From Promethearchaeota archaeon (GTDB lineage Archaea > Asgardarchaeota > Hermodarchaeia > Hermodarchaeales > Hermodarchaeaceae): a stretch of 32,000 nt of DNA. Location: NCBI GenBank assembly GCA_048938295.1, contig JBHLMI010000020.1, positions 15,786-47,785 of the forward strand, given 5' to 3'. Position numbers and translations under genes: made by a program. Positions within the stretch are counted from its first letter, which is position 1, and the number at the start of each line of letters is the position of its first letter. Below are positions 1 through 32,000 of this stretch, one piece after another. The notes beneath the pieces were generated by a model that did not search any database, had not been told where the DNA came from, and saw only the letters and a list, made by a program, of their open reading frames with translations.

Positions 1-15
1 AGGTTACACTATTAG

Positions 16-864
16 CTATTTGGGTTTCTCGGGTTTGGTACCAAGTTTTGATATGGTGCCGACTGTACCATCGTTGAAGTGCGGTGAACGGTGTAAGCTA
101 TCGCCATATTTTTCGATTTCCCGGGCTTCATCCGCAAGACGCGCAGCAGTTCGCATCATTTCATGGGCACTGGCCACAAGGGGAATATACTTCTCGTGTT
201 CTTTCTCTTTGAAACAGCCGTTCACGTTGATAGGGGCTACTGCAACTGCCATTTCGTAAGCTGCCATCGCTTTTGCTTTTGCGTAGGGATTGGTAAAGTT
301 ACCCGCATTGACAGCGCGTGTGGCATTAATTATGAGGGTTGGAAGTGTGGGCGCTTTACCAGTAGCGATAGTGGTGATAACCTCATCTAGGGCTAGCTGT
401 ACTCGTCGAAGGGCGCCGGTCGCTGCTAAAACCCGAACCACATCAGCATTGAAGAGCGCCATTTCAGTGGGATCCAAGAATTCACGTCGTGCTCCAATCA
501 TCGAGTCAGCTGGAAGGAGGATATATCCAAATCCTGCTTCGGCTAGGGATTCACGTTGATCCTTGGGTAATAGATCAGAGAGTAAGATGACAGGAATTCC
601 TGCTTCCTTTATGAGGGTTCTGGCTTTCGCTGGCCCTTTGAGTGCCGCGTTGGGGCTTGGAATGAGTACGAGATGTGGTTTTTGTTCGATAAGCAATTTC
701 GCGCTGCGTTCTGCAGCAGCTTCGTCCATCTTGGCACCGGAGCCAATTAATATAACATCGAAGTTCTCGCGTTCTGCGCGTTCATCGAAAAGAAGTTCGA
801 GTAATGGTGATGCTCCGATGTTACCGAGTTTGAGGACACCGAGGAGAAAGGGTGAGGAACTCAA
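16..864 (-). CDS. mtd: F420-dependent methylenetetrahydromethanopterin dehydrogenase
   Basis: N-terminal KLGNIGAS..LELLFDERA.RE, GSGAKM, SPNAALKGP, DSMIGARREFLDPTEMALFN and AKAMAAYEMA are all typical of Mtd. TTG start. Confidence 0.95.
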   Translation of the reverse strand: MSSSPFLLGVLKLGNIGASPLLELLFDERAERENFDVILIGSGAKMDEAAAERSAKLLIEQKPHLVLIPSPNAALKGPAKARTLIKEAGIPVILLSDLLPKDQRESLAEAGFGYILLPADSMIGARREFLDPTEMALFNADVVRVLAATGALRRVQLALDEVITTIATGKAPTLPTLIINATRAVNAGNFTNPYAKAKAMAAYEMAVAVAPINVNGCFKEKEHEKYIPLVASAHEMMRTAARLADEAREIEKYGDSLHRSPHFNDGTVGTISKLGTKPEKPK

Positions 865-972
865 TGTTTAACCACCAATTAATTCTGATTAGGTATAGTG
901 ACTAACAGCTTCTGGCGTGGTCTACTGAAAAAAGTGTTTACCTTCAAAGGAATAAGTTGGGTAGAGTAGTGT

Positions 973-2013
973 TTAGTGAGGCGCTTTGATTTTTTGTGTT
1001 GCGATTTTTCGTAGTTGGTCCAGTCTTTCATCAACTAGTTCTTCATGTAAAAATAGGCTTTTAGCGATCATCTCTTCAATTACAGCTTGCCCCTGTTCAG
1101 TACGAACGAGAACTGAAGACCATTTGCCTGGAGTGCCTGCTCCACCCACGGAAATGTCTGCGAATTCGGAGGCAAAGTCCTTGCACCCATAACAGCCTGG
1201 GTCAACCCAGCCTTTCGCTTCGTTCAATGGAATTTCCAGCGATTCTTCGCCACCTCGAGGATAAACGAGTAGTTTGCCTTTGATGTCGAGTTTCCGTAGG
1301 TTCGCCAAAGGTACGTCGAGTTCACCAACGATTTTGTCTTCCATGAGTTCCTTGAATTTGAAAACTTCACTACAGAATAACCCGATGGTCATGACTACAG
1401 TTCGATCTACTTTCTTTAGTGGGGCTAGCCGCATCCGTTGGATAGCCTGAATGTGGCAAGGTGTGCCTACGACGGCAACTTGTTTAAGTTTCAACTCTTT
1501 CATGGCATGCTTAAGAGCTACAAGATTTGCTGATCGTGTATATCGTGACTTGGCAGCAGATATGATGTCTGTGCGGGTCGTTGCGACCATTGGCTTGGGT
1601 TTCCAGGGCTCGTTAGGGTTAATTCCAGAAACGATAGCCCCCTCGATAGCGCCAGTCTCAAGTAGGTAAATAAGAATTGCTGTGACGATGCCACCATCCT
1701 GGGCTCGCTTTCGTATTGATTCATCCGCGTTTCGTAAAGCATAAGCTTGACGAAATACGCCGAGGACTGGATCCCTGTGCACATTTTCCCCATATACTAT
1801 TGGATAGATAGCAGAATAATCGTCAATCATTCGGGGACAAGATTTCCAGCAGAACTCACACTTCGTACAATCTTTCACGAGTGTGGGGCGGAGATTTTGG
1901 AGTTCAATCGCTCCGATGGGACAGGCTGCTTCGCAGCCACCACAGCTGCAGCATTTCGCGGCATTAATCACATTGACCTCTAGGTGCTCGAACCCAAGCT
2001 TTTCAGTACTCAA
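973..2013 (-). CDS. FrhB/FdhB-family F420-binding flavoprotein with N-terminal 2[4Fe-4S] ferredoxin domain (FpoF-like)
   Basis: CCSCGGCEAACP and CTKCEFCWKSCP ferredoxin motifs, plus AQDGGIVT, PWKPKP, SRYT, VGTPCHIQA, GLFC, GCYGCKDF and ADISVG. Start placed at TTG 2013, with GGTGA SD at 2019-2023. The track start is 2022. Confidence 0.88.
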   Translation of the reverse strand: MSTEKLGFEHLEVNVINAAKCCSCGGCEAACPIGAIELQNLRPTLVKDCTKCEFCWKSCPRMIDDYSAIYPIVYGENVHRDPVLGVFRQAYALRNADESIRKRAQDGGIVTAILIYLLETGAIEGAIVSGINPNEPWKPKPMVATTRTDIISAAKSRYTRSANLVALKHAMKELKLKQVAVVGTPCHIQAIQRMRLAPLKKVDRTVVMTIGLFCSEVFKFKELMEDKIVGELDVPLANLRKLDIKGKLLVYPRGGEESLEIPLNEAKGWVDPGCYGCKDFASEFADISVGGAGTPGKWSSVLVRTEQGQAVIEEMIAKSLFLHEELVDERLDQLRKIATQKIKAPH

Positions 2014-2106
2014 CGGTCTCACCGTTAATCAAAACGCTGTTGTAAAGACAAAAAGGAAGTCTGCCTACTTAAACTTGACAGACAGACCGAACTCGATAAA
2101 ATAGAG

Positions 2107-2556
2107 CTAGTCGAGTTGCCTTATTTTGGATTCAACATGCATTTTACTGGCAACTGACCGAGAGACGTGACAATATTTCTCGGTTAAAGTCACTGCTCGT
2201 TGGACCTGTTGAAGGTTTGCCTCTTTGGGTATAGTGATGTTCATGGTGACGTAGATGTCGGAGAAATACCACCCTCCTTCAGGATGCTGACGTAATACTG
2301 CACGTCCCAGAGCTTGATGGGCTATTAGTGGTTGTTTCATTCGTTTCATCATACTAGCAAAGGTGGTGATATAACATCCCGTGACTGCGGACACGAAGAG
2401 ATCCTGTGGTGAATAAACATCAGGTTTTCCATCCCAATAAACCGGCGCACTTATTGGCAACTCCGTTTTTCCAACTAAGCTGATGGTGCCTTCCTTGCCT
2501 CCGGTCCAAGTGACGGTTACATCAAATTCAATGGTTTTTGGTGTCTCGTCACCCAT
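2107..2556 (-). CDS. OsmC/Ohr family protein
   Basis: SPQDLFVSAVTGCYITT and EKYCHVSRSV carry the two conserved Cys. Probable ATG at 2556; the longer track ORF runs into the divergent intergenic region. Confidence 0.85.
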   Translation of the reverse strand: MGDETPKTIEFDVTVTWTGGKEGTISLVGKTELPISAPVYWDGKPDVYSPQDLFVSAVTGCYITTFASMMKRMKQPLIAHQALGRAVLRQHPEGGWYFSDIYVTMNITIPKEANLQQVQRAVTLTEKYCHVSRSVASKMHVESKIRQLD

Positions 2557-2711
2557 TGATGATCCCTTCCTCGGCACTGACTTACTCGGGGTTTTTAGCT
2601 CTTCGGGAGATTCGAACCGTCGGTAAAGATGCAACTGCGAAAGAAGTATTAGGTATCCTATATGACAGAATGTGTACTTTAGAGAGTATAGATAGAATTG
2701 AGGAGCTTACA

Positions 2712-3833
2712 ATGACAGGAAGTTTCGCTAATATGGATCCCTTGGAAGTGCAAAAGGCCTTCCGAGATGCTGAACTTGCACAGAAAGCAGCGCAGAGAAT
2801 CAAAGAACTAGCGAAGACGCGTTCCTTCAAGTTTATGCATCTGTGTGGAACACACGAGTATACTATTACACATTCGGGGCTTCGCCAGCTGTTACCTGAG
2901 AACGTGGAATTAATCGCTGGTCCAGGATGTCCTGTTTGTGTCTGCCCACCTGAAGATGTCGCATTAGCAATTATGGTGGCAAAGCAGCCCAATGCCCTAC
3001 TCACCACTTACGGGGATATGATGCGAGTCCCAGCAGGTGACCTTGGGTCATTGAATACAGCACGCACCCAAGGAGCTCATGTGCAGGTCGTGTACAGCAT
3101 GATGGATGCAATCATTGCTGCTAAAGAACATCCCGACAAAGAAGTCGTCCACTTTGCAATTGGCTTTGAAACGACAACGCCTCCAACCGCTGCAGAAATT
3201 CTGGGAGATCCCCCCACAAATTTCAGTGTCTTGGTAAGTCATCGTCTCATTCCACCCGCTGAAGAATTTCTGCTTAAACAGGGCGAGGTCGGATTGCACG
3301 GTTTTCTTCTACCAGGTCATGTTTCTGTCATCATTGGCGAGCAGGGATACGAGCACATATCTAAACGATGGAAAGTTCCTCAGGTTGTTGCTGGGTTTGA
3401 ACCTTTGGATGTGCTACTCGCCCTTGTGATGTTATTACAGCAAATTAAAGATGGTCGTGGAGAGGTTGAAAACGAATACACACGCGCTGTTACCTACGAA
3501 GGGAACGTCCGAGCCCAACAAATGATTGAACAAGTGTTCCAGCCAGTAGACTCACGGTGGCGTGGAATTGGTGTCATTCCGGAATCGGGTCTAGCCTTGC
3601 GTGAGAAATACATGAATTTCGATGTGCGAACACGGTTTGAGATAGAAGTGGAACCACAAAAATATGAAATGCCTCCTGGATGTAAATGTGGTGAGGTGCT
3701 CCGTGGTATTATGAGACCTGAGGAATGTCCACTCTTTGGGAACAAGTGTACACCGGAAAACCCCATTGGACCCTGTATGGTGTCTACGGAGGGGACTTGC
3801 AGTGTTGTTTATGGGGCGCAGATGATTCCTTAG
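2712..3833 (+). CDS. hypD: Hydrogenase maturation protein HypD
   Basis: MHLCGTHE, GPGCPVC, GFETT, PGHVS, GFEPLD, CKCGEV and CPLFG..CTP..PIGPCMVSTEGTC. AGGAG SD at 2701-2705 precedes ATG 2712. Confidence 0.97.
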   Translation: MTGSFANMDPLEVQKAFRDAELAQKAAQRIKELAKTRSFKFMHLCGTHEYTITHSGLRQLLPENVELIAGPGCPVCVCPPEDVALAIMVAKQPNALLTTYGDMMRVPAGDLGSLNTARTQGAHVQVVYSMMDAIIAAKEHPDKEVVHFAIGFETTTPPTAAEILGDPPTNFSVLVSHRLIPPAEEFLLKQGEVGLHGFLLPGHVSVIIGEQGYEHISKRWKVPQVVAGFEPLDVLLALVMLLQQIKDGRGEVENEYTRAVTYEGNVRAQQMIEQVFQPVDSRWRGIGVIPESGLALREKYMNFDVRTRFEIEVEPQKYEMPPGCKCGEVLRGIMRPEECPLFGNKCTPENPIGPCMVSTEGTCSVVYGAQMIP

Positions 3834-4167
3834 GTTTGTTCAGATAAGTTGCGAGAATGGTTTTGTGAAACCCGGGACTTTGAACCCATTTTTCCGCTAG
3901 TCGTTCAACTTCAATCACCTTTTCCCGGAGATAACGGTCGACAATAATTTCACGCTGAATATTTGGAATCCCTTGATTTTGCCAGAAGGTGTCCCGGATT
4001 TTCGGTGTGATTGGTTGGGGAGTGTTAGTATTATCCTGCTCAAGGGTAAACCGGGCTAGTTGTGCAGCGAGTAGCTTTGAGTCGGTGTAGAGAATTCGTC
4101 CACGAATCCAGAGTCGACATTTAGCGCGTCCTATGCAAGGACCATGGACAGTTGGACAAAACACCAC
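3784..4167 (-). CDS. Small hypothetical protein with N-terminal C-P-x5-C-x5-C-x2-W motif
   Basis: GGTGA SD 6 nt before GTG 4167 and an AAAAGTTTTAT promoter-like element near 4209-4219. The 3' end overlaps the hypD end by 50 nt. Confidence 0.55.
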   Translation of the reverse strand: MVFCPTVHGPCIGRAKCRLWIRGRILYTDSKLLAAQLARFTLEQDNTNTPQPITPKIRDTFWQNQGIPNIQREIIVDRYLREKVIEVERLAEKWVQSPGFHKTILATYLNKPKESSAPHKQHCKSPP

Positions 4168-4241
4168 AATCAATCACCGAAGGTTATCGTCGCAAGGTCA
4201 AAGATGAGATAAAACTTTTCGTATGATCAGTTTCATGTTCA

Positions 4242-5159
4242 TTAGCCAATAGGCCAGTAGATGTCTTCTGATGCCGTTGTTGCTTCAGCAAGATCACGCA
4301 TTAAGGTCATGAGGGTGAAGATGTCATAGTTGATACCTTCCCCGATTGTGGCAAATCGTTGGGATTCATTCACGAATGCTGTTTCGGGACGCCAATCAGA
4401 AGGCCAAGAAGGAACTGTTTCGAATTGAATGATGGTTTGCTTTACACCATCAGCATATGTGATGATTAGGGGGACAGTTGGGAGCCGTAGGAGATAGCTC
4501 TCAGGCCGTAGGATATCGTCGATGCCGCTCCGCACGACTTGAATGGGAGGAAAGAAGCGTTTTCCCACCTCTCGTTCTATGGGAAATGGGATGAGCTGTT
4601 CAAGAGTGGTTACATCACGTGGGCTCAAGGAGCGCGTTTCCAAGGATTCACGAAGTAGTACAGATGCGGTAATAAGATCATTAGGTTTGGTAGCATGAGT
4701 TGGAAGGGTCGGTGCAGGCCCACGGGATGCGTTGAAGGCACCCTGTGGATTGAACCCTTCCGGGGTGATACCTGGATGAGTAGGATTGAGGGTCAACCAT
4801 AAGGCAAATGGCAAGATGGGAGGCTGATTTGTGAAAATCGTGAGTTTAAGCTTATTGGAGAAAGGTCTTGTAAGATATAGGGTGTTAAAAGGTTCTGTTG
4901 AAGAGAGAGGGACAACTAACGTATAACCACCAAAATCAATAGGCGCAGGTGTTTTTCCCCGCATCTCCAAATCAACCGCAGCTTCAGAGTAGGATTTGAT
5001 GCGTTCCAAAGCTTTAGGCATTAGGAGAAGATGGGGAGGTTCTTTAGTGTAGGGTTTGAGTTGTTCGAGGAAGGAGGAGAGTAATTGATTATGCTGATCT
5101 GTAGCTACACGGTCTAAGAGTGTGAATAACGCTGGCTCTTGTTTCCGTAGACTTTCCAT
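4242..5159 (-). CDS. Hypothetical protein (305 aa, Pro-rich)
   Basis: Long ORF 38 nt downstream of aor on the same strand, with no competing ORF. No family recognised. Confidence 0.7.
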   Translation of the reverse strand: MESLRKQEPALFTLLDRVATDQHNQLLSSFLEQLKPYTKEPPHLLLMPKALERIKSYSEAAVDLEMRGKTPAPIDFGGYTLVVPLSSTEPFNTLYLTRPFSNKLKLTIFTNQPPILPFALWLTLNPTHPGITPEGFNPQGAFNASRGPAPTLPTHATKPNDLITASVLLRESLETRSLSPRDVTTLEQLIPFPIEREVGKRFFPPIQVVRSGIDDILRPESYLLRLPTVPLIITYADGVKQTIIQFETVPSWPSDWRPETAFVNESQRFATIGEGINYDIFTLMTLMRDLAEATTASEDIYWPIG

Positions 5160-5197
5160 AGTTTCATCCTACTTGGATTCGCAGGAATCCTTTCTTC

Positions 5198-7033
5198 TCA
5201 TAAATCATCGAGTCCGACTTTTTTAAGGGCAGCGGCTGAAGGGTGACCCGTCTTCCGGTCCCAGTCTCGGTAGGCATAGTAGTCATTTAGTTGCTTTTCA
5301 ATGTCAGGAACCATACCATGTGTGCCACCATTGGGAAGGGGCTGAAGCAGAAGTGTGGGAAGCCGGTCATCTTCGGGTGTGAATCCGAGATTAAGGTTGA
5401 TGAGCCTTTTCAACGTGATAATCCGGTCTCCAATATGAAGCAGTTCTTGGGGAGTCGTTTTGCGACCAATAACAAGACTATAGAACTGGGCAATCTCAGC
5501 CACTGGGAAAGTAGGGAATTGACAGATGATTAGAGAGTTGGACACTTGGCGCCAGCTTTGTGACTTGGCGGCGATTTCGCCCATGCCTTCATCGGTTTGA
5601 GGGTCATCAGCATCGATTCCCAGCTCCATTTGGACCTGTCCTTGGAGAACCATATACATATCGCCGTCAAGATGGGTACCTCCCCGTGGACTAGTCGCAT
5701 AGCTAGTCGCCATACCAAAAAGTGCACGGGGATCCCAACAGGATACTTCAAGACCCTTGACATGGACGGCTAGGTCTTCGGCATCATAGCGTTCTCCCAT
5801 TGAGCGTACACCTTCAGCGAGTATGTCACCAAAACCTTCCCGATGAGCGATCTGCTGGATTAGGTTGATAACTGGACCAGGGTTGCCCCATTCGAGGAGC
5901 ATCCCCACCTCTTTGGGTGTCAACTTATCTTGGTTCATGAGGTAGTGGGCAAACCCGATAGAGTTTCCTGTGCTAATCGTGTCTAGACCCAAGTCATCAC
6001 AGAGATGGCTCATTGTTAATACAGCATCGAGATTATCGATAAGTAGCATAGAGCCTAGTGCTGCTAGTGTTTCGTACTCGGGTCCAGATACTCGCGGAAG
6101 TTTATATTCCCCATCTGGTACTTCAACAACGCGACCACATTGAATGGGGCACCGGTGGCAGCCATCACGACCTACAAGCCGTGTTTCAGACAGGGTGGCT
6201 CCGCTAATGTTGTCATGAGTGGGAAATTCACCTTGAGTGAAGTATTTGTTAGGCATTGAACCGATTTCTTGCGAAGGACCTACTGCAGTTGCTGTGCCCA
6301 TCATACGATAGCAGTCGGGCATGAAATCTTCTATCATGATTTTGTTTGCTGATCGGGCTAGTTCTACAAGTGCATCATGATTTGCCACAGGAACAGGTTG
6401 ATCACCGACAACTGCCACGGCTTTGAGGTATTTACTTCCCATTACAGCGCCAAGACCCATGCGTCCGGCGGCTCTCCCACCTTCAGACATTATGTTTGCG
6501 TATTTGACGAGGTTTTCGCCTGCAGGGCCAATACTAAGGGTGAAGAAGCGTTTTTCATCGATATCTTCGCGCAGCAGTTGTTGCGTTGCAGAAATGGTCT
6601 GAGACCAAAGGTGTTCTGCACTGTGGATTTCCGCATTACCATAAAGGAGTGAAAGATAGAGGGGCTTTTCTGCTCGTCCTTGAATGAGAATTCCATCATA
6701 TCCTGCTTGTCGCATTTCAGCACCAAAATATCCTCCTATATCCGATTCGCCCCATAACTGAGTTAACGGTGAACGGGCACAAAGTGCCATGCGGCCAGAA
6801 CTGGGCACGGCGGTTCCAACACAGGGTCCGGCCATCAACAGCATAGGGTTATTAGGACCCAATGGTTCCGTTTCCTTTGATAAGAGAGGATAAAGTATTC
6901 GAGCTGCAAGTCCAGCACCCCCAATGAACTGATCAGCCCAATCTAGTGGTGTGGGTGCATCTTTCAAGAGTCCTTTCGTTAAATCGACATGGAGCATTTT
7001 TCCGGTGAAGCCATTTCCGTTCTTCTTTGACAT
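5198..7033 (-). CDS. aor: Tungsten-dependent aldehyde:ferredoxin oxidoreductase (AOR/WOR family)
   Basis: FTGKMLHVDLT, IGPAGENLV, RAAGRMGLGAVMGSK, CHRCPIQC, GPEYET, DDLGLDTISTG, SLIICQF and DDRLP. Confidence 0.95.
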   Translation of the reverse strand: MSKKNGNGFTGKMLHVDLTKGLLKDAPTPLDWADQFIGGAGLAARILYPLLSKETEPLGPNNPMLLMAGPCVGTAVPSSGRMALCARSPLTQLWGESDIGGYFGAEMRQAGYDGILIQGRAEKPLYLSLLYGNAEIHSAEHLWSQTISATQQLLREDIDEKRFFTLSIGPAGENLVKYANIMSEGGRAAGRMGLGAVMGSKYLKAVAVVGDQPVPVANHDALVELARSANKIMIEDFMPDCYRMMGTATAVGPSQEIGSMPNKYFTQGEFPTHDNISGATLSETRLVGRDGCHRCPIQCGRVVEVPDGEYKLPRVSGPEYETLAALGSMLLIDNLDAVLTMSHLCDDLGLDTISTGNSIGFAHYLMNQDKLTPKEVGMLLEWGNPGPVINLIQQIAHREGFGDILAEGVRSMGERYDAEDLAVHVKGLEVSCWDPRALFGMATSYATSPRGGTHLDGDMYMVLQGQVQMELGIDADDPQTDEGMGEIAAKSQSWRQVSNSLIICQFPTFPVAEIAQFYSLVIGRKTTPQELLHIGDRIITLKRLINLNLGFTPEDDRLPTLLLQPLPNGGTHGMVPDIEKQLNDYYAYRDWDRKTGHPSAAALKKVGLDDL

Positions 7034-7074
7034 TGGATTCCTTCCTAGAATTTGGGGTGAAGTGATATGTACAG

Positions 7075-8247
7075 TTAGAAATCTATGGACTTGCCTTCAA
7101 ACATATAGTGCCAGAATCGTTCAATATCCTCGTTTGTCGGTTCGCGACAATTGAATATATTGACGGCTGATTCTTGGGTAAATCGGACTAAGTCATCAAA
7201 ATGGCTCTCAAATTTCTCCTTTGATATCCCGTAGGCTTTGAGGCTGCGTGGAACTTCGAGTTCATCCATTATCTTCCACACCGCATCACGAAGTTTTAGG
7301 GTTGCTTTTGTGTCATCGTCCTTTGAATCAGCCACGCCGATTGCCCGGGCGAGTTCACCATACAAATCAGCACTCGTTTTTAGGGCAAACTCGATGGAGT
7401 AGGGCAGCACTATTCCTACGGTGAGTCCATGGGGCATTTTGAAGATGGCACCCATAGCATGTCCAAAGGAATGTGTGATGCCTAAGAATGAGTTACTCCA
7501 CGCTAATCCGCTGATGGTAGCAGCATTATGCAGTTTTTCACGGGCTTCGGTGTCATCCGGGTTTTCAAACACTTTGGGTAAATACTCCATAATCATTCGC
7601 GCGGAATGGATACATAAGGCGTTGCTAAAGTCATTCCGCCATTGAACAGTATAGCCATCGATGGCCTGACCCAGCGCATCCATACCTGAAGAGGCAATCA
7701 CTTTTGGTGGCAACGATTTTGTAAGCGAGGGGTCTAGAATTGAGATATAGGGAATCAACTCAGGGTGGGTTAGTTCCATCTTATTACCATCTTTGGTATC
7801 TGTAATAACGGCAGCCCAAGTCGCATCGGCACCTGTACCAGATGTCGTTGGGATGGCAACAAGCATCGTTTTTGAAATGGTAATCGGTGTGAGTGGAGTT
7901 ATGTCAATAATCGGATGATCTGGATGTTCGTTCAGAATCCTAGAAACTTTTGCGACATCCATCGCTGAACCCCCACCTAAACCAATGATGATATCAGGAT
8001 CAAATGCCCGAACTTGCCTCGCACATGCCTGAGCCACTGTGTCAGGAGGTTCGGAGGTAATATCATCAAAAAAGGAAACTTCTTTTCCGCTATCTTTCAG
8101 CTTTTGCAAAATCCTGTCCAGTACGCCTAATTTTGAAAGGGTCTTATCTGTGACAACAAATACCCGTTGCCCTTCGAGCTCCTTGAGATGATCCAGTGCA
8201 TCTTCACCAAAGACGATAAGCCGTGGAGACCGGAAATACCACATCAC
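7075..8247 (-). CDS. Iron-containing (family III) alcohol dehydrogenase
   Basis: GLGGGSAMDVAK, IPTTSGTG, GMDALGQA and THSFGH..PHG. GAGG SD upstream. Confidence 0.93.
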   Translation of the reverse strand: MMWYFRSPRLIVFGEDALDHLKELEGQRVFVVTDKTLSKLGVLDRILQKLKDSGKEVSFFDDITSEPPDTVAQACARQVRAFDPDIIIGLGGGSAMDVAKVSRILNEHPDHPIIDITPLTPITISKTMLVAIPTTSGTGADATWAAVITDTKDGNKMELTHPELIPYISILDPSLTKSLPPKVIASSGMDALGQAIDGYTVQWRNDFSNALCIHSARMIMEYLPKVFENPDDTEAREKLHNAATISGLAWSNSFLGITHSFGHAMGAIFKMPHGLTVGIVLPYSIEFALKTSADLYGELARAIGVADSKDDDTKATLKLRDAVWKIMDELEVPRSLKAYGISKEKFESHFDDLVRFTQESAVNIFNCREPTNEDIERFWHYMFEGKSIDF

Positions 8248-8282
8248 TTACAACCTCTTTCGTTTCTTGAAAAAATCATGAA

Positions 8283-8334
8283 GTAAATCCTTCAAGATTT
8301 ACATCCACTTCTATGTTCCACTAAAAAAGTGGAT
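8283..8334. promoter_or_regulatory. Two adjacent inverted repeats between scp2 and adh
   Basis: GTAAATC-N6-GATTTAC (8283-8302) and ATCCACTT-N16-AAGTGGAT (8303-8334). These could be an operator or a terminator. Confidence 0.35.
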
Positions 8335-8373
8335 AGGATAAGGGAGTGAGCAGACCGCGAGGGTGATTTTAGA

Positions 8374-8781
8374 TTAAAATTCTGTTTTAATCATTTGTGC
8401 TGTTCTAACAAGTTCTTTTGCAGCTCGTGTTGCCCGCATGACTTTAGCACGATCACCAGTCAGTTTCATCTTCCGTGTGAGTAAGGCTTTAATTGGATCT
8501 AGCCGGCCTTCGATGATATCCTGCCAGTTCGCAAGTTCACCTTCATAAATGAAAGCAGTTTCTTTTACATCCCGGTTCGCTAACATAGCATGATCGCGGC
8601 ATTTCCCGTGCCACAAATCCATCCACATCACCACTTCCTCATCAAAGCCAGCTTCTTTGTTAGGCCACACTATGAAGAGGAAGTCGCCCTCCCACGTTTC
8701 AGCTGCTTCAGCATATGCCTTATTTTCGTTGAGGATTTTAACAAATTGTTCTATCCATTCAGGGGTACCAAATTGCACCAT
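8374..8781 (-). CDS. SCP2 sterol/lipid-binding domain protein
   Basis: FGTPEW..F...LN.N..Y..AA..WEGDF, DLWHGKC, W..IIEGRLDPIKALL..KMKL.GD. Confidence 0.88.
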   Translation of the reverse strand: MVQFGTPEWIEQFVKILNENKAYAEAAETWEGDFLFIVWPNKEAGFDEEVVMWMDLWHGKCRDHAMLANRDVKETAFIYEGELANWQDIIEGRLDPIKALLTRKMKLTGDRAKVMRATRAAKELVRTAQMIKTEF

Positions 8782-8923
8782 CTATCTTCACCGGATTGTC
8801 CCAAGACTTGATGAGCATTTAGCAAAGTGTATGTTTAAAATCTGGGCTTTGTTCGAATAACTCGACCCGAATGGATTAATACTAAGTGAAAAGGATGTTT
8901 TCAAAGTAAGTGATGTGATAAAA

Positions 8924-9700
8924 ATGGCAAAACATACAATTATCCAAATATCCGATCTACACGTGGGAGAATCTGGATACCGAAAAGACATGATTGTTTC
9001 TGCTGTTGACGAAATTAACAAGATGAACCCCAACCTTGTAATGGTATGTGGTGACCTCACCTGGAATGGGGTCCGTGAACAATTTATTGAAGCCCGTGAT
9101 ATTCTCCAGAATATCGAAGCACCTATAATACACACGATGGGTAATCATGATGCCTCTAATGTAGGATACATGACCTTCGAAGAACTCTTCGGTCCACGAT
9201 TCGCTGAATACAAAGACGATACCATATTCCTCATGGCAGCAGACAGTTCCGAACCTGACCTAGATACAGGTCATATAGGGCGTGAGGGTAGATCCTGCAT
9301 TGACAAAAGCTTCTCAAGCGTCGATGAGGGCCTTTTAAAGGTGTTTGCGTTACACCATCATCTTGTTCCAGTACCTCGTTCAGGTCGAGAGCGGGATAAT
9401 ATGGTGGATTCGGGGGATATGTTGGAGTTATTAATGCACAAGGGTGTTGGTTTGGTGCTAAGTGGCCACCGTCATTATCCGTGGGTGTGGCGTCTGGAGA
9501 ACATGGTGTTAGTGTACTCAGGGACTTCTGGAAGTCCTCGACTTCGTGGAAGTCCTTGTCAAAATTATAACATCATCACGATTGGAAAGAGCACACTGGA
9601 AATTTCCACTAAACTCATCGGTGGTCCTGGTCGACGGCGTGGACGCTATCGATGGGGTAAACGCGGTATCACCTCGCGAAGTGATCGTTCTGAAGAATGA
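8924..9700 (+). CDS. Calcineurin-like metallophosphoesterase (CpdA/Icc-like)
   Basis: ISDLH, GDLT, GNHD, LHHH and SGHRH motifs. Arg/Gly-rich C-terminal tail. Confidence 0.9.
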   Translation: MAKHTIIQISDLHVGESGYRKDMIVSAVDEINKMNPNLVMVCGDLTWNGVREQFIEARDILQNIEAPIIHTMGNHDASNVGYMTFEELFGPRFAEYKDDTIFLMAADSSEPDLDTGHIGREGRSCIDKSFSSVDEGLLKVFALHHHLVPVPRSGRERDNMVDSGDMLELLMHKGVGLVLSGHRHYPWVWRLENMVLVYSGTSGSPRLRGSPCQNYNIITIGKSTLEISTKLIGGPGRRRGRYRWGKRGITSRSDRSEE

Positions 9701-9753
9701 GTGAAGCTAGAGATGGTGGACTTTTCTAATGTCGCGGAATTCAATGACCTGAA

Positions 9754-10734
9754 CTAAAGATTCTTGATTTCTTCGAGAAGCCTTGGGTCGATATTACTTC
9801 CGCTAGCAATGATGGCCACGGTTTCACCTTTGTGGAGTAAAACTCGTTTTTCTAAGATAGCCGCAATTCCAACAACACCAGCGGGTTCAAGGATTTGCTG
9901 TTCATGATCGATCGTCCAGCGTATCGCTGGACGCAGACCATTTTCTTCGACGAGGACAATCTCGTCCACATATTGGAGTGCAATATCAAGGTTAAGCTGG
10001 TTAGTATTTCCTGCTAAGCCGTCAGCAATGGTAGATTCGATGGGCACATGAAAGAGTTGTTGCGCCCTGTAGTTCTCGTAAAACGCCCGAGCGGCTGTGG
10101 TTTGCACACCAATCACACGAATTTGAGGATCGATGTTTTTAGCCCATAACGAAATACCGGAGATTAAGCCCCCTCCACCAATTGGTACAATAACCACATT
10201 CACATCTGGGAGATCTTCAAGGAGCTCAACACCAACAGTTCCCTGTCCTGCAATGACGAGTGGATCAGCATAAGCATGAACGAGGGTTAATTTATTTCGT
10301 TGAGCATACTGCACACTATAGGCTGCGGCTTCATCGTAGTTGCTACCATGTTCAAGAATGGTTGCCCCATATCGTTTGCACTTTTTTAATTTCAATGGCG
10401 ACGCATTATGAGGAACCACAACTGTTGCTGAGACATTGCGGTGTTGGGCAGCATAGGCTACTGCAAGCGCATGATTACCAGTAGAGGCTGTAATCACCCC
10501 TCGCTGTGCCGTCTCCTCAGGGAGCGAGGCAATCTTGTTGTAGGCACCCCGGAGCTTGAATACCCCCGTGTGCTGTTGGCACTCCCACTTCACAAACACT
10601 TTAGCCCCTGCTATCTCCTCTAGATTCGGAGAAGGAGATACGGGGGTATGTGAGATGAGGCCATCCAAACGTTTACGAGCCTGGAGAATCAGCCGTGGAG
10701 TCACAGGAAGTGAAAGAGGTCTAGACGGATTCAT
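9754..10734 (-). CDS. PLP-dependent threonine/serine dehydratase, short form without ACT domain
   Basis: KWECQQHTGVFKLRGA (PLP lysine), STGNHA, GQGTVG.E, PIGGGGLISG, IADGL and SGSN. ATG 10734 preferred over GTG 10746. Confidence 0.9.
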   Translation of the reverse strand: MNPSRPLSLPVTPRLILQARKRLDGLISHTPVSPSPNLEEIAGAKVFVKWECQQHTGVFKLRGAYNKIASLPEETAQRGVITASTGNHALAVAYAAQHRNVSATVVVPHNASPLKLKKCKRYGATILEHGSNYDEAAAYSVQYAQRNKLTLVHAYADPLVIAGQGTVGVELLEDLPDVNVVIVPIGGGGLISGISLWAKNIDPQIRVIGVQTTAARAFYENYRAQQLFHVPIESTIADGLAGNTNQLNLDIALQYVDEIVLVEENGLRPAIRWTIDHEQQILEPAGVVGIAAILEKRVLLHKGETVAIIASGSNIDPRLLEEIKNL

Positions 10735-10869
10735 GATACCCTGCACCTAGTAATCATGGATATTAACTGGGTTAGATAATGATTTCTCAGCAAGAATTTT
10801 CTATTCCTCCTAAGTTACGAGTTTTTATAAGTCTGCATTTTCGTTAATGGGACTAAGAGCGTGATCTAT

Positions 10870-11346
10870 ATGTCCCGAGATGAAATTCAACAGAAACTCC
10901 ACTGTCGACGTTGTGGTCGACCGCGCATTGTTAATCGAGTTAGCAAACCCAATCCGAATACAATCAAACTCTACATGATCTGCCCAGTGCACACTGCTGA
11001 GGTCGTCTATTCAATGCCAGAAAACCGCTACGAGGAGGCCAGCGACCTAATCCGAGAACACGTCCTTCTATGCAAGAAGTGTGGACAACCCGTTGATATC
11101 GTTGGCCAACGAGCAGGCAGTCTTTCAACAAATCTCAGCATCCAGTGCCCCGAACACGGCAGCGGTGAACGAATGATCAACAACTCGCTCCTTGACCCAA
11201 TCCTCGCAGCAGTCCCAGCGAAACCAGCACCTTATGAAGTAAAGGCAACTGCTGGTGCTACAACAAAATTCTGTGCTAGCTGTGGTTCACCAGTCCCAAC
11301 AGCTGAAGCCCGATTTTGTCACCACTGTGGCGCTTCACTTGAGTAG
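10870..11346 (+). CDS. Zinc-finger protein with two CxxC...CPxH repeats and a C-terminal double zinc ribbon
   Basis: CRRC..CPVH, CKKC..CPEH, then FCASCG..FCHHCG. TTTTTATAAG promoter near 10822. Confidence 0.8.
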   Translation: MSRDEIQQKLHCRRCGRPRIVNRVSKPNPNTIKLYMICPVHTAEVVYSMPENRYEEASDLIREHVLLCKKCGQPVDIVGQRAGSLSTNLSIQCPEHGSGERMINNSLLDPILAAVPAKPAPYEVKATAGATTKFCASCGSPVPTAEARFCHHCGASLE

Positions 11347-11394
11347 ATCTCTAATAAGAGGTCCTAGCGTCGGACAGAAGAGCGCATACTAGGT

Positions 11395-12183
11395 TTAGCC
11401 TTTCGGGGGATACACCTTTCTAGCTGAGGTGAGGTATCCGGTGTGCCCAATCATCCGAGTGGCGGGTCGAGTTTTTCCTGGACGAACGAGAATTTCCCGT
11501 TCAATGAGTTCACGTGTCATGATTTCGGTAAAGTGAGAAGCATAGATCGCGTCTACTGTGCGTTGGGTTTGCTCAATGGTCGGTGAAAACGATACTATGA
11601 CTCCACCTCCATGCAACGCCTCATAGGCCAGTGGTACTACGTCCCATGGCACCGCCATATCGAGCACCACGGCATCAACTTCGGTTTCATGTATGCCCGC
11701 CAGAATATCCTGTTGTTTGATGGTAACGATATCACCAAGACCGATTTTCACGATGTTCTTTTGCGCCTCCTTTGCGAAATCCTCTCGGAGTTCATAGGAA
11801 ATCACACGCCCTGCTGGAGCAACGTGATGACCAAGGAGGGAGGTAAGTGCCCCACTGCCGGTACCCGCTTCGAGCACCACTGAACCGGGGCCAATCCCCG
11901 CTAACAATATAATAAGTCCAGCATCTTTGGGATACACAATATTAGTTTGCCGCCCCATCTTCACAGCCTGATCCCGGGGGAGTGGGTTCAATGCAGCAAC
12001 GTGAACCCCAAGAGAGGTCTTAATTAAGCTCCCAAAAGGTTGACCGATTACTTCATCAAATTTTAGAATGCCTCTGTGAAGGTGAAATGATTTTCCTGCT
12101 TCTACCCGGAGCAGCCAATGTCGTCGAGTATCTAAAAAAAAGAGCACTTGGTCACCGTCAAGTATTGGAGTCAAAGTGTTCAC
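11395..12183 (-). CDS. trmI: tRNA (adenine-N1)-methyltransferase (TrmI/GCD14)
   Basis: RQTNIVYPKDAG, VLEAGTGSGALT, SYELREDF, LDMAVPW, SFSPTIEQ and RP..RMIGHTGYL. Start is approximate. Confidence 0.95.
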   Translation of the reverse strand: MNTLTPILDGDQVLFFLDTRRHWLLRVEAGKSFHLHRGILKFDEVIGQPFGSLIKTSLGVHVAALNPLPRDQAVKMGRQTNIVYPKDAGLIILLAGIGPGSVVLEAGTGSGALTSLLGHHVAPAGRVISYELREDFAKEAQKNIVKIGLGDIVTIKQQDILAGIHETEVDAVVLDMAVPWDVVPLAYEALHGGGVIVSFSPTIEQTQRTVDAIYASHFTEIMTRELIEREILVRPGKTRPATRMIGHTGYLTSARKVYPPKG

Positions 12184-12319
12184 CAACGTGCCTAGCCCCT
12201 CGCACCTTTTCAGGTTTCTGTCCACCATTCAATATGCCGAAAGAATTCGAAATCTGAAGAAAATGAGAGGAAACAGTTAAGGGCATTCTTCGTAATGTCT
12301 GAGAACAGGAGGAAGCACA

Positions 12320-13309
12320 GTGGCAACACAGCCAATTGAAACCATGACAGCTCTTAAGTGCCAATCCTGCAACGCCCCCCTCGCAGTTTCTCCCGATGAT
12401 GTCGTCATCACCTGTGGTTACTGTGGTTTTACAGTTACCGTTGAGGGAGAGAAGGTAGAGAATCACTTTACCTTGGAGCCCACACTGACGGCGGATGAAA
12501 TCCGCGATATGGTTACTGAGTGGGTGGGTCGAGGTGGTAAAGCCCGAGTGACAGAATCACATCTGCGATTTGTTCCCTTTTGGGTGGAATCGATGCATGC
12601 GTATACCTCATATCAGGGGTATAAGGAGCACCGCGAAACCGAATACTACACTGACTCACAAGGGAAACGGCGTTCACGAACTAAAATCGAATATGAACCC
12701 ATCCAGGGCCAATTCGACGAGAATCGTTCAGTGAATGTCTTGTGTCGACGAGGCGCTACCTTCTACAGTCTTGGCGAATTGGATAAGGCACTAAACGTGA
12801 CTAAGAGGGGAATCCAACCTTTTGATTACAATGCAATCACAGCCGTGGAAGAAAAGCCCCTCTTTTTGAATAGCGAACTCACCGACGATGATGCCTACGA
12901 GATTGCTGAAACATTTATTTCCCAGGATCATCGCAGCCGCGCTGATTCCCGGGCCACAAAGATCTGGGACTGCAACAGCCGGATCAACAAGACCGGCTCA
13001 TACCTATTGCATGTCCCGCATTGGCTTGTCCGCTACCAATTTGGTACTGAAACGTATCGTGTTGGTATCGACGGACATACGAAGAAAATCCTGAAAGGTG
13101 AAGTACCCATTTCTGCAAGCTATCGGGCTACTATGTTCGTGTTAAGCCTCATAGGAGTGCTCATTGGAACCATCGGCACCTACTTTGCTGCGCTACTACT
13201 CGCACCAGACTATTCGTTCTTATCCTTGGTGCTAGTCGTTATTGGACTAGCAATTGGTGTCCTAGCGACCCGGAATAGCTTCAAGATACATGCAGAAAAA
13301 CGAGGGTGA
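12320..13309 (+). CDS. Zinc-ribbon membrane protein (YdjG-like), paralog 1
   Basis: CQSC..CGYCG ribbon, FVPFW and HVPHW motifs, two C-terminal TM helices. AGGAGG SD before GTG. Confidence 0.75.
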   Translation: MATQPIETMTALKCQSCNAPLAVSPDDVVITCGYCGFTVTVEGEKVENHFTLEPTLTADEIRDMVTEWVGRGGKARVTESHLRFVPFWVESMHAYTSYQGYKEHRETEYYTDSQGKRRSRTKIEYEPIQGQFDENRSVNVLCRRGATFYSLGELDKALNVTKRGIQPFDYNAITAVEEKPLFLNSELTDDDAYEIAETFISQDHRSRADSRATKIWDCNSRINKTGSYLLHVPHWLVRYQFGTETYRVGIDGHTKKILKGEVPISASYRATMFVLSLIGVLIGTIGTYFAALLLAPDYSFLSLVLVVIGLAIGVLATRNSFKIHAEKRG

Positions 13310-13332
13310 CTGAGGAAAAACGGTGAAAAGAA

Positions 13333-14322
13333 ATGGCAAAACATTGCATAAATTGTGGCGCACAGCTTAACATCCATCCAACGGATGCGATTATCACCTG
13401 TAACTATTGTGGTACTTCATTCACCCCTGAAGGGACAAGAATGAAGGAGCATTTTGCACTGGGAGTGAATTACACTCAAAGTGAGGCGCTTGATACTCTC
13501 AAAGCGTACCTGGTGAAGGTTCCTGGCGTCTCAGATGATTTAGCCTTACAAATCCAATTGCAGGATCTCTCAATGACCTACTACCCCTATTGGACTGTAA
13601 CTGTTCAAGGGGATGTTGCCTACAAGGGAATTGACCGAAAAGCCTCATTCCGGGGCCAATCTGGTGGACGTTATTCAAGTATCCATTGGGAATGGGTTGC
13701 TGAATCCGGACATCAAGAACAGACACGTCAAATCCGACTATACGCTGGACCCAAAACTCGTCCTGAAATAGTCAACTACCCGATTGCCACTCGGTCACGA
13801 CGGTACTTCAATTTCGAAGAAGTCCAGCAATATACAGGGAACGTGCTGTTTTCAAAGGTCTCAGAAGAAGATGCACGACAACAGGCAATCGCTGCTACAC
13901 GTAATATGATCTTTGCAAGGATAAAGCGAGAAACGGAAAAAATCGATGATACCCGGGAAAACTTTCAGGTCACCGACCAAGCCTACATCCACGTGCCCAT
14001 CTATCATGTCAAATTCTCAGTTGGTGGAAACAAAAGCTATGAAGCAGCCCTTGATGCATCGAACGGTCGAGTTATTTATACCCAGATTCCCACCACCGCA
14101 GGATTCAAAGTGAAGACCATCGGCATGTCCCTTATATGGTTCCTTCTCACCATTGCAGGTGCCATCCTGACGTATTTAGGTTATTCTGAATTTTCACTCC
14201 TGGGACTCACTCCAGCATATCTCTTCTACGCCGGTCTTGGACTGACGATCATTCCGTTGCTATTAGCCTTGATGACGATATTTTATGCCTCACGAAAAAC
14301 CGCAGCAGAACGAGCGCAATAG
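13333..14322 (+). CDS. Zinc-ribbon membrane protein (YdjG-like), paralog 2
   Basis: CINC..CNYCG ribbon, YYPYW and HVPIY motifs, two C-terminal TM helices. GGTGA SD, 23 nt after paralog 1. Confidence 0.75.
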   Translation: MAKHCINCGAQLNIHPTDAIITCNYCGTSFTPEGTRMKEHFALGVNYTQSEALDTLKAYLVKVPGVSDDLALQIQLQDLSMTYYPYWTVTVQGDVAYKGIDRKASFRGQSGGRYSSIHWEWVAESGHQEQTRQIRLYAGPKTRPEIVNYPIATRSRRYFNFEEVQQYTGNVLFSKVSEEDARQQAIAATRNMIFARIKRETEKIDDTRENFQVTDQAYIHVPIYHVKFSVGGNKSYEAALDASNGRVIYTQIPTTAGFKVKTIGMSLIWFLLTIAGAILTYLGYSEFSLLGLTPAYLFYAGLGLTIIPLLLALMTIFYASRKTAAERAQ

Positions 14323-14420
14323 AAACCTGCCACATATGTCTACAACTGGTCACACACAGTCGATGTAGCGAATACCATCAATACTTGGGTATCAATTATG
14401 CTTCTCGTAGAAATCAGCTA

Positions 14421-14449
14421 GGTTGGCGAGATTTTATAAGGTCTCAACC
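14421..14449 (+). promoter_or_regulatory. TATA box within an imperfect inverted repeat
   Basis: GGTTG-GC-GAGA TTTTATAAGG TCTC-AACC, located 35-63 nt before the TTG at 14484. Confidence 0.4.
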
Positions 14450-14483
14450 CAATGCCTAGATAGCGACCATCGAGGTGATCTCC

Positions 14484-15029
14484 TTGGGAGATAAAGATAA
14501 ACCATCCATTATGGAAAAAGTCGATGACGAACGCACTCTAACACAGAAAATCATGAAATTAATTCCCGGATGGCGGGGATACCGGATCAAGGAAGAACGG
14601 CGGAATGCCGATCGAATTCTTCGTGACCAAATCGTCAACCGTCTACGAGAATCCACAGATAAAATTCAAGATATTCGTTCTGCTGTCGTGGAAAACGATA
14701 TTGAAGAGGCCTACCGAATGGTTGACTCAGTTATGAGTCGAACGGAGAAGCTCATCAGCCAAATCGAACATGCGGATTATGGATACCGTCCCTTCTTTGA
14801 CGCCATCAAAATCAAAGAAGACGATTTAGAGAATATGCTCCGCTACGACAGTTGGTTTGTAGAGAACGTCCAAACCTTCGATCAACGCTGTGACGATGTC
14901 CTGACGTTGATTGAAGATGATGCCGATGAAGCAATAGGTCACATCAAGGATCTTCGAAAAATGGTTTCGAAAATGAACCTCCAGTGGAAGGAACGAGAAC
15001 AAGTCATCATGGGTATTGAAGTCGTTTAA
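14484..15029 (+). CDS. Conserved all-helical hypothetical protein (IPGWRGY...EERR.AD...HADYGY.PFFD)
   Basis: Acidic and helical. GAGGTGA SD at 14472-14478 places the start at TTG 14484. Confidence 0.8.
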   Translation: MGDKDKPSIMEKVDDERTLTQKIMKLIPGWRGYRIKEERRNADRILRDQIVNRLRESTDKIQDIRSAVVENDIEEAYRMVDSVMSRTEKLISQIEHADYGYRPFFDAIKIKEDDLENMLRYDSWFVENVQTFDQRCDDVLTLIEDDADEAIGHIKDLRKMVSKMNLQWKEREQVIMGIEVV

Positions 15030-15068
15030 CTAACTGGTTGCGACTACTGCCCCTGAAGTGTGTCCTTC

Positions 15069-15093
15069 CATTCTTTTTCTCTTTTTATTTCTT
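15069..15093 (+). terminator. Archaeal pyrimidine/oligo-T terminator
   Basis: CATTCTTTTTCTCTTTTTATTTCTT, about 40 nt after the 15029 stop. Confidence 0.5.
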
Positions 15094-15326
15094 CAAGTCA
15101 ATAAAAGCCGTCGAGGATTTTTATGGATTCAAAGTGATCGACCATCTTGCCTTCCAATTCCCTTTTCGAGAGACTCGTAGAACGACTCTAAAGGGAGTTG
15201 TAGTTGAATACTTATTTCATAATAAAAATCAATGAATCTTATTTTTCTAAACTGACTTGAATTTTAATGAGTGTTTAAAAGGAAGAAGACTTGACACTAT
15301 TAACAAAGTTTGACAGGTATAACAGG

Positions 15327-16595
15327 ATGCCCTTCACCACAACAATTGATGAAAACTTGGCTCGTGGACGTAAAGCCATCAAAAGGGCTTCAATTGTTGT
15401 TTCACTCTTAATCATTACATGGTTTCTCATAGCACACCTTTCGGGAAGCCTTGGCCTTTTAGCAAAGGGAGTCGACTCGATCTCAGATCTGATTGCCATT
15501 ATCACAGTGTTTCTTGGATTATGGCTCGCTCAACGAGATCCCAACCAAAAATATCCCTATGGTTATTTCAAGGCAGAATCATTAGCAGCCCTGATTGTCG
15601 CAGTCTTTATCTTTATAACGGGTTTAGGTGTGCTTTGGCAAGCAATCCAACGAATATTCATTCCAATAGAACTACGCTTCATCGATCTGGCATTAGTGGT
15701 TTCAATTGCATCAATTCCAATCATCTTTGTCATGTCCTGGTATCTGAAAAAAATTGGTCGAGAAACTAGGAGTAATGCAGTATATAATAAGGGTCAAGAA
15801 TTTCAAATGGATATTTTGGCCTCGATTGCTGTTATCTTAGGATTGGTCTTTGCTTTAGTTGGATTACCATGGGTTGAATCCATTGTGGGATTTATAATTG
15901 GTCTGTTGATTCTTAGAAGTAGTTTCCAATTGGCATATGAATCAATACTCGTCCTAATGGATGCTGGGCAAGATCTCGAAAAGATAAAGGCTATTGAACA
16001 ACTCGCTGTACCTGTTCTTGGTGTCCTTGGTGTTCATGACATAAAGTTACGAAGAGCAGGACCAATTTATTTTGGAGAAATGCACCTTGAAGTTGCTGGT
16101 AAAACAACGGTCCTCCAATCACATCGCCTCACAGAAGAAATCGAAGCACGAGTCAAAGAAGTGTACCCTGAAGTTCTTTCAGTTCTCGTTCATGTGGAGC
16201 CAGTAACACCTATCACCTTCCGCGTCGCATTTCCCGTAGACTCTCAGAATGCCACTCCCCAATCCAAGCCTAGCTCGGTATTTGGATTTGTTGATTTTTT
16301 CCTGATAATGGATATTCAACAGGAACAAATCTCACTCTGGGAGATTGTACCAAACCCTGCTTCACAACAGGAGAAAGAACGTGGGAAAGACACAGCGAAA
16401 CTACTCATCGATGCAAAGGTAGAGGTTGTCTTTGCGGAGAGAATGGGCGAAACCCCCCTAAGCATTCTCCGAAACCACTTGATCCGCGTTTATAAACAGG
16501 AGTCCAAGGCTAGCTGCCAAGAGAACCTCAAATACTTCTTTGCTGACCAACTGGATTATCTTACACCCAAAGAAACGACAGACCACCACAAGTAG
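15327..16595 (+). CDS. Cation diffusion facilitator fused to a NifB/NifX-type domain
   Basis: YPYGYFKAESLA, six TM helices, GVHDIKLRRAG, HLEV and LVHVEP, followed by VAFPV...FG..FF...NP...AKLLID..VEVV. Confidence 0.9.
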   Translation: MPFTTTIDENLARGRKAIKRASIVVSLLIITWFLIAHLSGSLGLLAKGVDSISDLIAIITVFLGLWLAQRDPNQKYPYGYFKAESLAALIVAVFIFITGLGVLWQAIQRIFIPIELRFIDLALVVSIASIPIIFVMSWYLKKIGRETRSNAVYNKGQEFQMDILASIAVILGLVFALVGLPWVESIVGFIIGLLILRSSFQLAYESILVLMDAGQDLEKIKAIEQLAVPVLGVLGVHDIKLRRAGPIYFGEMHLEVAGKTTVLQSHRLTEEIEARVKEVYPEVLSVLVHVEPVTPITFRVAFPVDSQNATPQSKPSSVFGFVDFFLIMDIQQEQISLWEIVPNPASQQEKERGKDTAKLLIDAKVEVVFAERMGETPLSILRNHLIRVYKQESKASCQENLKYFFADQLDYLTPKETTDHHK

Positions 16596-16729
16596 ATCCA
16601 AGTCTATGTTATTCCCAAAACAAAAATCGTTCAAAAAAGCAAAGTCGTAAAGTTGAAAAGGCTGAGCACGAATTGCAACACAGACCTTCTGTACCTTCCA
16701 AACTTGGATTTCCAGAGGGAGAAATCAAC

Positions 16730-17725
16730 ATGCCCGAAATAATCGAATGGAAAAACATGCGAAAGAACGACATCGTCTATCGATGGCCCAATGACCTCGT
16801 GAAATGGGGCAGCCAATGCCTCGTTCGCGAAAACCAAGCTGCCGTCTTCTACCGCGACGGCAAAGCCCTCGACGTAATGGGCGTTGGGCGCCACACCCTC
16901 ACCACCGCTAATGTTCCGATTCTCACAGGAATTCTACGCCGTATTGCAGGTTTCGACAAATCCCCCTTCAACGCTGAAGTCATCTTCCTAAACACGACCA
17001 AATTCCAAGGCAAATTCGGTGGCAAAGGCCAAACCCGTGATTTAGCTCCCCTCCAGTTCCATGGAGAATTTTGGTTCGAAGTGGAGGATGCACAAATCTT
17101 TGTTAACGAAGTCGTCGCTGGAGAAAACTACACCACTCAAGATGTTACCGACTTCATTCGGTCCAAATTCGTCGAACTCGCCATGGATGAACTCGCTGGC
17201 TATACCCTACAAAACGCCATGACCCGCCTTGACGAAACCAGCATGAAAACCAAAACCATCCTCTCCGACAAGTTCGAAGAATACGGCCTTAAACTTCTAG
17301 ACATGGCCTTCGCTGGAATGGACACTTCACCCGAATACCGCGAGCGCCTCTTCTTTGCCGTCCAAGGCGTCTCCGGCAACCAAGTTCTCACCGCTGAAAC
17401 CATGCGCCGCAGCGCCGAAGCCCTCGGCCAAGGTGGCGGCGGAGGAGCTGCAGCTGGTGCTGGCATCGTCCTCATCCCACAACTCGCTGAAATGATGCGC
17501 CAATCCCAGAAGCCCCAAGAACAAGGCGTCACTCATGTCGCCTGCCCCTTCTGCGGCGCTGCAATGCCGCTGAAAGACGGTAAGCCTCCGAAATTCTGTT
17601 CAGAATGCGGAAAACAACTTCGTCAGGAAGTTGATGCACGGGTGAAAGCCAAGAAGTTTTGCCCAGAATGCGGGGCGCCTGCTTCGAAAGGGAAGTTTTG
17701 CAGTGAGTGTGGTGCTGAGCTTTAA
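16730..17725 (+). CDS. SPFH/Band-7 protein (YdjI / 'virion core protein' type) with C-terminal zinc ribbons
   Basis: IVYRWP, GSQCLVRENQAAVFYRDGKALD, GRHTLTTANVPIL, PFNAEVIF, a GGGGAAAGAG linker, then CPFC, FCSECG, FCPECG and FCSECG. Confidence 0.88.
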   Translation: MPEIIEWKNMRKNDIVYRWPNDLVKWGSQCLVRENQAAVFYRDGKALDVMGVGRHTLTTANVPILTGILRRIAGFDKSPFNAEVIFLNTTKFQGKFGGKGQTRDLAPLQFHGEFWFEVEDAQIFVNEVVAGENYTTQDVTDFIRSKFVELAMDELAGYTLQNAMTRLDETSMKTKTILSDKFEEYGLKLLDMAFAGMDTSPEYRERLFFAVQGVSGNQVLTAETMRRSAEALGQGGGGGAAAGAGIVLIPQLAEMMRQSQKPQEQGVTHVACPFCGAAMPLKDGKPPKFCSECGKQLRQEVDARVKAKKFCPECGAPASKGKFCSECGAEL

Positions 17726-17728
17726 GTA

Positions 17729-17768
17729 GACAAGAGGGCAGGTGGCCCTCTTTGTCCTTATTTTCTTT
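17729..17768 (+). terminator. Hairpin plus T-tract after the SPFH gene
   Basis: GACAAGAGGGC-AGGTG-GCCCTCTTTGTC (one bulge), followed by CTTATTTTCTTT. Confidence 0.6.
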
Positions 17769-17915
17769 GTAGGGGTCCTAGGGGACCTGTTCTAGTTTTT
17801 ATACGGGATTGTCAATCGTGCTTGTCTAGGAGGACAGTTGTTCTTTTCATTTTGCTTATATACACTCGTTGAGTAAGGATTGAGGCTAGCGAACTGTGTG
17901 TTGTGTGGTTCTAGG

Positions 17916-19310
17916 TTGAAAGGGTATGCTAAATGGCTAACATTTGCCCTGTTCGGGTTTTGCCTATTATTCTTCATATCTCCAGTTCAGGTGGGTGCGC
18001 AACCACCAGAAAGCTGGGTGCCTGGTAGTGAACGCCACTTCTTTGGCCATACCTTCGCTGAGGATTCGTGGACTAATGATTCCATAGTTTTTGAATCAGT
18101 AGAGAACGCTTCGGTCCAATTCATCGCCAGTTACCTGAACTATAAGGAAGGACCACGTTCATTTCAGGCCATGCTCCTAGCACTAGGAGTGATTGAGAAC
18201 GAAAACGGTACACAATCGACGCTTCCTTACCAGCTCTTCGGGTTGCATTTCACGACGAAGGGAGGACGGGATATCTTCGCCGGTTCGTTGTTAGCTTTCT
18301 TATTTGGATTCAATGACACTGATCACAACGGAATTCCAAGCCCTGGCGAGAACCGGTTTTTCATCATCCCGTATGGATATAATGAGGGGAACGCGACGGA
18401 GCCATTAACGGTCGAAGCGATTCCTGTGACGAAGTTGGGAGATGACCACTATCAGTTTGGGATTCGGTATCGGAACTTGTATGGTCGGTTGGTGTCAGCG
18501 AATAGTGAGGCTGATTTTTTGTGGACATTGATTGTTCCGTTCTTTGAAATCTCATTTAGCGAATTGACAGTAGTTTACGATGTCCAAGTAGATGTCGAGA
18601 GTGGAGAAATCACCACTGAAACCTATTATACGATAGGTCAGGTTACCGAATTTCGGTTTCTTGGTATTCCAGTGCCCAACTTCCACGAGTCACTGAAGGA
18701 TGTGGGAATCGGTGTTGCCCATTTGGGCATCATCTTGACAACTAGATATTATGCACGAACCGTTCCCTCAACGCCGATAAGTGGAACGGATCACACCCTT
18801 GTCAATATCTCGACGGACGCGGCGGGACGAAATCGAGCTTTCGCTGTGACCACTTGGGGAACCTACGATGTTCTCAATGAAAGTACACAGCCCATTTCAC
18901 TAGTTCAAAGTGGCCTTCCCGCGTACAGTTGGATTCTCACCCCACAGCCAATTGACTTGGTCCTTTTACTCTGGCAGTTACCGATTTCAGCTAACATTTT
19001 CAGCATTTTTGCCTATGCCATGAGCGCGTACCTTCAAGACAATTTCGATGGGCCGCGAGACGTATATAATAACGCAGATCTAATCTTCAATGGCGCCGCT
19101 TTCTGGTATGGGACCACGTTTCCTAAATCGCAGGGGTATCGTGTTGAGTATGATCCCGTTTATACCGCGTTTTCAAATATCGGACAAGCCACGAATGTTC
19201 TGGGAGTGGTCCTCATCGGAACAGTGGTATTAGTCGCACTCATTATTGTGGTTCTACGCGTAGTGCGATCTAATGGCCGTAAGAAGCTCGCAGCTGAAAT
19301 GGAAGCGTAA
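17916..19310 (+). CDS. Secreted, C-terminally membrane-anchored surface glycoprotein, paralog A
   Basis: Signal peptide, 7 N-x-S/T sequons, a DTDHNG motif, YDP before the C-terminal TM. Full-length paralog of 20338-21732. Start TTG 17916 is inferred. Confidence 0.78.
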   Translation: MKGYAKWLTFALFGFCLLFFISPVQVGAQPPESWVPGSERHFFGHTFAEDSWTNDSIVFESVENASVQFIASYLNYKEGPRSFQAMLLALGVIENENGTQSTLPYQLFGLHFTTKGGRDIFAGSLLAFLFGFNDTDHNGIPSPGENRFFIIPYGYNEGNATEPLTVEAIPVTKLGDDHYQFGIRYRNLYGRLVSANSEADFLWTLIVPFFEISFSELTVVYDVQVDVESGEITTETYYTIGQVTEFRFLGIPVPNFHESLKDVGIGVAHLGIILTTRYYARTVPSTPISGTDHTLVNISTDAAGRNRAFAVTTWGTYDVLNESTQPISLVQSGLPAYSWILTPQPIDLVLLLWQLPISANIFSIFAYAMSAYLQDNFDGPRDVYNNADLIFNGAAFWYGTTFPKSQGYRVEYDPVYTAFSNIGQATNVLGVVLIGTVVLVALIIVVLRVVRSNGRKKLAAEMEA

Positions 19311-19435
19311 GGTGTTGACGATATGTATAAAGGCGCAATTTCCTCAGTGAGTATAGAAGGTGGCTACTCCAACTTTTACGGAGAGCAGTCTATGGACTTT
19401 AAGTTATGACAAGATACTGGGGATGAAACCGACCA

Positions 19436-20182
19436 ATGACGGATTTGGACGAATTTCTTACTGCGATTGGCCATCCGTTACGTCGTCAAATCCTTGAAAC
19501 TGTCTACGAAACCCCAGGTATCTCCTATTCACAAATCCTTGCGCGAATGAATATTTCCAGCGGTAAACTTAATTTCCATTTACAGCGGTTGGAACCGTTT
19601 CTTGCCCAAGTTAATGGTGAATACCAGATTTCTAATGAAGGTTTGAAGCTGTATCGGACATGGAAAATGCTGGAAGGTCGCCTCAGCGGAACCCAAATCA
19701 CAGGCACGGCTACTCCTGGACTTTTTGTAGGTCGTCGGACGTTGGCATTTCTTATCGACGTCATATTAATCCTGTCTGTGCTATTCATTGCAGCAGATTT
19801 TTCGTCAGCATTCACATTAGTTCCAGCTTGGTGGCTCAGTGGATTTCCCCTGCCCCTTTTCGTCACAAGGATTGTTGACACGTTTCTAATCTACCCCGAT
19901 TTGACAGTTGTCCTGATCCGTGCCTTCATTGTGGCGATTTTGTGGATGTATTTCACCTTACTAGAGGGCTATCGGGGACAATCACTTGGTAAGATGATAC
20001 TGGGGATTCGCATCGTAGATGTGAGTGGTGCCCGTGTCGCTCAACAACCCGCGGCAATCCGGGCTCTCACTAAGGTGCTCATCTTACCTTTCGACATTCT
20101 GGTAGGACTAATTAAATCACGTAAGGCAGGATTTCTCCGGTTCTTCGGGCAATATACTCGGAGCTGGGTTGTTCGGAACTAA
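19436..20182 (+). CDS. ArsR-like winged-helix domain fused to an RDD-family membrane domain
   Basis: AIGHPLRRQIL...ISYSQIL..MNISSGKLNFHL..L (wHTH), then RRTLAFLID and YFTLLEG.RGQSLGKMILGIRIV (RDD). Confidence 0.85.
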   Translation: MTDLDEFLTAIGHPLRRQILETVYETPGISYSQILARMNISSGKLNFHLQRLEPFLAQVNGEYQISNEGLKLYRTWKMLEGRLSGTQITGTATPGLFVGRRTLAFLIDVILILSVLFIAADFSSAFTLVPAWWLSGFPLPLFVTRIVDTFLIYPDLTVVLIRAFIVAILWMYFTLLEGYRGQSLGKMILGIRIVDVSGARVAQQPAAIRALTKVLILPFDILVGLIKSRKAGFLRFFGQYTRSWVVRN

Positions 20183-20216
20183 CCAACCCGTTCTACTCGG
20201 AAAATCTTAGTAAACC

Positions 20217-20240
20217 TTAGTTTTCTAGACTGAAAACTAA
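20217..20240. promoter_or_regulatory. Perfect 9-6-9 palindrome, candidate operator
   Basis: TTAGTTTTC-TAGACT-GAAAACTAA, next to the AAACTTATC / CTTTAAAT promoter-like elements upstream of paralog B. Confidence 0.55.
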
Positions 20241-20337
20241 ACTTATCAGCTTCTTTAAATTCGTCATTTGAGAGGGAGAGCTAACGAGCAAACACTTGCC
20301 GATAACGGTAAAGATGTGCTTAAAATTGATAAGCAAA

Positions 20338-21732
20338 ATGAAAACCATTCCAATAGTGGCTCTAGCGCTTGCATTGACAGTTGTCTTGGCTCCAATGACT
20401 ACTACCGCCCTCCCACCTGAGACATATGTTCCAGGCAGTGAAGCAGCGATCTTTGATCACACATTCGCTGAGCATTTCTGGAGTAGCACGAAGACATTCA
20501 CAAACGAGACATCAGGTGACAGTATCGAGATCATCATGCACAGCGTCAATTACCAAGGTGCTGGTGAATTCCAAGCGGCCCTGTTAGCTCTGGGCGATGT
20601 GTATATTGCGGAAAACGATACCAGTGCGACTTTACCCTATCAAATCTTCGGCATGCACTTCACAACTCCTGAAGGACATGAAATGTTTACTGGGGCAATT
20701 TTTGCCTTCATGTTTGCCTTTAACGACACAAATGGCAACAATGTTCATAATCCCGGAGAAGATCAATGGTTTGTCATTCCATATGGATATGATAATCCAG
20801 AAAGCAATCACACTGGCACTGATCCCACCGTTGAATCCATTGATATGACTAATCCCAATCCTGGTGAATACCGTTTTGGCGTTAGCTACAAGAATCTCTA
20901 CGCGCGACTAGTTTCCACAGAAAATTGGTTAGCCTTCTGGCTAACCTTAGCAGTACCTTTCGTTGAAGTCCAAATTAGTGAACTGACATTCGAATATGTC
21001 ATCAACGTAGATGAATCGACTGGTGAAATTACCGCTGAAACTTTCTACACCATTGGGCAGGTCCAATCCTTGCATTTCCTCGGTCAGACACTCGATGTTC
21101 CTGACCAAGAAATTCACAACGCCCTAGCCAATGTTACTGTAGGTGTCGCACACCTGATAACAGCATGGGGTTCAACTTATCACGTCCACAACGGAAATCA
21201 ACTCGATCCTCAACCTGCGGCCAATTGGATTTACGCAAACATCACTACCGATGCCCTTGGACGAGACCGCGCCTTCGCAGTTGGTGTCCGAGGAACCTAT
21301 GATCTCCAAAACGAAACAACTGAACCTTACCCAACGCTCAACGCAAGTCTTCCAGCATATAGTTGGATCTTGTCGCCTGCGCTCTTTTCACTTGAAACGT
21401 TGCTTGTGCTCTGGCAATTACCACTCTCAGCAGACTTTCTAGCTTTGTGGGCGTACGCTATCAGTCCAACGATGCAATCGATGTACACTGGACCTCGCGC
21501 GCTCTACCAACACGCCTATGAAAACTTTAACAAGATTGCCTTCTGGTACGCAATCACCTTCCCCAAGTTTGGCGGATATCGTATTGTCCACGATCCCGTG
21601 TATACAGCCTACTCCAATGTTGGACAGGTTGCACCTCCAGGTATCCCCGGATTCCCATGGGAAGCCATCCTGATTGGCGTCGTCGTCTGCGTGGTTGCTG
21701 TCTTCCTCGTTCGCCGCCGTAAGAAAGCGTAA
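20338..21732 (+). CDS. Secreted surface glycoprotein, paralog B, with a PGF/Loki-CTERM-like sorting tail
   Basis: Signal peptide, 8 sequons, DTNGN motif, HDP, then GIPGFPWEAILIG-TM-RRRKKA. Confidence 0.82.
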   Translation: MKTIPIVALALALTVVLAPMTTTALPPETYVPGSEAAIFDHTFAEHFWSSTKTFTNETSGDSIEIIMHSVNYQGAGEFQAALLALGDVYIAENDTSATLPYQIFGMHFTTPEGHEMFTGAIFAFMFAFNDTNGNNVHNPGEDQWFVIPYGYDNPESNHTGTDPTVESIDMTNPNPGEYRFGVSYKNLYARLVSTENWLAFWLTLAVPFVEVQISELTFEYVINVDESTGEITAETFYTIGQVQSLHFLGQTLDVPDQEIHNALANVTVGVAHLITAWGSTYHVHNGNQLDPQPAANWIYANITTDALGRDRAFAVGVRGTYDLQNETTEPYPTLNASLPAYSWILSPALFSLETLLVLWQLPLSADFLALWAYAISPTMQSMYTGPRALYQHAYENFNKIAFWYAITFPKFGGYRIVHDPVYTAYSNVGQVAPPGIPGFPWEAILIGVVVCVVAVFLVRRRKKA

Positions 21733-21760
21733 CCGCCCTGTGGAAAAACCACATCAATCC

Positions 21761-21804
21761 ATCCGCTCATCTATCATGATTGGGCGGATCCCTTCTCCTT
21801 TTTT
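21761..21804 (+). terminator. Hairpin plus T-tract
   Basis: ATCCGCTCA-N11-TGGGCGGAT (9 bp, one G-U pair), followed by CCCTTCTCCTTTTTT. Confidence 0.55.
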
Positions 21805-21889
21805 AAAACCACTACTGTGGATACACAGTTAGTCGAATGCAATAGGAAGAGAGTATTGGTTAAAAACTTAGAAAGTCAACACTGTTAAC

Positions 21890-22585
21890 ATGCCTATCCG
21901 GGAAATCATCGAAATTGATGAAGAGAAATGCACGGGCTGTGGCGAATGTATTCCCAACTGCGCTGAAGGCGCATTACAGATCATCGATGGGAAAGCGAAG
22001 CTGATTCGCGATGATCTATGTGATGGGCTTGGCGCGTGTCTAGGTCATTGCCATATAGGTGCATTGAAGATTATCCACCGAGAAGCCCCAGACTTTGATG
22101 AAGAAGCCGTGGAAAAGCACCTGGCTAAAAGTGTGCCAGCAGGATGTGTGTCCTGCGATGTTAAAGTTGATGGACTCACCGCTGGAACCACAACCCATCT
22201 TAGCGGAGAGGTCGTGCCTATTGGACAGCGACAATGGCCGATTGCATTACGGTTGGTTTCGGTCAATGCCCCGTTTTTCAAGGAGTCCGACTTGTTAGTT
22301 GTCGCCGATTGTGTACCCTTTTCCTATCCGCAGTTTCAGCAGGAATTCTTGAAGGACCGAGTGCTGGTTTATGGGTGTCCGAAGTTCGATAATGCTCAGT
22401 ATTATGTGGAGAAACTCACAGAGATTTTTCAGAACAATTCCATCAAAAGTGTAACAATGGTGAAGATGGAAGTCCCCTGTTGTTCCGGTCTCCAACGAAT
22501 CGTTGAACTCGCGCTCAAGCAATCTGGGAAAAAAATCTTAGTGAAAAACATCACCATTTCATTACAAGGATCAAAGAAGCCGTAG
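21890..22585 (+). CDS. 4Fe-4S dicluster ferredoxin-domain protein, of the type often found beside hcp
   Basis: IDEEKCTGCGECIPNCAEGA, CDGLGACLGHC, QWPI.L.LV, ADCVPF, GCPKFD and MEVPCCSGL. Confidence 0.85.
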   Translation: MPIREIIEIDEEKCTGCGECIPNCAEGALQIIDGKAKLIRDDLCDGLGACLGHCHIGALKIIHREAPDFDEEAVEKHLAKSVPAGCVSCDVKVDGLTAGTTTHLSGEVVPIGQRQWPIALRLVSVNAPFFKESDLLVVADCVPFSYPQFQQEFLKDRVLVYGCPKFDNAQYYVEKLTEIFQNNSIKSVTMVKMEVPCCSGLQRIVELALKQSGKKILVKNITISLQGSKKP

Positions 22586-22601
22586 CATCCGAATTGTGAC
22601 T

Positions 22602-23099
22602 CTAGCTTGATGATGGCACGCGCCCAATATCATCGACAGCGTGTTGGATTTCACCATAAGGAGGCTCGATGGCGGCGTTGTCCGTGACCCATTTCCATCG
22701 GATGAACCCTTCTGGACTTATGACGAAGACTGCGCGTTTTGCGAAGGTGTAATCCTTAAGTGTTCCTAAACCTTCTCCGACCACATCATAGGCACGGATA
22801 ACGACACGATTATAATCACTAAGAATGGGGAAAAGGAGGCGATTCTGTTCCGCGAAAGCCTTGTTAGTGAACGGGTCATTCACGCTAATGGCAATGACTT
22901 GGGCGTTCATAGATTCGAAGTTGGCAAGACTATCACGAAAGCTACATAGCTCCTTCGTGCAGACAGCGGTGAAGGCACCGGGGAAGAAGACGAGAACAAC
23001 AGTCTGTCCTTTGAACTCTTTTAGGGTGCGTTGATTTAAGTCGGTGTCATAGAGTTTGATTGGGGGAGCGGATTGACCTATTTGCAAACGTAAGGACAT
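22602..23099 (-). CDS. Peroxiredoxin (AhpC/TSA, BCP/PrxQ-like)
   Basis: FFPGAFTAVCTKELC (PxxxTxxC with a second Cys at +5), LSDYNR and KRAVFVI. ATG at 23099. Confidence 0.92.
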   Translation of the reverse strand: MSLRLQIGQSAPPIKLYDTDLNQRTLKEFKGQTVVLVFFPGAFTAVCTKELCSFRDSLANFESMNAQVIAISVNDPFTNKAFAEQNRLLFPILSDYNRVVIRAYDVVGEGLGTLKDYTFAKRAVFVISPEGFIRWKWVTDNAAIEPPYGEIQHAVDDIGRVPSSS

Positions 23100-23245
23100 G
23101 AATATTCTACCTGTAGCCTTGTATGAAATAATGTAGGTCAAAAAGATTCTGGCTAAAAAACATACATATCCAACCTGCCTAAATCCTTTTGAAAGGGGAG
23201 GTATGCATTTAGAGGTTAGAATTGGAGTCAAAAGAGGTTTTTCAG

Positions 23246-24640
23246 ATGCCGCAACCTAAACTTGGATTAATCACTCCAAATGAGCTGGCCTTGTTCATAG
23301 ATTATTATGAGTTGACAAGCACCAAAGCTGATTTCGACCATGAAAACGATGCTGTGGTCACTCAAGAGTACTTTGTGCGTTTGATACCGTTTGGAAGCTA
23401 TTTGGTTGCAGCAGGATTAGAGCAGGTTATTGCATTTGTGCAGAACCTTCGATTTGAAGAGAAGGATTTGGGATGGTTGGAAGCCACATCAGGGCCTGAC
23501 TTTCGAAATGGCTTTTTAGATTTTCTCATGAACTTTAAATTCAGTGGAGATATCTATGCAGTGCCTGAGGGAACAGTGGTCTTCCCCAACGAGCCTATCA
23601 TAAACGTAACTGGACCCACTATAGAGGTACAGCTTCTTGAAACGTATTTACTGAATGTGATGAACTTCCAGTCACTGGTAGCAACAAAAACCGCTCGGAT
23701 GGTCGATGTGGCCGGTGAACGAACTGTCGTGGATTTCGGTGCACGTCGTGCACATGGACGAGACGCTGCACTCTTAGCTGCCCGTGCAGCGTACCTTGCC
23801 GGAGCCACTGGAACCTCACTTGTGTTGGCAGGCAAAACCTGGGACATCCCATATATTGGCACCATGCCCCATTCTTTCATTCAGAACCGCCCAGACGAGA
23901 TACAAGCCTTCCGAGAATATTCAGCTTCATTTCCTCATAACACCATCCTACTCGTAGACACCTATGACAGCCTTCAGGGCGTACGCAATGCCATAACCGT
24001 TGGAAAAGAATTGCATGAGCAAGGATACCGTCTCACCGGGATTCGATTAGATAGCGGCAACCTAGCAAATTTGTCCATCGAAGCCCGTAAGCTGTTGGAC
24101 GAATCGGGATTCGAAAACACGAAAATCTTTGTCAGTAGTGATCTTGACGAATATCGTATCGAGGAATTGATTCGCCTAGGTGCCCCGATCGATGGATTTG
24201 GTGTTGGTACCAGACTTGTTACCGGAGCGAATTTCAACCCCATAAGCCGGGAAGGCGGAGTATCAGCACTTCAGGGCGTCTACAAGCTCGTTGAACGCAT
24301 TGAAAAAGATGGCTACCCCATTCCCAAAACCAAACTTAGTACTGACAAAGTATTGTTGCCTTATCGTAAACAAATCCACCGCTTAACCGATAATGAGGGA
24401 CTGTTTAATCGGGATATTATTGCACGATGGGATGAAGAGATTCCAGATTCTAATCCCCTCTTGATACCGATTATCGAAAAAGGAGTCCTAACCTACGATT
24501 TTCCATTATTAGAAGAAAGTCAGCAATATTGCCGAGAACAGCTAGCACTCCTACCAAAATCGTATCGATTACTCAGTGAAGCACCAGTCTTCCCGGTCAA
24601 ACTCAGTCCGCAACTAGAAAAAGTAGGCACATCGACCTGA
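23246..24640 (+). CDS. pncB: Nicotinate phosphoribosyltransferase
   Basis: LFIDYYELT, AVPEGT.VFPNEP, DFGARRAHG, GTMPHSF, LVDTYD, GIRLDSG, GFGVGT and GVYKLV. Confidence 0.95.
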   Translation: MPQPKLGLITPNELALFIDYYELTSTKADFDHENDAVVTQEYFVRLIPFGSYLVAAGLEQVIAFVQNLRFEEKDLGWLEATSGPDFRNGFLDFLMNFKFSGDIYAVPEGTVVFPNEPIINVTGPTIEVQLLETYLLNVMNFQSLVATKTARMVDVAGERTVVDFGARRAHGRDAALLAARAAYLAGATGTSLVLAGKTWDIPYIGTMPHSFIQNRPDEIQAFREYSASFPHNTILLVDTYDSLQGVRNAITVGKELHEQGYRLTGIRLDSGNLANLSIEARKLLDESGFENTKIFVSSDLDEYRIEELIRLGAPIDGFGVGTRLVTGANFNPISREGGVSALQGVYKLVERIEKDGYPIPKTKLSTDKVLLPYRKQIHRLTDNEGLFNRDIIARWDEEIPDSNPLLIPIIEKGVLTYDFPLLEESQQYCREQLALLPKSYRLLSEAPVFPVKLSPQLEKVGTST

Positions 24641-24646
24641 GGGATC

Positions 24647-25186
24647 CTACTTCTTGAGATCTTTGATAATGGCATCTGATTCGGTTATGTTTGCGGCGTA
24701 GTATTCTTTCAGATACGCTAATCCCGATTCATGATCTTCCTTTGTGAAGGAATCAACACCATTTTCGGGAATCTGAATTTTGTATCCTCGGAAGAAGGCA
24801 TCAGCGGCGGTATGACGAACACATAGATGAGTATGAAGCCCAGTGAGAACCACAGTGTCGACTTTACGACTACGAAGAATCGAATCTAATGGAGTTTCGA
24901 AGAAGCTGCTGTATACGTGTTTACCAATAATGATATCGTCTTTTTCGGGCGTTAATTCCGGGATGACCTCGGCGCCTTTTGTGCCTTCAATGGCATGAGC
25001 ACCCCACCTTTCCATTTCAAAATCTGTATCGAGATGGCTGTCATTCACGAAGATTACAGGAAGCTTGTGCTTGTGAAAGGAGTTCATGAGATTACGAATG
25101 TGAGGAATGATTCGTTGGGCTCGTTCACATTTTAGGGAGCCGGTTACAAAATCATTTAACATGTCAACGATGATTAATGCCTTCAT
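24647..25186 (-). CDS. Cysteine hydrolase (isochorismatase family), possible nicotinamidase
   Basis: VDMLNDF, DSH, WGAHA, K..YSSF and HTHLCVRHTAADA. Convergent with pncB. Confidence 0.85.
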   Translation of the reverse strand: MKALIIVDMLNDFVTGSLKCERAQRIIPHIRNLMNSFHKHKLPVIFVNDSHLDTDFEMERWGAHAIEGTKGAEVIPELTPEKDDIIIGKHVYSSFFETPLDSILRSRKVDTVVLTGLHTHLCVRHTAADAFFRGYKIQIPENGVDSFTKEDHESGLAYLKEYYAANITESDAIIKDLKK

Positions 25187-25260
25187 TGTAATCAACAGTG
25201 TAAAGATGACCTCAGGATAAAAGGCTATTGAACTGTCGATAGGAGCTTCTAAGTTCTTAT

Positions 25261-25279
25261 TTCTTAACTATGTTAAGAA
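25261..25279. promoter_or_regulatory. Perfect 8-3-8 palindrome upstream of the ferritin promoter
   Basis: TTCTTAAC-TAT-GTTAAGAA, about 10 nt before AAATATAAAG (25289-25298). Confidence 0.55.
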
Positions 25280-25347
25280 GTGCACTACAAATATAAAGAG
25301 GGAGTGTCAACGCACGACTAACATTACACTTACGGAAGTGATAATGC

Positions 25348-25842
25348 ATGGAAATTAGCGATGACTTAGAAAATGCAATGAACGACCAGCTCAACTTCGA
25401 ACTCTATTCTGGGTACATTTACCTGTCAATGGCAGCATATTTTGAAGATAAGAATCTCCTTGGTATGGCCCATTGGATGAAAGTCCAGGCTGGCGAAGAA
25501 TACAAACACGCCATGCGATTCTGGACACATATCAGTGATCGTGGTGGTCGTGTAAAACTGACTGAAATCAAAGCTCCTGAAATCGACTGGGAGTCACCTC
25601 TGAATGCGTTTCTAACTGCCTACAAGCATGAAAAACTTGTCACTGATCGTATCTTTAAAATAGGTAAGTTAGCTGAAAAACTAGAAGATAAGTCTGCGAT
25701 CCCAATGCTCAACTGGTTTTATAATGAACAGATTGAGGAGGAAGAACAGACCAAACGTATCGCACTCTTGCTGAAAGAGATTGGTGATAATAAAGGCGCA
25801 CTATTAATGCTCGATGCCAAACTCGGACAACGAGGGGAATAG
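25348..25842 (+). CDS. ftnA: Non-heme ferritin
   Basis: NDQLNFELYSGYIYLSMAAYF, QAGEEYKHA, HEKLVT..I and WFYNEQIEEE ferroxidase motifs. Confidence 0.95.
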   Translation: MEISDDLENAMNDQLNFELYSGYIYLSMAAYFEDKNLLGMAHWMKVQAGEEYKHAMRFWTHISDRGGRVKLTEIKAPEIDWESPLNAFLTAYKHEKLVTDRIFKIGKLAEKLEDKSAIPMLNWFYNEQIEEEEQTKRIALLLKEIGDNKGALLMLDAKLGQRGE

Positions 25843-25884
25843 CTACTAACTAATGTGATCTTTTCAGAGACACCCCTTTTTACC

Positions 25885-25930
25885 GCAGAGGGTTGGTTGA
25901 AGCCACCCATCTGCAACCCTCTTTTTCTTT
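25885..25930 (+). terminator. Hairpin plus T-tract after ferritin (two alternative folds)
   Basis: AGAGGGTTG pairs with CAACCCTCT and is followed by TTTTCTTT. Confidence 0.5.
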
Positions 25931-26020
25931 CCTTTATAATAGCCTGAGAGAAGACGAAATCTATTTCAGTATCTTCAATCCGAATACTAGTGGGTTTTGC
26001 AATTGGAAGGCAGATCGTAT

Positions 26021-26149
26021 ATGGCACAAGTTCAAAGCATTGGAGAAATGTATCGTTGCCTTATCTGTGGAAATGAGGTTGAAGTGACTGCTGCAGGCGG
26101 TGGAAAGATAGCCTGTTGTGGTCAACCGATGCTTCGAGTTGGACGATAG
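26021..26149 (+). CDS. Stand-alone desulforedoxin (FeCys4), 42 aa, absent from the ORF track
   Basis: Translated by hand as [42 protein letters not shown]. It has the Y-x-C-x2-C-G-N-x-V-x9-CCG-x-PM signature. GGAAGG upstream. Confidence 0.9.
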
Positions 26150-26221
26150 TAGGAAATTATAAGGCAGGCAAACACATCCACCAGCACCGAATTTACACCT
26201 TATTCAATAGGAGGTATTCAA

Positions 26222-26722
26222 ATGGGAACTAAAGGTCGTGAAATTGTCAAATATGACCTCAAAGAACTAATCGAATTACTGAACAAAGCGTTAGCGGATG
26301 AATGGTTAGCGTATATCCAGTATTGGAATGGGGCAAAAGTTGTGGTTGGCCCAATGCGTGCTGTAGTCGCTGGTGAACTTGAGGAACACGCCGGTGAAGA
26401 ACTGGAACACGCTGAAATGCTCGTAGATCGAATCATTCAGCTGGGGGGCACTCCGATTCTGACTCCATCCGAATGGATGTCAAAGACAAATTGTGGCTAT
26501 GAAGCGCCAACTGATCCATTCGTTGTTCCGATTCTGAAACAGAACATCAAGGGCGAACAGTGTGCCATCAAAACCTATTCTGCAATCATTGAGAAAATCA
26601 AAGGCAAGGATCCAATAACTACACACATCATCTACAAAATCTTGGCAGACGAAGTGGGTCACGAAGAGGACCTCGAAGTCATCATGGATGATATCGAAGC
26701 CGCGAAGAAATACTACAAATAA
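26222..26722 (+). CDS. Dps-like ferritin-superfamily protein (DpsL/thioferritin type)
   Basis: LNKALADEWLAY.QYW, EHAGEELEHA..L.DRIIQLGG, a Cys pair (TNCGY, GEQCAI) and ILADEVGHEEDL. GGAGGT SD and a TATA-like element near 26156. Confidence 0.88.
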   Translation: MGTKGREIVKYDLKELIELLNKALADEWLAYIQYWNGAKVVVGPMRAVVAGELEEHAGEELEHAEMLVDRIIQLGGTPILTPSEWMSKTNCGYEAPTDPFVVPILKQNIKGEQCAIKTYSAIIEKIKGKDPITTHIIYKILADEVGHEEDLEVIMDDIEAAKKYYK

Positions 26723-26789
26723 AACGAATCGATGAACCAAATATTACGAGCCGAGGAAGTTACCAGCCGGTTCGCAGTTTCTTTTCTTT

Positions 26790-27716
26790 TTAAAAACCTA
26801 AGACTACCAGCCACACTCCACTTATAGTCAGAAAAGTTCCCAGAAGGATGAGCGGAGTGACCTTCTCCTTGAGGAAGAGAATGGTAAAGGGGAGTGCGAA
26901 GAGGGGAGCCGTTGCAGCGATGACAGAAGTTACCGCGGCGCCTGTGAAGAAGACAGCATTGACATAAAGGATGGACCCAACCCCCATACCAAAGAAGCCG
27001 GCTATAGCCACAATTTTTGTTGCACGCTTAGTGGGCATGGACATACCCTGCCGTCTTGCAATCAGAAAGAGGGGCAGAAGAAAGACGGAGCCAATAAGTA
27101 TGCGAATGAGATTCGAATCAATCGGATCAGCCCCCACTAAACCGACCTGCAGTATCACGGTGGCGCTGGCCCAACTGAGAGCCGCCAAAATAGCGAGAGC
27201 CACGCCGATTACGTCGAATCTTCTTCGCGCATGTTCATTGGTGTTTTCAGGTATATCCTTAGACTGTCGAGCTTGTTCGCGAGTGATGCTGATGATTCCG
27301 ATGATAGCAAGAATAACCCCTGCGAATCGGGTGAGTAGGAGGGGTTCACCGAGTAAAACAAAAGAGAAGAAGTAGGTGATAATTGGAAAAGCCATCGCAA
27401 TGGGAAATGCTCGAGATACTCCAATACGAGATTGACTAGTCAAATACAGAAGATCGCCAATCCCAGGGCCAAGGATGATTGAGGATGCGAGAAATGGAAC
27501 AGCACCAAGAGGGACATTAAATCCTGTAGGATAGAGCAGCAACAGGGCAACAACCACGATAACAGGAAGGGCAATCCACATCTTGTATGCGTTGATGGCG
27601 ATAGGCTGAATTTCTTCACTTTGCGATTTGTAGACCACATTGGACATGCCAAACAGGGCAGCACCAAGGAGGCCCATGAAGACACCGCTAAGAAACAGCT
27701 CAGAAGGAACAACCAT
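26790..27716 (-). CDS. DMT/EamA family transporter
   Basis: Ten TM helices in two EamA repeats. IGVSRAFPI and GAAVTSVIAATAPLF. Confidence 0.9.
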   Translation of the reverse strand: MVVPSELFLSGVFMGLLGAALFGMSNVVYKSQSEEIQPIAINAYKMWIALPVIVVVALLLLYPTGFNVPLGAVPFLASSIILGPGIGDLLYLTSQSRIGVSRAFPIAMAFPIITYFFSFVLLGEPLLLTRFAGVILAIIGIISITREQARQSKDIPENTNEHARRRFDVIGVALAILAALSWASATVILQVGLVGADPIDSNLIRILIGSVFLLPLFLIARRQGMSMPTKRATKIVAIAGFFGMGVGSILYVNAVFFTGAAVTSVIAATAPLFALPFTILFLKEKVTPLILLGTFLTISGVWLVVLGF

Positions 27717-27858
27717 GATGAATCGCCCATTTCGCAGCTCCTATTCCCAAGGAGAGACTCCGATATGTGAGTTGAGTCTAAAAACCTTGCAGAGAGGGAA
27801 GTTTTTTGAAGAGGATATGAACAAATGGGGTACACCTTGGACGTGGAGGTTACTTCCA

Positions 27859-28416
27859 ATGTATCCTATTGATATTCTGCTTGATGAACACAAATTAGTT
27901 GAAAGAGTTTTTACCATCATAGAGAAAGCCCGAGATAAACTACAGGATAAAGAAGAAATTCCAGCCCCGATTTTTTGGAAAATCGTAGAGTTCATTCGTG
28001 GATACGCAGATGTAGTCCACCACAGCAAAGAGGAAGATATCCTCTTTGATACTTTGCGTGATCATGATACAGACTTACCGGAGGAAGTTGACCGAAATAT
28101 CGCTGTACTCATTGAGGAGCACATTGAGGCTTTAGACATTGCTAACGAAATGCACAAAAGCATCCGCGAATACCATCGAGGAGTCCCTGAGGGGCGCGAG
28201 AAGATCCTCAAGACAGTCACGGATTATTTGAAACTCATGCAACCCCACTTCAAAATGGAAGAAGAAGAGGTCTTTCCAGCCTTGGTGAATGTACTTAGCG
28301 ATAAAGAGAAGAATATGATGAAAGCGGATTTTGACCGCTTTGATGAAATCCTGGGTGGCAAAGGCGTACACAAGCGCTATACGAAAATCGTTGAAGAACT
28401 CGAGAAAGAATTCTAG
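27859..28416 (+). CDS. Hemerythrin (HHE) domain protein
   Basis: L.DEH, HHSKEEDILF, LIEEH and HFKMEEEEVFP. GGAGGT SD before ATG 27859. Confidence 0.9.
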   Translation: MYPIDILLDEHKLVERVFTIIEKARDKLQDKEEIPAPIFWKIVEFIRGYADVVHHSKEEDILFDTLRDHDTDLPEEVDRNIAVLIEEHIEALDIANEMHKSIREYHRGVPEGREKILKTVTDYLKLMQPHFKMEEEEVFPALVNVLSDKEKNMMKADFDRFDEILGGKGVHKRYTKIVEELEKEF

Positions 28417-28521
28417 GGCGCCTTGGAAGAGCCCTACAACTCGTCGTAATGTAAGAAACACAAATCTTTTTCGACCTAGCCACGGTTAGTATTGGAATAG
28501 CACTTTATCGAAGTGGTATTC

Positions 28522-29130
28522 ATGTCACCTGATTCTCAAGAAAAACGTGTAATTAATTGGGACCGTATCTTCGGTGGAATTGCCTCGGTAACCTTTGCCT
28601 TACAACTTCTTTCGTTCATAGTTCTCCTAGGAGCAGGCGTAGTTTTTCTCTTAATGCTCACCGGAATTTGGGGTATCTTGGTGGCCAGTGATGATATCTT
28701 CATTTTCGTACTCCTTCTTGGTGGTGGATTCGTCTTTCTGCTATTCGTTTGGCTACTCGGCGTGTTTTTGCGGTTTCACCGGCGAGTCAGAAAATACATT
28801 GTCGGTGAAGGTGTAGGACATATTGATGCTGACGATTCAGCGACGAAAACGGTTCTAACACTCTTTGCAATTTCGACACTGTTCGTGCTAGTGGCAGGGA
28901 TTTATGGATATTATCTGCTATGGAAGTATTTCCTACAACCTTGGGGAACCGCCTGGCTTGCCTCAATGGGTCTAACGGGTATCTTTCTTTACGAGTTTGG
29001 CATTCTTGTTGTATTCATCGCTCTTGGCATCATAATCATTACCTTGGTTATGCAAGTTCTAACCCTTGCCATAAACCGGTACACTGGACGATTAGTGGCT
29101 TCCATTGACGAAATTACAGACGAAGCATAA
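28522..29130 (+). CDS. Hypothetical membrane protein (about 4 TM helices)
   Basis: Four long hydrophobic segments. Confidence 0.7.
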   Translation: MSPDSQEKRVINWDRIFGGIASVTFALQLLSFIVLLGAGVVFLLMLTGIWGILVASDDIFIFVLLLGGGFVFLLFVWLLGVFLRFHRRVRKYIVGEGVGHIDADDSATKTVLTLFAISTLFVLVAGIYGYYLLWKYFLQPWGTAWLASMGLTGIFLYEFGILVVFIALGIIIITLVMQVLTLAINRYTGRLVASIDEITDEA

Positions 29131-29180
29131 TCCGGACTGTCATCGTCACAGTATAATAGCCTCTTTGCGCTAGCTTAGCT

Positions 29181-29948
29181 ATGACAAGCCGATTCGTTAG
29201 CCAATGGGAAGCAAATGCTGAAGCTTTTGCCCATCTAATTGATGGAAGAGGAACCCCGCATCACCAAGAGATTTTGAATCCCTGTATTGAACAACTCATG
29301 GGTGATGTAAGGGGATGCCGAATCCTCGATGCAGGGTGTGGAGAGGGTTACCTTTCACGATTCTATGCCAAGAAGGGGGGAGATGTTGTGGGCGTTGACT
29401 TCTCGCCAAGCCTAATAGAACTGAGTAAGGAAGCTTCTGAAGCGGTACCTATCGACTTCCGTGTCGGAGATCTGTGCGGTTTGACCGAGTTCGATGATGA
29501 GGAATTTGATATTGTGTTATGTAATCTCGTCCTGCTTAACCTCGAGTGTTTAGAAGCAAGCCTGCAAGAATTTCACCGCGTGCTTCGACCCAAGGGTTTT
29601 CTAGTATTTTCGGTTGTTCATCCTGCATTCAATGTGTATGGACCGGGGAGGTGGGAGTTGGGTGACAAGGACAACCGCTCGAAACGGCGAGAGGGGAAAT
29701 TCTTCAGAATGGACAACTACTTCGAAGAAAAGGAGTACCAAGTCCGATGGAAAACGCGAACGGGCCAGGGGTTTCCGCAGGAGTTTAGCTTTTTTCACCG
29801 TACTATTCGTACTTACGTTACATTGCTACTTCAAACTGGTTTTCAACTTACAGCTTTTGAGGAACCACGCCCCACGAGTAATAATCCGTTCTTTGATCGC
29901 GAACAGCGAATACCTTTCTTCCTTGTGATTAAAGCAGAAAAAGCCTAG
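29181..29948 (+). CDS. Class I SAM-dependent methyltransferase
   Basis: ILDAGCGEG, GVDFS, FDIVLCNLVL and HRVLRPKGFLVFSVVHP. Confidence 0.92.
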   Translation: MTSRFVSQWEANAEAFAHLIDGRGTPHHQEILNPCIEQLMGDVRGCRILDAGCGEGYLSRFYAKKGGDVVGVDFSPSLIELSKEASEAVPIDFRVGDLCGLTEFDDEEFDIVLCNLVLLNLECLEASLQEFHRVLRPKGFLVFSVVHPAFNVYGPGRWELGDKDNRSKRREGKFFRMDNYFEEKEYQVRWKTRTGQGFPQEFSFFHRTIRTYVTLLLQTGFQLTAFEEPRPTSNNPFFDREQRIPFFLVIKAEKA

Positions 29949-29957
29949 TTGTTTAAC

Positions 29958-30497
29958 TCATTCTGCTGTTTGGTTCTTTCGCGGTAGGAGCAGGGAGACT
30001 TCTTCGAATGCGTCGGGACGTTTGAGGAGCCGGGAAATGAACCTAGCGAAGAGGCGGGTGTCCTCAGCACAAGCAGCTGAAAACCCCAGTGGTGACAAAC
30101 CAGTCAGCATGAAGCGTTTAGAGGGAGCCAGAATTGAATTCGTTGTCTCAAATGGAGTGGTGGGAACCACATCCGGTTGAAGGGCAATCTCTTCGAGAAT
30201 GAACAATGCTCCGGCAGAGAGACCACGCGGATGACTTTTGGTTAGAAGGGCAAAAAGTGGAGTTTCCGAAGGGAGGTTGGCTTGTTGAGGAGTTCTTACT
30301 TCTTCAATGACGGTTTTTATGACCCACTGTTCTCGGGATTGGATTAGTTCCAATAGTTGGTTGATAAAGGTGTCTCCCACTATGAAGAAGCTGGGGCTAA
30401 ATAGTGGTTCAGCATTTTGAAAATCTAAGGCCACCCGTATGTCTTTACCTTCTGATTCGCCACGGATGATTACGATCCAGGCATCAGTTGTTTCCAC
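29958..30497 (-). CDS. Hypothetical protein
   Basis: 179-aa ORF filling the gap between two genes. No motif recognised. Confidence 0.6.
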   Translation of the reverse strand: METTDAWIVIIRGESEGKDIRVALDFQNAEPLFSPSFFIVGDTFINQLLELIQSREQWVIKTVIEEVRTPQQANLPSETPLFALLTKSHPRGLSAGALFILEEIALQPDVVPTTPFETTNSILAPSKRFMLTGLSPLGFSAACAEDTRLFARFISRLLKRPDAFEEVSLLLPRKNQTAE

Positions 30498-30600
30498 AGA
30501 GACACCAGCGTGCTAGCAGGTAGGTGCGGCAAGAAAAAACTCTTTGGACAGAACAAAGGAAAGACGTACGTATAACTAAAGGTAACGTCAACTATGGAGA

Positions 30601-31398
30601 GTGACAACAATTACAATAGATCAGTCTAAATCCGTCAACTTATATGTCGATAAGCAAGGACAAGGACAGCCACTAGTTTTCATTCACGGTTGGGCCGCTT
30701 CTCATCGATTTTGGAAATACCAGATACCATACTTCGCAGAAAATCATCAAGTCATTGCGTATGATTTACGGGGACATGGAGACTCTGAACAACCAGAGAG
30801 AGGGTATCAGGTCAGTGCACATGTAGATGATCTGAAAATACTTCTTGCCAAATATCAGATAGCGAGCCCAGTACTAATTGGTCACTCACTTGGTGGAATG
30901 ATTGCCTTGCAATTCGCGTTGGATCAGTCGACAATCCCCCGGGCTCTTGTATTAGTGGGTACAAGTTCCCACCCGGTCGACTCGCTGAAGCGGAGTATTC
31001 AATTTAGTTTTCTTCGCTTCATAATCAGACTATCAAGGAATAGAGCTGCAAAATTTACGGAAAAAGAATTGTTTGGTCCTGATGTTGATCCACAATTAGT
31101 TGAGTGGGTGAATGCTGAATCCTTACGAACTCCTACGCATGTCATTCTAGAAATTCTTCAGGACGTCAAAAAATTCAATCTAACCGCTCGTCTTTCTGAC
31201 CTTAACATACCCGTCCTTATCATTAACGGAGAATTTGATTCGGCAACTACACCAAATAGTGCTACTCAGATGCAACAACTTCTACCACAAGCTCAAATCC
31301 AAGTTGTAAATGGAGCGGGGCATAACTGCATGCTTGAGAAACCTTTGGCTTTCAATTCTATTTTGATTTCTTTTTTAGGTGAGTTACGAAACCGGTGA
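30601..31398 (+). CDS. Alpha/beta hydrolase
   Basis: FIHGW, YDLRGHG.S, GHSLGG nucleophile elbow, GEFD and GAGH. GGAGA SD. Confidence 0.93.
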   Translation: MTTITIDQSKSVNLYVDKQGQGQPLVFIHGWAASHRFWKYQIPYFAENHQVIAYDLRGHGDSEQPERGYQVSAHVDDLKILLAKYQIASPVLIGHSLGGMIALQFALDQSTIPRALVLVGTSSHPVDSLKRSIQFSFLRFIIRLSRNRAAKFTEKELFGPDVDPQLVEWVNAESLRTPTHVILEILQDVKKFNLTARLSDLNIPVLIINGEFDSATTPNSATQMQQLLPQAQIQVVNGAGHNCMLEKPLAFNSILISFLGELRNR

Positions 31399-31439
31399 GG
31401 AGATATTTCCCTGTTTCTTAGAATCAATCTATTCCCTGT

Positions 31440-31847
31440 CTAGGCGGTTATAAACGGCCACCCACGAGCAAAAACTGTAACTGTTCCTTCAAGATTACCA
31501 ATACAGGTAATGATGATCGTATAGGACCCCGACGCGTCAAGCCACGGAGTTGTGATAGTAGTCGTCGAGGTAGCAATAGTGACCTCCCCATAAACAAAAG
31601 CATTTGATGCGTCTCGAATCTCATAACTCCATATAGCAGTCACGGAGCTTAGATGAATGGAGACTTGCATTTGGGCATTGGGCCAGGAAATCGTCACGGG
31701 GATATCCTCTTGGGTGATAATTCCCGTGAGGCTTATCGGTGTTGATTGGACGGGAAATGGGTAGGCAAGCCCAAAATACACACCTGTACTAATGACGATG
31801 ATTAGTATGATGGCGATTGCGGCGTTTCGTTTTGTATGCTTTCCCAT
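31440..31847 (-). CDS. Hypothetical protein with an N-terminal TM anchor and a beta-rich domain
   Basis: Basic N-terminus, a hydrophobic helix, then Thr/Ile-rich strands. GAGGTG SD. Confidence 0.7.
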   Translation of the reverse strand: MGKHTKRNAAIAIILIIVISTGVYFGLAYPFPVQSTPISLTGIITQEDIPVTISWPNAQMQVSIHLSSVTAIWSYEIRDASNAFVYGEVTIATSTTTITTPWLDASGSYTIIITCIGNLEGTVTVFARGWPFITA

Positions 31848-32000
31848 GTTTAGAACACACCTCAGATGTGTCTTTTCATGTTCTATGTTGTATTTAGTCT
31901 TAATGATGAGCTGAACATAGACGAAGTTAAAATGAAGAGAGAAGTCAATTGAAATAGTGGCTTATCCCTGTCAAGTCCGTTTATGAGGAGTCTTAGATAT

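Follow-up and report, generated by a model that had tools for sequence, protein, structure and literature searches.

SPFH families differ in their partners, NfeD and FtsH being examples. In the stomatin–NfeD and HflK/C–FtsH operons, the gene for the SPFH scaffold protein is tightly coupled to the gene for a dedicated partner. The SPFH proteins paired with NfeD or with a protease carry a transmembrane (TM) segment or hairpin anchor of their own and assemble into oligomers on the membrane. The structure of an SPFH cage is available (Ma et al. 2022, cited in PMC11188069).

The closest described system is the sigma-W operon pspA-ydjGHI of Bacillus subtilis, which has been renamed pspA-samGHI (PMC8581546, PMC13713150, PMC11237479). 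YdjG consists of two zinc ribbons, a YpeB-related domain, and a TM segment (PMC11237479). YdjI has no TM segment and reaches the membrane only together with YdjG/YdjH, and two-hybrid experiments indicate that its direct anchor is YdjH rather than YdjG (PMC8581546). In archaea, the 'Meth_adaptin' ESCRT-type loci encode proteins that combine SPFH, coiled-coil, and zinc-ribbon parts, and Makarova et al. 2024 (PMC11188069) discuss such proteins as an ancient connection of SPFH to ESCRT-III/PspA.

The locus studied here lies in a window of 32,000 nucleotides from a Promethearchaeota archaeon. Between positions 12320 and 17725, two YdjG-like paralogs (Y1 and Y2), a helical protein (H), a CDF transporter, and an SPFH protein (S) are encoded in the order Y-Y-H-x-S, x being the CDF gene. 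A preliminary description of the window had read this row as four genes; all four are present on the + strand, but they are not contiguous, as the CDF gene (15291–16595) had been missed. Its guess of an Asgard origin fits the nearest loci, which are those of Hermodarchaeota MAGs (94% identity of the H protein), and the two tandem Snf7 genes on another contig of the genome.

Like pspA-ydjGHI, the locus encodes a zinc-ribbon protein with a YpeB/PepSY-like part and TM helices together with a TM-less Band_7_1 SPFH protein bearing a C-terminal zinc ribbon. Unlike the Bacillus operon, it has two anciently diverged YdjG-like paralogs instead of one protein, and each of them carries a single ribbon plus two TM helices where YdjG has two ribbons; in addition, it has an extra conserved helical protein as a putative subunit, a different gene order, and an inserted, unrelated CDF gene. 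Neither PspA (PF04012) nor TPM (PF04536, the domain of YdjH/SamH) has a match in the present genome, which is 91.6% complete. The locus also resembles the Meth_adaptin loci in that both encode an archaeal SPFH protein to which a coiled coil and zinc ribbons are joined, a likeness of parts that does not imply orthology. The latter loci carry Vps4/ESCRT and adaptin-appendage genes, whereas here no ESCRT gene is nearby and the partners are the YdjG-like proteins and H. The tight coupling of an SPFH gene to a dedicated partner gene is shared with stomatin–NfeD and HflK/C–FtsH; in contrast to those systems, S is soluble, its partner is a soluble, predicted helical bundle, and anchoring is left to separate proteins.

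The YdjG-like paralogs and the SPFH protein

Y1 (12320–13309, upstream copy) and Y2 (13333–14322, downstream copy) are open reading frames of 329 residues on the + strand, and Y2 starts 23 nt past Y1. The two proteins share 23% identity over 325 columns (BLASTP E 4e-24) and the same architecture: one N-terminal zinc ribbon (CxxC-x14-CxxC in Y1), then two alpha/beta (PepSY/YpeB-like) units, and then a C-terminal two-helix TM hairpin, seen in a hydropathy scan as two hydrophobic helices in each protein. In an alignment of both paralog families, the zinc-ribbon residues C5, C8, C23, and C26 are invariant, as are P85 and W87 of the P[FY]W motif and H220 and P222 of the HVP motif, both of which sit in the alpha/beta units. 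The tandem pair with its ribbons, shared motifs, and C-terminal TM helices is thus as first described.

The AF2 model of Y2 (pLDDT 85) finds B. subtilis YdjG (O34434) in a Foldseek search of the Swiss-Prot models with E 2.5e-16 and probability 1.0. The alignment spans 277 residues, beginning at YdjG residue 54, with a TM-score of 0.50. O34434 is the sole significant match, the runner-up having E 0.03. In addition, model residues 44–253 align with the C-terminal domain of YpeB (5boi) with a VIA-align Z of 7.7, and the Pfam match of Y2 to PepSY is weak (E 0.0033, under its cut-off). At the level of the modelled structure, Y1 and Y2 are YdjG-fold proteins, consistent with the likeness to YdjG that had been proposed for them. 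Judged from the zinc ribbon together with the positive-inside rule, the soluble part of Y1 and Y2 faces the cytoplasm in its entirety, with the C-terminal TM hairpin as anchor.

In a tree of Y proteins from Hermod, Loki, Thor-type, and Thermoproteota-labelled genomes, a single branch separates the upstream from the downstream copies (support 100/99), and Y1 falls among the 'upstream' orthologues, both those from the rest of the Asgard loci and those from Thermoproteota-labelled ones (100/99). Y1 and Y2 stem from a single ancient duplication, and their order has been fixed since, which indirectly backs the earlier notion of a heteromeric YdjG pair. The profile of the Y family collects 2984 clusters among 1.84e9 representatives and reaches Bacilli proteins whose genes adjoin Band_7_1 genes (P0257). 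A Y homologue from Lentisphaerota stands alone.

S (16730–17725, + strand) starts at the ATG at 16730 with MPEIIEW, as placed by alignment with archaeal and bacterial orthologues. It matches Band_7_1 (PF13421) with 87.2 bits (gathering score 24, E 1.6e-24), and DZR (E 8e-07) and Zn_Ribbon_1 are both above their Pfam cut-offs; the B. subtilis control genome also matches PF13421. The SPFH domain leads into a helical region; next come a hydrophobic stretch, conserved and rich in Gly/Ala, and a pair of double zinc ribbons. The four CxxC pairs of the ribbons (C291/294, C309/312, C330/333, and C343/346) are invariant or nearly so. A hydropathy scan finds no TM segment in S, and no solved structural relative was found by sequence. 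Judged by its sequence, S belongs to the COG4260-type family that includes YdjI/SamI. The preliminary description had seen here a YdjI-like SPFH protein with a Gly/Ala linker and four CxxC pairs, in agreement with the Band_7_1 and DZR matches, the alignment, and the absence of a TM helix.

The helical protein H and its linkage to S

H (14484–15029, + strand) is a soluble protein of 181 residues, like its orthologues, and likely starts at the TTG at 14484, 3' of a Shine-Dalgarno-like site (GAGGTGAT). About 45 nt 5' of the start codon lies a possible archaeal TATA box (TTTTATAA, 14432–14439, + strand), and 3' of the stop codon lies a T-rich tract with two T5 runs that may be an archaeal terminator (15071–15093, + strand); both are read from the letters. 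H and S probably have separate promoters in the present genome. Metatranscriptome contigs of a relative (90–99% identical) overlap parts of Y1, H, and S, a weak hint only.

As supposed from the outset, H is acidic (40 D+E versus 31 K+R) and all-helical in its AF2 model, which shows a compact bundle of four long helices (pLDDT 76). The hydropathy scan gives no TM helix. Of two invariant motifs, one (PG..GY..E.RR..D..R) lies close to the N-terminus and the other (ADYGY..FFD..KI) is in the loop that joins helices 2 and 3; the motif regions are disordered in the model. H aligns collinearly over its full length with the NCBIfam model NF047596 (residues 13–178 with model positions 8–173, E 6.6e-11), the LIMLP_15305 family of Leptospira, to which no function is attached. 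The score is about 42 bits (42.4 and 41.7) and does not reach the cut-off of 210 bits. Therefore, H is a distant relative of NF047596 and not a member. NF047596 is the NCBIfam model closest to H, and it has no match in a control set of 14 genomes that includes B. subtilis.

The tightest link in the module is that of H to S: outside the Hermod and Thor clades, 29 of 33 loci have H immediately 5' of S, the two being −8 to +21 nt apart (20/23 Thermoproteota-labelled, 5/5 Jord/Freya/f7, 1/1 Thermococci-labelled, and 3/4 bacterial), and the H gene often overlaps the start of the S gene. In the fourth bacterial locus, the S domain also directly follows H. H represents a large unnamed family whose main linkage is to an SPFH gene, in bacteria too; it is a conserved, uncharacterised SPFH partner, whose gene habitually accompanies the SPFH gene across archaea and some bacteria, and not a PspA substitute peculiar to this locus. 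One protein of 472 aa (P0261) comprises H, Band_7_1, and DZR; it is a single sequence on a 5-kb contig, is devoid of the last H helix, and may be an assembly or frameshift artefact.

Gene order and co-occurrence across genomes

Across the Hermod clade, collinearity extends over the entire region, with AOR, Fe-ADH, SCP2, phosphoesterase, PALP enzyme, zinc-finger protein, and methyltransferase genes upstream and paralogous secreted proteins and an RDD regulator downstream. The H–S gap of the Hermod loci ranges from 0.3 to 2.5 kb, with one locus at ~5 kb with other genes. Here the gap holds the + strand CDF gene, whose 434-residue product matches Cation_efflux (2.5e-41), ZT_dimer (9.5e-19), and, at its C-terminus, Nitro_FeMo-Co (5.6e-13) in Pfam. 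In the relatives L005 and L007/L008, H and S are spaced by 220–260 nt with no gene called between them. The CDF gene is a lineage-specific insertion and stands outside the conserved module.

Elsewhere, the order is H-S-x-Y-Y in 12 Thermoproteota-labelled loci (Brockarchaeota, Nitrososphaerota, and other labels), Y-H-S in one Bathyarchaeia-labelled locus, and S-Y-Y in Promethearchaeum syntrophicum, where the neighbourhood differs. In two Asgard families (f13 and f25), S adjoins Y-Y on opposite strands; a MAG of Bacilli shows S-Y and no PspA, and H-S is found in Bacillota and other bacteria. The genes of the module are linked beyond local synteny, in varying orders. Y is not an obligatory neighbour of H-S, because some genomes place it far from H-S (~1 Mb away in G038, which is closed, and ~0.8 Mb in G013) and no Y lies within 5 kb of H-S in 4/4 bacterial loci; the same is true of many archaeal loci.

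In a phylum sample of 151 Asgard genomes, in which related genomes do not count as independent, H is found in 68 and Y in 79. Nine families combine H, Y, and a strong S match (f1, f2, f4, f6, f7, f13, f18, f25, and f26), and all three are absent together from at least 12 others. The preliminary description had staked its reading on the four genes keeping company in other genomes; the neighbourhood survey finds the four families together in many of them, in rearranged orders.

A membrane-tethered SPFH scaffold as the probable reading

We consider it probable that the locus encodes an archaeal SamG/SamI (YdjG/YdjI)-like, membrane-tethered SPFH scaffold with H as a new subunit. The preliminary description raised another possibility, that H replaces PspA. 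On such a reading, H would correspond to PspA/ESCRT-III in function, or by very remote descent, and would be a membrane-binding, polymerising effector that the SPFH scaffold recruits in lineages lacking PspA. H is a soluble helical protein of ~180 aa whose gene shares a cluster with those of the SPFH and YdjG-like proteins, just as pspA shares one with ydjGHI in Bacillus, and PspA, missing here, is above the Pfam cut-off in 0 of the 151 sampled Asgard genomes, so that 'PspA-less' describes the sampled phylum instead of the locus. In addition, H and PspA look complementary in two cases, since NF047596 matched no control genome, B. subtilis included. However, no relationship to PspA or ESCRT-III is detectable: H has no match to Pfam PspA_IM30 or Snf7 at E up to 0.1, and the H-family profile finds no PspA, Vipp1, or ESCRT-III among PDB sequences up to E 10. 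Foldseek and VIA-align searches of the PDB with the H model give generic helical bundles only, with a best VIA-align Z of 10.9, below the ~13 that chance alone would give for helical models. In the model, with its pLDDT of 76 and disordered motif regions, H appears as a compact four-helix bundle and not as a long alpha1–alpha2 hairpin, and two genuine Snf7 genes exist elsewhere in the genome. A PspA counterpart is thus quite improbable.

H and S could instead form a self-contained two-protein unit with another membrane or client partner (a protease, a transporter, or lipids via the Gly/Ala-rich segment), Y1–Y2 being independent and a frequent neighbour only. Such a unit would fit the bacterial and archaeal loci with no Y close to H-S, the distances of up to 1 Mb in closed genomes, the solitary Lentisphaerota homologue, and the differing partners of other SPFH families. 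We hold it to be unlikely: at least four different gene orders, spread over two archaeal phyla, bring Y-Y next to S or H; Y, H, and S have matching distributions at the family level; and in Bacillus the membrane localisation of YdjI requires YdjG (PMC8581546). That the four genes are mere neighbours in a slowly rearranging region, with no common function, would agree with the collinearity within the Hermod clade, but is contradicted by the linkage of the same families, in other orders, in unrelated neighbourhoods of Lokiarchaeia, Thor-type, Jord/Freya, and Thermoproteota-labelled MAGs and bacteria, and by the overlapping starts and stops of H and S in those lineages; it has next to no probability.

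Several observations count against the membrane-tethered scaffold with H: H and S are split by a transporter gene here, probably with separate promoters, and are 0.9–4.6 kb apart in Thor-type genomes; Y is not always close to H-S; and the anchor indicated by two-hybrid in Bacillus, YdjH, has no counterpart gene here. In the scaffold reading, the cytoplasmic SPFH scaffold would be kept at the inner membrane face by the zinc-ribbon membrane proteins. Y1 and Y2 would form a hetero-oligomeric receptor, and S may assemble on it as an SPFH-type oligomer. H may bind S stoichiometrically via its two invariant, poorly ordered motifs and serve either to regulate assembly or as the scaffold's adaptor/effector arm. 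Where the Bacillus system has PspA and YdjH, a TPM protein, the locus carries a second YdjG paralog and H. By analogy with SamGHI, the module would likely help to maintain or organise the membrane from its cytoplasmic side; the membrane-stress role and the recruitment of ESCRT-III put forward in the preliminary description are hypothetical. What is new is H, which we infer, in both function and contacts, to be an additional subunit of a known kind of SPFH scaffold.

Gene content of the module

Positions 12320-17725 of the window hold five co-directional genes. The tandem genes at 12320-13309 (+) and 13333-14322 (+) encode Y1 and Y2, paralogs of 329 aa each. The best choice of start for the helical protein H is the TTG at 14484 (+), which gives 181 aa, the same length as the orthologues, and has a GAGGTGAT site ahead. 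The best choice for the SPFH protein S is the ATG at 16730 (+), the point at which the orthologues open with MPEIIEW. The preliminary description had these four genes, all present on one strand, but missed the fifth, which lies between H and S (15291-16595, +) and encodes a CDF cation-efflux transporter fused to a C-terminal Nitro_FeMo-Co domain (PF02579, E 5.6e-13). The H-S interval varies from 0.3 to 2.5 kb in the Hermod clade; at locus L009 it is about 5 kb and holds tRNA_edit, phosphoesterase, and SNF-transporter genes. With a TATA-like site, TTTTATAA, ahead of H, T-runs behind it, and the CDF gene interposed before S, the module is probably expressed as more than one transcript. Contigs of a single metatranscriptome library fall on parts of Y1, H, and S; these contigs derive from a relative 90-99% identical and are no proof of transcription.

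Upstream of the module, a gene at 10861-11346 (+) encodes a 161-aa zinc-finger protein whose terminal double zinc ribbon resembles the tail of S (phmmer E 4e-4). Its position is kept in Hermod relatives, and it was not seen beside the module in other lineages. Downstream (17880-21732, +), paralogous 476/478-aa proteins, the first without a Pfam match, lie on both sides of a wHTH-RDD membrane regulator; in relatives, same-sized ORFs without a Pfam match flank the same regulator downstream of S. PADLOC finds no defence-system match among the four module proteins, save a chance-level zinc-ribbon hit.

Over the full length, Y1 and Y2 share 23% identity (BLASTP E 4e-24). In an alignment of both Y families from several genomes, the ribbon cysteines C5, C8, C23, and C26 are invariant, and so are a P-x-W and an H-x-P column, in agreement with the P[FY]W and HVP motifs described previously. 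The two C-terminal TM helices described for each paralog are likewise found, as two hydrophobic helices in a hydropathy scan. When the AF2 model of Y2 (pLDDT 85) is compared by Foldseek with 550,129 Swiss-Prot models, only YdjG of B. subtilis (O34434; E 2.5e-16, probability 1.0, TM 0.50, 277 residues aligned) matches significantly; all other matches have E 0.03 or worse. Against the PDB, Foldseek finds nothing significant, so that the whole protein is without a solved-structure match. A wide VIA-align search with Y2 lists mostly helical hairpins that match the TM hairpin, and the only row that touches the soluble domain is the YpeB C-terminal domain (Z 7.7). In Pfam, a sub-threshold PepSY/YpeB match covers residues 175-249 of Y2. 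YdjG is described as zinc ribbons, a YpeB-related domain, and a TM segment (PMC11237479). The fold match, the PepSY/YpeB-like domain, and the ribbon and TM architecture agree with that description. Judged by predicted fold and by architecture, Y1 and Y2 are YdjG-like, as was proposed.

The profile of the Y alignment matches 2984 clusters among 1.84 billion representatives, 708 of them at E 1e-10 or better; those looked up have named members from Promethearchaeum syntrophicum, Thorarchaeota, Lentisphaerota, and Bacilli. A maximum-likelihood tree was computed for 34 Y proteins encoded at 17 loci, covering Hermod, Loki, Thor-type f6, families f4, f13, and f25, and Thermoproteota-labelled MAGs including Brockarchaeota. 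One branch with support 100/99 sets apart all downstream copies, and the upstream/downstream label changes only once on the tree. Therefore, the duplication is older than the divergence of the sampled lineages and the order has been kept, as expected of two non-interchangeable subunits. The tree thus lends indirect support to the suggested heteromeric Y1-Y2 pair.

S matches Band_7_1 (PF13421) at 87 bits, where the cut-off is 24, and also DZR. Its conserved Gly/Ala-rich stretch and four CxxC pairs are as first described. The hydropathy scan shows no hydrophobic helix in S, and a sequence search of solved structures at E 0.01 finds no relative. Elsewhere in the window's genome, a 326-aa ORF has a weak second match of the Band_7_1 type (G000:C14:5044-5325, 27 bits); it spans the C-terminal part of the model only, and the ORF probably belongs to another SPFH subfamily.

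Linkage across archaea and bacteria

Close relatives keep the order Y1-Y2-H-(gap)-S; this is weak proof of linkage because the whole region is collinear there. In the closed genome of P. syntrophicum, S and two Y genes are adjacent in a neighbourhood unrelated to that of the window, with no H within 6 kb. A Bacilli MAG has a Y homologue immediately behind a Band_7_1 gene, at a 13-kb locus without a PspA call. In a profile search of 151 genomes of the phylum, H is present in 68, Y in 79 (in nearly every case as two tandem copies), and Band_7_1 in 102. Nine families (f1, f2, f4, f6, f7, f13, f18, f25, and f26) have all three, and at least twelve other families are without H, without Y, and without strong Band_7_1 matches.

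Searching one genome of each prokaryotic species with the alignment of H gave 80 loci, which were re-annotated with our own profiles and are grouped by the labels in MAG titles. H and S are separated by -8 to +21 nt in 20 of 23 Thermoproteota-labelled loci, in all five loci of Jord, Freya, and f7, in the one Thermococci-labelled locus, and in three of four bacterial loci (Bacillota, Vulcanimicrobiota, and Planctomycetia); in the fourth bacterial locus, L083, the S domain likewise directly follows H. The order H-S-x-Y-Y is found at twelve loci with Thermoproteota labels (Brockarchaeota, Nitrososphaerota, and others), and Y-H-S at one Bathyarchaeia-labelled locus. H and S share a strand and are 0.3-4.6 kb apart in the Hermod and Thor-type clades, and in f13 and f25 S adjoins Y-Y on opposite strands. 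The neighbours of H-S in bacterial and Thermoproteota-labelled loci have no relation to one another (sugar transferase, CheW, DUF5693, and dehydrogenases), and PspA is not among them in either group. H-S is the tightest pair, and Y-Y is a frequent, looser partner. The preliminary description had taken failure of the four genes to co-occur elsewhere as evidence against a module; the same families are linked in other genomes, in rearranged orders and unrelated neighbourhoods.

Three Thermoproteota-labelled modules (Nitrososphaerota, Bathyarchaeia, and unlabelled MAGs) encode a small protein of ~108-120 aa with 3-4 TM helices (L045:7505-7867, L050:6695-7021, and L078:6473-6811), located between S and Y-Y or directly after S and overlapping the Y start. 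It has no counterpart in the window and may be a further lineage-specific membrane subunit. In family f15 (G041:C4:353332-355538, G058:C57:87802-90005, G020:C16, and G031:C69), two ORFs lie side by side, one of 387 aa that has a weak H-like region (E ~2e-4) and one of 530 aa that matches Band_7_1 in part (E ~1e-11), an arrangement that suggests a larger, remote version of H-S. A 472-aa metagenome protein, P0261, joins H (residues 5-139) to Band_7_1 and a DZR double zinc ribbon. This fusion may be genuine, or a frameshift may have merged H and S genes that overlap; it is a single sequence from a collection of 5.8 billion proteins and, being on a short contig, carries little weight. A 601-aa 'fusion' ORF at L083 (Planctomycetia) was rejected as a long-open-frame artefact, with H in a different frame.

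Protein H and PspA

H is acidic and has no TM helix in the hydropathy scan. Its AF2 model is all-helical (pLDDT 76), with helices at residues 32-70, 74-95, 112-145, and 147-175. The nearest H loci are from Hermodarchaeota MAGs, up to 94% identical, and the sequencing runs that contain the window DNA are sediment metagenomes. Across archaea and bacteria, the motifs PG..GY..E.RR..D..R and ADYGY..FFD..KI are invariant in the alignment. Both sit in low-confidence regions of the monomer model, a hint that they may be partner-binding segments.

The helical protein had been proposed to stand in for PspA, and the searches speak against this. Pfam gives neither PspA_IM30 nor Snf7 for H at E up to 0.1, an H profile finds no PspA, Vipp1, or ESCRT-III among all PDB sequences at E up to 10, and Foldseek finds nothing significant in the PDB. 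Foldseek and VIA-align return generic helical bundles only, the best Z of 10.9 being below the chance level for helical models. H is not PspAA (Ravi et al.), which consists of three helices and a sheet of four strands. Its matches among AFDB clusters are uncharacterised proteins, and the names found there (DUF47, PhoU, DUF2383, the N-terminal part of DUF4178, and a zinc-ribbon fusion) reflect a common helical-bundle shape only. The nearest NCBIfam model, the Leptospira family NF047596, matches H end to end with a score far under the cut-off, and this model has no match in 14 control genomes, B. subtilis included. Nor is 'PspA-less' a feature of the locus, since none of the 151 sampled Asgard genomes passes the PspA cut-off. 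The window's assembly (2.5 Mb, 91.6% complete) carries a tandem pair of Snf7 genes, located on a different contig, and has no match to PspA_IM30 or to TPM, the YdjH domain.

In six relatives of the phylum (G038 and G028 of f18; G076, G017, G056, and G082 of f7), the H gene is broken by an insert of 27-31 nt that contains stop codons or a frameshift and lies within the codons of the invariant PG..GY motif (L013:4690-4720, -; L104:262-292, +; L015:6714-6740, -; L018:4157-4185, -; L105:287-314, +; and L106:558-585, -). Four uninterrupted genomes of the genus of G038 and G028 (L103, L107, L108, and L109) carry exactly the sequence left once the insert is deleted. Five of the six inserts fold into an outer helix that pairs exon with exon, a short central helix, two bulges, and an inner helix with one compensatory A-U to G-C change; the sixth (L104) folds no better than shuffled sequence (z -0.94). 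The central helix has 3-5 bp in the minimum-free-energy folds and is read by eye as 4-bp GGYU/GGCY. The 5' bulge has 2-3 nt and the 3' bulge is longer, canonical 3-nt bulges being a by-eye reading and not fold output. The H reading frame is restored by cuts in both bulges, placed behind the second bulge nucleotide. The inserts are thus candidate mRNA introns of the bulge-helix-bulge (tRNA) type. In the window itself, the H gene is not interrupted.

A probable membrane-tethered SPFH system

The locus probably encodes a SamG/SamI-like (YdjG/YdjI-like) membrane-tethered SPFH system, a reading we hold with some reserve. Y1 and Y2 would form a hetero-oligomer anchored by the C-terminal TM hairpins, with the ribbon and PepSY-like domains in the cytoplasm, and would tether S, an oligomeric and otherwise soluble scaffold, at the inner membrane face. 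H would be a stoichiometric partner of S, either an assembly regulator or an adaptor/effector. Homologies, architectures, linkage, and the age of the duplication are observed; all subunit contacts and the physiological role we infer from gene context and Bacillus genetics. In Bacillus, membrane localisation of YdjI needs YdjG and YdjH (PMC8581546).

That the neighbourhood is mere synteny would account for the order in close relatives and is highly improbable given the rearranged loci. H-S might instead be self-contained and Y independent: in the closed genome G038, Y lies ~1 Mb from H-S. We consider this unlikely, as Y-Y recurs near H-S or S in several lineages. PspA is the neighbour of the same SPFH family in Bacillus and H takes that place here, so that H might be a PspA analogue; with no likeness to PspA in sequence or fold searches, this is decidedly improbable. 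A broader proposal joins H, S, Y1, and Y2 in an ancient four-subunit membrane complex predating the Asgard/Thermoproteota split, with H as an effector arm in a PspA-like membrane-protecting or remodelling role. We regard it as improbable; if it holds, H would be a membrane-maintenance protein outside ESCRT-III that had gone unrecognised, with a wide distribution in archaea and a presence in several bacterial phyla. The membrane-tethered SPFH system remains our preferred reading.

SPFH scaffolds (stomatin, prohibitin, flotillin, as well as HflK/C) organise membranes in all domains of life. To our knowledge, studies of the soluble Band_7_1/YdjI branch are confined to B. subtilis, where it links PspA to the membrane. 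The YdjG-YdjI link is already known from Bacillus. An archaeal SPFH-ESCRT link has been discussed previously (PMC11188069), and we came across neither the H family nor the archaeal Y-Y-H-S module in the searchable literature, that on Band_7_1, COG4260, and PF13421 included. Our analysis shows that the pairing of YdjG with YdjI has an old origin and a wide distribution in archaea, among them the prokaryotes most closely related to eukaryotes, that its archaeal form is without PspA and YdjH, and that the most constant partner of the Band_7_1 branch is a large unnamed family of helical proteins, H. It raises three candidates, namely H-S binding, a Y1-Y2 heteromer, and recruitment of S to the membrane by Y1-Y2. 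These bear on membrane upkeep in archaea without PspA and on the core of the Bacillus Sam system before PspA joined.
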